DNA of 59,984 bases, filler included. It is 8 parts of 8 records of this genome, joined end to end, with 100 filler letters (N's around TTAATTAATTAA, not from the genome) between each part and the next. Parts side by side here need not be neighbours in the genome. Positions count along the whole stretch, not along the records: positions 13,160 to 21,170 come from SRR31147125_2115; 7 more parts are not named here. One strand, 5' to 3'. The position numbers and the translations under genes were made by a program. Positions 1 through 59,984 of this stretch are shown one piece after another. Below the pieces are notes generated by a model. The model was not told where the DNA came from. It did no database searches and saw nothing but the letters and a program-made list of their open reading frames with translations. Numbering within the stretch: position 1 is the first letter of the stretch; each line of letters opens with the position of its first letter.

Positions 1-278
1 GCATCCAGCCTTTTTATCACCATCCAATAATTATCAGAATCAACCGCTTCCAATTGCTGCCTAGTTACCTTGGCACTATACGTATCAATAATATCTTCTG
101 ATGGCTCTTTTAATCTGTATGACAAGTCGTTTTCACCATTAGAAAACTCATCAGGACCTATTGAAACACTCTTAATATCTTTGTATATAAATATCTGTTG
201 CCAAAACGCAAACACCATTATACATATAAGTATTATAGAATAAACAAGGAACAAATTTCGGTTCTTTATATTGCTCAT
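1..278 (-). CDS. Hypothetical protein with N-terminal membrane anchor (truncated at window start)
   Basis: Read by hand: GGAGG RBS, then ATG at 278 (MSNIKNRNLFLVYSIILICIMVFAFWQQ...); frame stays open to base 1. Not in the ORF track. Confidence 0.7.
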   Translation of the reverse strand, partial: MSNIKNRNLFLVYSIILICIMVFAFWQQIFIYKDIKSVSIGPDEFSNGENDLSYRLKEPSEDIIDTYSAKVTRQQLEAVDSDNYWMVIKRLD

Positions 279-451
279 TTTTCCTCCAATAAGTATAGCA
301 AACTAGAAAATCTTAAGATAAAACTCAGTCACTTATATTTTTTAAAAATATTAAATTCGTGACGAAGTAAATATCCAATTACTTATAATAAAATTATACC
401 TTTATATACACTTATTAGCAAGCCAATCTTCGCCTGCTTCCCTTTGCTATA

Positions 452-1636
452 TTATGATATCTCTTCATACAAGCTCTTTATTAACTGTCTATATGTTGCA
501 ATACTCGTTATTTTCATATCTGAATTAACAAAGCAAATAACGCCCTTGTTATTGTTTGGGGCAAAAAAAACAAAAGTAGTAATACCAGGGTCTCCGCCAC
601 TATGGCCAGGTGCTATTCCATCACTATTGATCAATAATTCTGACGTTGACTTTAGATACCATGTAAGGCCAAAATCCTCTGTTATATTATCTATTTGTGG
701 TGAAAGAATTTGCTTAACTGTTTCTTCTTTTAAAATTTGAACCCCGTTATAAGTTCCGTTATTCATCATCATACTGATGAATTTTTGAAAATCACCAACA
801 CTAGTACGTAAAGTCCCGTCTGGATAAGTTGCAAAACCATAGTGTGGCAAAGGCTTTCCACCAGAGTAAGGTACTGCAATTTTGCTTTCATCTAGTTCCG
901 ATATCATCCATGCTGTATTATTCATAGCCAGCGGCTCAAATATATTTTGATTACAATATTCGTTAAACGGCATACCAGATACGGTTTCTACAATATAGCC
1001 GAGTAATGCATAACCGCAGTTAGAATACACATGCGCAGTTGCAGGAGGCTTATCCAAGAAATTCTGCTCTGCATCATAATACTTTCCGTCTTTCATAAAA
1101 TAACCTTGTACAAAATCTGAAAGGGTAACTTTGCAGTCTCCACCTCCGCTGCTAATAGTATAAAACTGATCATACACTTCCCAATTATCTGCTATTGAAG
1201 ACGTATGCGTAAGCAAATTCCTTACTGTAATAATTTCGTTTTTAAAGTTTGGGTTAAAAATATCAAAAAAAATATAATCATTAATATCCCTATCTAAATC
1301 CAGCTTCTCTTGCTCTACCAGCTGCATAACAGCACAGCCCGTAACGGTTTTTGATATTGAAGCTATCTGAAAAATTGTGTCCTCATTAATATCACTATTG
1401 TTCTCTATATCCATTTTCCCATAGGAATAGAAAGACTCCAAACTATCATCATCAATAATCCCAACTGCAATGCCTGCAACATCCATCTTATCATATGCAA
1501 GCTCTATGTAATCTCCTATATCATCAGGACCATTAAATATCATATTTGGCATTATAAATATTGCAAATAATAATATGATTAAACCAATTAAGGCAAGTAG
1601 TATATATCCTAATATTTTAAGTATTTTCATTAACAT
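452..1636 (-). CDS. Serine hydrolase, beta-lactamase class C/AmpC-like family, N-terminally anchored
   Basis: Catalytic motifs SxxK (ASISK), YxN (YSN) and HSG; LLTHTSS; N-terminal TM helix. Start moved to ATG 1636 (or 1630) after AAGAAAGG. Confidence 0.9.
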   Translation of the reverse strand: MLMKILKILGYILLALIGLIILLFAIFIMPNMIFNGPDDIGDYIELAYDKMDVAGIAVGIIDDDSLESFYSYGKMDIENNSDINEDTIFQIASISKTVTGCAVMQLVEQEKLDLDRDINDYIFFDIFNPNFKNEIITVRNLLTHTSSIADNWEVYDQFYTISSGGGDCKVTLSDFVQGYFMKDGKYYDAEQNFLDKPPATAHVYSNCGYALLGYIVETVSGMPFNEYCNQNIFEPLAMNNTAWMISELDESKIAVPYSGGKPLPHYGFATYPDGTLRTSVGDFQKFISMMMNNGTYNGVQILKEETVKQILSPQIDNITEDFGLTWYLKSTSELLINSDGIAPGHSGGDPGITTFVFFAPNNNKGVICFVNSDMKITSIATYRQLIKSLYEEIS

Positions 1637-1757
1637 ACCTTTCTTTAACTGGTTTGTGTTTTTCCATATCTTATGTATCATAGCATATTTTTCTGTAAGG
1701 TTTCAGTTATTTATGTTATCATTATTTAAAATATTAGCAAAAGTATAGGAATATATA

Positions 1758-2477
1758 ATGTCCATTAAAAACATATTCACGCTTATATTGTTAACATTTA
1801 TACCAGCCTTGCTAATCGAATTTAGCTATGTATTGTTTGTAAACATAACTGATAGTTTTTCTTTACCCAATATTTGTGCTTTATCTATGTCGGTATTACT
1901 TGTAATGCTTCCTGTTATGATCGGTATAATTTTAGTTTACAGCAAAAAGCAACTTGGCCGTATATCTTTAAGCAAAATGATATTATATAAAAATCCGCTA
2001 GAACCTAAGAAATTTATTCTTTATACTTCTGTTTTGTTTTGTATTGGAGCAATCGTGTTTGTTTTAGCAAAACCAATGGATAATTTTATTTATGAAAACT
2101 TTTTTAATTTCATTCCACAAAAATACGTTTTATCAATAAACCCCAAAAACCATACAGATATACAATTATTAACCGCATTGTTTTGCTCAATTTTTATAAC
2201 AGGCATAATTGGCCCTGTGGTTGAAGAGATTTACTTTAGAGGTTTTTTGTTACCAAGAATGGAGTGGATGGGATATTTCGCACCCATCCTTAATGCAGTT
2301 TTATTTTCGGCCTATCACTTTTGGTCACCATGGCAATTTATTACACGCGTTATCTTTTTAGTTCCTTTTTGCTATGCTTCGTATAAAACAAAAAATCTTA
2401 AACTTACAATTGTCGTACACTGTCTATTCAACATTCTTGGAGATGGCATAAGTATATTATTGATGATCATTCATTAA
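1758..2477 (+). CDS. CPBP (CAAX/Abi) family intramembrane metalloprotease
   Basis: EEIYFRG, FSAYH and HCLFN motifs; multiple TM helices. Confidence 0.9.
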   Translation: MSIKNIFTLILLTFIPALLIEFSYVLFVNITDSFSLPNICALSMSVLLVMLPVMIGIILVYSKKQLGRISLSKMILYKNPLEPKKFILYTSVLFCIGAIVFVLAKPMDNFIYENFFNFIPQKYVLSINPKNHTDIQLLTALFCSIFITGIIGPVVEEIYFRGFLLPRMEWMGYFAPILNAVLFSAYHFWSPWQFITRVIFLVPFCYASYKTKNLKLTIVVHCLFNILGDGISILLMIIH

Positions 2478-2480
2478 TTT

Positions 2481-2521
2481 AAAATCACCAGCCACCCATT
2501 TGAAAGATAGCTGATGATTTT
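2481..2521. terminator. Bidirectional stem-loop between convergent genes
   Basis: AAAATCACCAGC...GCTGATGATTTT inverted repeat with A/T flanks. Confidence 0.6.
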
Positions 2522-2563
2522 ATTAGCAAAACAAACTCTCTAATTGAAAAAAATATTAAAATA

Positions 2564-3336
2564 TTACTTTAGCGAAGGATTTTTAACCATATAATAAATA
2601 TTTACAACACCAAGCAAAACCAAACATACAGCTACGGTAGTTATTATTTGAGGATATCCACCATTGAATCCGTTACTAGATATATGTTTAATTAAAATAC
2701 CAATATATGCCCACACAATTACAAGCCCATATGCATAATCCTTATTATTAATAATAGTAGCAATACCAATAACAGCACCAACTCCGATTATTACAGCCGC
2801 GCATACTGGCTCGGAAAACAAAAACCCGTCAAAACCAATACTAACCAAAAAAGCAGTTATATTAGCGATAGTTGCAACTGTAATCCACCCAAAATATACG
2901 CTAAACGGCAATTTTACAAAAAATCTTTCTTCACCACTTAAGTCTTGTTTTCTTATAGTATTTACTATTATTATGAGGCATATTAAAATACCAAGCATTA
3001 AAAAAACCGTCAAAGTTATAATTTTGTAATGCCAAGCGAATATCAAGCAGAATTAATGAGAGAAGAAACTGAAAATACAGCCCCGATTTTAAGCAGCATT
3101 TTTGTGTTTTTTTCCTCATTTTTTGATAGAGCAATGGTTTGATATACTACGAACGCCGCCAATAGCAAGTAGATTAATCCCCAAATACTAAAGGTCAGTC
3201 CTGCAGGTGCAAAAAGGTTTGCATAATAATCCGACACTTCACCTGTTCCAATCCCGTTAATAGGCAGAATGTTAGCCAGTGCATTTACGACAACCATGAT
3301 GATAAAAGTTACAATTACAATAATTCTATTTTTCAT
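2564..3336 (-). CDS. Tryptophan-rich sensory (TspO/MBR-like) membrane protein, split by one frameshift near 3045
   Basis: NALANILPING...FAPAGLTFSIWGLIY in the N-half and W-I-F-A-W-H-Y...PFSVYFGWITVAT in the C-half; restoring one G (TG->TGG) joins ORFs 3043-3345 and 2564-3046. Confidence 0.8.
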
Positions 3337-3378
3337 AATTCCCATCTCCTTATTTTGTTTTCCATTAAAATACTATCA

Positions 3379-4374
3379 TCAACTACTCTGATTCGTTTTA
3401 ATACTAAACAAACCCGAAAATACCCACGCAATAACAAAAACCAGCCCATACAATATAATAGGTATCCATGTGATTTGATGTATATCAGCAATTGTATTTG
3501 CGTTTCCAAATACTCCGCTATATACAAGCACTGCCATTGCTATGTATACTATTGTTGCGCAAATCAAAGCTGTTTTATTAGATATAATACCGTACATACC
3601 CGTTACAATAAACATCGTTAAGAATCCAAACATAAACATCGGCCACATACCGTTGGCAGCTTCGATAGCGACAAGCGCACCATGAAACGCTACATATACT
3701 TCTAGCAAAGTTATCCAGTTTATGTTGTTGTGAAATTTAGTTTTGCCTAATGACATTTGGAGCATCAGCATAAACATATAAAAAAAGCCCAGCAAGTGTC
3801 CTAAAGTTCCCTCTGTTGGATGAAACCAAAAAGTATACACAAGCGCCCACGCAATATAATATGAATGAATCTTATATGCTCCGCCAACTCCCATTGCAGG
3901 CAATTTTACTTTTTTACCAAAGAATAATCCGCGCCTATTATTTGTCATTATCAAAACAATAACCAGCATCACTATAACAGAGCCTTGAGATGACATAACA
4001 GGTACATATTGCGCTAAGCCATCGTAGAATAGCGCAGTTTGTAGCATATGCAAAATTACAAACACGCCATTCACAATCAAAAGCTTCATATTAACGGAGC
4101 CAACTTCTCCATCATTTAGCTTAGGCTGATTTTGCAATTTTTTTATAAGATACCATACTGCAATTTGATGAGAGAGATACAAAAACCAAGCGGTAACGGT
4201 TGCCCATAAGCTAATTTGCGGCAGTTTCCAATAGTACCATGCGGCTCCTGTATCGGGCAACAAGGTTGATTGAAATCTACCCAGTGTTAATGATACAAGA
4301 TAAATTCCAATGACAAAAATGGTCATAGCAACAAATGATAGTGTTACAGTTTTCTTTAAATTGTAAGTTTTCAT
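3379..4374 (-). CDS. Uncharacterised polytopic membrane protein rich in His/Trp
   Basis: 331 aa, about 9-10 TM segments; motifs PDTGAAWYYWKLP, HQIAVW, HMLQT, YDGLAQ, HSYYIAW, FWFHP, GHLLGF. Confidence 0.8.
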   Translation of the reverse strand: MKTYNLKKTVTLSFVAMTIFVIGIYLVSLTLGRFQSTLLPDTGAAWYYWKLPQISLWATVTAWFLYLSHQIAVWYLIKKLQNQPKLNDGEVGSVNMKLLIVNGVFVILHMLQTALFYDGLAQYVPVMSSQGSVIVMLVIVLIMTNNRRGLFFGKKVKLPAMGVGGAYKIHSYYIAWALVYTFWFHPTEGTLGHLLGFFYMFMLMLQMSLGKTKFHNNINWITLLEVYVAFHGALVAIEAANGMWPMFMFGFLTMFIVTGMYGIISNKTALICATIVYIAMAVLVYSGVFGNANTIADIHQITWIPIILYGLVFVIAWVFSGLFSIKTNQSS

Positions 4375-4642
4375 CTTTTACCCCTTTTATTTCATAATTC
4401 TAATATTCTAAAAATCTATATTGACATCAAATTATAATTAAACAGAAATAAGATATAAAAAAGCAAACTCTTTAAAATATAAGCGTTTTATAAGCGAGAA
4501 GATAAGAAGTTGTTTTACTAAATTATGTGTTATCATATTATACCATTTATTCAAATTAAAATCACTCTTATACTTCAATAACCGTATTTTCTGGCATAAA
4601 AAAAATAGTCAGTCGAAAAAAGCCTATTACTAATATTGTTTC

Positions 4643-4671
4643 TTGACAAATATGAATCCCAGCAATATAAT
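4643..4671 (+). promoter_or_regulatory. Consensus sigma70/sigmaA promoter of tetR
   Basis: TTGACA (4643-4648), 17-bp spacer, TATAAT (4666-4671). Confidence 0.85.
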
Positions 4672-4690
4672 TAAATAAACGTTTAATTAA
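4671..4690. promoter_or_regulatory. Putative TetR operator 1
   Basis: TTAAATAAACGTTTAATTAA, near-perfect 20-bp palindrome overlapping the expected transcription start; second copy at 5344. Confidence 0.75.
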
Positions 4691-4704
4691 TGCTGAGGTT
4701 TATT

Positions 4705-5325
4705 TTGAAGGAAAGAAATAAAGAAGCAACTCGCAAGTTAATATTAGATACTGCACTCAATAAGTTTGCAGAAAAAGGCTTTGATGGTGCAAGCATTAGC
4801 CAGATAGCAAAGGAAGCGGATGTGAATCAGGCTTTAATTTATTATTACTTTGAAAACAAGCAAGCAATGCTAGATGAGATTATGAACAATTTTATTAATA
4901 CTGCTAATGGTTTTCTTATCGATATTGCTAAATATGGATATGCATACGGATCAAGCGAGATGGAACAACAGATGCATTTATATAACACATACTTTATAAA
5001 AAATGACAAAGCATTACGATTGTTACTTACAGAATCATTAAAAGATAGCTATGATGTTCCGCCAATACTCCGACTTATCGATATGAAGTCGCAAGAACTT
5101 GACGAGGAAAGTGTAATATATGAAATGAACGCAAAGGGTTTTAACTTTGACGAAAATGATTTGCAGAGAAAGGTAACGGAATTTTTTACAGGCATTATGC
5201 CTACAGTTATTTTTAGTTTGCTTAGAGATAAGTGGTGTAATCATTTTAAAATATCACACGAAAAACTTGATGAGATGTTTCGCAGCGCCGAGGATGCGAC
5301 TCATAACAAACATCATGAGGAATAA
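4705..5325 (+). CDS. TetR/AcrR family transcriptional regulator
   Basis: ILDTALNKFAEKGFDGASISQIAKEADVNQALIYYYFENK HTH. Likely TTG start at 4705 after GAGGT (ORF track starts at 4690). Confidence 0.93.
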   Translation: MKERNKEATRKLILDTALNKFAEKGFDGASISQIAKEADVNQALIYYYFENKQAMLDEIMNNFINTANGFLIDIAKYGYAYGSSEMEQQMHLYNTYFIKNDKALRLLLTESLKDSYDVPPILRLIDMKSQELDEESVIYEMNAKGFNFDENDLQRKVTEFFTGIMPTVIFSLLRDKWCNHFKISHEKLDEMFRSAEDATHNKHHEE

Positions 5326-5343
5326 TTTATTTTTTAACCATTA

Positions 5344-5363
5344 TTAATTGAACGTTTAATTAA
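5344..5363. promoter_or_regulatory. Putative TetR operator 2
   Basis: TTAATTGAACGTTTAATTAA, 18/20 identical to operator 1, directly before the GGAGG RBS of the next gene. Confidence 0.75.
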
Positions 5364-5375
5364 TGGAGGTGTATC

Positions 5376-5603
5376 ATGATAGAAATTTTTTATTATTCAG
5401 GAACTGGCTATACTCTTTCCGCTGCAAGAATATTGCAAAAAGAAATGATTGGCGATGTAAAGTTAACACCCATAGTTAGTATAATGGGACAAAAAGAAAT
5501 AATAATCGAAGCAAATGTAATAGGTTTTTTGATGCCTATGCACGCATTTGGTGTGCCACGTGCTTTTATCGAATTTTTAATCAGATAAAAATAATCAAAG
5601 CAG
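5376..5603 (+). CDS. EFR1-type flavodoxin/ferredoxin, N-terminal part (truncated by contig end)
   Basis: IFYYSGTGYT and IGFLMPMHAFGVP flavodoxin-like motifs. The stop at 5588 is probably a homopolymer slip. Confidence 0.75.
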
Positions 5604-5703
5604 NNNNNNNNNNNNNNNNNNNNNNNNNNNNNNNNNNNNNNNNNNNNTTAATTAATTAANNNNNNNNNNNNNNNNNNNNNNNNNNNNNNNNNNNNNNNNN
5701 NNN
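5604..5703. other. Artificial contig spacer
   Basis: 44 N + TTAATTAATTAA (stops in all frames) + 44 N. Confidence 0.99.
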
Positions 5704-8458
5704 TTCTCATAGTAAAAATTTTCTGTGTTTCCAACCAAACTGTCCCCGTTTGTGTCAAATGTATAGGTTGTAATCTTCGTTAATGGTTTCCAAATAGAAA
5801 AAATATCATATCCAACTACAGAATAAACTTCGTTTGCATGGTGATCTATTACGTAATCACTCCCACTTGCACAAGGATGTTTAATGGTAACAGTTTCAAT
5901 TTTAGCATCGGGGAGTAAACAATTACCGCCGACTTTATACCAGTGTTGATGATCTGTTGAACAATATTGATAGGTAAAAGATTCATTTTTTAAATCTTCT
6001 GTACATTGAGTTACAATTTCACCGCTACAACATGGATCATAATTTTTTTGGATAACATACCCTTTTACCACATCTACAATTTTTTCTTCGTACTCGTATT
6101 TTATCTTTTTCAGTTTGACCATTTGACCATTTCTTACTTTAAAAGATATTTCTTCTAATTTTCGACCATTGTCCCAACTTAAATTTAACCTTGGAGAACC
6201 GTGTAAGAAATCTGTACCCCATATAACATAGTTAGATCCATCTTTTTCTGCCACAAAATGATATTGTGTTCCTCCATTTTCAAAATTTTCTCCATCAGAA
6301 ACGGTCACATAAGGGTAATAGACGCTTTGTCCGGAAGTATTATAGATAGAATGCAAACTACTTGAGTGTAATTTTAGTTGGTAACAATCTACACTTGAAC
6401 AAGCAAGACCGGTATTGCATAACTTATAATGAATTTTTTCATAAAACAATTTGTTTTCCATGAAGATAGGATTTGCATTATCCCTTTTTAGATATGTATT
6501 GTAAAAATATCTTTTGGTATTCGTCCCTAATGAATTGGTTATTTTTTGAACACGTAATCCCCCTAATTCATATTCTTTCCCAACTACTAAATCCTGACTT
6601 TCAATTTTTATATCATAAGACACATAAGATTTTATGTTAAGGCCTCTCGCTGTTATCCTTAGCGAATAGAATTCCTCTTTATTTAAAGGGGCAGAAAATT
6701 GCAATTCTTTGGATGTTGGTTGTCCATCTATAATTGCTATATCAGTAATATGGAAATCCAATGAATTGCTATAAACTATTTCATCTGCATTATCACGTAA
6801 TTCAATTGTGCCTTCCATTCTGCCGGTACCTATCTCACATTTATCAGCATAATCACAAAATCTCAATTGATATGTAAAATCAACCGTCTGATCTTTGTTT
6901 ACAATAATGACATCGCTGTTATCATTTAGCCCACCTTCATCCAATGAAGTGATAAAAAGAGATTTATGTTGAGTTATAGATTCCGATTCCCCTACAACTG
7001 TATTTATAAATTTATTAGCTTCATAGTGAATTGTGGATATGGCTTTTGTCGGATACGTAATTTGTTTTAAAATCCCTTTTGCTGCATATGCTGAATTTGG
7101 ATCTCTATCCGTTTTCAAATTTCCCGGGAATATATCTTTTAGTCCCTCTGGAGGTGAGGGGACAAAATAAGTATTAGATTTACCATTGAAATACCCCCAA
7201 TAATCCTGCGAAAAAGAAAGTCTGGGAGGCAAAGCATTAATATCTTCGTAGCTAAAAGTATACGGTTCTTTACCTTCCTCTTTAAAAGTTTTAAGAAATA
7301 ACCTATGATTTACTTCTTCATCCAAGACGTCAGGATTTTTAAAATCAGAATTTGCATGATCAGATTCTATATATTCGAATAAAAATTTCTTTTTTGGATT
7401 GATATTATCAAAAGTATTGAATACCCTTATCTCGTTGAGCTGATAATCATTAAGGTCATTTCTGGTTTTACTGGATAAAAAATCTATTTTCCCAAAAGAC
7501 TCATTTTCAATGTAGTCCAATGTTTTCCCTTTAACTTGTAATTCTTTATAACATTTTGTATCAATTGGTGATTGGGAGCAGCCTCCCTCACCTGATGGAT
7601 TCCAAACTGTATTAATTGGTCTCGTTAACGTTTGATGAACTCCTGTTAAATAAGTATACGTATTATCTTTATAATAAAATTTAATGGTATCACCAGAGGG
7701 ATGTTCTATTCTGGTCAAATACCAGGCTGTTTCAGTATGGATATCAAAAGTTTTTCCACAGTTTTCTCCATACTGGAAATTTCTCGACGTTTCGGCATCA
7801 AGAAAATAATACTTGACACCATCTGGTGTAATAATTATAAAACCCGCTTTACTTTCTTCTACATATGAATCAATGTATAGGTTTTCATTTGGAATTTGGG
7901 CAAAACGTTGTTGCTTTCTGTCAAAAACAAATTTGCCAGTGAATCCGGGGAAATTATAATTAAAATTATCAGGTTGGTTATCAAACCCCTCTCTTGCTGC
8001 ACGTTCAACATATTCTGCAGCTAATGGATTCAGTTCAGACATATCATCAGGGGGATCATGGAAGTCCATTCATCCGGTTCGTCCATTACCGTCCTGGTTA
8101 TTACCCCACCAGCATTAAGTGACCACCCAAGACCAACCCAGGAAGCAATTTGGTCGACTTTCACTCCATTTGATGAATAGTTAAGAGAAATAGGCAATTC
8201 TAAATTCCGGGTCTTAAAATTATAAATAGGGATGTTAAATTGAGCAGCTCCCGTGTGCATCCCAACAGGTACATCACCATATTTTCCTAAACTATATGCA
8301 GTTGGGGAAGGGGGTAATATATCGTTATTCTCTTGTGACTTTATCTCTGGTTCTGAGCCAACCAAATATTGCGTGAAAATCAATTGAAATATAATTGTAT
8401 AAATAATGGGATTATTAATACTTAATTTCTGATTGTTATTTAGTCTAACAAAATTCAT
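5704..8458 (-). CDS. Large Bacteroidota YD/Rhs-associated secreted protein (frameshift near 8052; truncated by contig end)
   Basis: N-terminus PPSPTAYSLGKYGDVPVGMHTG...LPISLNY...GVKVDQIASWVGLGWSLNAGGVITRTV; later AWYLTRI, QDYWGYFNG, LKQITYPT and GGLRV motifs typical of this family. One missing base in the G5 run would join the two ORFs. Confidence 0.8.
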
Positions 8459-8476
8459 TTTCTCTACAAATTTGAT

Positions 8477-10096
8477 TTAATATCTATAAACAGGAATTTT
8501 AGCCTCCCCCGTCACCATTACCTTACTCTCCTTAACAACCCTCCCCTTAGAGTTTGTTAACGTGAGCACATAAATACCAGGAGATGCACTTAGTTTTACA
8601 GGAACAACGGTAACAGCACCACTCCGGTAAATATCTTTATTAAACATCCCATAGCCATTGGCTGCGTTTACACGGAGCATATATTCAGAGTCTTCCGCCT
8701 CGGTAATAACTACCCTAAAATCACCATTGCTTGGGTTAGGGAATGTTACAAGTTGTAGGTTGGCATCTTCCTGAAAATTTTCTTCATCTTCCAGTTCTTC
8801 TATAAACTCTGGCAGTAACATTGCCCCATATTCATTTGCCCCAATATCAATAACTTCATTGTTTATGCGGTACCTGCCAGAATTGTCGGAAGCCGGCAGG
8901 TCAATATCTTCTAATTGGGACAGACCTGCATCTACACAAGGGGACATCTTATCAAGTCCGTAGAATAAGGTGTCATTATTGATAAACCGGGGATCTTCAT
9001 CGATGCCGTAAACAGTTTCTTCTATGTATGAACCATAATTAGGGAAAGCTTCAAATCCCACGCTACCACCTTGTATATTGCAGTAATAAAATGCAGGATT
9101 CGATTTTAGGAACAAATAACCCTGGTTCTCTTTTCCCGGTGCATAGTTTCCCCAAAAAATAGAATTGATAAAATGGGTAGAACTGTTTTTCATGTGCACA
9201 GCACCGCCATTAATCTCTGCTTTGTTATCGGTTATGGTATTGTTGATTAATGTTGATTTATCTTCTTTAAAGGCTAAACCGGCACCAAACCTGGCCCCAT
9301 TTTCTGAAATAATGTTGTTGAACCAATACCCTTTCATTTTGGAACTGCTAATACCGCCCCCTGTATTAAATGCTTTGTTGTTGCTTATTTTGCTATTCTT
9401 TAACATCAGCTCAGAACCTGAAACATAAATACCGCCTCCTTCGGATATTGCCGTATTACTGAAGATCTTACAATATTCAAGTTTTACTGATGAGTTTTTT
9501 ATGTATAGCCCGGCACCAAGGAGAGCCGAATTTTGTGAAATTTCTGTATGTTTTACTTTTAAGTAATGGTAATTAATAACAGCAATTGCCCCTCCAAGTG
9601 CGTTTTCTATGCTTTTGCCTGTGGCATCTGCATTCATAATGCTGCACCACTCCAATTTTGAACTGTCGGCTGCATTATTGCTGAACTTTATCCCCATCCA
9701 CAAATCTTTCTTTTCTGTGATGGAGTCTGGTACAGAAAAAACAATTGGCAAATCCTCTGTTCCTTCGGCAACGAGTTTTCCTTTTACAGAAAGTTTATAT
9801 TTACCGGTAAACAACACCTCTGCACCGGGTTCAATTTCTAACTTAGAGTCTTTTGCAATCTCAATATCTTGTTGCACAACATAAGGTGATTTGTGCTGTG
9901 TCCATTTGCCGCTGACCTCATTTTCATTTACAATTGTTTGTGCATTTGCTATTGAAAAATTTACCGACATCAGATAAATAATTGATATTGAAATGAAGAT
10001 TGGTATAAGCCTTGCAAAAACAGCAACCGGAGTTTTTTGGTAGCGTATATTTTGTCTCAAATTATGACGCCTTAATTTATATCTTCGTTTATCCAT
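8477..10096 (-). CDS. Right-handed parallel beta-helix protein with C-terminal T9SS sorting domain
   Basis: GKWTQHKSPYVV..IEPG; Pmp-like GGAI/GGGI and FxxN repeats; SPCVDAG...DIGANE; C-terminal FPNPSNG...PGIYVL...KV T9SS CTD. Confidence 0.85.
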   Translation of the reverse strand: MDKRRYKLRRHNLRQNIRYQKTPVAVFARLIPIFISISIIYLMSVNFSIANAQTIVNENEVSGKWTQHKSPYVVQQDIEIAKDSKLEIEPGAEVLFTGKYKLSVKGKLVAEGTEDLPIVFSVPDSITEKKDLWMGIKFSNNAADSSKLEWCSIMNADATGKSIENALGGAIAVINYHYLKVKHTEISQNSALLGAGLYIKNSSVKLEYCKIFSNTAISEGGGIYVSGSELMLKNSKISNNKAFNTGGGISSSKMKGYWFNNIISENGARFGAGLAFKEDKSTLINNTITDNKAEINGGAVHMKNSSTHFINSIFWGNYAPGKENQGYLFLKSNPAFYYCNIQGGSVGFEAFPNYGSYIEETVYGIDEDPRFINNDTLFYGLDKMSPCVDAGLSQLEDIDLPASDNSGRYRINNEVIDIGANEYGAMLLPEFIEELEDEENFQEDANLQLVTFPNPSNGDFRVVITEAEDSEYMLRVNAANGYGMFNKDIYRSGAVTVVPVKLSASPGIYVLTLTNSKGRVVKESKVMVTGEAKIPVYRY

Positions 10097-10122
10097 TTTT
10101 TATAGTGTTCATTACAAAAAGC

Positions 10123-10266
10123 CCCCCTAAATCCCCCTCAGAGGGAGACCTTTGGCCAGGTCTCTGGTAATACATTATTTCTATTTTTCTTTTGATTTAA
10201 TCAAAATAATTAGCCGTTAAATGCCTTGCCCCACTTGAAGTCCCCGTTTGAGGGGGATTTAAGGGG
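10123..10266. repeat. REP-like inverted doublet (REPIN-like)
   Basis: CCCCCTAAATCCCCCTCAGAGGGAGAC (10123-10149) and inverted copy GTCCCCGTTTGAGGGGGATTTAAGGGG (10240-10266). Confidence 0.75.
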
Positions 10267-10285
10267 TCATAGTAAATTTCCAGCC

Positions 10286-11788
10286 TTATTCAGCTGCTGC
10301 TTCAATCTTCGCAACCCTTTCTTTGAGCGCTTCGTTCTCTTTGTTCAGTTCTATTATGTACAAAGTAAGTTCTTCTACTTTCTCAAGTAGTTTTACCTGC
10401 ATATCACCCAGATCAACATCTTCTTTTTCCATTTCGTTGGCTGATGGGATACCCGGTAAATGATTGTTTGTTTGAATAAATTTTTCAAGGTTGTTAATAG
10501 TCCTGAGTTTATAGTCCTCCTTAAAAACATAATCCGGCCAGTCTTCGAACAACCGTACCTTTACTTTTTCTGCAATTACGTTGCCTTTAACGGCAAGCAT
10601 ATATTCATCCGGTAATTCCTCTGTACCGATGGTAAGACCGGATTCCACGTTAATATTTTGAGCTGAAACCTCATTCATGGCAAGAAGGCCAGTTGGAATA
10701 TCAATGGTATTTACAGTTAGTTTTTCTGCTGAGATATTTCCTGTTATACTCGCATTCCCATTTACATAAATACTGTTCTGTAGACTCAAGTTCCCGGAAG
10801 AAATAATATCTCCGGCTTCTATCGAATTGGTTTTCAAGTTTCCTGATGATATTATTCCACCTGTTTCAATGGAGTTACTTTTTATGTTTCCACTAAAAAC
10901 GCCATTCCCTGATACTTCCAATGCTTCTGACGGAGTTTCTACACCAATCCCCAGTGTACTGTTTAGATTCAAGGTGTTAAGTGCAGCATGGGTTCCGAAC
11001 AAATTTATGGTAACTATTTCATCATCGCAGAGTATACTTTTGCCCCTAATTCCACCATTTACATGCAAAGGTGCTTCTGGTTGAGCAATCCCAATTCCTA
11101 CATTGCCTGTGGCAAAAATATCTTTTGCATTAAGTGTTGTAACATCTAATATATTTGCCGATAACTCATCCTCTATAAAAATACTTGAAGCTTTTATATT
11201 TCCATCAACTTCTAATTTTTCAATTGGGTTTTCTACTCCAAGGCCAATATAGCCGGAAACAAATAAATTATTGCTTACAGAAAGATTATTGGAAAACAAA
11301 CCTTGTTCTGAAAATAGAGTCCTCGTGTTTAAAGAATCGCCCCTTATAAACCCGGTCGATGTAATATTGCCGTCCACCTCCAGCTTCTCAATAGGCGACT
11401 CAACACCAATACCTAGCTTGCCAAATATCACGAGGTCATTCCCTATTTGCAGGTCTGTTCCTATGTCTAATGTATCGGCTGTTAGCCTGCCCTCAAATAT
11501 GGAACTGCCAACAACGTGCAGCTTTGATTCTGGTTCTAAAGTGCCGATACCTACATTGCCCCACGGGAGAAAAATGTTTGTCCATTCTTGGTTGTGATGG
11601 TTCCAGGGGTATTTTTTATAATCCCAGGAATTGCGTGACCATTTGGAATACTTCGAGAAATACTGATTATAAAAGTTAAAATCTTTTAACGGAGTATTAT
11701 CCCACCCACCGTGATTTTTATTATGCTGCGAGAATGATACCATACTGATTGACAAGAGTATAATAGAGATGGCAATTATTTTTTTCAT
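10286..11788 (-). CDS. Secreted tail-fibre-like repeat protein with C-terminal peptidase S74-like chaperone domain
   Basis: Signal peptide from ATG 11788 (MKKIIAISIILL...); five G(N/K)xG(I/L)G..P...L(H/E)V.G repeats; WPDYVF...HLPGIPSA...LLEKVEELTLY plus terminal coiled coil. Confidence 0.85.
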   Translation of the reverse strand: MKKIIAISIILLSISMVSFSQHNKNHGGWDNTPLKDFNFYNQYFSKYSKWSRNSWDYKKYPWNHHNQEWTNIFLPWGNVGIGTLEPESKLHVVGSSIFEGRLTADTLDIGTDLQIGNDLVIFGKLGIGVESPIEKLEVDGNITSTGFIRGDSLNTRTLFSEQGLFSNNLSVSNNLFVSGYIGLGVENPIEKLEVDGNIKASSIFIEDELSANILDVTTLNAKDIFATGNVGIGIAQPEAPLHVNGGIRGKSILCDDEIVTINLFGTHAALNTLNLNSTLGIGVETPSEALEVSGNGVFSGNIKSNSIETGGIISSGNLKTNSIEAGDIISSGNLSLQNSIYVNGNASITGNISAEKLTVNTIDIPTGLLAMNEVSAQNINVESGLTIGTEELPDEYMLAVKGNVIAEKVKVRLFEDWPDYVFKEDYKLRTINNLEKFIQTNNHLPGIPSANEMEKEDVDLGDMQVKLLEKVEELTLYIIELNKENEALKERVAKIEAAAE

Positions 11789-12154
11789 GCGTATAGATTT
11801 TGATTTATGTGTTTTGATTGAAGGATACGACCAGCACATTTACAGGGTACGTTATATGTGACGAATGAATAAATTTGATTGATTAACAAACATTATGTTT
11901 ACACAAACAACAAAAAGTTGATTGCGATAAAAACAAAAAACATCTTTACTAACACTGCGTATCTGTAACACAACATAAATTAATATTCTTTTAAAGCATA
12001 TAACCCTATCAGCGGATAGCTTTATTTAATTATCATAACAAGAAGTATAACAGCTAAAGATGAGAACATTACAACAATTTAAATCTCTGTTTGAAACAAA
12101 GATTGTTTTGTATCGTATGATTTTGCACAAACAACATCTTGAATCAATTAAAGA

Positions 12155-12946
12155 ATGAAAAAATCAACAAAATTCAAAATTAAATTACAGTCTCTTATTT
12201 TCTTTATTTCACTAGTATTATTTGCATGTGAAAGTGAAGAGACTCCAAAAAATACTGAAGCAGAACTCTTAAAAATGGAGTTTTCTTTTGGTGAGGCAAA
12301 AATTAATTCTGACACAAAAACAGGCATTGTAAAAGCACCAGAAGGTACAGATCTTTCATCAATAATGGCATCAATGACTATTTCTGATGGTGCTACAATT
12401 TACCCACCATCAGATGTTGCATTGGATTTTACTGAACCCATAACATTCACAGTAACTTCTGAAGATGGTGTTACTATAAAAACATACACGATTACCGCTT
12501 ATTTACCAGTAGCGAAATTAAAAATTGTTGATATTGATGGGTGGACAATTGAAAATCCTGAATATGAACTCGCCGTTGGAGCAATTGTAGATGTTTTTAC
12601 CGCACCAGATTGGGATACAGAACCCGAACTTTTCTCACAATTGGAGTCTGACGAAAATGGTGAAGTGCTAATCCACTGCGACCCGAACCTTTATTGCTAT
12701 ATTTTGGCTAGTAAGGACAATAAAACAAATCTCAAAGATAATTATGTTGTAATTGGCAGATATGAAACCCAGGAGAGTATTGATAATGGTTATTTTGGTG
12801 GGGGAACACCTCCCAATGTAGGTGACATTCGTCTTTCTGATATTAACGCAGATGGTTACGTCAACTCTGATGATAAAACTGACTACCAAAACATATATCT
12901 GGAAGATGGTGAAATTAAAATCCTGACAATTTATCTAACCGAATAA
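12155..12946 (+). CDS. Bacteroidota lipoprotein (DUF5018-like Ig domain plus DxNxDG Ca-binding loop)
   Basis: Lipobox LFAC followed by acidic residues; DFTEPITFTVTSEDG; GDIRLSDINADGYVNSDD. Confidence 0.75.
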   Translation: MKKSTKFKIKLQSLIFFISLVLFACESEETPKNTEAELLKMEFSFGEAKINSDTKTGIVKAPEGTDLSSIMASMTISDGATIYPPSDVALDFTEPITFTVTSEDGVTIKTYTITAYLPVAKLKIVDIDGWTIENPEYELAVGAIVDVFTAPDWDTEPELFSQLESDENGEVLIHCDPNLYCYILASKDNKTNLKDNYVVIGRYETQESIDNGYFGGGTPPNVGDIRLSDINADGYVNSDDKTDYQNIYLEDGEIKILTIYLTE

Positions 12947-13030
12947 AAACATAAAATACGATAATGATATTGGAAAACAAGTAATAACCTAAAATCCGCA
13001 TGTATAAATGTAGTGTTCAGTAAGTCAACA

Positions 13031-13053
13031 CCCTTCGACAAAATCAGGATGAC
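13031..13053. repeat. REP-like element at contig end
   Basis: CCCTTCGACAAAATCAGGATGAC resembles the Bacteroidota REP-like motif CCCTTCGACAAGCTCAGGATGAC as recalled; the contig breaks right after it. Confidence 0.55.
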
Positions 13054-13059
13054 AGTCAG

Positions 13060-13159
13060 NNNNNNNNNNNNNNNNNNNNNNNNNNNNNNNNNNNNNNNNN
13101 NNNTTAATTAATTAANNNNNNNNNNNNNNNNNNNNNNNNNNNNNNNNNNNNNNNNNNNN
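13060..13159. other. Artificial contig spacer
   Basis: N44-TTAATTAATTAA-N44. Confidence 0.99.
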
Positions 13160-13320
13160 CCCCCGCCTGGCAGGCGGGGAAATTATCGTGCTGTTAATTT
13201 ATTTTGTGTTTCAAGATATTATTTGAAATACAGACATTTCTCCGCCTGAGGAGTACGCAGCGACGCTGTGTGAAGTGGTGCATATTTTTATCTGTCATTA
13301 GTAGCAAAGCAAGGAATCTG
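13160..13320. repeat. REP-like palindromes at contig start
   Basis: CCCCGCCTG-G-CAGGCGGGG perfect hairpin (13161-13179); degenerate TGTCATTAGTAGCAAAGCAAGGAATCT (13293-13319). Confidence 0.5.
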
Positions 13321-13660
13321 TTACATTTTTCAGCCATCACTAACTCGGTATTCAACTGTTAATTAAAACTTTTTGTTTTCTGATATTTGTTCGTTTTAAT
13401 TTTGTTAAATTAGTAGGCGTTTGTAAATGTTTATAAACGTTTGTAAGCACTTACAAATACTTTAAACGGTTTAAATACAATAAATTAGTTTTGTTTTTGT
13501 AGAGGATTGAAAAGGTGCATATATTCACACGTTGCTTCATACAAAAAAGACCGTGCGTAATGCAAATCGACAGGAAAATTATAATAAAAGAAGTGAAATA
13601 AAAGGATGGAAAAATGGTAAGAAAGAAAAAGCCCTCGCTTCGCATTTTTTTAATTTCTCT

Positions 13661-13746
13661 GCCAACACACCAATAGCACATTTGTTTTTTCGCCAACACA
13701 CAAGCCAATGTTGAAAAAACAAAAGAGCTATTTATTACCAACGCTC
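13661..13746 (+). repeat. Conserved hairpin element, copy 1 (GCACATTTG-N35-CAAAAGAGC)
   Basis: ATAGC-ACAT-TTGTTTTTTC...GAAAAAACAA-AAGA-GCTAT with CCAACACAC/CCAACGCTC boxes; second copy at 20858-20945. Confidence 0.75.
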
Positions 13747-13756
13747 AAGTTCTACG

Positions 13757-13764
13757 TATCTTTG
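13757..13764 (+). promoter_or_regulatory. Bacteroidota housekeeping -7 promoter box upstream of hsdR
   Basis: TATCTTTG matches TAnnTTTG, 18 bp before the hsdR ATG. Confidence 0.6.
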
Positions 13765-13782
13765 AGAGTTAAATGAAAACCG

Positions 13783-16188
13783 ATGATAGATAAGAAAAGT
13801 TTATCTGAAAGAGATATATGTACTAAGTTTATCACTCCTGCAATTGAAAAGGCTGGTTGGGATAAACAAACACAGCTACTCGAAGAAGTTTCCTTTACTG
13901 ATGGAAAAATATATGTCAGAGGAAAAAATAACCGCACGAGGTGCAAGAAAACGAGCAGATTACATACTCTACTACAAACCCAATATTCCGATTGCAATTG
14001 TTGAAGCAAAAGACAATAAGCATTCTGTCAGAGCAGGAATGCAACAAGGACTTGATTATGCTGAAATATTAGATATTCCATTCGTTTTTAGTAGCAACGG
14101 AGACGGTTTCTTGTTTCACGACAAAACACAAAACTCTGGAAATATTGAAACAGAATTAGATAATAACAGTTTCCCAAGTCCGCAAGAACTCTGGGCAAAA
14201 TACAAACAATACAAAGGGATTGAAACTCCTGAAGCTGAGAAAGTAGTAGAACAGGATTACTTTTTCGATGGTAGTGGTAGAACTCCAAGATACTATCAAC
14301 AAAATGCAGTAAATAGAACACTTGAAGCCATTGCCAAAGGTCAAGACCGAATTATCTTGGTAATGGCAACGGGAACAGGAAAAACATATACTGCTTTTCA
14401 AATCATTCATAGACTTTGGAAAAGTGGAGCAAAAAGAGGATTCTTTTTCTTGCCGACCGTAACGCTTTAATTGACCAAACCCGAAGAGGCGATTTTAAAC
14501 ATTTCAAAGATAAAATGACGGTGGTAAAACACCGTATGATTGACAAGAGTTATGAAGTTTATTTGGCTTTATATCAAGGTTTGTCTGGTGCTGACGAACA
14601 AGCCAATGCCTACAAACAATTTTCGCCCGAATTCTTTGATTTAATTGTAATTGATGAGTGCCACCGAGGAAGTGCAAAAGAAGACAGTGCTTGGCGTGAA
14701 ATATTAACTTATTTCAAAAAAGCAACTCATATTGGTTTAACAGCTACGCCAAAAGAAACCAACGAAGTCTCAAATATTGAATATTTTGGAGACCCCGTTT
14801 ATACTTATTCCTTGAAACAGGGAATTGACGATGGTTTTTTAGCTCCTTACCGTGTGGTTCGTGTGAATTTGAATGTTGATGCCGAAGGTTGGCGACCAGA
14901 ACAAGGGAAAAAAGACAAGGACGGTATTGAAGTTGAAGACCGTGTTTACAATAGAAAAGATTTTGACCGCACTTTGGTTATTGATGAACGAACTCAAATA
15001 GTTGCAAAAAAGCTGAGCGAATTTATGAAAGGCTTTGACCGATTTGCAAAAACAATTGTATTCTGTTCTGATATTGACCACGCAGAAAGAATGCGGACTG
15101 CTTTATCAAATTTGAATAGTGATTTGACGGCAAAAAATCATAAATACATTATGCAGATTACAGGCGATAATGACGAGGGGAAACGAGAGTTGGATAATTT
15201 TATAAATCCCGAAGAACGCTATCCTGTAATTGCCACTACCTCAGAGCTTATGACTACTGGTGTTGATGCTCAAACGTGTAAGATAATTGTTTTGGACAGC
15301 GAGATTAAGTCAATGACCAAATTCAAACAAGTTGTTGGTAGAGGAACACGAATAAACGAAGAATTTAACAAACTATATTTTACAATACTCGATTTTAGAA
15401 ATGTAACAGATTTGTTTGCAGACCCCGAGTTCGATGGTGAACCCATTCGAGTAAAACCAGTTGCGGAAAATGAAGATTTATCTTTTGTTGTAAGCGAAGA
15501 AGAGGAGAATGAAATAAAAGCTATAGATGAGCTAACAGGTGAAGAAGTCGTTTTCGAAAAAGCCAAAATCCGTTATCCGGACGGCTCAGGTATTGAAGGC
15601 GATTGGGTAGCGAAAGAGCCTAGACAAAAGGTATATGTAAACGGTGTTGATGTTTCTGTATTGATTAGCCGTGAAATGTATTTTGACAATGATGGAAAAC
15701 CAATTACCACAAGCTTAAAAGACCATACCAAAAAGTTAATTAAAGGTCAATATGCTTCATTGGATGATTTTTTGAATAAATGGAACAGTACTGATAAAAA
15801 GGAAATAATCATAAAAGAACTGGAACAACAAGGCGTTTTGGTTGAAGCTTTACGAAATGCAGTAAACAGGCAATGCGATTTATTTGACTTAATCTGCCAC
15901 GTTGCTTTTGAACAGCCACCTCTTACAAGAAAAGAACGAGCAAATAATGTTAAAAAGCGAGATTACTTTACAAAATATGGCAACGAAGCCCGAAAGGTTT
16001 TAGAAAGCCTGCTTGATAAATATGCTGACGAAGGCGTTACTAATATTGAGAGTATGGATGTTTTAAAAGTAAAACCTTTAACCGATTTTGGTTCTCCAAT
16101 GGAAATTATAAAACAATTTGGAAGCAAAGCAAAATATTTAGAGGCAGTAAAAGAACTGGAATACGAATTATATAATACAGGGGCATAA
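13783..16188 (+). CDS. hsdR: Type I restriction enzyme R subunit (EcoAI/EcoEI-like), two apparent frameshifts (near 13925 and 14432)
   Basis: SERDICTKFITPA; ADYIL..IVEAK nuclease motif; RYYQ; MATGTGKT; DECHRG; GLTATP; GRGTR; EcoEI_R_C-like tail. One extra A (GGAAAAAATA) and one missing A (GCAAAAAGAGG) explain the breaks. Confidence 0.93.
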
Positions 16189-16191
16189 AAA

Positions 16192-16428
16192 ATGAGTTTA
16201 GATTTGATAAAACAAAACGAGCAAGATTTACTTAATAAATTATCAGAACTGGTAGAATTAAGCAATGCTAAACTTGTATCACAGGCTAATAGTACATTTT
16301 CCTTAATGTTTTGGCAAATTGGTAAACATATCAACGATTTTCTTTTGACGGATAATCGTGCTGAATATGGAAAATACATAATGTCGACACTGTCTACACA
16401 TTTAACCAAGAGATATGGCAAACAATAA
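16192..16428 (+). pseudogene. Truncated DUF1016 (YhcG) N-terminal fragment
   Basis: SQANSTFSLMFWQIGKHI...RAEYGKYIMSTLSTHLTKRYGK parallels the N-terminus of the next ORF but stops at 78 aa. Confidence 0.7.
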
Positions 16429-17428
16429 CAAAATAGAAAAATCGTTTTCGAATAGTTTTGTACAACAAGTAAAGTCCATTATTCTTAATGCTCAAAATAA
16501 TGCAGTTAGAAGTGTAAATTTCGAGCGTGTTTTAATGTATTGGAAAATTGGAGAACGGATACTTAAAGAAGAGCAAAACGGAAAAGAAAGAGCTGATTAC
16601 GGAATGTTTATAACTAAGCATTTATCCGAAGAGTTAACAGCTGAATTTGGCACAGGCTTTTCTGTTAGACAGTTAGAATTTTGTCGGCAGTTTTATAAGA
16701 TTTTTCCAATTACGAACGCACTGCGTTCGCAATTGAATTGGACACAATATCGTTTACTCATTCGCATTGATGACGAGGACAAACGAACCTACTATATTGA
16801 GGAAACCTGCAAAAACAATTGGTCTGCTCGGCAATTAGAAAGACAAATTAATAGTAAACTGTACGAACGACTGCTATTAAGTACCAACAAAAAACGAGTA
16901 CTTGCCGTAGCAAAAGGAGAAGCAACACCCGAACACCCCAAAGATATAATAAAAGACCCTATGGTTTTAGAGTTTCTTGGATTAAAACCACAAGCCGAAT
17001 ATTATGAAAAAGATTTGGAACAAGCTATAATAACCAATGTGCAAAGTTTTTTACTTGAACTGGGAAATGGATTTTCGTTTGTTGCACGACAAAAAAGATT
17101 GAATATAGAAGATGATGAATATTTTGCAGATTTAGTTTTCTACAACCGACTATTAAAGAGTTTTGTAATTATTGAAATTAAAACTCACAAAATTACACAT
17201 CAAGATATTGGGCAACTTCAAATGTATGTAAATTACTACGATAGATACGAAAAAACAGAAGAAGAAAACCCAAGCATTGGAATACTTCTTTGTACCGATA
17301 AAAACGATACTATGGTGGAATTGGTATTGCCAGCCCAAAACTCTTCAATTTTGGCAAGTAAGTACCAATTATATTTGCCGACTAAAGAACAAATGATTAA
17401 TCAAATAAAAGATATAAGACTTAAATAA
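16415..17428 (+). CDS. YhcG/DUF1016 PD-(D/E)xK nuclease family protein
   Basis: YWKIGERI..RADYG; WSARQLERQI; IKDPMVLEFL; LLELGNGFSFVARQKR; ADLVFYNRLL..IEIK; GQLQMYVNYYD. Confidence 0.92.
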   Translation: MANNNKIEKSFSNSFVQQVKSIILNAQNNAVRSVNFERVLMYWKIGERILKEEQNGKERADYGMFITKHLSEELTAEFGTGFSVRQLEFCRQFYKIFPITNALRSQLNWTQYRLLIRIDDEDKRTYYIEETCKNNWSARQLERQINSKLYERLLLSTNKKRVLAVAKGEATPEHPKDIIKDPMVLEFLGLKPQAEYYEKDLEQAIITNVQSFLLELGNGFSFVARQKRLNIEDDEYFADLVFYNRLLKSFVIIEIKTHKITHQDIGQLQMYVNYYDRYEKTEEENPSIGILLCTDKNDTMVELVLPAQNSSILASKYQLYLPTKEQMINQIKDIRLK

Positions 17429-18865
17429 ATGGCAAATTTAAAAGGGATATTAGATAGCATCCGCAAAATAATGTGGACAGACACAGGGCTGAACGGCGAT
17501 GCTCAAAGAATTGAGCAATTGGGATGGATGTTGTTTTTCAAAATCTTTTCAGATAAAGACAAAGAACTTGAAATAATGGATGACAATTATGTTAGTCCGA
17601 TACCTGCCGAACTGCATTGGGACGCATGGGCTGGTGATGATGAAGGAATTACAGGCGATGAACTACAAGACTTTGTAGAAAATAAACTGTTCAAGCAATT
17701 AAAAGATATTCAGCTTGTGCCATCGGAAGATATCAAATATAAGCGAGCCTTAATACTTCGCGAAGTGTTTGAGGGCAACAACAACTATATGAAAAGCGGA
17801 ACAAATATCCGCAAAGTGCTGAATAAACTCAACGAAATTGATTTTAATACCACCAAAGACAAACACGCTTTTGGCGAATTGTACGAAACCATTCTGAAAG
17901 AACTGCAATCGGCAGGTAAATCGGGTGAGTTTTATACTCCAAGAGCTATAACCAGTTTTATTACCGAGATGATAAACCCACAATTGGGCGAAAAAATTCT
18001 TGACCCAGCTTGTGGTACTGGTGGATATTTGACCGCAGCTATTGAGCATCTTAAAAAGCAAGCCAATAGCGTAGAAGAAAGACAAAGCATTGCAAAAAAC
18101 ATAATCGGATGGGAATACAAACCCTTGCCTTATTTGTTGGCTACAACTAACTTGATTTTACACGAAATGGAAGTGCCAAACATTACCTTTCGTGATAGTT
18201 TAGACCAACCTTTGAGCAATTACACCGAGAAAAACAGGGTAAACGCAATTTTGGCAAATCCTCCTTTTGGTGGCATTGTTGCCAATAATAACGAAAACAA
18301 TTTTCCACAGAATTTCAGGACAAAAGAAAGTGCCGACCTATTCCTAATCTTAATGATTCACTTGCTAAAACAAGGCGGACGTGCAGGAATTGTTTTGCCT
18401 GACGGTTCACTTACAGGTGATGGAGTAAAACAAAGGGTGAGACAAAAATTGTTGGAAGATTGTAATTTACATACCATTATTCGTTTACCAAATTCTGTTT
18501 TTAAACCTTATGCAACGGTAGCTACTAACCTTTTGTTTTTTACCAAAGGTGAACCAACAAAAGAAGTTTGGTACTACGAACACCAACTACCTACAGATTA
18601 CAAGTCGTATAGTATGACAAGACCTTTGCAACTAAAGGAACTTGAACCAATTAAGAAGTGGTGGAACAACAGAAAAGAAAGTGAAGTTTGTTGGAAAGTA
18701 GATTTACAAACAATTATTGACCGTAATTACGACTTAGACATAAACAATCCCAATAAAAAGGAAGAAGTAATAGAACACAATAGTTCTGAACTTATGGAAA
18801 TGTTGGATGCCTCTTTTGACAAAAGTCATAATTTATTAACGCAAATAAGAGAAGCCGTTAAATGA
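17429..18865 (+). CDS. hsdM: Type I R-M methyltransferase M subunit (m6A)
   Basis: GEFYTPR, DPACGTGG (motif I), ANPPF (motif IV); ATGA overlap with hsdS. Confidence 0.95.
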   Translation: MANLKGILDSIRKIMWTDTGLNGDAQRIEQLGWMLFFKIFSDKDKELEIMDDNYVSPIPAELHWDAWAGDDEGITGDELQDFVENKLFKQLKDIQLVPSEDIKYKRALILREVFEGNNNYMKSGTNIRKVLNKLNEIDFNTTKDKHAFGELYETILKELQSAGKSGEFYTPRAITSFITEMINPQLGEKILDPACGTGGYLTAAIEHLKKQANSVEERQSIAKNIIGWEYKPLPYLLATTNLILHEMEVPNITFRDSLDQPLSNYTEKNRVNAILANPPFGGIVANNNENNFPQNFRTKESADLFLILMIHLLKQGGRAGIVLPDGSLTGDGVKQRVRQKLLEDCNLHTIIRLPNSVFKPYATVATNLLFFTKGEPTKEVWYYEHQLPTDYKSYSMTRPLQLKELEPIKKWWNNRKESEVCWKVDLQTIIDRNYDLDINNPNKKEEVIEHNSSELMEMLDASFDKSHNLLTQIREAVK

Positions 18866-20856
18866 GTTGGGGAAAGAAGAGATTAGGCGAATTGTGTTCA
18901 ATCACAAAAGGAAAAATTGGGATTAAAAAAGCTATTCCAGGCGAATATCCTTTGGTAGTAACCAGTAAAGAAAGAAAATCACACAATGAAATGCATTTTG
19001 AAGGTGAAGCAGTTGTTATTCCTTTAGTTTCTTCAACAGGTCATGGTCATAGAAGCTTAAAAAGAATTCATCATCAAACAGGAAAATTTGCTGTTGGAAA
19101 TATTCTTTGTGCTGTTATACCAAATGATAGTAATATTTTGAGCGCAGAATACTTATATCGTTTTCTTGACTTAAATAGAGAAAAAGAACTGGTTAGCCGT
19201 ATGCGTGGTATGGCAAATGTAAGTTTGCCTATAAAAGAGATTGCAAAAATTGAAATCCCATTACCGCCTTTGGATGAACAACATAAATTTGTTGAAGAAT
19301 ACAAAGCATTGGAAACAGCAAACAATACTTTATCCTCAGAAATCACAATTCAGCTTGATTTAGTAAAACAACTCCACCAAGCCTTTTTACGAGAAGCAAT
19401 GCAGGGGAAGTTAATTGTTAATGATGAATTGTTAATGGTTAATGGGCAAAAAGAGTCTGGGGCGGATTTGTTAGACAAAATAAAAGCCGAAAAAGAGCAA
19501 TTGATTAAGGAGAAGAAAATACGGAAAGGTAAACTACAAGAAGCAGAAACACTAGAAGAATTATTGTTCGATATTCCAACACATTGGACGTGGTGTAAAC
19601 TTGATGAAATATGTAAAAACATAACAGACGGAACACACCAAACGCCTTCATATACAAAAAGTGGAAGAATGTTTTTATCCGCTCAAAATGTGAAGCCTTT
19701 TAAATTTATGCCTGACAATCACAAATTCGTATCAGAAGAAGCTTATCAATCATATATTAAAAACAGGAAAGCAGAAAAAGGCGACTTATTAATTGGACGT
19801 GTTGGTGCAGGTATCGGGGAAACAGCAGTAGTTGACCAGGATTTAGATTTTGCTATTTATGTTAGTTTGGGTCTCGTTCAGCCATTCAAAAATTATTTGT
19901 GTTCTAATTTCTTAGCATATTTGTTTAATTCTCCTTACGGATATAATTATGCAAAAGGCAATATTTCAAGTAAAGGTGGTTCGGCTGGTAACTTTAATTT
20001 GGGGCGTATTCGTTCATTTTTAGTTCCCTTGCCTCCACTTTCCGAACAAAAGCGTATTGTAGCCAAATTAGATGAGTTAATGGCACATTGTGATAGTTTG
20101 GAAGAGAGCATAAAAAACAGCCAACAACAAAATGAAATGCTTTTGGGGCAGGTTTTGAGGGAGGCTTTGGAGCCGAAAACTGAAAAAGCTATAACAAAGC
20201 AAGCAAAAGTTGTTGCGTTACCCAAGTTACAAGAATTGGAAGATAGCTATTTTGTAAAACGCAAAATGCTTGCATCTTATATCATTAATCAATCAGTAAA
20301 CGATAAACTATTTGGCGACACAAAGTTCGAAAAGTTATTACATCTCGCCGACTACCATATTCTTAAAAGGAATCTTGGTCAGGAATATAAAATAAAAGCT
20401 GCTGGACCTTATGACAATAAGTTTACCCTTACGTTTTTTAAGCAATCCATAAAAGCAGGTTGGTTCTACAAACAGCCTATGGGCAATATGAATAGAATCT
20501 TACCTGAGAACAAAACATTAAATCGCAGAAGACTTACGATTTTTTCTCAGCCACCGAGTTGGAGAAACTTAATAGCTTGATTGATGCATTCAAAAGTTTT
20601 GATTATAAAATCCCAGAGATTATTTCAACCTTATATGCCATTTGGAATAATCGTATAATTCAAAAGCAACTTATTAGTGATGAGCTATTAAAACAAGATT
20701 TTTTAGATTGGGATGAAGGCAAAGCACAATATGTTTACCCTAAAGACAGGGTAATACCAGCAATCAAATGGATGAAAGAGAATAATTTTGTACCTGACGG
20801 TTGGGGAAAGATTATTGAACGCCCTAAAAGCAAAACTAAAAGAAAAAAAGGTATAA
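18862..20856 (+). CDS. hsdS: Type I R-M specificity subunit with an extra C-terminal domain (frameshift near 20506)
   Basis: Two TRDs each followed by the conserved PLPPL.EQ helix; LREAMQGKL spacer; extension KFEKLLHL...AAGPYD continues in ORF 20559-21011 (PEIISTLYAIWN). Probable true stop near 20856. Confidence 0.85.
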
Positions 20857-20857
20857 T

Positions 20858-20945
20858 GCCACCGCACACTTGTAAGCACATTTGCAGGTCGCACAATGCC
20901 ACCGCACGACCAAAACCTGCAAAAGAGCTTCCAAGCCCCTACACA
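20858..20945 (+). repeat. Conserved hairpin element, copy 2 (GCACATTTG-N35-CAAAAGAGC)
   Basis: AAGC-ACAT-TTGCAGGT...ACCTGCAA-AAGA-GCTT with CCACCGCAC boxes; same spacing as copy 1. Confidence 0.75.
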
Positions 20946-21029
20946 CGGCTAAAGAGAAATTTTAAAAAATGCCCCACCGCACGAGTGAAAAAAATGAAAC
21001 AAAATGAATAGAATAAATAAAGTACGAAA

Positions 21030-21145
21030 GCACAACGAAGTATATAAATCATTGGGCAGTAAGTGGTTAAGTTGAAGTTTGTGCAAAAAATGAAAATTAG
21101 TAGCAAATTGAAAATGAAGTGCTTCAAAACGCCCAACGCTTCATA
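21030..21145 (+). repeat. attC-like imperfect palindrome, right arm interrupted
   Basis: GCACAAC (RYYYAAC-like), left arm GTATATAAATCATTGGGC, right arm GCCCAACGCTTCATA, which breaks off before a matching GTT core. Confidence 0.5.
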
Positions 21146-21170
21146 GTGTGCCGAGAAGCAATGATTCGGC
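21146..21170 (+). mobile_element. Probable 5' end of a group II intron
   Basis: Starts GTGTG (GUGYG consensus) with hairpin GCCGAG...TTCGGC exactly where the attC-like arm breaks; the contig ends 25 nt in. Confidence 0.45.
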
Positions 21171-21270
21171 NNNNNNNNNNNNNNNNNNNNNNNNNNNNNN
21201 NNNNNNNNNNNNNNTTAATTAATTAANNNNNNNNNNNNNNNNNNNNNNNNNNNNNNNNNNNNNNNNNNNN
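21171..21270. other. Artificial contig spacer
   Basis: N44-TTAATTAATTAA-N44. Confidence 0.99.
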
Positions 21271-21276
21271 AAAATA

Positions 21277-21316
21277 AAGCAAAGTTATTCCTGAGAATTC
21301 ATGAGTAACTTTGCTT
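21277..21316. terminator. Stem-loop (likely terminator)
   Basis: AAGCAAAGTTATTC...GAGTAACTTTGCTT. Confidence 0.55.
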
Positions 21317-21407
21317 AAACTTTAAAAGAAAAATAGAACTTTAGTAGTCATAAAATTAATACGATAATATTAAAAAAGTCTATTTATATTAAGGGGTTGG
21401 ATTAATT

Positions 21408-21920
21408 ATGAAATTTAATAAAATTATTATTTTAATTATTTCTCTATTAATAATGGGATGTTATCCTAATGTAAAAAGTAATGAGTCAGTTATTTTATCT
21501 ACAGATGGGCCTATAGTTATCTTTGATGAAGGTACATATGTTGATAATGTAACTAGAGATGTAAATATTGTTTACTCTGATTCAGCTGATAGATATTTTG
21601 TATCAACTGATGATGGATTATTTGACGCTTTTACAACAAAGAACATTTTGGATAATTACTACCTAATAGAGGGAATTAAAGAGAAGAGAAAACCAGTTAA
21701 TCTTTATTTGGTGAAGCTTCTACAAAACAAAGTTGAGATATATCAATTTGATATTCCAAAAAATCGATTTGAAGAGCTTCAAGAAGATTTTGATGTTAAG
21801 ATTATATTTGATAAAGATGAGATATTCATTGATGGAGATAGTTACAATATTTTTCAATTTACAAAATATTGCATAAAAAATAGATATATAAACAGTTCAT
21901 TTTATCTAACTAAAAAATAA
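21408..21920 (+). CDS. Hypothetical lipoprotein
   Basis: MKFNK, hydrophobic stretch, lipobox IMGC; AAGGGG RBS. Confidence 0.7.
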   Translation: MKFNKIIILIISLLIMGCYPNVKSNESVILSTDGPIVIFDEGTYVDNVTRDVNIVYSDSADRYFVSTDDGLFDAFTTKNILDNYYLIEGIKEKRKPVNLYLVKLLQNKVEIYQFDIPKNRFEELQEDFDVKIIFDKDEIFIDGDSYNIFQFTKYCIKNRYINSSFYLTKK

Positions 21921-21946
21921 ATAATTTAAAGAAATAGAGGTGTAGC

Positions 21947-22876
21947 ATGTATTGGGGCAACAAGAGGTTCAATAATTTGAATTATGCCTTAAAAGAGCAT
22001 TTTGGTGAGAAGGTGTATAAAGTATCACTAGATGCTGGTTTAACATGTCCTAATAGGGATGGAAATATAAGTAAGAAAGGTTGCATATTTTGCAATGAAA
22101 GTGGTTCAGGAGACTTTGCAGGTGATAGAGAAAAAAGCATCACTGAACAGATTGATGAGCAATTAGATTTAATAAAAAACAAATTTCCTGCTGGAAAAGT
22201 TATAGCATATTTTCAAAACTTCACAAATACTTACGGGGAGATTGAGTACCTAAAAAAAGTATACTATGAAGCTTTATCTCATGAGAGAGTTGTGGGAATA
22301 GCTATTGCAACAAGACCAGATTGTTTAGATGATAAAGTTTTAGATTTAATTTCTGAGTTAAATGCTAAAACTTTTCTTTGGATTGAACTAGGTTTACAAA
22401 CTATTCATGAAGAGAGTGCTAACTTTATTAATAGGGGTTATAAACTTAGTTGCTTTGATGATGGACTTCTAAAATTGAATAGGATAGAAGTTAGAGTTGT
22501 GGTTCATTTAATTTTAGGGCTTTATAAAGAAACAGAAATTGATATATTTGAGTCAGTAAAATATATTTCGAATAAAAAAATATGGGGAGTGAAACTGCAT
22601 CTACTTCATATAATAAAAGATACTGATCTTCATAGCTTTTATGAAAAAGAAAACTTTAAACTTTATGATCTGAATGAATATGTAGATTTGATATGTAGGA
22701 TAATAGAGGTGCTTAATCCTGCAATTGTTATACATAGATTAACAGGTGATGGAACTAGAGACACATTAATAGCTCCAATTTGGAGTTTGAACAAGAGAAG
22801 TGTGCTAAACGGAATAGATAAAAAGTTAAGGGAACTGGATATCTATCAAGGTAAGAAGTTTAGTTTAATTAGCTAA
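21947..22876 (+). CDS. TIGR01212 (YhcC/YtqA-like) radical SAM protein
   Basis: KVSLDAGLTCPNRDG...GCIFC, YFQNFTNTY, ATRPDC, IELGLQT, GVKLHLLH, IHRLTGD. Confidence 0.92.
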   Translation: MYWGNKRFNNLNYALKEHFGEKVYKVSLDAGLTCPNRDGNISKKGCIFCNESGSGDFAGDREKSITEQIDEQLDLIKNKFPAGKVIAYFQNFTNTYGEIEYLKKVYYEALSHERVVGIAIATRPDCLDDKVLDLISELNAKTFLWIELGLQTIHEESANFINRGYKLSCFDDGLLKLNRIEVRVVVHLILGLYKETEIDIFESVKYISNKKIWGVKLHLLHIIKDTDLHSFYEKENFKLYDLNEYVDLICRIIEVLNPAIVIHRLTGDGTRDTLIAPIWSLNKRSVLNGIDKKLRELDIYQGKKFSLIS

Positions 22877-22911
22877 CGGGAAAGTCTAACTATACTCTGG
22901 AGGTACCTAGT

Positions 22912-23946
22912 GTGAAAAGAAAATATAGTATTTTAATTGTCGATGATGTTGAAGAAAACATTCAAGTGGTTGCAAATATATTAAAACCTCTAAATTATTC
23001 AATTCAATTTGCTACAGATGGTTATAAAGCATTGAAGTGGCTTAGAAGACGGAAATTTGATTTAGTTTTACTTGATATAATGATGCCTGGAATGGATGGA
23101 TATCAAGTGTGCGAAGAGATTAGAAAAGATCCAACACTTGGTGAAACACCAATAATATTTCTTACTGCAAAAACTTCAACTAACGATATTGTAAAAGGGT
23201 TTGATGTTGGAGGAAATGATTATATTAAAAAACCATTTGAAAAAAGTGAGCTGATAGCTAGAATAAAAACTCAATTAAAATTGGTAGAAAAAAATGAGTT
23301 GCTTAGAGATGAAAAAAAATTATTTGAGCTTTTAGTGTATGAAAAAACTGCTGAGTTAAAACAATTAACAGTGTCGTTGGTAATGACACTTGAAAAAGCT
23401 AATTTATATAATGATATTGATACAGGGCTACATATTAAAAGAGTTTGTAAATATTCGGCTTTATTAGCTGAAAAATATGGCTGCACTGAAGAGTTTGTCG
23501 CAAAACTAGAGATGTACGCCTCTCTACATGATGTTGGAAAAATTGGTATTCCAGATAATCTGCTAAAAAAACCTGGCAAATATACAGAGGAAGAGTTCAG
23601 AGTTATGCAGGAGCATGTAATCATAGGATACGAGTTGTTACAGGAGCTTGGCTTAGATGATGTTGTATTAAACATAGTAAAGTATCATCATGAAAGATGG
23701 GATGGTGGAGGCTACTCTGAAGGTTTAGCTGGTGAAGACATACCGCTTGAAGCTAGAATAGTCGCTCTGGCTGATGTCTATGATGCCTTGACTACAAAAC
23801 GTGTCTACAAAGATGCATTCTCCGAAGAGAATGCAGATAGAATAATTAGTGAAAATAGAGGCAAACATTTTGATCCAAAATTGGTTGATATATTTCTTGA
23901 AAGTAAAGAGATGATTCTTGAGATAAAGGAGAGCTTACATGAGTAG
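22912..23946 (+). CDS. RpfG-like response regulator, REC + HD-GYP cyclic-di-nucleotide phosphodiesterase
   Basis: IVDD/LLDIMMP receiver; HDVGKIG; HHERWDGGGYSEGL (GYS variant); ADVYDAL. Confidence 0.92.
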   Translation: MKRKYSILIVDDVEENIQVVANILKPLNYSIQFATDGYKALKWLRRRKFDLVLLDIMMPGMDGYQVCEEIRKDPTLGETPIIFLTAKTSTNDIVKGFDVGGNDYIKKPFEKSELIARIKTQLKLVEKNELLRDEKKLFELLVYEKTAELKQLTVSLVMTLEKANLYNDIDTGLHIKRVCKYSALLAEKYGCTEEFVAKLEMYASLHDVGKIGIPDNLLKKPGKYTEEEFRVMQEHVIIGYELLQELGLDDVVLNIVKYHHERWDGGGYSEGLAGEDIPLEARIVALADVYDALTTKRVYKDAFSEENADRIISENRGKHFDPKLVDIFLESKEMILEIKESLHE

Positions 23947-25903
23947 AGATAATCTGGAAACTATGTCAAAAATAGAATTAATTAAGATAATAGAGTCGCA
24001 AGATAAAAAATTGAACGCTCTTGAAAAAGAGAATGAGCTTTGGCATGAACTTCAAATAAAAAATAAACAAGTTAAAGGTTTACTAACAGATATTGATAAA
24101 ACTGAAAAAAAATATCTTGATGTTTTATTAAATTTTCCACTTCCAATATTCATATATAAAAAAACTGGGGAAATCAACTTTGCTAATAAACAAGCTGAAA
24201 ACTTTACAGGCTTTAACCTTGAAGAAGTAAAAAATATAGAAAGCATGTTTAACCAGCTATATCCAGATACAATTCATCGAGAGAATGTCCGAAGAATTTG
24301 GCGTGATGAAATAGAAAAATTTGAAAATAATAAAATTTCATTGATTCATATTACTAATACAATTAGAAGTAAATCTAAGAAATCAAAATATGTTTCTTTT
24401 TATGCAGTTGAGTTTCAGAATGATTTGTTAGTAGTAATGGTTGACTTAAGTGCTCAGAAAAAAATGGAAGATAAACTTGTTGAAGCTAGAGAGAAAGCGG
24501 ATAAAGCTAACAGGGCTAAAACTAAATTTTTTGCTAATATGACACATGAGATTAAAACTCCAATGAATGCAATTTTAGGTTTTTCTCAAATTTTAGAGCA
24601 AAGTTTGTCTGATGATAGGGATCTTTATTATGCTAGTTCGATTAAACAAGCTGGGAATAACCTTATTAAACTAATTGATAATTTACTTGATTTTGCGAAG
24701 TTAGATAGTGATAATTTGCCGCTAAACTATGGAAAGACATATTTAGTAGAAATAATAAATGAAATGAAAGCAATGTTTTCTTTGAAGTTAAGAGAGAAAA
24801 ACATTAACTTTATTGTAAAAACAGATATGAATCTCCCGGATGTTTTTATATTAGATGAAGCGAGAATAAAACAAGTACTGTTTAATATAATAAATAATTC
24901 AATGCAAATGACTAATAAAGGTCATGTGGAAGTTAAGCTTGAAGGGAAAGTTCAGGAAAATCAAAATACTGATTTAAAAATAACGATTTCCGATACTGGG
25001 AGCGGTGTTTCTGATTTTGAACTAAAGGCAATGTTTAATCCATTCAATGGTAATAACAAAGCTCTTGGTTTAGGTTTAGCTGAGCGTTTGGTTAGTAAAA
25101 TGAATGGAAAACTTGTAGCTAAAAGTAAAAAAGGTGAAGGGACAACGTTTATTATTGAACTACCAAATATCAAATATACAACTGAGGTTAGGCAAAGAGT
25201 AGACTTCGTAACTGAATCAATTGATTTTAAAAATGAATCGATTTTGGTTATTGATGATACTCAGTTAAATATAGAGGTTGTAACTAATTTACTAATAAAT
25301 GAAAAACTAAAAGTTTATACAGCCAAAAGTGGTTTGGAAGGCTTAGAAATATTAGTAAAAAATAATATTGCTATGATTTTCCTTGATTTAAAAATGCCCG
25401 GTTTAAACGGTTATGAAACTTTGGATAGAATTAAAAAGCTTGGAAAGAAAGTAAAAGTAGTAGCATTAACAGCTTCCTCTGAATCTGGAGCTAAGATTTT
25501 AGCTTATGGTTTTGATGGAATTATAAAAAAGCCGTTTGTTAGAAAAGAACTTATTGATCAGCTAATTACTCAACTGTATGGTCAAGTAAAATTATCGAAA
25601 CATAGTGATGACGATGATGAGTTAGAATTAAGTGATGAGTTACTTTTATCAAAAGAGGAAATCATCTTTTTCCTAGAGACTGAGCTTAAGTCGGCTTGGG
25701 AAGCAGCTATAGAATACGAAGATATTGATGAAATAAAAGAGTTTGCTAACAGAGTTAGAAATTATGCTAAAAAAATAAATTTCACATCACTTATAGATTA
25801 TGCTGATGAATTAAGAATGAATTTAAGAACTTTTAATATTAAAGGAATAAGAGTAAATTTAAACAACTTTGGGTCGTTCATAGAAAATTTCAAAAAATCA
25901 TAA
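23939..25903 (+). CDS. Cytoplasmic hybrid sensor histidine kinase (PAS-HisKA-HATPase-REC)
   Basis: PAS-like FANKQAE; H-box THEIKTPMN; DTGSG and LGLGL boxes; REC IDDT..FLDLKMP; overlaps the upstream gene by 8 nt. Confidence 0.9.
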   Translation: MSRDNLETMSKIELIKIIESQDKKLNALEKENELWHELQIKNKQVKGLLTDIDKTEKKYLDVLLNFPLPIFIYKKTGEINFANKQAENFTGFNLEEVKNIESMFNQLYPDTIHRENVRRIWRDEIEKFENNKISLIHITNTIRSKSKKSKYVSFYAVEFQNDLLVVMVDLSAQKKMEDKLVEAREKADKANRAKTKFFANMTHEIKTPMNAILGFSQILEQSLSDDRDLYYASSIKQAGNNLIKLIDNLLDFAKLDSDNLPLNYGKTYLVEIINEMKAMFSLKLREKNINFIVKTDMNLPDVFILDEARIKQVLFNIINNSMQMTNKGHVEVKLEGKVQENQNTDLKITISDTGSGVSDFELKAMFNPFNGNNKALGLGLAERLVSKMNGKLVAKSKKGEGTTFIIELPNIKYTTEVRQRVDFVTESIDFKNESILVIDDTQLNIEVVTNLLINEKLKVYTAKSGLEGLEILVKNNIAMIFLDLKMPGLNGYETLDRIKKLGKKVKVVALTASSESGAKILAYGFDGIIKKPFVRKELIDQLITQLYGQVKLSKHSDDDDELELSDELLLSKEEIIFFLETELKSAWEAAIEYEDIDEIKEFANRVRNYAKKINFTSLIDYADELRMNLRTFNIKGIRVNLNNFGSFIENFKKS

Positions 25904-25905
25904 AT

Positions 25906-25941
25906 AAAAAATCAGGATGCATAATTGCACCCTGATTTTTT
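25906..25941. terminator. Bidirectional intrinsic terminator
   Basis: AAAAAATCAGGATGC...GCACCCTGATTTTTT between convergent genes. Confidence 0.75.
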
Positions 25942-25956
25942 ATTAGATAAATTTTT

Positions 25957-26793
25957 TTATGAGAAGCGTTTTCTAAAGCTGCACTTTTGGCATAATTCTT
26001 CAACTATATTATTTGATTTGAAACCCTGAATAATATTTCTACTTCTATTAGAATTCAATATATTATTTAATGAAGTTTCAAAGATATTTCCTAACTCAAT
26101 AATGCCGTCTTGATCCAAACAACATGGAACGACAGTTCCGTTAGAGAGAATACCCATATGCGAGTTTAAACCATAACAGTGGCCTTTTGAGTTGATAACA
26201 GGCATATTGAGGCTAGGCCATTCAAAAACTTCTTCAAAGTTCAAATAAACTTTTTCTGCTAATTTTAATCCTTTTCCCCTAATAAACTCTTCGCTAATTT
26301 TTTCTAGCTTGAAAAAGCTTGAGATTTTACTTAAAGTTAAGCTATTATCCAAATTGGAATCAATATTCCAAAGTCTGAGAGATATAAAGATATTTTTACT
26401 TTGCCGAACAAAGTTAAAAATATTATCTAAATATTCAATTTGCTTAAAATCATTATTTTCTTCAAAACTATGAAGAGAAAAATTAATTTGTCTAACAGCG
26501 TTTGATTTAAGTAAAGTATCCTCAATCTGTTTTATTAAAACTCCGTTTGTAGTTATATTTACTTTGATTTTATATTTCTCACATAAACATAGTATCTCAG
26601 CTAATTTTGGGTGGAAAAATGGTTCACCCTTTACATGTAGATAGATGTAGCTAGTATATTCTTTTATTTGGATTAGAATTGCTTCAAACTCCTCCACAGT
26701 CATAAACCTGATATCTCTTGATGACTCCGGACAGAAATTACAAGTCATGTTACAAGCATTGGTTATTTCAATGTATACCCTTTTAAATTTCAT
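25957..26793 (-). CDS. Radical SAM / SPASM-twitch domain protein
   Basis: CNMTCNFC; HVKGEP; C-terminal CYG..VVPCCLD..CQKC. Confidence 0.9.
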   Translation of the reverse strand: MKFKRVYIEITNACNMTCNFCPESSRDIRFMTVEEFEAILIQIKEYTSYIYLHVKGEPFFHPKLAEILCLCEKYKIKVNITTNGVLIKQIEDTLLKSNAVRQINFSLHSFEENNDFKQIEYLDNIFNFVRQSKNIFISLRLWNIDSNLDNSLTLSKISSFFKLEKISEEFIRGKGLKLAEKVYLNFEEVFEWPSLNMPVINSKGHCYGLNSHMGILSNGTVVPCCLDQDGIIELGNIFETSLNNILNSNRSRNIIQGFKSNNIVEELCQKCSFRKRFS

Positions 26794-26826
26794 TATTTTC
26801 AATTCCTTTATAATTTATTGATAAAA

Positions 26827-26853
26827 GAAAGTCCTTTTATCAAAAGGACTTTC
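26827..26853 (-). terminator. Intrinsic terminator
   Basis: GAAAGTCCTTTT-ATC-AAAAGGACTTTC with minus-strand T tract. Confidence 0.7.
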
Positions 26854-26871
26854 AAAGTTAATTATATAATT

Positions 26872-29007
26872 TTAAAACTCAAATCCAAAAGTAGCTTGAT
26901 AATATGCACCAGTCATATCAATTTCTCTATATTTCAGACCATCTTGATTCAATTCTTGTTTTAGTTCAAGTTCACCATCATAATATTTAAAATTATCAAA
27001 TTTAAGATCTTTATATCCAGCTTCAATTCCAAATAGAAGTGTTCCCATGTTCCACTCAAGACCAGCTTTTGCTTGAGCAAGAACACTCTCGTCTCCAGCA
27101 TTTAAAATAACATCGGAATTTTGGTAATCTGAACTGTCTAAAATATTTCTTACATCATTCTGAGTAACAGCACCAAAACCAAAATTTCCACCGAGATATG
27201 CAACTAAGGTTCTGCCTATTAGATTGAAGTTATACCTAGTACCTAAACTTAACTCAATACCATTAACATCATCATCAATATTGATACTAGCAAATTCTAA
27301 ATCAACATTAACCGGCCACGATAGTCCAGTCAAACCAAAAGCTAATTTCCACTGGCTGGCATCCTTTTCATCTGAGATGATATCAGTACCGTTGTTACCA
27401 TAGTAACCAGAGCCGCTAGTGTAAGTAGCTTCTTTATTTTGAACAGTTTTAGCATTTTGTATAGATCTTTTCACTTCAATTCTAAATTGGATATTCTTTT
27501 CATCGCTCTCTTTAGCAAACATATTTTCTTTTACATTAAAGTTTCCTCTAACAACTTTTGCTTCAGCATAGTTTGCAGCAATATCCATTATAACAATTTT
27601 CCCTAACTGTTCCCTTCGTTCAGCTAGTACGAAACCTGTGTCAGGGTCTCTAATGATCTCACCATTTTTATTATCAAATACATAATATACATCGCCCTTA
27701 TTAATATTCATATTTTGACCAAGGTTAATTAATACTTTACTTCTTTTCTTTTGGAAAATACGACCCTGAATTCTTACAGTTTCTTTTGCTTCTTTTAATA
27801 AAAATCCAGATTTAACAGATGTAGTAGAATCGAATACTTCAAATATCTGTCCAATCGAACTAGTTTCATCTATATTAGTAACTCGAAGTCCAGCGATCTT
27901 ATTTTGATGATTCTTATCATCAGGATGATAAATAAAGAAGTCCATATGCTTCTTTATCCCAACATCTGATCCTTTGTTAATTTTAACAATTTTTCCTCTG
28001 TTTACTGATAAAATTTTCCCTTCTATAACAAATTCATGTTCAACAGCAGGAATTAATTTATAAATTAAATCTTCACGTGCCTCCATTATTGAAGCTAATC
28101 TATCAGGCCTCTCAAGTTGAGAACCTCTATTGAAACCACTACCAGTTACAGTTTTAGAGACAAAATATTTTGCAGTGTTTCTATCATAAAACTTTACTTC
28201 AGCTTGTATAGTTGTTCCAACAGCAGGATACTCCAAAATTTCATGAGTTCTTCGATCTCTTATTTCCTCGATTTCATCAACATAGAAACTGAGGATTTTT
28301 CCTGATACTATATAGTCTGCATCTTGTTTGTTATTAACGACATTGAATCTATTAGAGCTAATTAGCCAACCTGAAAATTTGTCTTGGATTATTTTCAGAG
28401 AGTTTGCTTCTGAATTACCCACAAACTTATCAATGAAAATTGAATTTTTCTTATTTACAATTTTAGAAACAGACATAATTTCAGCTTCAATTTCTGATTT
28501 TGTGATTGATAAGTTTTTTGTTTTATCTTTGCCTAAAAGCGAAACAATAGTTTGATAATTATAATATTCATCAATTTGTTTAGATATATCGTTTAGAGTT
28601 TGTAGTCTGCTTTCGCTTTCCATATCTTTACTCTTGTCATAACTATTTGTAATGATTTCGTATAGTTGATTAATCTCTCTAGTGTATACAGGGATAGAGC
28701 TACTATCCAAATATGCAACTGTTTTATATTGCCTATTTTCTTTAGTGGTTTCATATTTTACACCTATTAATTTTAAATCAGAAGAAACATTTAATTCTTT
28801 AGTTGTATTTTTGTAATAATCATCATCTTGAACAGATTGAATATTATAAAATTCTGAACTAACATTAACAGAAATCGTACTAGTTAACTCCTCCAAAGCT
28901 GTTTTTCGTGATTCCTTCTCTTTTTTTCCATACCCTGTACCACTTAATGCTGAAAATGAAAGTGATGAAAGTAAAATACAGAATAATATAATAATGTGTT
29001 TTTTCAT
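26872..29007 (-). CDS. Multidomain outer-membrane protein (LPP20-like, CsgG-like, FlgT-C-like repeats, C-terminal beta-barrel)
   Basis: Signal peptide from ATG 29007 (AAGGAG RBS); GTGYG...ALEEL..I.V.V; RFNVV..ADYIVSGKI; two INxG...GD/G-type repeats with IIRDPDTG; amphipathic strands ending ...ATFGFEF. Confidence 0.65.
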   Translation of the reverse strand: MKKHIIILFCILLSSLSFSALSGTGYGKKEKESRKTALEELTSTISVNVSSEFYNIQSVQDDDYYKNTTKELNVSSDLKLIGVKYETTKENRQYKTVAYLDSSSIPVYTREINQLYEIITNSYDKSKDMESESRLQTLNDISKQIDEYYNYQTIVSLLGKDKTKNLSITKSEIEAEIMSVSKIVNKKNSIFIDKFVGNSEANSLKIIQDKFSGWLISSNRFNVVNNKQDADYIVSGKILSFYVDEIEEIRDRRTHEILEYPAVGTTIQAEVKFYDRNTAKYFVSKTVTGSGFNRGSQLERPDRLASIMEAREDLIYKLIPAVEHEFVIEGKILSVNRGKIVKINKGSDVGIKKHMDFFIYHPDDKNHQNKIAGLRVTNIDETSSIGQIFEVFDSTTSVKSGFLLKEAKETVRIQGRIFQKKRSKVLINLGQNMNINKGDVYYVFDNKNGEIIRDPDTGFVLAERREQLGKIVIMDIAANYAEAKVVRGNFNVKENMFAKESDEKNIQFRIEVKRSIQNAKTVQNKEATYTSGSGYYGNNGTDIISDEKDASQWKLAFGLTGLSWPVNVDLEFASINIDDDVNGIELSLGTRYNFNLIGRTLVAYLGGNFGFGAVTQNDVRNILDSSDYQNSDVILNAGDESVLAQAKAGLEWNMGTLLFGIEAGYKDLKFDNFKYYDGELELKQELNQDGLKYREIDMTGAYYQATFGFEF

Positions 29008-29123
29008 TATTACTCCTTTCAATTATTGAAGAATATAAATTATATTTTTATTATTTTTAATTTTATTTGAAATTTATCTATAATCCTGTATAATAATTTT
29101 ATATTAACTACATGGAGGATTAT

Positions 29124-29549
29124 ATGAAAAAATATCTACTAACTATTTTAATATTAAATAGTTTATACGCTTTTGCAGTTTACCATGATGGTATGTATTA
29201 CGTAGAGGCTAAAAAATCAAAATATGGTTGGACTCCTTTTACAGAAATAACTATCGTAAATAATAAGGTTGCAAAGGTTATTCATAATAGAAAAAATAAA
29301 AAAGGAGAACTTGCATCACAAGATGACAGCTTAAATAAAAAAATGTTTGAAAAATCCGGAAGTTCACCAAAAGAATACTCAGAAAAAATTCCAGTTAATT
29401 TTGCCACTGCTAATTATTCCATAAAAAACATGGACGGTATAGCTGGAGCAACAGGTTCAGTAAATGAATTCAAACAAATGGCTAAATATCTACTAATAAA
29501 AGCAGAAAAAGGAAAGCCAGGTGAATATAAAATTAGGCTAAAAAAGTAA
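29124..29549 (+). CDS. Extracytoplasmic FMN-binding protein
   Basis: Signal peptide; YHDGMY...GW; DGIAGAT flavinylation-type motif. Confidence 0.75.
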   Translation: MKKYLLTILILNSLYAFAVYHDGMYYVEAKKSKYGWTPFTEITIVNNKVAKVIHNRKNKKGELASQDDSLNKKMFEKSGSSPKEYSEKIPVNFATANYSIKNMDGIAGATGSVNEFKQMAKYLLIKAEKGKPGEYKIRLKK

Positions 29550-29780
29550 GCCAATTATTTACTTGTTTTACCGAAGAGTAAATACGTTATAATTATAATA
29601 TATTTTACTTAGGTGAGTCTTAAAATTATTATATCTAATTTTATCATAATTTAAACTGAAAAACAATTTATTATATGCTAAATTAGTTCAGCAAATATGA
29701 TATAACTGGAGCCTATCTATTTTATAGTGGAGAATTTATTATAGTATGTGATTATATTTTAATTTAGGAGATGTATATGT

Positions 29781-30584
29781 ATGTATAAAGCAGTAGCGCT
29801 TGATTTGGATGGAACAATTCTAACATCTGAAAACAAGCTAACAGAAAAAACGAAAGCAGTATTAGGGACCCTTAAAGGCAAAGGAATAAAGGTAGTTATT
29901 GCTACTGGTAGAACTTTTACAACATCAAAGCCTGTTAGAGATAAGTTGGGATTTAGACTTCCTTTAATTACAAACAATGGGTCAAGAGTTTACGATGAGA
30001 ACAATAATTTGATAAATGAGTTTTCTATATCTGCTGAGATAGTTAATAAAATTTTAGCAATTAAAAGAGATGTAGATATGCACCTCAATGTCTATAATAA
30101 TGAAAAATGGTATGTTGAGAAAGAAAATTATACAGAGCAGGTAGTGAAATATCAAAACCATAACAATTTTTACTATAAATTAATAAACTTTGAAAAGTTT
30201 AAAGATAAATCAGTTACAAAATTTGTATTTATGGGAAATTATGATGATCTATTAGAGATAGACAAAATACTAAAAAATATAGGTTCGGGGATAAAAACAA
30301 TGTTTTCAACAGAGTTTTCTTTGGAAATAATAAGTTCCAAAACGTCAAAAGCTGCAGCCTTAGCAGAAATACTTAATAGAGAAAAAATAGAGATGTCAGA
30401 GATTATAGCATTTGGTGATGGCTTTAACGATTATGAGATGTTAAATAATGCAGGTAAGGGTTGTATAATGGGAAATGCACATTATAAACTAAAAGATAGT
30501 TTGCCACATTTAGAAGTAATTGGGTCAAATGATGAAGAGGGTGTGGCAGCGTACTTAGAAAAAACATTTGAAGATATAGTTTAA
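29781..30584 (+). CDS. Cof-type HAD-IIB hydrolase
   Basis: DLDGT, ATGR, SKA, GDGFND motifs. Confidence 0.95.
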   Translation: MYKAVALDLDGTILTSENKLTEKTKAVLGTLKGKGIKVVIATGRTFTTSKPVRDKLGFRLPLITNNGSRVYDENNNLINEFSISAEIVNKILAIKRDVDMHLNVYNNEKWYVEKENYTEQVVKYQNHNNFYYKLINFEKFKDKSVTKFVFMGNYDDLLEIDKILKNIGSGIKTMFSTEFSLEIISSKTSKAAALAEILNREKIEMSEIIAFGDGFNDYEMLNNAGKGCIMGNAHYKLKDSLPHLEVIGSNDEEGVAAYLEKTFEDIV

Positions 30585-30611
30585 AAGACCAGTTTCTGGT
30601 CTTTTTTTTTT
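30583..30611 (+). terminator. Intrinsic terminator
   Basis: AAAAGACCAG-TTT-CTGGTC followed by T10. Confidence 0.85.
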
Positions 30612-30665
30612 GATATTGGGAAAGTATAGATTTTATAACCTTTGAAAAACGCAACCTGTATTATT

Positions 30666-30696
30666 AAAAAATATCCTTATTATAGAGTAAGGATAT
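30666..30696 (-). terminator. Orphan minus-strand terminator (possible sRNA 3' end)
   Basis: ATATCCTTA..TAAGGATAT stem with A-tract on its left; no minus-strand CDS upstream. Confidence 0.5.
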
Positions 30697-31005
30697 ATCT
30701 ATCCGATTTAACCCGGCAAGAAAACTTTAACTTGAATAACGTTAAGTATTGCTTTAAATTATTTTTGAGAGTCTTTCCTCATTTAGGATTTGAATTGTTT
30801 AATTGTATACTAAAATTTTAATAAATAAAATATACGTTTTAATTATTTTATTTTTTTAATTATTTTTAAACTAATAAATATTGATTTTTAATAGAAAATT
30901 TGATAAACTAATTAAAATGTTGTTAAGTTTAATCTTACACTTGTTAAATTAAATAAAAGTTTCTTATAAAATAAATGGATGTAAAAAAATCAAAGGAGGC
31001 TTTTT

Positions 31006-32808
31006 ATGGAATTAGAATTTATGAAAATCCAGATACTGGGTATTGGTATGTTGATACTAGGTGCATATGGAGGAGGAATCTTAGCAAAAAAACTTAATAT
31101 AGGTGAAACCATAGGTCAGATATTAGGTGGTATGTTTATAGGTCCCCATTTCTGGGCAGTGATTTATAATTTAATCTCAGCAAATGAAACTTTCAATAAG
31201 ACACAAAAATTTGAAGCAATTTCTAAATTTTATCATGAGGGATTTCATACTTACGCAGTTGTTTTAGAGGAATTACACTATTTTGTGTTCTTTTTCTTAG
31301 GAGTAATAGCTTTTTCACTTGGCGAAGAATTACATTTAAATAGACTAAAAAAAGTTGGAATAAAGGCAACACTAATTTGTTTGGTTCAGGCGTTTTTGAC
31401 ATGGGCGTTACTTTCATTTGGCTTTTATTATATATTTAAATTTGAATTAATTAATGCACTAATAGTAGGTTCAATAGGTATAGCTACGGCACCTGCCTTA
31501 ACATTTGTCCTGATGGGCAAGTTGAAGATTGAGGGAGAAATAAAAAATGTTCTTGCAAATATCGTTGTATTAGATGATATCATTGAAGTAATTTTCTTCT
31601 CAATATTTTTAGGAATAGCCGAGATGAAGTTGCATGGTGAAAAGTTATCATTTTCGCATTTAACATTTGAAGTATCAAAGGAACTTGTGTTAGCTATACT
31701 TGTAGGAATATTAATATTTTTAATGCTTAAATTTACAGTAAAACCAAGTAAAGCGGAAGAGGATGAAAGACTTACCGAAACATTTGAAAGCTTTCATGGT
31801 CCTATGCCATCGATAGAGATGTTTTTTATAATTATCGGTTTCGTTGCGGTTGGTTCAGCAATCGCATTACATTTCCACTTACCGTTTTTAGTAGTAGCAG
31901 TAGTAGCTGGAACATTAGTTTCGAATTTTCATTTTCATGCAATATTTGACGCCTTAAAGTTAAGTAATGTAATGCCAGCTTTAAACTTAGTATTCTTTGC
32001 AATAATTGGAGCGAGTGTAAGTATCGAAACATTTTCAAGTGAAACATTTGTATTTGTAATCGGTTATCTTTGCCTAAGAGGTTTAGGGAAATTCGGTGGG
32101 ACTTGGTTAGGCTGTAAAGTATCAGGTCAAAGAAAAGAGATAACTAACTCTTTACCTAAACTAATGTTACCTCAAGCAGGGATGGCGGCAGTAGAGACGA
32201 TACTTGTAGCTGCAATGCTAAAAGGTCATGGAGGAGAAGTAATATTTAATACTATTATCCCGGCTTTAGTTGTATTTGAACTTGGAGGAGCTTGGCTATC
32301 AGAAAAAACATTGATTAATTGGAGAGAAAAATTTCAAAATAAAAACAAGAAGAAAAATAAAAATGAAGATAATATTTTGCATGAAATAATTCGTGAAAGA
32401 GTATTTGATTTAGATGTAGCAACTAGAAAAGAAGCGATAGAAAAATTAACTCAGGTTTTAGTTGATGACAACATAATATCTGATGGTCATGAAGTGATGC
32501 ATGCTGTATTAGCTAGGGAAAAGATTCAAAGTACAGCACTTGGTGAAGGAGTAGCGATTCCTCACTGTAGAGATGAACATGTCAAAAAGACAGTTAGTGT
32601 TTGCGGTATCTTGAAAAAAGGAATTGATTGGGAAACACCAGATGAGAAGGATGTTGAGATTGTATTTCTAGTAGTAACACCTAGAGATGATCCAGGTCAA
32701 TATCTAAAGGCAGTTAGAGCGATAGTAAAAACTCTAAAAGAGTTAAGGAATGATGGAAATATCGCTACAGATACAGTTAAAAAATATTTTATACAACATA
32801 CAGTTTAA
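31006..32808 (+). CDS. Cation:proton antiporter fused to a PTS EIIA-2 domain
   Basis: About 12 TMs with GEEL, ATAPA and LDD motifs; C-terminal REKIQSTALGEGVAIPHC (phospho-His motif) and GIDWETPD. Confidence 0.88.
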   Translation: MELEFMKIQILGIGMLILGAYGGGILAKKLNIGETIGQILGGMFIGPHFWAVIYNLISANETFNKTQKFEAISKFYHEGFHTYAVVLEELHYFVFFFLGVIAFSLGEELHLNRLKKVGIKATLICLVQAFLTWALLSFGFYYIFKFELINALIVGSIGIATAPALTFVLMGKLKIEGEIKNVLANIVVLDDIIEVIFFSIFLGIAEMKLHGEKLSFSHLTFEVSKELVLAILVGILIFLMLKFTVKPSKAEEDERLTETFESFHGPMPSIEMFFIIIGFVAVGSAIALHFHLPFLVVAVVAGTLVSNFHFHAIFDALKLSNVMPALNLVFFAIIGASVSIETFSSETFVFVIGYLCLRGLGKFGGTWLGCKVSGQRKEITNSLPKLMLPQAGMAAVETILVAAMLKGHGGEVIFNTIIPALVVFELGGAWLSEKTLINWREKFQNKNKKKNKNEDNILHEIIRERVFDLDVATRKEAIEKLTQVLVDDNIISDGHEVMHAVLAREKIQSTALGEGVAIPHCRDEHVKKTVSVCGILKKGIDWETPDEKDVEIVFLVVTPRDDPGQYLKAVRAIVKTLKELRNDGNIATDTVKKYFIQHTV

Positions 32809-32812
32809 ATAA

Positions 32813-32861
32813 TAATAAAGATAGGGCAGACTAATTTTTTTAGTCTGCCCTATCTTTATTA
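32813..32861. terminator. Bidirectional terminator, 21-bp perfect stem
   Basis: TAATAAAGATAGGGCAGACTA / TAGTCTGCCCTATCTTTATTA between convergent genes. Confidence 0.85.
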
Positions 32862-32879
32862 TAAGTGAAATAATAGTAA

Positions 32880-33463
32880 TTAATTATCAAAAATATCTTC
32901 CAGAACTTTATCCCAACTAAAAGTATTTTTTACCATTATAGCTGAATTTTCACGCATATTATGGTATTTCTCGTCATTATTAGTAATCATAGAAATAAAA
33001 TCCTCAATTTTTTCAGTCCATTCACCTTCATGAAGAGCTTTTGCCACATATCCAGTTTCTCCGTTAATAACAATTTCCTTTGGACCTCCAATATCAGACA
33101 CTAGAGCAGGGACGCCGCACGACTGAGCTTCTAATACGACCATACCAAAAGTATCTGTAACACTTGGGAAAAGCAGTGCATCTGAGCTTTGATATAATTT
33201 TGGTAAATCAGTATAATCGACTTTTCCCAAAAATTCAATATTTTCATGCACACCATAATTTTTTTTCAGTTCTTTTAAATGGGGACCTTTTCCAGCAAGT
33301 TTTAGCTCAATATTAGAGTACTTTTTCGATAACTTAACAAAGATATCTAAAAGAAAATCAATGTTTTTATCTTTGGAAACTCTACCTGCATAAACAAAGT
33401 TTATCTTTTCTTTTGCGGGTTTTTCCTTTATATATGAAAAAATATTAGTTTCAATTCCTCTTT
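32880..33463 (-). CDS. GT4 glycosyltransferase, C-terminal part (5' truncated)
   Basis: YAGRVSKDKN upstream of the listed ORF; FPSVTDTFGMVVLEAQSCG motif. Confidence 0.85.
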
Positions 33464-33563
33464 NNNNNNNNNNNNNNNNNNNNNNNNNNNNNNNNNNNNN
33501 NNNNNNNTTAATTAATTAANNNNNNNNNNNNNNNNNNNNNNNNNNNNNNNNNNNNNNNNNNNN
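33464..33563. other. Artificial contig spacer
   Basis: N44-TTAATTAATTAA-N44. Confidence 0.99.
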
Positions 33564-33885
33564 TTTTGGTAATTTTCTTTGGTTGTTGTATGTTTTCAGA
33601 AAAATAAGTTCTAGACATAAAATTTAAAGTATATAAAACACCTGATTTTTTGATAGTTCCAATCATAGTTTTCATTTCAGCATCATTAACTTTAAAGCTG
33701 ATTTCAGAATAAACAGATTCTTTTTCACCATAATTATCAAAGTATATTTCAGTGAATCCACTATCAAAACCAGAAATCTCATATTTTATAAATCCCGATT
33801 TAACTTCATATTCCTTATTGTTACTTGGACTAGCCATTGTAACAGTTGAAATAATTAACAGAAATACAACAGGCAGTTTCTTCAT
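33564..33885 (-). CDS. Secreted hypothetical protein (truncated)
   Basis: AGGGG RBS; signal peptide MKKLPVVFLL...; YEVKSGFIKY..YFDNYG. Confidence 0.65.
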
Positions 33886-34281
33886 ATTAAAACGCCCCCT
33901 TATAACCTCTTCAGATGTAGTATAACTACTATTTTGAATAAAAAAATTCATTAAGCACCTCTTGCCTCTTAATTTATTCAGATAATATTAAATCCCTTTA
34001 TAATATTATCTACTAACTCTCTTAGAGTTTAATTAAAAATTATTTGATTTTGATTAATTAGTCCCTTTAACTATATTAACGTAAATGTTTATTTAACAAG
34101 GCAAATTTATACTAAACTCAGATTGTTAGTCAAAGCTCTTTACCCTTATTAATTATCACACATCAATGTTAAAATTATATTATAATTTTAGACAAATTTC
34201 TAGAGCTAAACTGAAAAAACTTATTAATTACTCCTTTCATAAGTAATTTGATAAACAAAATCAATAGTTTAGAAAATTAAA

Positions 34282-35799
34282 TTAATTTTCATCTTTAGTT
34301 TTAATATATTCAGATACAATAAATAGACAAATTATAAATACCACGTTTAAGCTACTGAGAGCAGAACTCTCTAACATAAGTTTGTCTGTAGCAATAGAGT
34401 AGTTTACAATTGAGATAACGGGAAAATAATCATTAAGCTGCATAGTGTATGAGATGGTAAATTCACCAAATATAATTGCAAATATTTGCATAAATACCGA
34501 TATAAATATATTTTTTAACATTGGAAATTCAATATATCTAAAAACTTCCATGGAGTTTGCTCCATCTAATTGAGCAGCCTCTAGAATCTCCTTTTTAACC
34601 CCTAAGACATGTTGATACATAAATGAATAAGCAACAGGAACTGATATTAGAAAATATCCAAATCCGATTAGTATAAAAAATGGGATTCCATACAATACAT
34701 TTAAGTAAAGTAGAGATATTGATAAAAATGCTCCAGAAATTCCCAGGGTAGATAAAATAGTATAGTTACTGTATTTCGTATGATGTTTAAGGAAGATGTA
34801 AACAAATATAACTACAAGAACACTTACAATAGTTGCAATAAGCCCCGTATTAATTAAAGCTTTAATTACAGGATAATCCGAATTGAATTCTCTGGAAAAT
34901 AGAACTCTTATACCCTTAACGGTAAATTTATTTTCATAAAAATTGAAGAATGCAAATAAAAGGCCAAATGATACAATAGCAAATTCAATAGTTATATATA
35001 TAATTGAAACAACTTTTACGGCAATATTTAACTTAAGTGGTTTAACCTTTTCATATTCAAACTCATAATTTTCAAAGCTATGACTCAATATATTTATAGC
35101 TGACAATATAAGTAATTGAATAAGACCGTACGCAAAGGCCTTTGAAAAATCAAAACTTGAAAGAATAGTAGTGGCAATTTCAACTTCAAGGGTAGCAAAA
35201 TTAATTCCTCCAAGTGCAAGGATAATAGCAAATGAAGTAAAGCAATATGCAAATACTAAGAAAAATGCTTTAAAAAGTAAAGGTAAAATAACAAAAAAAT
35301 CTATTTTGAAAAACATATCTTTTTTATTAAGCCCATCCAGTTCTGCCGCTTCCCTATATGAATTTGGAACTTTCCTAATTCCTTCTGCTATATATTTGAT
35401 AAAAATAGGTGAGTTATAAAAAACATTTGCGATAATAATAGTTTTTAGAGAGTATAAAAAGTTTAATTTTTTTATAAAAGCAACATTACCAATTAATGAG
35501 AAAGCCACAACTGTCGATATTGCTGGAAAAAAAAACGGTATAAAGATTGAACTCTCTATAAATTTTGAAATAAGATTACGTTTATAAACACAATAATAAG
35601 CTGGCAGAATTGCTATAAAAAATGCAATACATGTTGAGAGTAGTGCTTGGTAAGTTGTAAAACCAATTACTCTAAATGTGAATTCATCCAAAACAGATAT
35701 TATATCCATTGGTTTAAAGAAATCTCTCGCAAATATACTCAATGGAATTATCCAAATTAATAGATATATTATGTTTATGAACATTGACCTTCTTTTCAT
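34282..35799 (-). CDS. thiP: Thiamine ABC transporter permease (two BPD_transp_1 domains)
   Basis: Two EAAxLDG loops; FTTYQALLST; downstream of thiB under a TPP riboswitch. Confidence 0.85.
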   Translation of the reverse strand: MKRRSMFINIIYLLIWIIPLSIFARDFFKPMDIISVLDEFTFRVIGFTTYQALLSTCIAFFIAILPAYYCVYKRNLISKFIESSIFIPFFFPAISTVVAFSLIGNVAFIKKLNFLYSLKTIIIANVFYNSPIFIKYIAEGIRKVPNSYREAAELDGLNKKDMFFKIDFFVILPLLFKAFFLVFAYCFTSFAIILALGGINFATLEVEIATTILSSFDFSKAFAYGLIQLLILSAINILSHSFENYEFEYEKVKPLKLNIAVKVVSIIYITIEFAIVSFGLLFAFFNFYENKFTVKGIRVLFSREFNSDYPVIKALINTGLIATIVSVLVVIFVYIFLKHHTKYSNYTILSTLGISGAFLSISLLYLNVLYGIPFFILIGFGYFLISVPVAYSFMYQHVLGVKKEILEAAQLDGANSMEVFRYIEFPMLKNIFISVFMQIFAIIFGEFTISYTMQLNDYFPVISIVNYSIATDKLMLESSALSSLNVVFIICLFIVSEYIKTKDEN

Positions 35800-35843
35800 G
35801 ATAATTAACTTCCTTAATATATAATTTTGATAAAACAATAAAA

Positions 35844-35872
35844 TAAGCCCTAAACTATAAGTAAAGGGCTTA
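35844..35872 (-). terminator. Intra-operon stem-loop between thiB and thiP
   Basis: TAAGCCCT...AGGGCTTA followed by TTTTATT on the minus strand. Confidence 0.5.
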
Positions 35873-35942
35873 ACAAAAAGCTTTTTAATACCTACATGGT
35901 ATAAATATTGTAATAATAAAAATTACAATTCTTTACTGAGTT

Positions 35943-36923
35943 TTACAACTCTATTTTCATAACCTTTTCCCATTGGTCAAGCCATTTAGAAAGATTAGTT
36001 GTCACATCTTCACTAGAAACCGTTAAAGGAGTTTCTATTATTTTGGCATGTTTAAATACTTCTGGTAATTCAACATTTGTTACTGGGAACATCCATTGAT
36101 TTAATGGAATCTCTTTTTGGAATGAATCAGATAAAACAAACTCCATAAATGCATACGCCATAGGGTTCGTTTTCTTTTTCTTGACAATTGCACTACCTTC
36201 TACCTGCACAAAGCCTCCCTCTTCTGGAATGAGAGCTTTGTATTTTGTTCCACCATAGTAATGATGAGAGTATGCACCGTCCGTAGCATAACTAACCATC
36301 ATTGGAGCTTCACCAGTTTCGAATTTAGCAAACGCTTCTCCCCAACCAGGTGTAACTGTTAAAATTGCTGGTTTTAATCTTTTCCAGAAATCTAACCATT
36401 TATCTCCATATATAGCAATAGTCCATAATAAAAAATCTTGTCCAGTTGTAGATGTTCTAGGATCTTGAATAATTAATCCTTTTTCAATTTTAGTAATGTC
36501 TTCGAATGATTTTGGTAACGCACCAATTTTCTCAGGATTATATATTATAGCCAAACCACCATAATCAAAAGTAGTTGCATAATAATCGGAATCAATTTCA
36601 TATTCTTTTTTAGATAACAGTTTACTATTAAGAGGCTTAAATTTTGTTAATAAATCAGCCTTTTTAGCATTTGCTAGTGTTGCTTGACTTAACCCCATAA
36701 CAACATCAGCCTTAGGTTTTCTCTTTTCAAGTAATAATCTAGATGTAATTTTTGCTGCAGCATCAAATTTAACAAGTTTAACTTTAACACCATATTCTTT
36801 CTCAAAACTTTGTAATACTGTTTTCTCCATCCATTTCATTGAGTCAGGGGCATAAACAACTAAATCTTTAGCTGACATTACAACTGACATAAGAGTTAAC
36901 ATAATTCCAATTAGTTTTTTCAT
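35943..36923 (-). CDS. thiB: Thiamine ABC transporter substrate-binding protein
   Basis: FDYG, QDPRTSTTG, TPGW, SYATD, QVEG, NQWMFP TbpA/ThiB motifs; signal peptide. Confidence 0.9.
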   Translation of the reverse strand: MKKLIGIMLTLMSVVMSAKDLVVYAPDSMKWMEKTVLQSFEKEYGVKVKLVKFDAAAKITSRLLLEKRKPKADVVMGLSQATLANAKKADLLTKFKPLNSKLLSKKEYEIDSDYYATTFDYGGLAIIYNPEKIGALPKSFEDITKIEKGLIIQDPRTSTTGQDFLLWTIAIYGDKWLDFWKRLKPAILTVTPGWGEAFAKFETGEAPMMVSYATDGAYSHHYYGGTKYKALIPEEGGFVQVEGSAIVKKKKTNPMAYAFMEFVLSDSFQKEIPLNQWMFPVTNVELPEVFKHAKIIETPLTVSSEDVTTNLSKWLDQWEKVMKIEL

Positions 36924-36947
36924 AGATTCCTCCTCTAGTTTTATACA

Positions 36948-37577
36948 TTATTTATAATTTATTATTGCTAGCAATTTTCCACTTTTCCAAGTGATTTGAG
37001 CAAAATCATCAATTATTTCATTGCTCATAGTTAGTGAACTTCCTCGCTCAATATTTTTGTTATTCAATGGAAATTTAAACCCTATTAGGCTTATTCCTTT
37101 GACTTCTTTTGAGATAGGTATAAATGAAACTGTAGTTCCAACTTCTTTTATAAATTCATACCCAGATTTAATCATAAAGATTTCCTCCTTATGATTGATA
37201 AATTTGATATTTGGATATTTTTCACTTAAATAAAGGTTAGACAAAAAGTGGTCAGTTCTTCCACCCTGTCCGCCCAATATAATTAACTCTTTGTATTTAT
37301 TATGAAATTTATTGATTATTAACTCCCCATCCGTAAAATCTTTTAAAACGGGAAATTTATCAAATTTAACGCCTAGTTGTTTAAAGTGTGTTTTAGCAGC
37401 ATGACTTATGGAATCAAAATCCCCGATGATTAACTTTGGTATAATCCCAAACTTATAAGCATAATTAGCACCTCCATCAGCACAGTAGATATCATAACTA
37501 TCTGAATTAAGATATTGTTTGTATATTTTAGCTTTTATTTTTATTTTTCCACTTAAAATGATAACAGCTTTTTTCAT
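36948..37577 (-). CDS. thiN: Thiamine diphosphokinase
   Basis: CADGGAN, IIGDFDS, KDFTD, GGRTDH, GFKFPL, SNE; ATG 37577 after GGGAG. Confidence 0.92.
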   Translation of the reverse strand: MKKAVIILSGKIKIKAKIYKQYLNSDSYDIYCADGGANYAYKFGIIPKLIIGDFDSISHAAKTHFKQLGVKFDKFPVLKDFTDGELIINKFHNKYKELIILGGQGGRTDHFLSNLYLSEKYPNIKFINHKEEIFMIKSGYEFIKEVGTTVSFIPISKEVKGISLIGFKFPLNNKNIERGSSLTMSNEIIDDFAQITWKSGKLLAIINYK

Positions 37578-37601
37578 AAAATCTCCCAAATAATCTTTAG
37601 T

Positions 37602-37631
37602 AAAATAAAAAGTCCTCACCTAAGTGAGAAC
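37602..37631 (-). terminator. Riboswitch expression-platform terminator
   Basis: Minus strand GTTCTCAC-TTAG-GTGAGGAC-TTTTTATTTT; AGTGAGAC at the aptamer 3' end can pair with the left arm. Confidence 0.8.
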
Positions 37632-37659
37632 AAAAATATTAAATTTATGTTTATTAGTC

Positions 37660-37735
37660 TCACTTCCTGCGATAGCATTATCTATATCAGGTACTAGGGT
37701 CTAATCTCAGCCATAATGGGCACCCCCGGAGGTAT
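37660..37735 (-). ncRNA. TPP (thi-box) riboswitch
   Basis: Minus strand GGGGGTGC..GGCTGAGA..ACCC..ACCTGAT..GATAATGC..CGCAGGAA, upstream of thiN-thiB-thiP. Confidence 0.93.
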
Positions 37736-37747
37736 ATAATTTTTAAT

Positions 37748-37776
37748 ATTATATTATAGATTGGATTTTTTAGCAA
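37748..37776 (-). promoter_or_regulatory. sigma70 promoter of the thi operon
   Basis: TTGCTA-17 bp-TATAAT on the minus strand just upstream of the riboswitch. Confidence 0.7.
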
Positions 37777-37957
37777 GTTAATAATATATTTTTTGTGATA
37801 ATTACAAAATTTTGGAGGAAAAATCTTTTTTTGTTGTATACTTTAATAACTATTATTTTATCTAATATATTGCTTTAACTAAAATAGGACTAATTGATAA
37901 TGGGAATATTATCATTTAATTATTAAACAAAATTAATTCATCGGAGGGATTGGTACT

Positions 37958-38821
37958 ATGATAGGTTTTAAAAAGAAAAGTAAAAAAGAATCGACATCGG
38001 CAAATTTATCTGAGAACATTTTAGTATGTAAAAGCGCGTTTGAAAAACTTATTGAACTCGAGGGGAGAAAGTTTGAGATTAAATCAAATCTCATAAAAAT
38101 GGAAGATGAGCTTGAACTATTATTAAGTGAAAAAGATGAGTTAAAAAAGAATATCGTTGAAGCAAAGCAAAAGTTTATGTCTACTGAAACTATGGAGGAT
38201 TTTTCTATAACCGAAGAAATAGTAAATATGCAAAAGAAATATGTAGAGGCAAAAGATAAATTCAACGAAAAGTCAACAGCAGTAGAAGATATGAGAAATG
38301 AGTTTCAGGAAATAGAAGATTCTGAGAAAACTGAAAGTCAAAAGATAAGTAATGTAATTACTTCAAATCCAGGAGATTTTAAAGAGATGGATATTCCATT
38401 AACGAAAAGTCCTATAACTGAGGAAATGCAAGAAAATTTAAACTTTGAAGAAATAAGCAATGAAAAAGAGAGGTATATTAAATGTTTGGAGACATTGAAA
38501 GACCATAATATTAAGGAGTTTGAGTTAAATCTAAAAAAACTTACTGTTCTTGAACCTTTAAATCAGATAATAAGCCAAAATGAATTTATTCGCGGTCGTG
38601 TACTTGAGTTGAGAAATGAAATAAATGATCTTGATGATGAGGAATTTTTGCTAAATCAAGCGACATGGCAAGAGATTAACAAGTTAAGAGAAAAATATAT
38701 TGCCTTGAAAGAAAAGATGATAATTAAAAAAGAAAAATATAGAGAAATAACAGTTATGTTTAACGACAATTCTGTGAAAAAAGAGTACTTAGTTGAAATG
38801 ATAAATGGGATTGAAAAGTAG
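37958..38821 (+). CDS. Hypothetical coiled-coil protein
   Basis: GGAGGG RBS; E/K-rich heptad pattern; no recognisable motif. Confidence 0.7.
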   Translation: MIGFKKKSKKESTSANLSENILVCKSAFEKLIELEGRKFEIKSNLIKMEDELELLLSEKDELKKNIVEAKQKFMSTETMEDFSITEEIVNMQKKYVEAKDKFNEKSTAVEDMRNEFQEIEDSEKTESQKISNVITSNPGDFKEMDIPLTKSPITEEMQENLNFEEISNEKERYIKCLETLKDHNIKEFELNLKKLTVLEPLNQIISQNEFIRGRVLELRNEINDLDDEEFLLNQATWQEINKLREKYIALKEKMIIKKEKYREITVMFNDNSVKKEYLVEMINGIEK

Positions 38822-38890
38822 AAGTCAACTATTTCGGCCGATATCCAACTATTAGTAGATTATTAATTTGATTTATGCATCAAATTGCTA

Positions 38891-38919
38891 TTGCAATTTT
38901 AATTAATATATGCTATTCT
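38891..38919 (+). promoter_or_regulatory. sigma70 promoter (extended -10) of the leader/ABC operon
   Basis: TTGCAA-17 bp-TATTCT preceded by TG. Confidence 0.6.
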
Positions 38920-38968
38920 TATTGTACATAAGTAGTATATTTTTACTCTTAAATTTGGAGGAATAGCA

Positions 38969-39022
38969 ATGAAAATCATTAGTTTAAATTTTGAAGATTA
39001 CCATCATCACCATAGTTTATAG
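38969..39022 (+). CDS. Histidine-rich attenuator leader peptide MKIISLNFEDYHHHHSL
   Basis: GGAGG RBS; four consecutive His codons CAT CAT CAC CAT (39002-39013); followed by alternative stems and a terminator. Confidence 0.82.
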   Translation: MKIISLNFEDYHHHHSL

Positions 39023-39121
39023 AGTTTGTTTTTTGGTATTTATACCATAGAGGCAGACTTTCGAAAAAAAGAGTCTGTAACTATGGGTGAGTTTAACTAA
39101 TGTAATGATTTAATTTACAAT

Positions 39122-39150
39122 AAGCCACCTGATTATTCAGGTGGCCTTTT
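39122..39150 (+). terminator. Attenuator terminator
   Basis: GCCACCTGA-TTAT-TCAGGTGGC followed by CTTTT, about 35 nt before the ABC gene start. Confidence 0.85.
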
Positions 39151-39183
39151 ATATTTATTATAACAAAATTAGGAGGGCGTTTT

Positions 39184-39995
39184 ATGAAAAAGGTTACATT
39201 ACTATTAATGGTGTCAATTTTATTGGTATCGCTATCTGTATCTTCATTTGGTTTCTTTGGTAAGAAGGATTCACTTAAAGAAGTAAAAAAGAAAGGGAAA
39301 ATCATCGTTGGATTAGATGATACTTTCGCTCCAATGGGATTCAGAGATTCAAAAGGAAATATTGTTGGTTTTGATATCGATTTCGCGAAAGCTGTAGGAG
39401 AGAAACTTGGGGTAGCTGTAGAATTCAAACCATGTGAGTGGAGTGGGATTATATTTGAATTAAAGAGTAAAAATATCGACATTGTTTGGAACGGTATGAC
39501 TATTACTGAACAAAGACAAAAACAGATTAATTTCTCAAATCCATATTTAGCAAACAGACAAATTATCATTACTTTAGCTGACTCAGCTGTAGGAACAAAA
39601 GCTGCATTAGCTGGGAACAAATTAGGAATTCAATTAGGTAGTAGTGCAGATGCAGCAGTTTCTGACGATGCAATCGCTAGTAAGATTAAAGAAATTAGAA
39701 AATATGATACAAATGCAGAAGCTTTACTTGACCTAGAAGCAGGAAGATTAGATGCAGTTGTTATGGATGAAATAGCAGCTAGATACGCAATTGCTAAAAA
39801 AGAAAAAGAGTTGGAAAGAAAATCTTCAATGTTCTAAGTGATAACTTCGGAAATGAAGAGTTTGGAATAGGAATAAGAAAAGAGGATAACACATTAAAAG
39901 AAGCAATCGACCAGGCTATCCAAGATTTAATTGCTGATGGGACAGCAGGTAAAATCTCTGAGGAATGGTTCGGAGAAGATGTAGTTTTAAGATAA
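39184..39995 (+). CDS. Polar amino-acid ABC transporter substrate-binding protein (probably histidine), frameshift near 39808
   Basis: GLDDTFAPMGF, GFDID, IDIVWNG, RLDAVVMD; the tail ...EEFGIGIRKED...ISEEWFGEDVVLR* is in a shifted frame, ending at 39995. Confidence 0.88.
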
Positions 39996-40021
39996 TTAAG
40001 CTATTAATTTCATTATATTGA

Positions 40022-40042
40022 GATGAGGCAGTATGCCTCATC
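40022..40042 (+). other. Intra-operon stem-loop (mRNA stabiliser or weak terminator)
   Basis: GATGAGGCA-GTA-TGCCTCATC. Confidence 0.5.
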
Positions 40043-40122
40043 CAATGTTTTAAATATATTTTATTAATTTGCAAGTATATTTGAAACATTGTAATTGTAC
40101 AGAAATGAAAGGATGATAATAA

Positions 40123-40748
40123 ATGAATGAAATAATGGATATGACCTTTTACATATTAAGAGGTTTAGGGATAACTCTCAAATTGTATATTGCAACTTTT
40201 GTCTTTGCCGTTCCTCTAGGAATTGCTTTGGCCTTAGTGACAGTATCAAAACGTGAAGTATTAAAGAAGTTTATAGCAGTTTACACATGGGTTTTTAGGG
40301 GAACGCCTCTACTTTTACAACTTTTCTTTGTATACTATGGTTTGCCAATATTTGGACTTACCTTATCGCCGTTTGGTGCGTCAACTCTTACTTTTGTTAT
40401 TAACTATACTGCCTATTTAATAGAGATATTTAGAGGTGGTTTAGAGAGTATTGATAAAGGTCAGTATGAAGCTTCTAAAGTTCTTGGATTAACATATGCA
40501 CAAACAATGAGAGAAGTAATTTTACCTCAAGCAATTAGAAGAGTTTTACCATCATTATCAAATGAAGCCATTACTTTAATTAAGGATACAGCACTGGTAT
40601 CTGTTATAGGTATGGCAGAGTTACTTAGAAACTCAAAAGAGATTGTAAGTAGAGAATTTACAATTATTCCATTTATGATTGCAGCTGTTATATACTTACT
40701 TATAAGTTCTGTAGTTGTAATGTTATTTAAATATATCGAGAAGAAAAA
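40123..40748 (+). CDS. Amino-acid ABC transporter permease (stop codon lost at contig end)
   Basis: FRGTPLLLQL, EIFRGG..GQYEA..LG, ILPQA, KDTAL. Confidence 0.93.
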
Positions 40749-40848
40749 NNNNNNNNNNNNNNNNNNNNNNNNNNNNNNNNNNNNNNNNNNNNTTAATTAA
40801 TTAANNNNNNNNNNNNNNNNNNNNNNNNNNNNNNNNNNNNNNNNNNNN
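40749..40848. other. Artificial contig spacer
   Basis: N44-TTAATTAATTAA-N44. Confidence 0.99.
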
Positions 40849-40863
40849 ACCTATCAATATATT

Positions 40864-40916
40864 GGTGTTCAAATCCAAGTATTTTTTCTCAATTCCATAT
40901 TTGAGATTTGGACACC
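40864..40916. repeat. Inverted repeat/stem-loop
   Basis: GGTGTTCAAATC...GATTTGGACACC. Confidence 0.55.
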
Positions 40917-41019
40917 TTTATATTAGCAATTTAATTTGTTTATCAAAAATTTAGTAAATATTAAGGAATGTTTAAGTGGTTAGAAGATGGCGTTTAATAA
41001 TTTAAAGGAGATGGTCGTA

Positions 41020-41139
41020 ATGTGTAAAAAGTGTAGAGAAGAAAAATTAATGTCAAATTGTTCAGTATGCATCATTGGGAAGAAGAAAATGGAAGCTAGG
41101 TTAACCGCTACTATCAAAGTGAACAAAATAAAAGCTTAG
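41020..41139 (+). CDS. Small CxxC-x8-CxxC protein (39 aa)
   Basis: AAGGAG RBS; MCKKCREEKLMSNCSVCIIGKKKMEARLTATIKVNKIKA*; ends 25 nt before gdhA. Confidence 0.55.
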   Translation: MCKKCREEKLMSNCSVCIIGKKKMEARLTATIKVNKIKA

Positions 41140-41164
41140 TTTAAGCAAAGGATGTGTTGATAAT

Positions 41165-42511
41165 TTGTTTACTTATGTGAGAGATGTATACGAAAAGATA
41201 AAAGTCAAAAACCCAAATGAACCAGAATTTTTACAGGCTGTAGAGGAGATATTTTCTACTTTATCACCAGTAATGGAACAGCATCCAGAATGGAAAAAAG
41301 CAAATATTCTGGAACGTATAGCGGAGCCTGAAAGACAGATAATTTTCCGTGTTCCATGGATAAATGATAAGGGAGAACTAGAAGTAAACAGAGGATATCG
41401 AATACAGTTTAATGGTGCAATTGGACCTTATAAAGGTGGTTTGAGATTTCATAAATCCGTTAATCTTGGTACGATTAAATTTTTAGGATTTGAACAAATA
41501 TTTAAAAATTCTCTTACAGGTTTACCTATTGGTGCAGGGAAGGGTGGTTCCGACTTTAACCCGGTAGGGAAATCTGATAATGAAATCATGCGATTCTGTG
41601 AAAGCTTCATGACTGAACTTCAGAGGCATATAGGCCCTGATGTGGATATCCCAGCAGGTGATATCGGAGTAGGGATGAAGGAGATTGGATATATGTATGG
41701 ACAGTATAGAAGAATTCGAGGCTCATTTGAGAGTGGTGTTGTTACAGGAAAGGGTGTACAATACGGCGGTTCTCATATACGTCCAGAAGCTACTGGTTTT
41801 GGAGTAGTGTTCTTTGCAAATGAGATGCTGAAGTATCACAATGAAAACTTCGATGGTAAGAAGGTTGCTATTTCGGGATTTGGAAATGTTAGTTGGGGTA
41901 CGTGTCTAAAGGTAAGAGATCTAGGTGGGAAAGTTATAACTTTATCTGGTCCAGATGGCTATATTTATGACCCAGACGGAGTTATAACCGACGAGAAAAT
42001 AAATTATCTGTTAGAGATGAGAAACTCAGGTAGAGACAGAGTCCAAGATTATGCAGATAAATTCAATGTTAGTTTTTATAAAGGTAAAAAACCATGGGAA
42101 ATAAAAGCAGATATAATAATTCCCTGTGCAACACAAAATGAGATAAATCTGTGTGATGCACAGAAAATTGTTGAAAACGGTGTAAAATATATAATTGAAG
42201 GCTCAAATATGCCTACATCAAATACTGCTATGGCTTATTTGCAAAAAAGTGGAGTTAAAATAGCTCCTGCTAAAGCTGCTAATGCAGGTGGAGTAGCCAC
42301 ATCAGTTCTTGAGATGTCACAAAACTCAATGAGAGTTTCATGGACTCAGGAGGAAGTAGAAGCTAAATTGAAAGATATTATGATTAGTATCCATGATAGC
42401 GTTGCGAATGCTGCCAATAAATATGGATTTGGTTATAACCTTGTTGCCGGCTCAAACATTGCCGGTTTTGAAAAGGTAGCAAATGCAATGATGGCACAAG
42501 GAGTGTATTAA
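41165..42511 (+). CDS. gdhA: NADP-specific glutamate dehydrogenase
   Basis: EPEFLQAV, GPYKGGLRFH, FEQIFKNSLT, PAGDIGVG, RPEATGFG, GFGNV, KAANAGGV. Confidence 0.96.
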   Translation: MFTYVRDVYEKIKVKNPNEPEFLQAVEEIFSTLSPVMEQHPEWKKANILERIAEPERQIIFRVPWINDKGELEVNRGYRIQFNGAIGPYKGGLRFHKSVNLGTIKFLGFEQIFKNSLTGLPIGAGKGGSDFNPVGKSDNEIMRFCESFMTELQRHIGPDVDIPAGDIGVGMKEIGYMYGQYRRIRGSFESGVVTGKGVQYGGSHIRPEATGFGVVFFANEMLKYHNENFDGKKVAISGFGNVSWGTCLKVRDLGGKVITLSGPDGYIYDPDGVITDEKINYLLEMRNSGRDRVQDYADKFNVSFYKGKKPWEIKADIIIPCATQNEINLCDAQKIVENGVKYIIEGSNMPTSNTAMAYLQKSGVKIAPAKAANAGGVATSVLEMSQNSMRVSWTQEEVEAKLKDIMISIHDSVANAANKYGFGYNLVAGSNIAGFEKVANAMMAQGVY

Positions 42512-42552
42512 TAGAATATTATCTATAATTTTTTCATAATACTCAACATTTT

Positions 42553-42600
42553 ATAACCAAAGGAGGGAGACAGTTAAAACTGTTTCCCTCCTTTGGTTGT
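42553..42600. terminator. Long bidirectional terminator
   Basis: AACCAAAGGAGGGAGACAGTT-AA-AACTGTTTCCCTCCTTTGGTT. Confidence 0.85.
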
Positions 42601-42608
42601 ATCTCTAT

Positions 42609-43778
42609 TTAATTAATCTCATTTAGCATAAGAGCGATACTATAAACTAATCTGGTATTTAAATCAGATAAGTCACAATCAAGTATCTCTTGAATTTTAT
42701 TTAATTTATAGTTAATGGTATTTCGGTGATAAAATAGCTGTGCCGCTACCTCCTTGACACTCCCACTATGATTCAAATAAGATTCCAGTACAGTCACGTA
42801 GTCTGTATTATTATCCTCATCATATTTGATTAATGGCGCAAGAGTCTCATCAAAATAATCATCAATAACCTCTTTATCTTCCATTGAGAGAAGTAATTTA
42901 TATAAACCTAAATTCTTATATAAAATTAGCTCGTTACTCTTTCCCTGCTTCTTTTGAAGTTTTAGAGCATCAATTGCCTGCCTATAACTTTTTGATATAG
43001 TTTTGATATCCTGTGTAGCTTCTCCAAGCGCAAAACATATCTTAGTGTCGGGAATAATGTGATTAACAAATACATCACAAACTTTTGAACAGATGTTTAA
43101 TACTTCTTTTCGTGTGAATTCTGCGAAAACAACTATATATTTTCCCTCTAGCTCAAATACAAAACATCTCTTATGCGCATAGGTAATCATATTTTCAAAT
43201 AGTTTAGTTAATCTGGATTTTACCTTTTTATCTATAATTATTTCATTCTTTTCACTTAGTACCTCTATAATTCCAATTTTATATGACCATTCCGATTTAA
43301 AGTCATATCTCTCTAATTGTGGGATATATAGTTCCTGCTGGTCTTTGAAAAATATAGCATTCTTTATAGCTGATGACAACTCAACATTTTCTCTATCAGA
43401 AATCGTTATCTTGTAACAGAAATCCCTCATAACTTCAGCCATATAGACTTCCCATGGTGCTTCTAACAAAGGAAAATCATGCTCATCACAGAACTCTAAA
43501 ACTTCTTCTGGTATCTCAGGTATAAAAGGTCCTGTATTTATGATCATTCCACTAGCATGATGGTTATAAACGAACTGGACAAGCTCAAGTATGCTGTTCT
43601 CACCAAGAGCAATCCCTGTGGTAAAAGCAAGTTCCTGTTTCTCAAGGAACATAGTAATCTTAACTCCCTCAACCATATGAACCCATCTAACTACATTGTC
43701 TATTCCTTTTTTACCAGCTACTAATTTTAAATTGTTATCTTTAAATGATGTGTATAATTCCCTTAATTTAACAGCCAT
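42609..43778 (-). CDS. PucR/CdaR family transcriptional regulator
   Basis: LVAGKKG..VRWVHMVE PucR domain; C-terminal AAQLFYHRNTINYKL HTH. Confidence 0.92.
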   Translation of the reverse strand: MAVKLRELYTSFKDNNLKLVAGKKGIDNVVRWVHMVEGVKITMFLEKQELAFTTGIALGENSILELVQFVYNHHASGMIINTGPFIPEIPEEVLEFCDEHDFPLLEAPWEVYMAEVMRDFCYKITISDRENVELSSAIKNAIFFKDQQELYIPQLERYDFKSEWSYKIGIIEVLSEKNEIIIDKKVKSRLTKLFENMITYAHKRCFVFELEGKYIVVFAEFTRKEVLNICSKVCDVFVNHIIPDTKICFALGEATQDIKTISKSYRQAIDALKLQKKQGKSNELILYKNLGLYKLLLSMEDKEVIDDYFDETLAPLIKYDEDNNTDYVTVLESYLNHSGSVKEVAAQLFYHRNTINYKLNKIQEILDCDLSDLNTRLVYSIALMLNEIN

Positions 43779-43897
43779 ATTATCCCTCTACTTATAATAA
43801 ATTATGATATTATTAATAATATGGTACTACTTTTAACATAAGTTGTCAATTTTAATAAAATATATGTTATATCAAATTATTATATGTAGAGTTTATT

Positions 43898-45901
43898 TTA
43901 AATTTTATTTTCACTTAACTCTGAGTACAATATTTCGGCTGATTTATCATTTGGATATTTTTTTATATGTTCAGATAGATAATTCAATACTTCATAAATT
44001 TCTCCATCTAAATAGGCTAAGAAATGTTTTGTGAAACTGTTGTGCATCTCATATTCGGGGTGACTCTCAGCAAAGTGGCGCTCCTCAACTAATTGATAAA
44101 CCATCATTTTTTCTTTTTTACCTTTTAGTGACGTTAAACCCAGAGGTCTACAGAAAAACTCATCTTTCACTTTTAAGTAAGTTTCTTCACTAATTATTAC
44201 CTCAACACCATATACTTTGCATAGCGCTTCTAAACGTGCTGTAATATTAACGGAATCACCCATAGCGGTATAGTTCATTCTTTTATTTGAGCCAACATTT
44301 CCAACTACTGTATATCCTGTATTTATTCCAATTCTAGTCTTGAGAACTGGTTTATTCTCGCTCTTCCATTTAGTATTAAGTTCCGTTATCATTTTCTGAC
44401 ATTCTAGCGCTGCCTTACAGGCCTTTATAGTATGATTCTCTACGTTTAACGGTGCTCCCCAAAATGACATAGTTCCATCACCAATAAATTTATCTACAAC
44501 ACCTTCTGTATAACTCACTATTTCACTAATCTCACCAAAATAATCACTTAGCTGTTTAACTAAATCATTTGCCTCTTTTTCCTCGGATATTCTTGTGAAG
44601 TTTTCTATATCAGTAAACATTAGAGTAATCTCTTTCTTTTCTCCACCGAGTTTTGCTTCTATATTATTATTAATCATCTTGGTAACTAAATTAAACGGTA
44701 TATACTTAGTAAAGGAGTTCATCGCTGTTCTTAACGACTCAAGTGATGTTTGCATTTGATAAACTTCATATATAATAGATGTTTTAGGTATTTCGGAATA
44801 GAAATTTAAATCTGTTAATTTTTCTGCATCTACAGTTAATTTCTGTATAGAAGTAGATATCCGATTTATCAGTTTAATCAAAAGAAACAGGGCAACTAAT
44901 AAAACTAATATTGATAATAGTATAGAATTTTTGAGAGTTTCGTTTACTCCGCCAAAAATTTCATTCTCCTTAACAACTATTACAAGTCTATATTCTACAT
45001 TTTGAAACATAATATTGGATATTTTACCGAAGTAATTATCACCATTAAACTGGAAAAATTTAGAAGCATTAGTGCTATTTCCCAAATATTTAAAAGCTTC
45101 TCCAACTTGACTATTAAGTGAGTTAATATTAGTATTTATCAACCTATATTCTGAGTTACTAAAATCAATATCAGAGTATGCTACAATATTTCCACTTTTG
45201 CTAACGATGTATGATAATTCAGTTTCATAAGTCTTTTCAGCTTTTAGAAATTTGGATATATCATCGAGAGTTATATCTGACGATATTACACCAAATTTCT
45301 TAGCACTCTTTTTATCAATCAAAGGATAACTAATAGTAATCCCAGGTTTTCTAATCGATTGAAAAATATAAGGTTCAGTCCAGTAAGCTTTCATTTCATT
45401 TGCTACATTCTTATACCACTTTCTAACCCTGTGATCATATTGAGGCTCCTCTGTTGATCTATTTATTATATTATAATTTTTATCTCTAAATTCCCATATT
45501 TCAATATTTTTATCTCTATTTATTAGCCTTGTAGCTAGCCACGGTTCCTTCCTAACCTGAGTCCAATTCCCTTCGACATCTGCAATGTATATAAAGTCAA
45601 TTTGCTTATATCTATTCATATATTCCCACATTAATTCAAGGTATTTTTTCCGCTTGCCATTTTTCATATAATCTTTATCGATTATTATATCTGATAGATG
45701 CTTAGTCTGTTGCTCTACTGGATAAAATAAACTATTTAGCTTCTCGGAAATAATTGAAGCTTGTTTATCAAAATTTTGGTCTGCCATTTCATAAATAATT
45801 TTTCTACTTGTTGTGTAGTTATATATAATGATTGTTATAGCAGTTGCAATTATCAAGATTGCACTTGTTACCCCTATTGTTAATTTAAACTTTACTTTCA
45901 T
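43898..45901 (-). CDS. Membrane class III adenylate/guanylate cyclase with dCache sensor and HAMP
   Basis: TM; YDHRVRKWY..YWTEPY dCache; TM; FTDIENFT, DKFIGDG, RIGINTG, GDSVNITARLE (K at the base-specifying position suggests ATP). Confidence 0.9.
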   Translation of the reverse strand: MKVKFKLTIGVTSAILIIATAITIIIYNYTTSRKIIYEMADQNFDKQASIISEKLNSLFYPVEQQTKHLSDIIIDKDYMKNGKRKKYLELMWEYMNRYKQIDFIYIADVEGNWTQVRKEPWLATRLINRDKNIEIWEFRDKNYNIINRSTEEPQYDHRVRKWYKNVANEMKAYWTEPYIFQSIRKPGITISYPLIDKKSAKKFGVISSDITLDDISKFLKAEKTYETELSYIVSKSGNIVAYSDIDFSNSEYRLINTNINSLNSQVGEAFKYLGNSTNASKFFQFNGDNYFGKISNIMFQNVEYRLVIVVKENEIFGGVNETLKNSILLSILVLLVALFLLIKLINRISTSIQKLTVDAEKLTDLNFYSEIPKTSIIYEVYQMQTSLESLRTAMNSFTKYIPFNLVTKMINNNIEAKLGGEKKEITLMFTDIENFTRISEEKEANDLVKQLSDYFGEISEIVSYTEGVVDKFIGDGTMSFWGAPLNVENHTIKACKAALECQKMITELNTKWKSENKPVLKTRIGINTGYTVVGNVGSNKRMNYTAMGDSVNITARLEALCKVYGVEVIISEETYLKVKDEFFCRPLGLTSLKGKKEKMMVYQLVEERHFAESHPEYEMHNSFTKHFLAYLDGEIYEVLNYLSEHIKKYPNDKSAEILYSELSENKI

Positions 45902-46082
45902 ATTAACCGCCTCTTTTATACAAAATATGGTAACTTTTTATCTACTCTAAGAATATTTGTACAGTTTTTATTCAATTTTAATCTATATTTTATTCTAATT
46001 CAATATTTTTTTGTTGAAACGACCTATAAATGTTATAATACAGCTTAGAAATAATATTAATTTAATGAGAAAGGATGTATAA

Positions 46083-46649
46083 ATGAATATACTTTTATTT
46101 GTTGGAGTAATTTTGTTAGCTTATATTGCGCTTCAGTTTTTATTCATGAAAAACAGAAAAGAGATAGAGAGGCTTGAATTTATAGTATTAGTTATCCCTA
46201 TAGTTGGAGCTATTAAGGATTACTTAGAGATAAAACCTACATTGATTGAAATGGGAATTTCACTTGGTTTTAGTTACCTAATCATGTTTTTATTCGTAGC
46301 TCTATTTATTAGATTAGTTGGGATTCCGTTACAAGCAAACTGCGAATTTACAGAAGTAGTAAGACTATTTGATCGGGATAAGACATTTAAAAAAGAGCCC
46401 TCAGAAAAAAATAACTACAAGTTAGTATTCAAAGACAAAGATGGCGGAACAGTTAAGTTATCTAGAAGAAATGCAAGACTTACGAATGTTACAGTTCATT
46501 GTGATATAAATGTTATCTGGGCTTTTAGAAGAGAGATAGTTCAAAAAATAGCTAAACTTGATAAAGGAATCAGTAAAGAATATTATATTAATGGTTTACT
46601 TGGTGGAGTAGCTCTTGTAGGTATTGGACTTTGGTTATCATTTAGGTAA
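46083..46649 (+). CDS. Hypothetical membrane protein
   Basis: AAAGGA RBS; about 4 TM segments. Confidence 0.65.
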   Translation: MNILLFVGVILLAYIALQFLFMKNRKEIERLEFIVLVIPIVGAIKDYLEIKPTLIEMGISLGFSYLIMFLFVALFIRLVGIPLQANCEFTEVVRLFDRDKTFKKEPSEKNNYKLVFKDKDGGTVKLSRRNARLTNVTVHCDINVIWAFRREIVQKIAKLDKGISKEYYINGLLGGVALVGIGLWLSFR

Positions 46650-46661
46650 TTAAATCTCCCC

Positions 46662-46761
46662 NNNNNNNNNNNNNNNNNNNNNNNNNNNNNNNNNNNNNNN
46701 NNNNNTTAATTAATTAANNNNNNNNNNNNNNNNNNNNNNNNNNNNNNNNNNNNNNNNNNNN
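46662..46761. other. Artificial contig spacer
   Basis: N44-TTAATTAATTAA-N44. Confidence 0.99.
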
Positions 46762-46890
46762 TATTCGTCTTTTTCACTACTTCTGCGTTGATATTTCCTT
46801 AAATAGCTATTGTTATTCGCGTCAATTTCGCCTTGAATTAGTAAAAAATACTTCATAATACCTCCAAACAATAAAATTTAAACAGTCTCA
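46762..46890. mobile_element. Partial MITE-like element with IS5-type terminal repeat
   Basis: Ends AAATTTAAACAGTCTC (reverse GAGACTGTTTAAATTT); internal imperfect palindrome centred on AATAGCTATT; lies at a contig break. Confidence 0.45.
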
Positions 46891-46921
46891 TAGTTTTCTT
46901 CAATTAATGTATTGGAATAGC

Positions 46922-47302
46922 TTAATTGGTTTTCTTATATTGAAAAAGTGCGTAGCCAAACCCTAAGGTAAAAAACAGGTATATTGCAACTGCCGACCAT
47001 CCTAGTATTCCCATAATTCCGGTTAAAGTTGCCCAAAGAGTAACTAAAAAGTTAATTCCATCATATACAAACAAGTACAAAATTGCAGCGCGTAATGTAG
47101 TTGAACCTGTATCGTTTCTTGCGAACCATATTAGCAATAGGTTTCCAAACAAAGCCCCTCCATAAAGTCGGGCCATTACTACACCATTTATATCCAGTTC
47201 CAGTCCATAAATCCCCATTAGAAATACAGGAACAATTAACATTGGTAATCCAAAGCCAAGACAAACAATGGCTTTACAAATCATTAAAGTTTTAATTTTC
47301 AT
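46922..47302 (-). CDS. Small four-TM membrane protein
   Basis: 126 aa, four hydrophobic helices, ARLYGGAL. Confidence 0.75.
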   Translation of the reverse strand: MKIKTLMICKAIVCLGFGLPMLIVPVFLMGIYGLELDINGVVMARLYGGALFGNLLLIWFARNDTGSTTLRAAILYLFVYDGINFLVTLWATLTGIMGILGWSAVAIYLFFTLGFGYALFQYKKTN

Positions 47303-47604
47303 TTTGATTCTTTTTAGATGAATTATTTTGATTTTTACTTAGTCATACCCTAGCTTGATGTAACAGCATGACTTGAATTACTTTATTGAATTATTTTGGA
47401 AGTTTACTGTTGTAAATCTGATGTAAAATTTTCCACTCTCCATTTTCTTTTCGTAAAATTCGCAAAGCTGTTTTGGAAATTGGAATAACCAGACTATCGG
47501 ATTTTGGATAAATTTTCCGGTTACATTAGACCATACATAGGCAAACTCATCAATAACTTTTATTTCAGATGCCGGTTCTTCCAACACAACCCATAACATT
47601 TCCA

Positions 47605-47736
47605 TTATAGATTGAACCCTCTTTCGTCGGCAAAAAACATAAGCATTCCACGTACATGTGGTTGGTCTCCGTCGGTAGTTGCCATAAAGCAAACCGGATT
47701 TTCCTTTGCGAAAATGATAAATTCTTTCATATCCAT
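47605..47736 (-). pseudogene. Pyridoxamine 5'-phosphate oxidase-like N-terminal remnant
   Basis: MDMKEFIIFAKENPVCFMATTDGDQPHVRGMLMFFADERGFNL*; ATxDGDQPHVR is a PNPOx-family motif; truncated at 43 aa. Confidence 0.7.
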
Positions 47737-47929
47737 AATAGTTAAATTTTGGTTGTCTATTCAAGTTACGAAATAAACGCCTGAAAATCAACATGTTAAG
47801 TTTAATATAATGTTTGTTGACTTAAGCATGATTCATTTTGTTTATGAAGCTCTGTAACTCTTGTTGCACATATGGTTTGGAATTTTTATGGCAAAGTTTG
47901 TTTTTTGTATATTTCAACTAAAAAACATT

Positions 47930-48070
47930 ATGCTTATTTGCTTTGCAGGCTCAATACGCGGGGGAAGGGAAGATTTGGAACTGTATTTCAAAATTATTGA
48001 ATACTTCAAAACTTTTGGTGAAGTATTAACTGAACACATTGGTGATCCGAAATAAACACATTTAGGCAAT
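47930..48070 (+). pseudogene. Nucleoside 2-deoxyribosyltransferase / DNPH1(Rcl)-like remnant
   Basis: MLICFAGSIRGGREDLELYFKIIEYFKTFGEVLTEHIGDP, matching the family's GSIRGGR..VLTEH N-terminus, then breaks off. Confidence 0.7.
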
Positions 48071-48591
48071 TATTGCCCAACGGACAAGATGGGCATGGAG
48101 TAACATGGGAATTTGTCACTTCAGAAATGTACAAGGTAAAAACGGAAAAATGCATTCTGAATTAGCGCGCTTTGATTGCGATTTAAGTTTGGATGTACAC
48201 GACTCCAAATGAAGCACCACAACAATCTATGGAAACCGGAAGATTATTATCGTTGGGGATTGAGTAAGAAACAAAAAGAGAGAATTAAACAGAGCAACTC
48301 TAAACGATAAGAAATTTATAGATAACTATAATCAAAAACGTCGTTACTATTCCAGAGGAATTTGTAGCGGCGTTTTTTCTTTTACTACTTTTTTCATCCG
48401 AATCGGGCAGTTACCTTAGTGTAATATGTTGATTCTTAACAAGGGACACTCCAGAAACTGAATCTTTATTTTATTAGCATGAAAAAATAAGAATTATAAC
48501 CTTGTTTGTAGGGAAATACCTTCACGGAAAATCGAGGTTTAAAGGTATTCATTATAGGATTGTTGTTAAAGAATAAACTAACTAAGCTAAA

Positions 48592-50538
48592 ATGATTCAA
48601 AAACCTAAAAAACATCTTATCCTTCCGTATTTCCAAGCAGCCTGCTTAACAAGTAAATATAAAATCGGATTTAATATTTCTTGTATTGGCTTTCTCATAT
48701 GTTTATTGCTAAATATACAGGTAAGGGCCCAGCAAAATACTTACCTGAAATACAATATTGAACCATACATTCAAAACGTAACCGATTCGTCGTTTACGGT
48801 ACTGTGGGAAACTTCCGAGCCTGGGAAAGGGGCGGTTTTATGGGGCGAGGCAGAATTTAACGTTTTAAAGCCAAACCTCAGAAACAATGTTACCGAAAGC
48901 GATTATAAACAGTTTCATAAAATTAAAATTGAAGGTTTAAAACCTGGCGAAAACTATTTTTACAAAGCTATAACTATAAGTTCAAAAAGTGACACACTCA
49001 GCTCTTCAACGACCCCAATTACCATTCCAGATTACAATAAATCTCCCGTATCGTTTGCTGTTATTGGCGACACCCAGTTCGAGCACGACCATGAAGTATG
49101 GGGGCCTTTATCGAAACTTATTATGCAGGAAAAACCGTCGTTTGTGGTGCACGTTGGCGACCTGGTTGGTTACGGGCCTAAGAAAAACGACTGGATAAAT
49201 GAATTTTTCAAACCAGCACGCGAACTTCTGCGTTTTTTTCCTTTATATCCAACGCTGGGTAATCACGAAATGGATCATGAGTCGTATTACAACTATTTCG
49301 ATTTGCCGGCTCCAAAATGGTTTTATACCATAAAAAAAGGAAATGTACGATTCATTTTTACGGATACCAACCGCGATATTCTGCCCGGTTCTTATCAATA
49401 TAAAAAGTTGGAAAAAGTGCTTGTGTCGGCAAAAGAGGACTGGAAAATAATGGTTCATCATCATCCTGTTTATGTTTCGGAACAAGGTTCGTATGGCAAT
49501 ACCTGGGTACAAAAAGCTACTCATGGCGATCCTGACGTTATGCACCTTAAAAATTTGTACGAAATGTATGGTGTCGATCTTGTGTTAAACGGCCACATTC
49601 ATGTGTACGAACGCACGTGGCCCATTGCAAACAACACGGTTGATACTGAAAACGGGGTAACATACATTACCACTGGCGGAGGAAATACCAGGCCGGGGAA
49701 ACATCCGGTAAACAGGGCGTGGTACAGTGCCAAAGTTTGCGATGTGAATCATTTTCTGAACATTAATATTGTAAATAATACTTTATTTGGGCAGGCCATT
49801 GATACCTTAGGAAATGTTTTCGATACGTGGACCATAGAAAAGCCTGAATCTCCTAAAATGACCACGCCTTTTATTACCGGCGAAAAACAAAATTTTATAA
49901 ACTCGACCGAGCTTGTTCTTCAGAATTTGAATACAGCCGGGCAAATCAGTTATCGATTAAATAATGGCGAATGGATAGAAAGCGAAGAGAAAGAAGTTTA
50001 CGTTTCAATTTCCGAATCAACACAAATGGAAGCTTTTGTGCAACACAATTCAAATACCAGTTTAATTGCAAGAAAAAGCTTTGAGAAACTCCCGCTAATA
50101 TCATCAAAAAAGAAAGGAAGCAAAAAAGTAAAAGCAGCGTATTTAGAAGGCGATTGGATAGCCCTGCCCAATTTTAAAGAAGAGAAAGTTATCAGTGAGT
50201 TTTTGCTCGATTCTATTTCGTTAGATGATATTAAACCCAGAACCGAAGACCATTTTGCAGTTCGGTTTACCGGGACTTTTAAGGTACCCGAAATAGCGGT
50301 TTATCGCCTTACTCTTGAATCGTTTGATGGAAGCAGGATGTTTATTGATGGGCAAGAAGTTATCAGCAACGATGGTATTCATTACGAAATAAGGAAGGAA
50401 GCATTTTTGGCATTGCAAAAAGGAACGCATGAATTTGAAGTACAGTATTTCGATTATTTGAGAAGGGAAACGCTTAATATTTCTTTGGGTAAAGCAAACG
50501 GGGAAATACATTCTTTTAACAGGTTTATTATTAACTAA
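48592..50538 (+). CDS. Purple acid phosphatase-like metallophosphoesterase with FN3-like N-domain and C-terminal PA14 domain
   Basis: GDTQ, HVGDLV, LGNHE, HHP and GHIHVYER metal ligands; HFAVRFTG..SFDGSRMFIDG..NDGIH PA14. Confidence 0.9.
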   Translation: MIQKPKKHLILPYFQAACLTSKYKIGFNISCIGFLICLLLNIQVRAQQNTYLKYNIEPYIQNVTDSSFTVLWETSEPGKGAVLWGEAEFNVLKPNLRNNVTESDYKQFHKIKIEGLKPGENYFYKAITISSKSDTLSSSTTPITIPDYNKSPVSFAVIGDTQFEHDHEVWGPLSKLIMQEKPSFVVHVGDLVGYGPKKNDWINEFFKPARELLRFFPLYPTLGNHEMDHESYYNYFDLPAPKWFYTIKKGNVRFIFTDTNRDILPGSYQYKKLEKVLVSAKEDWKIMVHHHPVYVSEQGSYGNTWVQKATHGDPDVMHLKNLYEMYGVDLVLNGHIHVYERTWPIANNTVDTENGVTYITTGGGNTRPGKHPVNRAWYSAKVCDVNHFLNINIVNNTLFGQAIDTLGNVFDTWTIEKPESPKMTTPFITGEKQNFINSTELVLQNLNTAGQISYRLNNGEWIESEEKEVYVSISESTQMEAFVQHNSNTSLIARKSFEKLPLISSKKKGSKKVKAAYLEGDWIALPNFKEEKVISEFLLDSISLDDIKPRTEDHFAVRFTGTFKVPEIAVYRLTLESFDGSRMFIDGQEVISNDGIHYEIRKEAFLALQKGTHEFEVQYFDYLRRETLNISLGKANGEIHSFNRFIIN

Positions 50539-50560
50539 AAAAGCTGGTAAAATTTAAAAC

Positions 50561-52470
50561 ATGAATAAGTACTTGTTGAATATTCTTTTAATAATTCTTT
50601 TAATGTTCGCATCATCACAATCGAACTCGGTAAAAGGTTGTCAGGTACAAGGCAACACATTAAAAGTTCCATCTGAATATAAATCAATTGCAGCGGCAGT
50701 AGAAAAAGCTGTAGAAGGTGATGTGATAATTATTGCACCGGGATTTTACAAAGAAAAAGAAATTGAAATTACAAAGGCAATTACCATTACTTCGGAGTGG
50801 AAACTGTCGGGTGATGAAGCAATAATTGACAAGACCATAATCGATTCAGAAAAGAATAAATTGTTTTTGCTCAGAAAAGATGGTGTTGAGATTAGTGGGT
50901 TGAAAATAATTAATGGTGACCATACCATTGAAGTTACTACCAGGGCTACAATAATACACAATCATTTTTCAGGAAACCTTGATGCCATAAGCATGGAGGC
51001 CGGTGCCGGAGGATATGTGGCACATAACATAATGGAAAATGATAAGGATGACGGTTTGGATATTGATATAGGTGCCGATTCGGATGAAGCAATTGGTAGC
51101 GACGTAATTGTTGAATACAATACAATAATAAACAGTCACGATGATGGTATTGAAATTCGATTGTTCTCGCGGCCTAACCAGAACATGAAATATACCATTC
51201 GAAAAAATACAATTATTGCAAGTGGAAACGCTGGTATTCAATTAATATCGTACGATTTACCAACAGGAAAAGAGTTTTATATCAGCGGAAATATATTTAA
51301 AAGTTGCAAAACGGGTTTGGGATGTATGGAAGGGTCAAAAACTCAGGAAAATCTGGAAGGTGCATCGAAAATGGATGAGCCGGTTTTCTTCTTCAATAAT
51401 ACCATTGTAAATAACCGCATGGGGGCAACAGGAGGAAATACGATATATGCATTTAATAATGTGCTTGTAAACAATAAAGAAGGAGGTTTTAAACGCTTTG
51501 GCAAGAATTCTATCGTCAGGAACAATATCTTTTACAACAATGGAGGCCCCAATTTTATTGAGTTTTCAGAAGATGCAATTGTAAAGGATAATCTATTAGA
51601 CAGAAACCCTCACATCATCCTGAAAATTTTAGCCTTGCAGAAGGTAGCCCCGCAATTAATGCTGGCGTAAAAGAACTTATTATTAACGGAAAACGAGCAA
51701 TAACAATTCCTGCTAAAAACATTGTGGGCTCAAACGTTGATTTGGGAGCTATTGAAATGGGGTGGTGCGGAGAAACAGCTCCAATTGTATTTCCAATATT
51801 TGCCAATGCCGGTAACGACTTCGTAACAAAAAATAAAACAAATCGATTAGTAGGTACTTTGCAAGGTAATATCGATAACGCTGATATTCTTTGGAAGAAA
51901 AACGAGGGCCCGGGGATTGTAAAATTTTCGAATGCAAAAGAAGCTGAAACAACTATTCAATTTGGTCAGCAGGGAATTTACCAACTGTCCCTTATCGCCG
52001 AGAGTGGAGTTTTAAGTGCCGAAGACAATGTTACAATCCGATATATTAATTCGGGGACAGGGAAAGATTTTTTTGCAAAGACGGATGAATCTTTCGAAAT
52101 TGAAGCTGAAGATTATACATATTCTTATGGTCAGGTAGAACATATTTCAAATAACACTCTGCTTAAAATGGAGGGTAAAGAATTCAACACTTCCATGCTT
52201 GAATTTTCATTAGGTATGGAAACTACTGATTTTTATACCATGTGGATACGGTGTAAAAGTGTAGAACCCAATAATATCCTGATTAAATTTAATAATAAAG
52301 AGATTTCCCGATTGAGTGCTCCGGCAACAGAAAATTTTACCTGGATAAGAGTTGATGAAAAAATCCGGGCAACTGCCGGACAATGGTCGATGCTAATTGA
52401 ATTAATGTCGGGTGTAATAGAAATTGATAAAATAATTCTTACTCCTGATGATGAATTTATAGCGCGATAA
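50561..52470 (+). CDS. Secreted right-handed beta-helix protein with PKD-like and CBM-like C-terminal domains (frameshift near 51616)
   Basis: VPSEYKSIAAAV..GD; DDGLD/DDGIE repeats; continues SPAINAG..DLGAIE, ANAGND..GPG..F...GIYQL and IEAEDY after restoring one A. Confidence 0.78.
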
Positions 52471-52551
52471 AATGTTTTGGGATATGGGAATATTAATGTA
52501 ATCACTTGAAAGAATTAGTATTAGGCATTTTAAACTAAAGCAACTAAAAAG

Positions 52552-53092
52552 ATGACAGCTCATAAAGAACACAGTGCAGGGCGAAGAAAATTCATAAAAA
52601 ACTCTATTGTCGGAGGAATTTCTTTTGTTGTAATCCCTTCCGTTTTTAGTTGTAAAGAAAAGGAACTTTCCAACACAATCGAATTAAATGTGCCTACTAA
52701 ATTGTTCGACGGTCTTAGGTGTTGGAGCCATTCAAGAGCAGGAATTGTACCGGGGCGAGGCGAAGAAGGAAAACCCAGAGTGGTGATGACCATGAATAAC
52801 CTCGATCTGGCAGGTAGCGATGTTTTTTACGGCGTGTTTGGCTTGCATACCAATAATCTTGCAGAAACCTGGAAAAAACCGGTTGAATTGGAAACAATGG
52901 CACCACGCTATGAAATTATTGACGGTGAAGAACGCCCGGTGGCAGTGAGTGATTTCTGGCCCAAATGGCATTCAAAAACAAAAACGCTGCTGGGAACCGG
53001 TCATACAGTGGCTTATACTCCCGATTGGAAAGTGAGAAACCCGCGACCAAGAAACACTTCATACTCCATTTATAATCCGGATTCAAATACCT
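52552..53092 (+). CDS. Tat-exported lipoprotein, probable beta-propeller (sialidase/BNR-like), truncated
   Basis: GRRKFIK twin-arginine signal; VFSC lipobox; Asp-box-like TNNLAETW. Confidence 0.65.
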
Positions 53093-53192
53093 NNNNNNNN
53101 NNNNNNNNNNNNNNNNNNNNNNNNNNNNNNNNNNNNTTAATTAATTAANNNNNNNNNNNNNNNNNNNNNNNNNNNNNNNNNNNNNNNNNNNN
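53093..53192. other. Artificial contig spacer
   Basis: N44-TTAATTAATTAA-N44. Confidence 0.99.
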
Positions 53193-54056
53193 CAGCAGTA
53201 CCACCAAGGCACCGACACTCTCAGCGGCCAAGGCGATCTTCTCTCGACTGCCAAACGAGCTCGAGTTTGCATCATGCCTCTGTATGTGGTGATGCATAAA
53301 TTCCTGCAAGAAAACTTGTTGCACACAGTCGTCATTGTATTCCCCCAACTCCTTTTGCATCTGCTTACTTTGTGAGAGCCATTGTTCGACCTTGTCAGGC
53401 TCAAGCAGCGCTTTGATAAACTCGAGCAAGTAGCGAAACTTCTTGCATTGAATTCTAATTTGGTGAATGTCTGAATCTGGCGTTGAAGCGGTGATCTGAG
53501 CTGCTGCAAGAGAAAGCTTTTGATAACGCTTGTTCATCAGTTTTTGGCTGATTGTGCCTATGGTTTTGGCTGCTTGTTGACCTGGTGTGAGCTGTCCTGA
53601 ATCAAATCGAGTCAGCAGATCAGCAAAAGCCTGCTGGTAGGCTTTGCTATCCAAATGTGCTGCCAGCTTACTAAATGCTATGGCTCGCTCTTGACTCAGC
53701 TTTTCGAACAAAAGGTCGAGTCCAGCATGCAAGGCGTTAGGCAGTAACTGGTAGTAGTTGTGTTTGCTTGCCAGATAGACATCAAGATCGCGCACCTTGC
53801 CACTGGGCTTCATCAATTGCGCCAATGAAGATTTAAGCTCAGCGGCTTGCGGTTTTGAATAGGCTGATGCAAACAGGCTAATTGCTGCCCGCGCTTTTCT
53901 AAGATGAACCCGATAGTGATGCAGGCACTCTATTCCGACATCCTGTAATACACCTGAATGCAGGGTTTGTGCCTGGCTTAGGTGGAAAAGCGCAATGCGA
54001 TTAGCCACTCCAAGGGTTAGCTCTGTTGGCTGTATGTCGACCCGTTGCGTTGTCAT
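53193..54056 (-). CDS. CHAD domain (polyphosphate-binding) protein, 3' truncated
   Basis: LHHYRVHLRKAR, VRDLDV, HQIRIQCKKFRYLLE, LGEYND. Confidence 0.9.
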
Positions 54057-54163
54057 TTATAAGCAGCCCTTGTCGCCCAACACGCTTTAAATCTAGCGGC
54101 TTCCACCCACACATTCATTGAAGTTACAGGTATAATGGCTGATTTGGTCAATCTCTTAGCCCC

Positions 54164-55087
54164 ATGAGTCCAGTAAAAGCCACAACACTTCATCCCAGAA
54201 ATCCACATCAAGGACGTTATGATCTCAACGCCTTGTGTGCTTTTTCAACTGAACTCAAGCCGTTTGTGAAGCAGGCCGCAGACGGCCAGAAAACCATAGA
54301 CTTTGCCAACCCAAAGGCGGTGATTGCGCTAAACCGGGCCATCCTCAAAAAAGATTATGGTATCAATGTCTGGCAGTTGCCCAAGGGGTTTCTTTGCCCG
54401 CCGATTCCAGGGCGCGCGGACTACATTCACTACCTGGCGGATCTCCTTGGCAAACATAATCCAAGTAGTAGTGCTAAAAAGCTCCAGCAGCGGATCCCTA
54501 AAGGCCCTGATGTGAAAGTGCTTGATATCGGCACAGGTGCGAACTGCATCTATCCCATTATTGGCTCACAAAGCTACGGTTGGGATTTTGTAGGCACCGA
54601 TGTGAATCCTCACGCCATCGCGTCTGCTAAAGCCATTGTCGGTGCCAACTCGAACCTGAAAGGCAAAGTGACCTTAGTGCAGCAAAAAGAGTCACAGGCA
54701 ATTTTCAAAGGCATTATTCGGCCTCACGATCGCTATGATTTAACACTCTGTAACCCGCCGTTTCATGGCTCAGCGCAAGAGGCTCAGGCGGGCAGTCAAC
54801 GTAAATGGCAAAACCTCAAAGGCACAAAATCCAGTCAGCTCAACTTCGGTGGCCAAGCTCAGGAGCTTTGGTGCCCAGGCGGAGAGCTCTCATTCCTAAA
54901 ACGTATGCTCACTGAAAGCCGACTGTTTGCTCATCAGGTACGATTCTTTACCAGCCTTGTCGCAAAAGGCGACCATGTAAGGCCACTAAAGCGACGTTTA
55001 AAAGAGTTAGATGCCACCCATGTGGAGGTGATTCAGATGAGTCAGGGGCAAAAGGTCAGTCGAATTCTGGTTTGGAGCTTTCAGTAA
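54164..55087 (+). CDS. rlmF: 23S rRNA m6A1618 methyltransferase
   Basis: LHPRNPH, LCPPIPGRADYIH, LDIGTGANCIYP, CNPPF, ELWCPGGE, QGQKVSR. Confidence 0.96.
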   Translation: MSPVKATTLHPRNPHQGRYDLNALCAFSTELKPFVKQAADGQKTIDFANPKAVIALNRAILKKDYGINVWQLPKGFLCPPIPGRADYIHYLADLLGKHNPSSSAKKLQQRIPKGPDVKVLDIGTGANCIYPIIGSQSYGWDFVGTDVNPHAIASAKAIVGANSNLKGKVTLVQQKESQAIFKGIIRPHDRYDLTLCNPPFHGSAQEAQAGSQRKWQNLKGTKSSQLNFGGQAQELWCPGGELSFLKRMLTESRLFAHQVRFFTSLVAKGDHVRPLKRRLKELDATHVEVIQMSQGQKVSRILVWSFQ

Positions 55088-55103
55088 CTCGATAGTGGTG
55101 CGG

Positions 55104-55445
55104 TTAAGACGAACCGGCCTTTTTTTGTTCTTTTGGCTGAGGCAGTGTCGACTCTGGCTCAAGCAGCGAAAACTTTGCTCCCGTCGCTTGCTCAATCATG
55201 AGGCGAATTAACTTTGATTTTGCCATGCCTGTTGCCTCGGCTAATTCACTGAGGTGCTCAATATTATCTGGAGAAAGGGTAAAGGTGGCATTCTTAAAAC
55301 GGCGCTTAGCGGGCTTGTTAATCGGGCCCTTGTTAAGCACTGATTTGCCTTGAGCATAGGCCTTGGCGTCCTCAATAAACTCATCGACCGAAATTTCCGG
55401 TTTGGGCTTTTTGCGGCCTTTATTTTTTAAATCACTTAAACTCAT
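55104..55445 (-). CDS. Small ribbon-helix-helix (ParG/CopG-like) protein; appears fused to ParA in this read
   Basis: Internal ATG at 55445 (MSLSDLK...SVDEFIEDA...FKNATFTLS..LSELAEATGMAKSKLIRLMI): flexible N-tail plus beta-alpha-alpha. Confidence 0.65.
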   Translation of the reverse strand: MSLSDLKNKGRKKPKPEISVDEFIEDAKAYAQGKSVLNKGPINKPAKRRFKNATFTLSPDNIEHLSELAEATGMAKSKLIRLMIEQATGAKFSLLEPESTLPQPKEQKKAGSS

Positions 55446-56099
55446 GACTGTACCGGGATCATAGGCGAGCATCTCTTCTGCGATGGCTATGATCTCTTCT
55501 GCGGCTTTTCCTTCTGGCTCCATTTCTAACACAGATTTACCGTTCTCTTCACTGTCATCGTAAATATTACGGCTATAAGTGATGGCATTGAGCACATTGA
55601 TAAAGTAAGTTTCGCAGACCTCTTTGGCTTCCAGAATACGGTTCGCCTGATTAGGAAGAGAAGGGCACTGGGTCATGACAAAAGAGGCTTTCATCTTAGG
55701 GTTCACCATCTTGCAGGTGGAAAGAATGTCCTCCATATGTGGCACTGTTTTAAGATCGCGCCTTTTCGGCCGCAGCGGAATGAGGACATGTTCAGCCACA
55801 CTCATAGAGCCTCGTAACGCCAAGTTGTCTTGGCCGCCACAATCGACGATAACCGCATCATAATGGCTCTCAAGGCTCAAAAGATCATTGCGGATCTTGC
55901 CGTACAGTTGAACACAGTTAATAGAGGGGAGGCCAGTGGTGTTATTGCGAGCTTGGATCCAGTCTGACGTCGTGCGCTGCGGATCGCAATCGACCATCAA
56001 CACTCGCTGCTGTTTGAATTTAGTAAAGTAGACCGCTAGGTTTTGGGCTAAACAGCTTTTGCCGCTGCCTCCTTTTTCTCCACCTACGACAACTATCAT
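55432..56099 (-). CDS. ParA/ParF-family Walker-type ATPase
   Basis: GGEKGGSGKS deviant Walker A, DCDPQ, VDCGG. One extra A near 55451 would end it as ...NSHEFK* at 55432. Confidence 0.85.
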
Positions 56100-56110
56100 G
56101 ACAACACTCC

Positions 56111-56425
56111 TTATTCTTGAATTTCATCCGGCTTAATAAAAGCAAGACCTATGTTGAACCAGCCATGCTCTTTAGCTGTGGTTCTAAGGACTTTTGCATC
56201 AAAAGCTTTGCAATCAGGTTGGTGAGGCTGAAAAAGCACTCTAACTTGGCTGCCCACGACGATAGGGACATCCATTTCAATTTGAAAGCCACCGCCTGAG
56301 ACATCAAAACACATGACATCACGGCCGTATCTGTGGCCATCTAGCTCCCAAGTGATGGCGATAATCTGCTTTTCCATGTCGAGCCGGATCGATTCCCGCC
56401 GCTCAAAATAACCTGTTCCATTCAT
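56111..56425 (-). CDS. Stand-alone PilZ domain protein
   Basis: RxxxR (ERRESIR) and DxSxxG (DVSGGG) c-di-GMP motifs; GGAG RBS. Confidence 0.88.
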   Translation of the reverse strand: MNGTGYFERRESIRLDMEKQIIAITWELDGHRYGRDVMCFDVSGGGFQIEMDVPIVVGSQVRVLFQPHQPDCKAFDAKVLRTTAKEHGWFNIGLAFIKPDEIQE

Positions 56426-56519
56426 TGCTAAGACTCCGAACACCCAGTGCTTGGGTTATTTTGCGGGTATAGTTCAAAACTTAACTATAGAACAGGGTGA
56501 GCAAAGTGACAGGCCGGAG

Positions 56520-56816
56520 TTAGCGACTGTTAGTTTGGTCTTTGATAAGGAGGTATAGCAAACAGATCCAAAGTGCTGCTTGCAAGGGTTGGCAGTAGTC
56601 GTGAAACATTTCGGAGCCGGTTAGCAATTTGGTCCAAAGACCCGCTGAGCTTTTAAACCACTCGATGGTGCTAAAGGCATTGATAAAGCCCGTCAATAGC
56701 AGGAGTAATAGCAACACTAGGTGCACCTTCCGAGGCAGATTAATGGTGCTGGTCAAGCTCAACCCTAATGCTATGACAACGAACACAAATGAGAAGAGAT
56801 CAACCAAGGCGATCAT
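56520..56816 (-). CDS. Small three-TM membrane protein
   Basis: ATG 56816 after GAGGAGG, overlapping the upstream gene's end; hydrophobic helices. Confidence 0.6.
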   Translation of the reverse strand: MIALVDLFSFVFVVIALGLSLTSTINLPRKVHLVLLLLLLLTGFINAFSTIEWFKSSAGLWTKLLTGSEMFHDYCQPLQAALWICLLYLLIKDQTNSR

Positions 56817-57099
56817 GGTTTTCCTCCTCGTCTTCTGAAAAGAGAAGTTTATGGCACCAGAGCATGAGCAAAAGGCCATTCAATAAGTAGCAGACGTGCT
56901 CTAAAAAATTTAGTTGCTCTGGCCATACCATGTGCTCTACCACGGTCGCCAAACTACCTAAGGCGAATGAAAGAAAAGCAGGTAAAAGATAGTGGCTGTG
57001 TGGAAGGCGGCCGAGGCTATGGTGATTGAGTAATACACCACCCAGACAGCACACACATAAGCTCAAAACGATCCACTCGTTGACGCTCACATCGGCCAT
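56800..57099 (-). CDS. Small three-TM membrane protein
   Basis: 99 aa; ATVVEH..NFLEHVCY motif; overlaps the next gene. Confidence 0.65.
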   Translation of the reverse strand: MADVSVNEWIVLSLCVCCLGGVLLNHHSLGRLPHSHYLLPAFLSFALGSLATVVEHMVWPEQLNFLEHVCYLLNGLLLMLWCHKLLFSEDEEENHDRLG

Positions 57100-57327
57100 A
57101 GGCTACTCGTTTATGGTTTCAATTAAGCAAAGATTAGCTAATTTTGGCTTAAACAGCGACCACAATGGTCACGAAAAAGCTCTATAGAGTCATATATAAA
57201 AGGTTAAATTACCCAGCATCCGTAACAAAAAATAACAAATGGCATCTGAATCTTTACTCCAATTTTAACAAAGCTAGTGTATTATGCTTTGTTCGTTAAA
57301 ATTCAATTAGCTAGGGCTCAAGGAAGC

Positions 57328-58442
57328 ATGCATAGATTTACAGCTCCTCTACTTTCAATTGGCGCAGTTGCTGCCATCATTGCCGTTGTTGGTGGCATCA
57401 AAATGATGCAGTTTTCCAGTGCCGGCGGCGATTACACTCAGCCACCGGAATCCGTTAGCCTGTTTGAAGTACAGACTCAAACCTGGCCAGCAACCATTTC
57501 CGCCATAGGCACGGTCAAGGCGGACGAAGGGATCACTATTACAGCCGAAGTGCCAGGTACTATTACCCAAATTCACTTTAAATCAGGTGATCAGGTTAAA
57601 GCCGGCGCTCTGCTGGTTGAGCAAGAGAGTGGCAACGAAAAAGCAGCGCTGGAAGCGGCTAAGGCGCAACTTCGTCTTGCTGATTATAACTTCAAGCAAG
57701 TCGCAAAGCTTCGTACCAAAAATACAATCTCTGAAAATCAATACGAAACGGCCAAGCAAGAGTTGGACTCCGCCAAAGCCAATGTTCAGAACCTGAAAGC
57801 AGCCTTAAAAAGAAGCAGATCCGTGCTCGCTTCGCGGGTCGTTTAGGGATTCGTAAGGTCGCTCTGGGTCAAGATCTTCTTGCCGGTACGCCCATTGTTG
57901 ACTTGCACTCCCATGAAACCTTAAAAGTAACTTTCCCCATTCCTCAACGTTGGCTTTCCCGCATTAGCACAGGACAGAAGGTCAGTGTACGCATGATAGA
58001 GTCTGAGGAAGAGGGGGTTAGTGGTTCAATAACAGCCGTAGATTCAACGGTTAATGAAGTGACCCGCAACATTGAAGTGGAGGCCACACTGAGCAATGCT
58101 TCCGGTAAGCTATTTCCGGGTATGGCCGTTGATATTGATGTCGCTCTGGCTGAAGCCACTGAGCATTTGGTGATCCCTGCAACGGCGATTATTTTCGCCC
58201 CTTATGGCGACACTGTCTTTGTCATCGAGCCAGATGAAGAGAAAAGCGGCCTGGTCGCACGCCAGCAATTTATTCAAATTGCAGCTCAGCGCGGTGACTT
58301 TGTCTCAATTAAGGCAGGCCTTAAGCTAGGCGAAAAAGTCGCCAGCGCAGGCGCCTTTAAGCTCTTTAACGGGCAAGCGGTCGCAGAAACTAAGCAACAA
58401 GAAGTCACTTATAGCCAAACTCCTAAGCCTACGGATAGCTAA
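57328..58442 (+). CDS. RND efflux periplasmic adaptor (MFP), frameshift near 57808
   Basis: GTVKA..ITAEVPG..F.SG..VKAG lipoyl-like half; IRARFAGRLG in a shifted frame; TRNIEVEA..LFPGM; GLKLGEKV. Confidence 0.88.
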
Positions 58443-58447
58443 GCACT

Positions 58448-59984
58448 ATGCACTTTACCGATCTCTTTATTAAAAAGCCGGTGCTGGCTCTGGTGGTCAG
58501 CATCTTGCTGCTGATTGCAGGCTTGCAAGCGGCCTTTAACCTGACGGTACGGCAATACCCACAAAGTGATAATGCCGTTATCAATATTTCCACCATTTAC
58601 GTGGGGGCCAGTGCCGAATTGGTGCAGGGCTTTATTACCACGCCCATTGAGCGTGCCATCGCCTCAGTGGATGGCATTGACTACATTGATTCACAAAGTG
58701 CTTTGGGCATGTCAACGGTCAATGCGGTACTCAAGCTCAACTATGATCCTGTGCGTGCCATGTCTGAGATCACCGCTAAGGTGAATCAAATTCGTGGTGA
58801 GCTGCCAGCAGAAGCTGAAATTCCCGCGTTAACCATTACCTCGCCCGATGATGATATTGCCTCTGCGTATTTGAGCTTTACCTCAGACGTATTGACCCAA
58901 AGCCAAATTACTGATTATCTGTCACGCTCGATTCAGCCTCGATTGTCCTCCGTTGCAGGCGTTCAAAAAGCAGAAATCCTCGGCGGTCGAACCTTTGCCA
59001 TGCGTGCCTGGCTAAAACCTGATCACATGGCGGCATTGGGCGTCACACCTGCAGAAGTCTATCAGGCGCTGGCGGCTAACAATGTGCTCTCTACCTTAGG
59101 TCAGACCAAAGGTGCTTTGACACAAATGAACCTAAGTGCCAATACAGATTTGCGCAGTGTTGAAGACTTTGAACAGCTTATTGTCCGCACTAGGCCAGAA
59201 GGAACTATTCGGTTAAGAGACATAGCCGATATTGAGCTAGGTGCAAGCGACTACAACACAGTGGTGAGCTACTCAGGCCGAAACGCCATCTTTATGGGGG
59301 TTTGGGTCTTGCCTACGGCAAATTCACTGGAAGTCATTAAAGCTGTGGTGGCTGAGTTAGACGCTATCAAGAAGACACTACCCAGTGGCTTAGAGGCGGA
59401 AGTCTCTTATGATGCCACTGAGTACATTAGTGCCGCCATCGATGAAGTTGCGACTACTCTGACTGAGACCCTATTGATCATCACTATCGTGATCTTCTTG
59501 TTCTTGGGTTTTAGTCGCTCAGTACTCATTCCACTGTTGGCTATTCCATTGTCGTTAATTGGTGCCATCTTCATTATTCAGCTCTGTGGCTTTTCACTCA
59601 ACCTGCTGACGCTGCTGGCCATTGTACTTAGTGTGGGGCTTGTGGTGGACGATGCCATTATTATGGTGGAAAACGTCGAGCGACACATTGAGGAAGGGGC
59701 CAAGCCTTTTAACGCTGCTATTAATGCAGCTCGTGAGCTCTTCGGCCCAATCCTGGCGATGACCTTTACCATCGTCTCGGTTTATGTACCGATCGCATTT
59801 CAGGGGGACTAACCGGAACCCTCTTTATGGAGTTTGCCATTACACTGGCCGGTGCCATTGTGGTCTCTGCCATCGTGGCGGTCACCCTTTCACCTATGTT
59901 GGGCTCTAAGCTGCTGAAACCCAATAAGAAGATGAGCGGCCCACTGGAGTCTGTTTTTGAGAAGTTCCGTGACCACTATCTGGT
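58448..59984 (+). CDS. RND efflux inner-membrane transporter (HAE1, MexW/MexI-like); frameshift near 59805, truncated at window end
   Basis: FTDLFIKKPVLA, VRQYP, GLVVDDAIIMVEN; continues GLTGTLFMEFAITLA after restoring one G. Confidence 0.92.

Follow-up and report, generated by a model that had tools for sequence, protein, structure and literature searches.

The two hairpins that bracket the type I R-M module in the window, i.e. in the whole stretch of 59,984 nucleotides (filler included) analyzed here, are best explained, with a probability of about one half, as the 5' and 3' copies of a boundary element that lies just inside the ends of large integron cassettes of Bacteroidota. The R-M module would be one of these cassettes and would move via its attC site. 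The element, termed H in the following, belongs to a covarying family of hairpins and is coupled to attC sites in strict orientation and close proximity, and the crossover signature of related cassettes sits at attC.

Results

The R-M module is bounded on both sides by N-run linkers and forms, together with both hairpins, one separate contig of 8,011 bp (13161-21171). Since the window consists of contigs joined by such linkers, the genes standing beside the R-M module there are not its real neighbors. In the window record, both hsdR and hsdS are disrupted by frameshifts. This DNA is contained in a single listed public DNA sequencing run and in no listed RNA run. The contigs of the DNA run differ from the record by four indels (13923, 14430, 20505 and 20842), and after these were applied hsdR was obtained as one ORF of 801 aa and hsdS as an ORF of 665 aa (Table 1).

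Table 1 Features of the R-M contig and its borders, in window coordinates.
Feature	Position	Strand	Basis and remarks
Contig-joining linker (N run, TTAATTAATTAA, N run)	13060..13160	.	Sequence; real contig begins at 13161
GTTGCTT, then CATACAAAAAAG	13531..13537	+	Resembles the attC R' box and linker preceding 5' hairpins elsewhere (compared by eye)
5' box of copy 1, GCCAACACACC	13661..13671	+	Sequence; box conserved across the H family
Hairpin copy 1 (5'-type H)	13672..13732	+	Arms 13672-13691 / 13713-13732; conserved core 13676-13728
3' box of copy 1, TACCAACGCTC	13736..13746	+	Sequence; family alignment
TATCTTTG, match to TAnnTTTG	13757..13764	+	Sequence; between hairpin copy 1 and hsdR start
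hsdR, EcoEI-type R subunit	13783..16188	+	Pfam; three frames in the window record, 801-aa ORF after public-run indels
DUF1016 N-terminal fragment (16192-16428), then full YhcG/DUF1016 PDDEXK nuclease gene (16415-17428)	16192..17428	+	Pfam
hsdM, N6 DNA methylase	17429..18865	+	Pfam
hsdS	18862..20856	+	Frameshifts at about 20505 and at 20842 in the record; 665 aa after public-run indels; TAA 20854-20856
5' box of copy 2, TGCCACCGCACA	20857..20868	+	Sequence; immediately 3' of the hsdS stop codon
Hairpin copy 2 (3'-type H)	20869..20935	+	Conserved core 20876-20928; loop box 20897-20907
T/G-poor linker, 3' hairpin to attC	20936..21029	+	Sequence; further box TGCCCCACCGCACG at 20970-20983; A/T run; layout recurs at other loci
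attC site	21030..21152	+	R'' GCACAAC 21030-21036; palindromic body 21043-21145; imperfect R' GTGTGCC 21146-21152; inverted repeat I12
Contig-joining linker (same N...TTAATTAATTAA...N type)	21172..21270	.	Sequence; real contig stops at 21171

The pattern GCACATTTG-N35-CAAAAGAGC, given in the initial annotation, has exactly two matches in the window, namely the conserved cores of the two copies, both on the + strand. It was matched in none of 100 dinucleotide-preserving shuffles, and the chance expectation is none. All six CCA(A/C)C(A/G)CAC-like boxes were likewise recovered in the sequence where they had been annotated, and the loop of copy 1 is C/A-rich with a CCAACACAC box. Folding as DNA yielded long hairpins for both copies, with -13.7 kcal/mol (z -3.5) for copy 1 and -15.6 kcal/mol (z -2.9) for copy 2. 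The invariant "ACAT/AAGA internal loop" of the initial annotation stands as a fixed mismatch motif; the structures, however, resolve it not into a single loop but into two A.A mismatches flanking a C-G pair. The placement of the copies was also correct: copy 1 ends 54 nt ahead of the hsdR ATG, and the hsdS stop codon abuts the 5' box of copy 2 once the public-run indels are applied. Against the covariance model R1, whose seed alignment includes both window copies, copy 1 scored 72.8 bits (E 2.4e-17) and copy 2 scored 68.2 bits (E 4.1e-16). A terminator scan of the window called neither copy, and a search of Rfam left the window hairpins without a match, whether the gathering score or an E limit of 10 was applied.

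Both exact 10-nt arms were found together at no fewer than 124 loci, almost all of them in Bacteroidota, against a chance expectation of about 28 (our own arithmetic, assuming uniform base composition). In an independent, evenly drawn sample of the phylum, H occurred in 41 of 151 genomes, and its copy number is low (1-10 per genome). Pairing is present in 97.5% of the alignment cells of the family, compared to 81.6% in shuffles, and the covariation score of 0.347, compared to 0.086, was reached by 0/500 shuffles, slid controls lying at 0.03-0.09; the pair types AU (51), CG (35) and UA (33) serve as an example. Compensatory change keeps the stems paired in at least seven sequence types, whereas arms, mismatches and boxes are invariant between the orders of the phylum, which supports the structure-constrained element proposed initially. 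From 5' to 3', H consists of a box, a covarying outer stem of 4-7 bp, the segment GCACA(T)TTG/CAA(A)AGAGC with its two A.A mismatches, a covarying inner stem of 5-7 bp, a C/A-rich loop with boxes and a last box. Flanks and loop are C-rich and G-poor (C 1123 and G 371 in the loop). The 5' and 3' copies are distinct subtypes, of which many 5'-type copies are followed by GTTTTTT and most 3'-type copies are without a T run. Even the flipped mini-hairpin of genome G049 retains the A.A/C-G/A.A duplex motif. A promoter read on the single strand, to which the similarity between the 5' arm CACATTTG and the -7 motif had pointed, was dropped because copies not selected by the pattern have TTG and not TTTG.

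The bottom strand of attC is the one known to fold. Non-Watson-Crick pairs in the H stems, read on the gene-sense strand, comprise 16 A.C and two G.T pairs, and the attC control is biased in the same direction (118 vs 49). This spectrum hints that it may be the opposite strand of H that folds; it is only a hint, because the C/A-rich composition of the strand could give the same bias. In the literature covered, as listings and passages, no paper holds both arm motifs and none deals with such an element, so that the element indeed appears to be outside the named families, as the initial annotation had supposed.

A covariance model for attC (R2) was built from 24 Bacteroidota attCs. Its sole match in the window below E 1 is the site following copy 2 (21043-21145; 33.8 bits, E 3.8e-6). 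The R' of this site is imperfect, GTGTGCC being one T short of GTTGTGC, and the contig stops 19 nt past the site. Upstream of copy 1 and of GTTGCTT in the window, R2 found no attC. Moreover, GTTGCTT at the 5' junction does not match the R'' GCACAAC of the cassette itself and thus lacks the G|TTRRRY complementarity; both observations count against the cassette reading. A matching R'/R'' signature was obtained for nine of the 14 H-bracketed cassettes examined (five in G005 and one each in G002, G004, G075 and G049), and in these nine the crossover signature sits at the flanking attCs outside H and not at H. In four of the five cassettes without the signature, shared sequence interrupts the site; this was confirmed to be a group II intron at one locus, and at a second locus a gene for an intron-type RT follows. 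The conserved upstream motif 'cgttgtgcctcattgtaaaaa', considered as a gene start or end, proved to be the attC R' box with its linker.

The initial annotation had asked whether a recombinase co-occurs with the hairpins. This is the case in related H-bearing arrays, which are headed by IntI-like tyrosine recombinases in G005, G049 and G075; the best model for the G005 enzyme was TIGR02249 with 227.8 bits, below the cut-off of 265. The absence of a recombinase from the window contig carries no weight, as the contig is only 8 kb long. Judged from its sequence, the R-M module is a putatively mobilizable integron cassette with attC, and not H, as its crossover site. The initial suggestion of a mobilizable defense module consequently holds, in the form of an integron cassette: an attC follows copy 2, and related loci carry the R'/R'' signature.

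Three simpler attC detectors differed in their performance. Global arm alignment missed true attCs of G005, folding energy did not separate H flanks (8/72 and 11/67) from controls (26/241), and local arm alignment, which called 21/56 H and 6/238 control windows, was superseded by R2. With R2, all 79 attC matches were found on the same strand as H. An attC lies within 300 nt of 41 of the 82 H copies and always on one side only, which is upstream for 22 (12 of them at 23-36 nt) and downstream for 19 (65-170 nt), both sides being occupied in no case. For the other 41 copies, of which 16 are near the end of their locus, no attC was found within this distance, which again speaks against the cassette reading. 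In the phylum sample attC was detected in 83 of 151 genomes, comprising 40 of the 41 H-positive but only 43 of the 110 H-negative genomes, and an attC is listed within 300 nt for at least 32 of 110 H matches. The sole H-positive genome without an attC match (G016) is not a counter-example, since its H is located about 200 nt after a fragment of a tyrosine-recombinase gene and precedes an ORF that exceeds 2.9 kb and continues beyond the end of the retrieved sequence.

The array of G005 illustrates this association. It contains 47 attC sites with textbook R'/R'' chaining, spanning 398-493 kb, and all ten H copies of the genome lie inside this region. There they enclose five modules, and every module corresponds to one cassette whose R' and R'' match. 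Within 100 kb of this array, a full-model scan gave only 9 H matches among 46 attC sites, with one more H and attC just beyond, and no H in the small cassettes with a single ORF that separate the five modules.

Discussion

In the proposed layout of such a cassette, the R' of the prior attC would be followed after 23-160 nt by the 5' copy of H, the promoter, the cargo genes and their stop codon, the 3' copy and, after a further 56-170 nt, the cassette's own attC. Cassettes of this kind would be large, would mostly carry multi-gene defense (anti-phage) or R-M cargo with a promoter of its own, and would move by attC recombination catalyzed by an IntI-like tyrosine recombinase rather than by recombination at the hairpins.

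As for the function of H, we favor, tentatively and at slightly less than even odds, an orientation-specific insulator around self-promoted multi-gene cassettes. The 5' copy would block read-through from the array ahead of the cassette's own promoter, and the 3' copy would end the cassette transcript ahead of attC and the silent downstream cassettes. TAnnTTTG, which we take to be the Bacteroidota -7 promoter motif and which is also matched in the window, occurs no more than 160 nt downstream of H in 26/54 and 20/65 cases, compared to an expectation of 3.0 per group. The stop codon of an upstream same-strand ORF lies 12-19 nt ahead of the H arm in 11/57 cases, as it does in the window. The restriction of H to the five large modules of G005 and the C-rich, G-poor flanks and loop point in the same direction. 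On the other hand, A and U predominate at the base of the stem, which contains two mismatches, a T run is missing from most 3'-type copies, and the terminator scan gave no call at either copy of the window. As H appears to be a poor intrinsic terminator, insulation would probably need a factor which recognizes the mismatched stem and the boxes. The phylum-wide conservation of arms, mismatches and boxes also exceeds the needs of a plain terminator, the mismatch spectrum hints at folding of the opposite strand (unless composition explains it), and the strand of H follows attC without exception while agreeing less strictly with the neighboring genes (63/72 downstream and 57/72 upstream).

The main rival explanation, which we regard as possible but rather doubtful, is that H is a single-stranded accessory element of the recombination site. 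The 3' copy, linker, attC and 5' copy would form a composite attP-like site in the excised cassette, and the hairpins would fold on the bottom strand like attC. They would either promote the recombination of long cassettes, by keeping the folding of attC clean, or use the mismatched stem and the repeated boxes to recruit the recombinase or a cofactor. The shared strand and the proximity (23-36 nt downstream of R' and 56-170 nt upstream of R'') are consistent with this, as are H-attC-H composites in G005, L020 and G018, the common direction of the mismatch bias, the preserved motif of the flipped G049 hairpin, and loops and linkers nearly without complementary bases, which suit clean single-strand folding. 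Furthermore, H is limited to long cassettes, and recombination is reported to drop with increasing cassette length (10.1101/2024.07.02.601686). However, the recombination signature is also present in small cassettes of these arrays that have no H, the distance between the 3' copy and attC varies threefold, the 3' copy tracks the stop codon and not attC, and the mismatch bias may stem from base composition.

The initial annotation had gone further and considered H itself as a tyrosine or HUH recombination site, at which cargo is excised or swapped independently of attC. Direct H pairs 2-14 kb apart in many genomes would fit, the conserved mismatch motif suggests protein recognition, and between cassettes with unrelated cargo homology begins at the stop-codon box and extends to about 25 nt past the 5' copy. 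We nevertheless consider this improbable. The chaining of R' and R'' at attCs outside H led us to reject H as the crossover point between cassettes, and copy 2 of the window, too, is followed by an attC. The 5' and 3' copies are of differing subtype and not interchangeable, no 5' copy joined directly to a 3' copy without cargo was seen among the loci inspected, and no HUH, TnpA or Y1 family was present among the 71 + 71 + 58 neighbor proteins scanned. A joint between the two window hairpins, for which the initial annotation had proposed a search, was seen in no read or contig of the public run, where contigs cannot show rare forms. A related idea, to which we give little credence, takes the segment from the 3' copy through linker and attC to the 5' copy as a portable cassette chassis in which H marks the exact points of capture or exchange of multi-gene cargo; cargo ORFs of unrelated families do end exactly at the box of the 3' copy. 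That H is without function, either as a passive remnant of an ancestral cassette backbone or as a MITE- or REP-like selfish repeat spreading within arrays, appears highly improbable. Its restriction to mobile cassettes and its travelling with conserved linkers would agree with such an origin, but the compensatory changes, the fixed arms, mismatches and boxes, the low copy number and the fixed position relative to attC, promoter and stop codon do not.

The usual description of an integron cassette is that of an ORF together with an attC. If the boundary-element reading is correct, a subclass of large self-promoted cassettes, mostly with defense and R-M genes, carries a second conserved structured element at both ends, which occurs in about a quarter of the sampled Bacteroidota species. 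H would thereby provide a simple marker for multi-gene defense cassettes in Bacteroidota and points to a putative factor recognizing the hairpin with its mismatches. Its presence may account for the insulation of toxic or tightly regulated operons within arrays, or for the ability of very long cassettes (5-13 kb) to remain recombinogenic. Should H be a folded single-strand capture substrate, recognized via its A.A/C-G/A.A motif, it would provide an approach to the long-standing question of how the cassettes of integrons arise. In the integron papers covered, Bacteroidota are merely listed among the integron phyla or represented by In0 and one complete integron.

Comparison with known systems

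The window module resembles an integron cassette in its co-oriented genes followed by an attC with R''/L''...L'/R' architecture, and related arrays share the R'/R'' chaining between attCs and the IntI-like tyrosine recombinase at the head. To our knowledge, the classical description of the cassette holds no H-like element. In attC recombination IntI acts on the folded bottom strand, whose R''/R' boxes follow RYYYAAC...GTTRRRY and which presents extrahelical bases. H shares with attC its imperfectly palindromic structure, the conservation of its base, the covariation of its stems and a constant orientation. It was rejected as an attC itself, because its arms GCACATTTG/CAAAAGAGC carry two symmetric A.A mismatches instead of bulged, extrahelical bases and it is without RYYYAAC/GTTRRRY boxes; R2 gave no match at H positions. 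In addition, each cassette has two H copies, both inside the crossover points.

REP/BIME-RAYT elements and the end hairpins of IS200/IS605 elements (PATEs) are likewise short intergenic hairpins in direct orientation, which are proposed to be recognized as folded single strands. REPs are species-specific, reach hundreds of copies and are associated with a Y1 (HUH) transposase, whereas H is conserved phylum-wide at a low copy number and without such a gene among the scanned neighbors, and was consequently rejected as a REP/RAYT element.

With terminators or insulators flanking self-expressed modules, H shares its location, ahead of the promoter at one end of the cassette and immediately 3' of the final stop codon at the other, as well as the orientation of array transcription. 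Intrinsic (Rho-independent) terminators have a G+C-rich stem immediately followed by a U tract. The stem base of H, in contrast, is weak and mismatched, its U tract is often absent, and its primary sequence and repeated boxes are conserved, which is not so in ordinary terminators. The arm-type accessory sites of lambda attP, finally, resemble H in that repeated short boxes and structured elements lie on either side of a core crossover site, and the composite of an excised circle, with H on both sides of attC, would be an attP-like site of about 450 nt. The H copies, however, are hairpins selected for folding and not mere duplex binding sites.

The two hairpins and the R-M module between them

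The initial annotation had described a covarying DNA hairpin, here called H, on either side of a Type I R-M module. Its pattern, GCACATTTG-N35-CAAAAGAGC, matched the window exactly twice and none of 100 shuffles, neither arm by itself being over-represented in the window, and the six small CCA(A/C)C(A/G)CAC-like boxes were all recovered where the annotation had placed them. Both copies can form a long hairpin on either strand, and the + strand DNA folds with -13.7 and -15.6 kcal/mol (z -3.5 and -2.9). Read base by base, the conserved stem runs G-C, C-G, A.A, C-G, A.A, three T-A and G-C. Consequently, the invariant internal loop that had been proposed holds as a fixed mismatch, not as a loop of four bases but as one A.A mismatch on each side of a C-G pair.

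As outlined in the table, the contig with the module is bordered by linkers that carry TTAATTAATTAA. These identify the window as a series of concatenated contigs, so that gene adjacency across the linkers is artificial, and more joints of this kind may be present elsewhere in the window. A single contig of 8,011 bp holds the R-M module with both hairpins, and the window genes alongside are not true neighbours. By Pfam, the genes of the module are hsdR, a DUF1016 fragment, a YhcG-type nuclease, hsdM and hsdS. In the window record hsdR is split over three frames and hsdS shifts into another frame. Between this record and the contigs of the one public run that contains this DNA there are four indels, three at A runs; with these applied, hsdR becomes one ORF of 801 aa and the hsdS stop directly abuts the 5' box of copy 2, in agreement with the earlier placement of this copy right after hsdS. 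Since the four indels account for all frameshifts in both genes, the breaks are probably assembly errors in the record and not gene decay. A 78-aa ORF, which matches the first 62 positions only of DUF1016_N and directly precedes the full YhcG/DUF1016 gene, looks like a partial duplication.

Coordinates of the features in the window and in the genomes and loci compared with it
Feature	Position	Strand	Remarks
Linkers	window 13060-13160; 21172-21270		N run, TTAATTAATTAA, N run
Contig with R-M module	window 13161-21171
H copy 1 (5'H)	window 13676-13728	+	core
TAnnTTTG motif	window 13757-13764		downstream of H
Indels relative to public run	window 13923; 14430; 20505; 20842
78-aa ORF	window 16192-16428
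hsdS stop codon	window 20854-20856		TAA, indels applied
H copy 2 (3'H)	window 20876-20928	+	core
attC end box R''	window 21030-21036		GCACAAC
attC, match to model R2	window 21043-21145		33.8 bits, E 3.8e-6
TPP riboswitch	window 37646-37737	-	59.8 bits, over Rfam gathering score
Chromosomal integron, G005	398-493 kb
G005 module			metal efflux, 13 kb
G005 module			2OG/DUF1848/UvrD/ADP-ribosyltransferase conflict system
G005 module			1223-aa protein and Bro-N protein
G005 module			Type I R-M, KwaB-like and HEPN/MNT genes
G005 module			Type I R-M and hsdS shufflon
dapB and 393-aa gene	G005:C1:396428-398370; 420268-422210		two copies
Two-piece recombinases	G005:C1:394576-396309; G049:C33:386953-387768; G075:C1:1799728-1800261		and others
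Group II intron, locus L145	974-1473	+	RF02001, RF00029
3'H, locus L145	1501-1601	-

A hairpin family with covarying stems

With one genome per prokaryotic species, both exact 10-nt arms were found together in at least 124 loci (chance matches for both arms: about 28, by our own arithmetic for uniform base composition), nearly all of whose titles name Bacteroidota, from many orders. Cultured carriers include Flavobacterium lutivivi CGMCC 1.15347, Algoriphagus antarcticus DSM 15986, Draconibacterium orientale DSM 25947, Marinilabilia rubra WTE16 and Winogradskyella damuponensis JCM 17633. The 127 distinct sites share a common plan, namely a GCCAACCGCACA-like box, an outer stem of 4-7 bp, the conserved arm, an inner stem of 5-7 bp, a loop of 20-25 nt, rich in C and A and holding one or two boxes, then the return arms and, last, another box. 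The loops contain C 1123, A 1040, G 371 and T 219 times, and loops, boxes and linkers are all C/A-rich and G/T-poor. The compensatory change first noticed between the two copies was confirmed across the family alignment. Both variable stems covary (AU 51, CG 35 and UA 33 at one pair; CG 60 and GC 48 at another), paired cells amount to 97.5% vs 81.6% in shuffles, and the covariation score is 0.347 vs 0.086 (reached by 0 of 500 shuffles), falling to 0.03-0.09 when the partners are slid; for 8 of the 13 pairs, invariance is imposed by the search pattern itself. H also proved to be no named family, as supposed, giving no Rfam match, whether at the gathering score or with E relaxed to 10. Our literature search found no paper with both arm motifs together, and, in the literature covered, none that reports conserved hairpins on the flanks of cassette cargo.

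In locus L157 (G049:C33) the first cassette past the recombinase has, in place of the full 5'H, a mini-hairpin CAAAGAGTGC-TATC-GCACACATTG with its arms in swapped order, which retains the A.A/G-C/A.A duplex motif with the loop on the opposite side. Nine exact-arm loci (L159-L167) lie on seven predicted viral contigs of IMG/VR, which may be phages or mis-called islands, and one such contig of 65.6 kb carries three H copies about 5 kb apart on a single strand.

Hairpins lie inside long integron cassettes

A scan of five whole genomes with the covariance model of H (R1) gave 2-10 copies in each, mostly as direct pairs spaced 2-10 kb. In genome G005 every one of the ten copies is on the same strand, inside a chromosomal integron of 47 attC sites, each about 130 nt, in which the end box R' of each attC matches the end box R'' of its successor, a classical mark of cassette recombination. 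The array sits after a tyrosine recombinase whose best model is the integron-integrase (227.8 bits vs a cut-off of 265). The ten copies bracket five multi-gene modules (Pfam; see table), and every one of these is one cassette, e.g. ...GTTAGGT, H ... H, ACCTAAC-attC. H is absent from the array's small single-ORF cassettes and confined to long multi-gene ones. The same genome contains two copies of dapB with a 393-aa gene that belongs to no known family, one directly behind the recombinase and the other within the array as a cassette bounded by attC.

A covariance model of attC (R2), built through alignment A3 from 24 attC sites, was run on 78 loci and gave 79 matches in 46 of them, all 79 on the strand of H. 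An attC within 300 nt lay only upstream for 22 of 82 H (12 of these at 23-36 nt), only downstream for 19 (at 65-170 nt), on both sides for none, and was missing for 41, 16 of which are near the locus end. Inner stems read GTT... with an upstream attC and CAA... with a downstream one. As stem type tracks the side of attC, 5' and 3' hairpins are distinct subtypes. The two window copies, previously read as covarying with each other, do represent a structure-constrained hairpin, and their difference is that between one 5' and one 3' subtype. In eight loci (L041, L078, L016, L011, L062, L063, L035 and L037) the linker of about 170 nt from 3'H to attC is conserved across orders; it includes a AAAAATTGTTTTTAAAAAATTT-like palindrome of A and T, and additional boxes of the CCAACGC type.

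In an evenly drawn phylum sample of 151 genomes, H occurred in 41 (110 matches) and attC in 83 (529 matches); 40 of the 41 H-positive genomes were attC-positive vs 43 of the 110 H-negative ones. Counting the 150 attC matches listed, 32 or more of the 110 H matches have an attC on their own strand no further than 300 nt away. In the sole H-positive genome without an attC match (G016), H stands just past a recombinase gene fragment and ahead of a long ORF that runs past the end of the sequence retrieved.

Recombinases above the TIGR02249 integron-integrase cut-off were present in 50 of the 151 sampled genomes. Those beside H-bearing arrays match this profile below cut-off and in two pieces (about 2-180 and 240-315), so that the middle profile segment seems absent or divergent; several are considerably extended at the N terminus, with ORFs that reach 470-600 aa.

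ORFs share the strand of H in 63 of 72 cases downstream and 57 of 72 upstream. Among 71 downstream proteins (Pfam), R-M methyltransferase or endonuclease subunits (14) and XRE-type HTH_3 proteins (9) were found along with TIR, TOTE-AEP, NERD-UvrD, SNF2-PLD, DUF3375, DUF4209, RhuM and DUF1848 domains; 20 matched no Pfam family at the chosen threshold. Upstream, defence, mobile-element and housekeeping families are mixed.

In the window, R2 gave one match after copy 2 and no other below E 1. Its R' is imperfect (GTGTGCC), and the contig ends 19 nt further on, which fits the many family matches near contig ends, as repeats break assemblies. Upstream of copy 1 R2 detected no attC in the window; an R'-like GTTGCTT and the usual linker are present there, the former without a match to the cassette's own R''. 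With an attC after copy 2, the R-M module is a mobilisable cassette, as the initial annotation had suggested.

Crossover site and possible role of the hairpin

That recombination or cargo exchange takes place at H itself, the earlier view of these hairpins as crossover sites, is improbable: the R'/R'' crossover signature maps to attC. Counting the five modules of G005 and the further matches in G002, G004, G075 and G049, it was present in 9 of 14 H-bracketed modules examined. The five failures are two modules each of G001 and G003 and that of the window. In the former four a shared sequence occupies the place of R''; in one it was confirmed as a group II intron in opposite orientation, and in another it is followed by an intron-type RT gene on the reverse strand. 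The intron and the RT gene fit the group IIC introns, also in their orientation. PMC3001079 describes group IIC introns as targeting attC. In locus L145 a group II intron, in opposite orientation, lies just downstream of 3'H, where attC is expected, and intron-type RT genes also adjoin H in L015 and L068. The crossover site is attC, and in H integron cassettes have a new accessory boundary element.

As to its role, H may be an orientation-specific insulator of cassettes, with a probability of about 0.4. The Bacteroidota -7 promoter motif, TAnnTTTG, was found no more than 160 nt downstream of H in 26 of 54 cases of one group and 20 of 65 of the other, where 3.0 were expected per group, placing 5'H upstream of the cassette's own promoter. 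3'H often begins right at the last stop codon; in 11 of 57 cases, as in the window, 12-19 nt separate the ORF end from the arm. An insulator fits these positions, the restriction to long multi-gene cassettes and the C/A-rich, G/T-poor loops, boxes and linkers. Promoter-less cassettes would need read-through, and self-regulated operons such as R-M would need shielding at both ends. Against insulation stand the weakness of H as an intrinsic terminator, a conserved sequence that implies some factor to recognise it, and stem mismatches that on the sense strand are A.C 16 vs G.T 2, with attC in the same direction (118 vs 49). This bias would fit bottom-strand folding beside attC, although base composition may explain it. 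A single-strand accessory role of H in attC recombination we consider rather unlikely. Least of all do we expect H to be without function.

Comparison with known integrons

Integrons with defence cassettes are described for Vibrio and for mobile integrons (10.1101/2024.07.02.601686). Two further papers list Bacteroidota as having integrons (PMC8618304, PMC9668308), and the IntegronFinder 2.0 preprint, in the passage concerned, gives only In0 and one complete integron for this phylum. Integron material in Bacteroidota looks to exceed by far what these passages suggest.

What the first reader, a model, noticed from the sequence alone, without database searches (positions are those of the whole stretch)
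20170..20856. HsdS fused to a C-terminal domain resembling Panacea/SocA or the DarG C-terminal winged helix
Seen: after the second conserved HsdS helix (..QVLREALEP) the ORF continues for about 220 aa once one G is restored near 20506: DTKFEKLLHLADYH...YKIKAAGPYD...PEIISTLYAIWN. Known: canonical HsdS ends after this helix. The pattern KL-x-(Y/H)...GP(Y/V)...E-x-x-(A/S)T characterises DUF4065/Panacea (SocA-like) antitoxin domains and the C-terminal domain of DarG. Inference: the specificity subunit carries an antitoxin-like or adaptor module. It could act as a guard or sensor for anti-restriction proteins, link the R-M complex to proteolysis, or control the embedded DUF1016 nuclease.
Basis: partly seen in the sequence, partly recalled or inferred. 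Interest (0 to 1): 0.7.

Follow-up and report, generated by a model that had tools for sequence, protein, structure and literature searches.

The report
Restriction subunit carrying DarG-like sensor domain
The DNA-recognition subunit of this bacterial restriction enzyme carries an extra, strongly conserved tail domain that is predicted to fold like the toxin-binding half of the antitoxin DarG; the same domain recurs on many unrelated restriction enzymes and on likely gene switches beside other anti-phage systems, so it likely acts as a portable sensor that tunes defence, although what it senses is untested.

Summary
HsdS is 665 aa with a 227-aa tail; the break near 20506 and a second one at 20842 are assembly errors (an independent contig has the missing bases; 46 of 47 relatives are one protein). 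The tail is a ~190-aa domain whose best structural match is the DarG C-terminal domain (Z 13.0, next 8.4); Panacea is only a weak match. No Pfam or NCBIfam model covers it, yet 1,101 clusters at 50% identity match at E<=1e-10. It is more conserved than HsdM, hangs on a flexible linker, and has moved among six type I families, HsdM, M~S fusions and a sigma-factor partner protein beside CBASS, Pycsar and ubiquitin-like operons, where it stands in place of a CapP-family protease. No toxin travels with it (DUF1016 in 9 of 67 loci, DarT in none), so an antitoxin role is not supported. Best reading: a portable signal-input domain whose ligand lies outside the R-M complex, likely ssDNA/DNA stress; ligand and output are inferred. 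Ten literature searches found no description. The scan earlier noted the protease-type sigma triad on other DNA, not this fusion.

The parts
18862..20175 (+). HsdS core (TRD1, helix, TRD2, helix), residues 1-438
   Evidence: PF01420 E 2.7e-28, two stretches; model of relative P0003 matches solved HsdS chains, E down to 6e-17
20176..20238 (+). flexible linker of about 20 aa
   Evidence: pLDDT under 60 at the matching residues 431-450 of P0003; whole-chain pTM 0.59 against 0.85 for the domain alone; rough linker length 8-54 aa in 63 relatives
20239..20834 (+). DarG-C-like domain (~190 aa): N-terminal winged helix plus C-terminal helical subdomain; conserved G485, K488, K491, G515, P516, D518, E586, T590, W617, K621
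   Evidence: predicted on intact relative P0003
20505..20506 (+). assembly error: one G missing in the window
   Evidence: relatives continuous here
20842..20856 (+). second assembly error in an A run (two A missing); true stop at 20854-20856
17429..18865 (+). hsdM, 478 aa, ordinary length
   Evidence: PF02384 E 6e-71, PF12161
16415..17428 (+). DUF1016/YhcG PD-(D/E)XK nuclease, an inserted passenger gene
   Evidence: PF17761, PF06250; present in 9 of 67 fusion loci
16192..16428 (+). 78-aa DUF1016_N-only fragment
   Evidence: PF17761 E 2.7e-11; no gap in the X1 contig here
13783..16188 (+). hsdR, EcoEI_R_C-bearing type, 801 aa on read-through of two assembly errors
   Evidence: PF04313, PF04851, PF08463

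Best explanation
The tail is a separate, conserved domain predicted to have the DarG C-terminal fold, fused by a flexible linker to HsdS, and it likely works as a portable sensor that binds something outside the restriction complex, most likely single-stranded or damaged DNA, and would thereby tune (probably damp) restriction. Shown: the fusion, its conservation, its spread, its independence of HsdR/HsdM type and its interchange with a sigma-partner protein. Predicted: the fold and the loose tether. Inferred: that the sigma partner is an anti-sigma factor; that the domain delivers the same cue as the CapP-family protease it replaces there (CapP is activated by ssDNA); that on a type I enzyme this cue lowers restriction when the host chromosome is damaged, as restriction alleviation does for EcoKI, by sequestering the M2S core or marking the complex for a host protease.
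For: Fold: 7yk3 DarG chain is the top hit, Foldseek prob 1.0, TM 0.55/0.59; VIA Z 13.0, 165 aligned of 187, rmsd 4.0, next 8.4; the profile recovers true DarG beside DarT; PADLOC DarG E 1.6e-8 and 2.3e-12. Partner lies outside the complex: 57 loci fall into 6 HsdR families; 112 of 246 pairs with >=50% domain identity are in different families (e.g. domain 73%, HsdR 10%); Spearman domain~HsdR 0.21 against HsdR~HsdM 0.79; the domain also sits on HsdM (2 loci) and M~S fusions. Interchange: HsdS versus sigma-partner label needs 8 changes, at least 5 forced by starred branches, on a 90-row tree. Sigma class lies by defence genes in 17 of 20 metagenome loci with context (13 of 16 after dereplication) and 6 of 6 genome loci. 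Of the 15 best sigma relatives examined, 13 have a PF06114 peptidase and a short partner, 2 have the domain and no peptidase; 0 of 20 domain-type loci show the peptidase motif. CapP is a PF06114 protein activated by ssDNA (10.1101/2022.04.27.489752, passages). Domain is basic with conserved lysines (median +4/+5, DarG -3 on 2 rows; K488 is E in DarG). Panacea was proposed to be a sensor in multidomain antitoxins (PMC10440598, passages).
Against: No ligand was tested; replacing a protease in gene order does not prove the same signal. Foldseek E (4e-3) misses the tool's 0.001 line, identity is 12-15%, and Z 13 is near the tool's caution level for helical proteins. A shared fold shows no function: DarG-C is reported to bind DarT as an acidic ssDNA mimic (PMC11481870, passage), the opposite chemistry. 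The sigma assignment rests on PF04542 in 1 of 1 and 1 of 4 (below cut-off) proteins plus profile likeness to ECF-type factors. Conservation counts are partly biased because the first loci were fetched by motif patterns. The tree is a quick LG+G4 search with one long-branch warning. A basic winged helix could simply bind double-stranded DNA.
Confidence: 0.4

Rival explanations
1. SocA-like protease adaptor: the domain recruits ClpXP (or another host protease) so that HsdR, or the anti-sigma protein, is degraded; any sensing is done elsewhere.
For: SocA, a Panacea protein, is a ClpXP adaptor (PMC8832971, passage); EcoKI HsdR is degraded by ClpXP and its degron was not found (PMC4231737, abstract); the module replaced in the sigma loci is itself proteolytic; a conserved host partner would explain conservation above HsdM and independence of HsdR type.
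Against: Other PanA antitoxins did not need ClpXP or Lon (PMC8832971, passage); the domain is closer to DarG-C than to Panacea; no ClpX contact was tested.
Confidence: 0.2
2. Guard or decoy for phage proteins: the basic domain binds a phage DNA mimic (Ocr/ArdA-like) or a DarT-like enzyme, protecting the R-M enzyme or, on the sigma partner, switching on back-up defences.
For: DarG-C and Panacea are protein-binding modules (PMC11481870, PMC10440598, passages); every context seen is a defence locus; net positive charge.
Against: A receptor for phage proteins would be expected to diversify fast, whereas this domain is slower than HsdM (inference). On HsdS there is no constant effector for a guard to release.
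Confidence: 0.17
3. Accessory double-stranded DNA-binding winged helix that aids target search or represses the operon's own promoter.
For: N-terminal half matches PadR/MarR-type winged helices at Z 7-8; conserved lysines at the start of helix 2; repressor fusions to methyltransferases are known (PMC12707154, passages).
Against: No palindrome shared by more than 2, and no 10-mer by more than 3, of 18 upstream regions with close domains (crude test); does not explain why it replaces a protease or the conserved second subdomain.
Confidence: 0.15
4. Antitoxin for a neighbouring toxin such as the DUF1016 nuclease (addiction or guard pair).
For: Homology to DarG and Panacea antitoxin domains; DUF1016 lies inside this operon; many loci carry some inserted nuclease or toxin gene.
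Against: No neighbour other than HsdR/HsdM exceeds 10 of 67 loci; DUF1016 9 of 67; 20 loci have no inserted gene; no DarT hit.
Confidence: 0.05

Closest known systems
DarG C-terminal domain of DarTG2 (PDB 7YK3)
   Same: Predicted fold over 165 of 187 residues; shared K, GP, E-x-x-x-T and W-x-x-x-K positions; reciprocal profile hits.
   Different: No macrodomain, no DarT neighbour; basic rather than acidic; fused to R-M subunits or a sigma partner.
Panacea/SocA (PF13274, DUF4065)
   Same: K-L...GP motif region; weak Pfam match in 7 of 16 members; proposed sensor role in multidomain antitoxins (PMC10440598, passages).
   Different: GPYD instead of the GPV signature; about 190 aa with a second subdomain; not in a two-gene toxin-antitoxin operon.
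Type I R-M specificity subunit HsdS (PF01420)
   Same: Two TRDs and two helices; operon hsdR-hsdM-hsdS.
   Different: Extra C-terminal domain; none of the solved HsdS chains hit is longer than 475 aa; not mentioned in the passages of two reviews that I searched. PADLOC R-M profiles include the extension without naming it.
CapH+CapP and sigma-associated CapP regulators of CBASS
   Same: Sister loci have the same position (divergent, upstream of CBASS, Pycsar or ubiquitin-like operons); 24 systems with a sigma factor were noted in 10.1101/2022.04.27.489752 (passage).
   Different: In the domain-bearing version the PF06114 protease is absent and the partner's tail is replaced by the DarG-C-like domain.

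Membership tests
Type I R-M system | hsdR, hsdM, hsdS together with intact frames | tested here: met
Type I R-M system | restriction and methylation activity | not testable with these tools
   no assay; 50 of 57 relatives match both Walker A and DExH patterns, the other 7 match one (not inspected further)
DarG C-terminal domain | whole-domain fold match | tested here: met
   (predicted model, pLDDT 84)
DarG C-terminal domain | sequence homology by profile | tested here: met
   PADLOC DarG 5 of 16 members, best 1.6e-8; 2.3e-12; NCBIfam DarG only 1 of 16 at 0.026
DarG antitoxin (DarTG2) | N-terminal macrodomain and adjacent darT | tested here: not met
DarG antitoxin (DarTG2) | acidic ssDNA-mimic surface binding DarT | tested here: inconclusive
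   net charge positive; surface not mapped, binding not modelled
Panacea/SocA (PF13274) | Pfam match above threshold | tested here: not met
   window halves no hit; 7 of 16 relatives, best E 0.003
Panacea/SocA (PF13274) | GPV motif | tested here: not met
   GP conserved, followed by Y/F/H-D; motif definition from PMC8832971 passages
Panacea/SocA (PF13274) | cognate toxin gene adjacent | tested here: not met
Panacea/SocA (PF13274) | fold match to a solved Panacea structure | tested here: inconclusive
   none listed; whether one is in the library is not known
SocA-type ClpXP adaptor | binds ClpX and promotes degradation | not testable with these tools
   no assay or complex model
Anti-sigma factor (sister context) | binds the upstream sigma-like protein | not tested

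The most novel reading that the evidence does not exclude
The DarG-C/Panacea fold is a general DNA-stress sensor that bacteria plug into toxin-antitoxin pairs, anti-sigma switches of CBASS/Pycsar/ubiquitin-like operons and type I restriction enzymes; on HsdS or HsdM it gives more than a thousand sequence clusters of R-M enzymes a built-in restriction-alleviation switch, and the protease-free sigma module is a further class of defence-operon regulator.
Probability: 0.25. Interest if true: 0.85.

Novelty: new variant of a known kind. Interest (0 to 1): 0.63.

Why it matters
HsdS is taught as two recognition domains and two helices. A conserved extra domain on many unrelated type I enzymes implies an input that has not been described in what I could search. 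Because the same domain occurs without any toxin, on an enzyme with an easy readout (restriction) and on a likely sigma switch with an easy readout (transcription), the open question of what DarG-C/Panacea-type domains sense becomes directly testable. It also points to a protease-free regulator of CBASS, Pycsar and ubiquitin-like operons in Bacteroidota.

Tried and rejected
Pseudogene or separate gene: rejected. Programmed frameshift: not needed, the re-assembled contig is in frame. Sequence search of the PDB gave only chance hits. Pfam, NCBIfam and PHROGs gave no above-threshold family. ESM Atlas: nearest clusters unnamed, scores under 0.9, leads only. Viral fold library: nothing clear. Phage-borne decoy: one locus in each of two IMG/VR scans, both HsdS in R-M operons, none in annotated phages, one plasmid hit not followed. 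Operator search negative but crude. Rfam: no match on the contig. No RNA holder listed. No genome is held for the window. Complex prediction (sigma with partner) was not available, so no binding was modelled. The primary DarG-C structure paper was not held; I rely on a citing passage. Literature searches: (nine searches; subscription papers and supplements were not seen, and dataset tables of the Panacea and CapP papers could list such fusions).

Full report
Setting. The window is a string of metagenome contigs joined by N spacers; the finding lies on the contig 13160-21170. It holds hsdR, a DUF1016_N fragment, a full DUF1016/YhcG nuclease, hsdM and hsdS. The nearest relatives of the tail are from Flavobacteriaceae (78% to L002), so the host is inferred to be a Bacteroidota member. 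No genome is held.

The observation. A search with the in-frame half gave 47 proteins among 61 candidates, and 46 of 47 align to both frames as one chain. A contig of run X1 supplies one G behind 20505 and two A behind 20842 and also removes the two hsdR frameshifts; it may be a re-assembly of the source sample and each indel rests on one contig. Read-through gives HsdS 665 aa with 227 aa after the helix and HsdR 801 aa. Both halves of the tail show low pN with saturated pS and are more conserved than HsdM.

What the tail is. An AlphaFold2 model of the tail of intact relative P0003 (16-row alignment, pLDDT 84, pTM 0.85) has a winged helix followed by a helical subdomain. Its top PDB match is the DarG chain of 7YK3: Foldseek E 4e-3, prob 1.0, TM 0.55/0.59; VIA Z 13.0 over 165 of 187 residues, next hit 8.4 and limited to the winged helix. 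Sequence evidence agrees: PADLOC's DarG model hits 5 of 16 members (best 1.6e-8) and a sigma-class relative at 2.3e-12, and my 54-row profile recovers three true DarG proteins beside DarT. Panacea PF13274 is weaker (7 of 16, best E 0.003); NCBIfam DarG hits 1 of 16 at 0.026. Seven polar or turn positions (K491, G515, P516, E586, T590, W617, K621) are shared by R-M, sigma-class and the two DarG rows; K488 is lysine here and glutamate in DarG, and net charge is +4/+5 against -3. The full-length model (pLDDT 91, pTM 0.59, low confidence only at the linker) shows an ordinary HsdS core with the domain loosely attached.

Spread. 1,426 clusters at 50% identity match at E<=1e-3, 1,101 at 1e-10 (150 listed). 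All 237 stored proteins of 500 aa or more have an HsdS-like core, 8 also a methyltransferase motif, and the domain is terminal (median 5 residues after it; the core profile was built from such proteins). In an even sample, 16 of 401 Bacteroidota genomes matched (one is the seed): 6 HsdS, 2 HsdM and 2 sigma-partner strong hits; 3 distant HsdS fusions, 2 DarG and 1 short stand-alone protein as weak hits. 5 of 401 Pseudomonadota genomes matched (one is the seed), all HsdS fusions.

It does not follow the R-M subunits. In 57 genome loci with R, M and fused S (of 79 fetched), HsdR falls into six groups under 30% identity; 112 of 246 locus pairs with at least 50% domain identity are in different groups; domain identity correlates 0.21 with HsdR and 0.20 with HsdM identity, while HsdR and HsdM correlate 0.79. 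A fixed interface with HsdR or HsdM is therefore unlikely (inference). No toxin is constant: among 67 fusion loci HsdR is in 65, the next commonest neighbours in 10 and 9 (DUF1016), 20 loci have nothing inserted, and DarT queries found no hit in the ORFs of L001-L079 and L098-L158.

A second context gives the clue. Many 240-290-aa proteins carry the domain behind a short N-terminal segment with an F/L-P-x-T/S motif. They follow a ~220-aa sigma-like gene, mostly overlapping it (PF04542 above cut-off in L023, below it in 1 of 4). They lie beside CBASS in 6 of 6 genome loci and beside CBASS, Pycsar or ubiquitin-like genes in 17 of 20 metagenome loci with enough context, 13 of 16 after dereplication; one of the 17 is only a short fragment. 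On a 90-row tree (116 rows dereplicated at 80%) the HsdS/sigma label needs 8 changes, at least 5 forced by starred branches, against a shuffled mean of 22 (quick search, one long-branch warning). Of the 15 best sigma relatives examined, 13 have a PF06114 peptidase downstream of a short partner (7 of these partners match the N-terminal segment at E 5e-7 or better), and 2 have the domain and no peptidase; 0 of 20 domain-type loci with downstream sequence show the peptidase motif. So the domain stands where a CapP-family protease switch stands. I found this before the scan's note e1-2156793 on the protease triad was shown.

Mechanism. CapP is a PF06114 peptidase activated by ssDNA, and 24 CBASS systems have it beside a sigma factor (10.1101/2022.04.27.489752, passages); CapW and CapK also sense ssDNA (PMC13373217, passages). 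Panacea was proposed to be a sensor in multidomain antitoxins (PMC10440598, passages). EcoKI restriction is damped by ClpXP when it meets unmodified host sites, by an unidentified recognition route (PMC4231737, abstract and opening text). I therefore commit, at 0.4, to a portable sensor of ssDNA/DNA stress that frees the sigma factor in one context and tunes restriction in the other. The ligand, the anti-sigma role and the direction of the effect are all inferred. A SocA-like ClpXP adaptor (PMC8832971, passages) is the closest rival and could be the output arm of the same mechanism. Against my reading: DarG-C is reported to bind DarT as an acidic DNA mimic (PMC11481870, passage), a basic winged helix may bind dsDNA, and gene replacement does not prove a shared signal. 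A crude operator search was negative.

Novelty. Nine full-text searches and term look-ups in PMC3874165, PMC12707154, PMC12839542 and PMC7159879 (passages only) gave no description of HsdS or HsdM fused to a DarG-C/Panacea-like domain or of the protease-free sigma module. Subscription papers and supplements were not seen. PADLOC's R-M profiles already contain the extension unnamed. Labels such as anti-sigma, ECF-like, attC-like and Ocr/ArdA as DNA mimics are from recall or search listings. Verdict: a real, widespread, apparently undescribed variant of type I R-M, interest 0.63.

Noticed in passing
L100:6343-7726, L023:9142-10555, L084, L085 and about 30 further loci: Two-gene module, sigma-like factor plus partner with the DarG-C-like domain and no protease, beside CBASS, Pycsar and ubiquitin-like operons; a candidate new regulator of defence operons.
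   Followed up: partly
L159-L173: Sigma / ~113-aa partner with a conserved M-A-A-R tail / PF06114 peptidase triads, several divergent from CBASS or multi-ubiquitin operons.
   Followed up: partly
window 13672-13732 and 20869-20935: Related imperfect hairpins flank the R-M operon on both sides, with high-depth loose ends in run X1; resemble cassette ends (attC-like, from recall). The pattern was near only 1 of 58 related loci.
   Followed up: partly
window 16192-16428: DUF1016_N-only fragment directly before the full DUF1016 gene; also present in the X1 contig, so a real partial duplication.
   Followed up: no
L048:5881-8381: HsdS with a distant copy of the domain is followed at once by a stand-alone 221-aa close copy; a possible intermediate of domain replacement.
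   Followed up: no
L105:2878-3291 and 8 other loci: A 138-168-aa LRAT/NlpC-like gene sits first in CBASS and Pycsar operons next to the sigma module.
   Followed up: no
L072:11123-11614, L154:420-911: An unannotated, conserved 164-aa Cys/His-rich protein follows the fused hsdS in 4 genome and 5 metagenome loci.
   Followed up: no
L039, L042: PRTase-CE, small protein and reverse transcriptase (retron-like, from recall) inserted between hsdS and hsdR.
   Followed up: no
window 1-59984: The window is eight unrelated contigs (GC 29-48%) joined by spacers; the R-M contig has four indel errors, so other frameshifts in this window may be artefacts too.
   Followed up: partly
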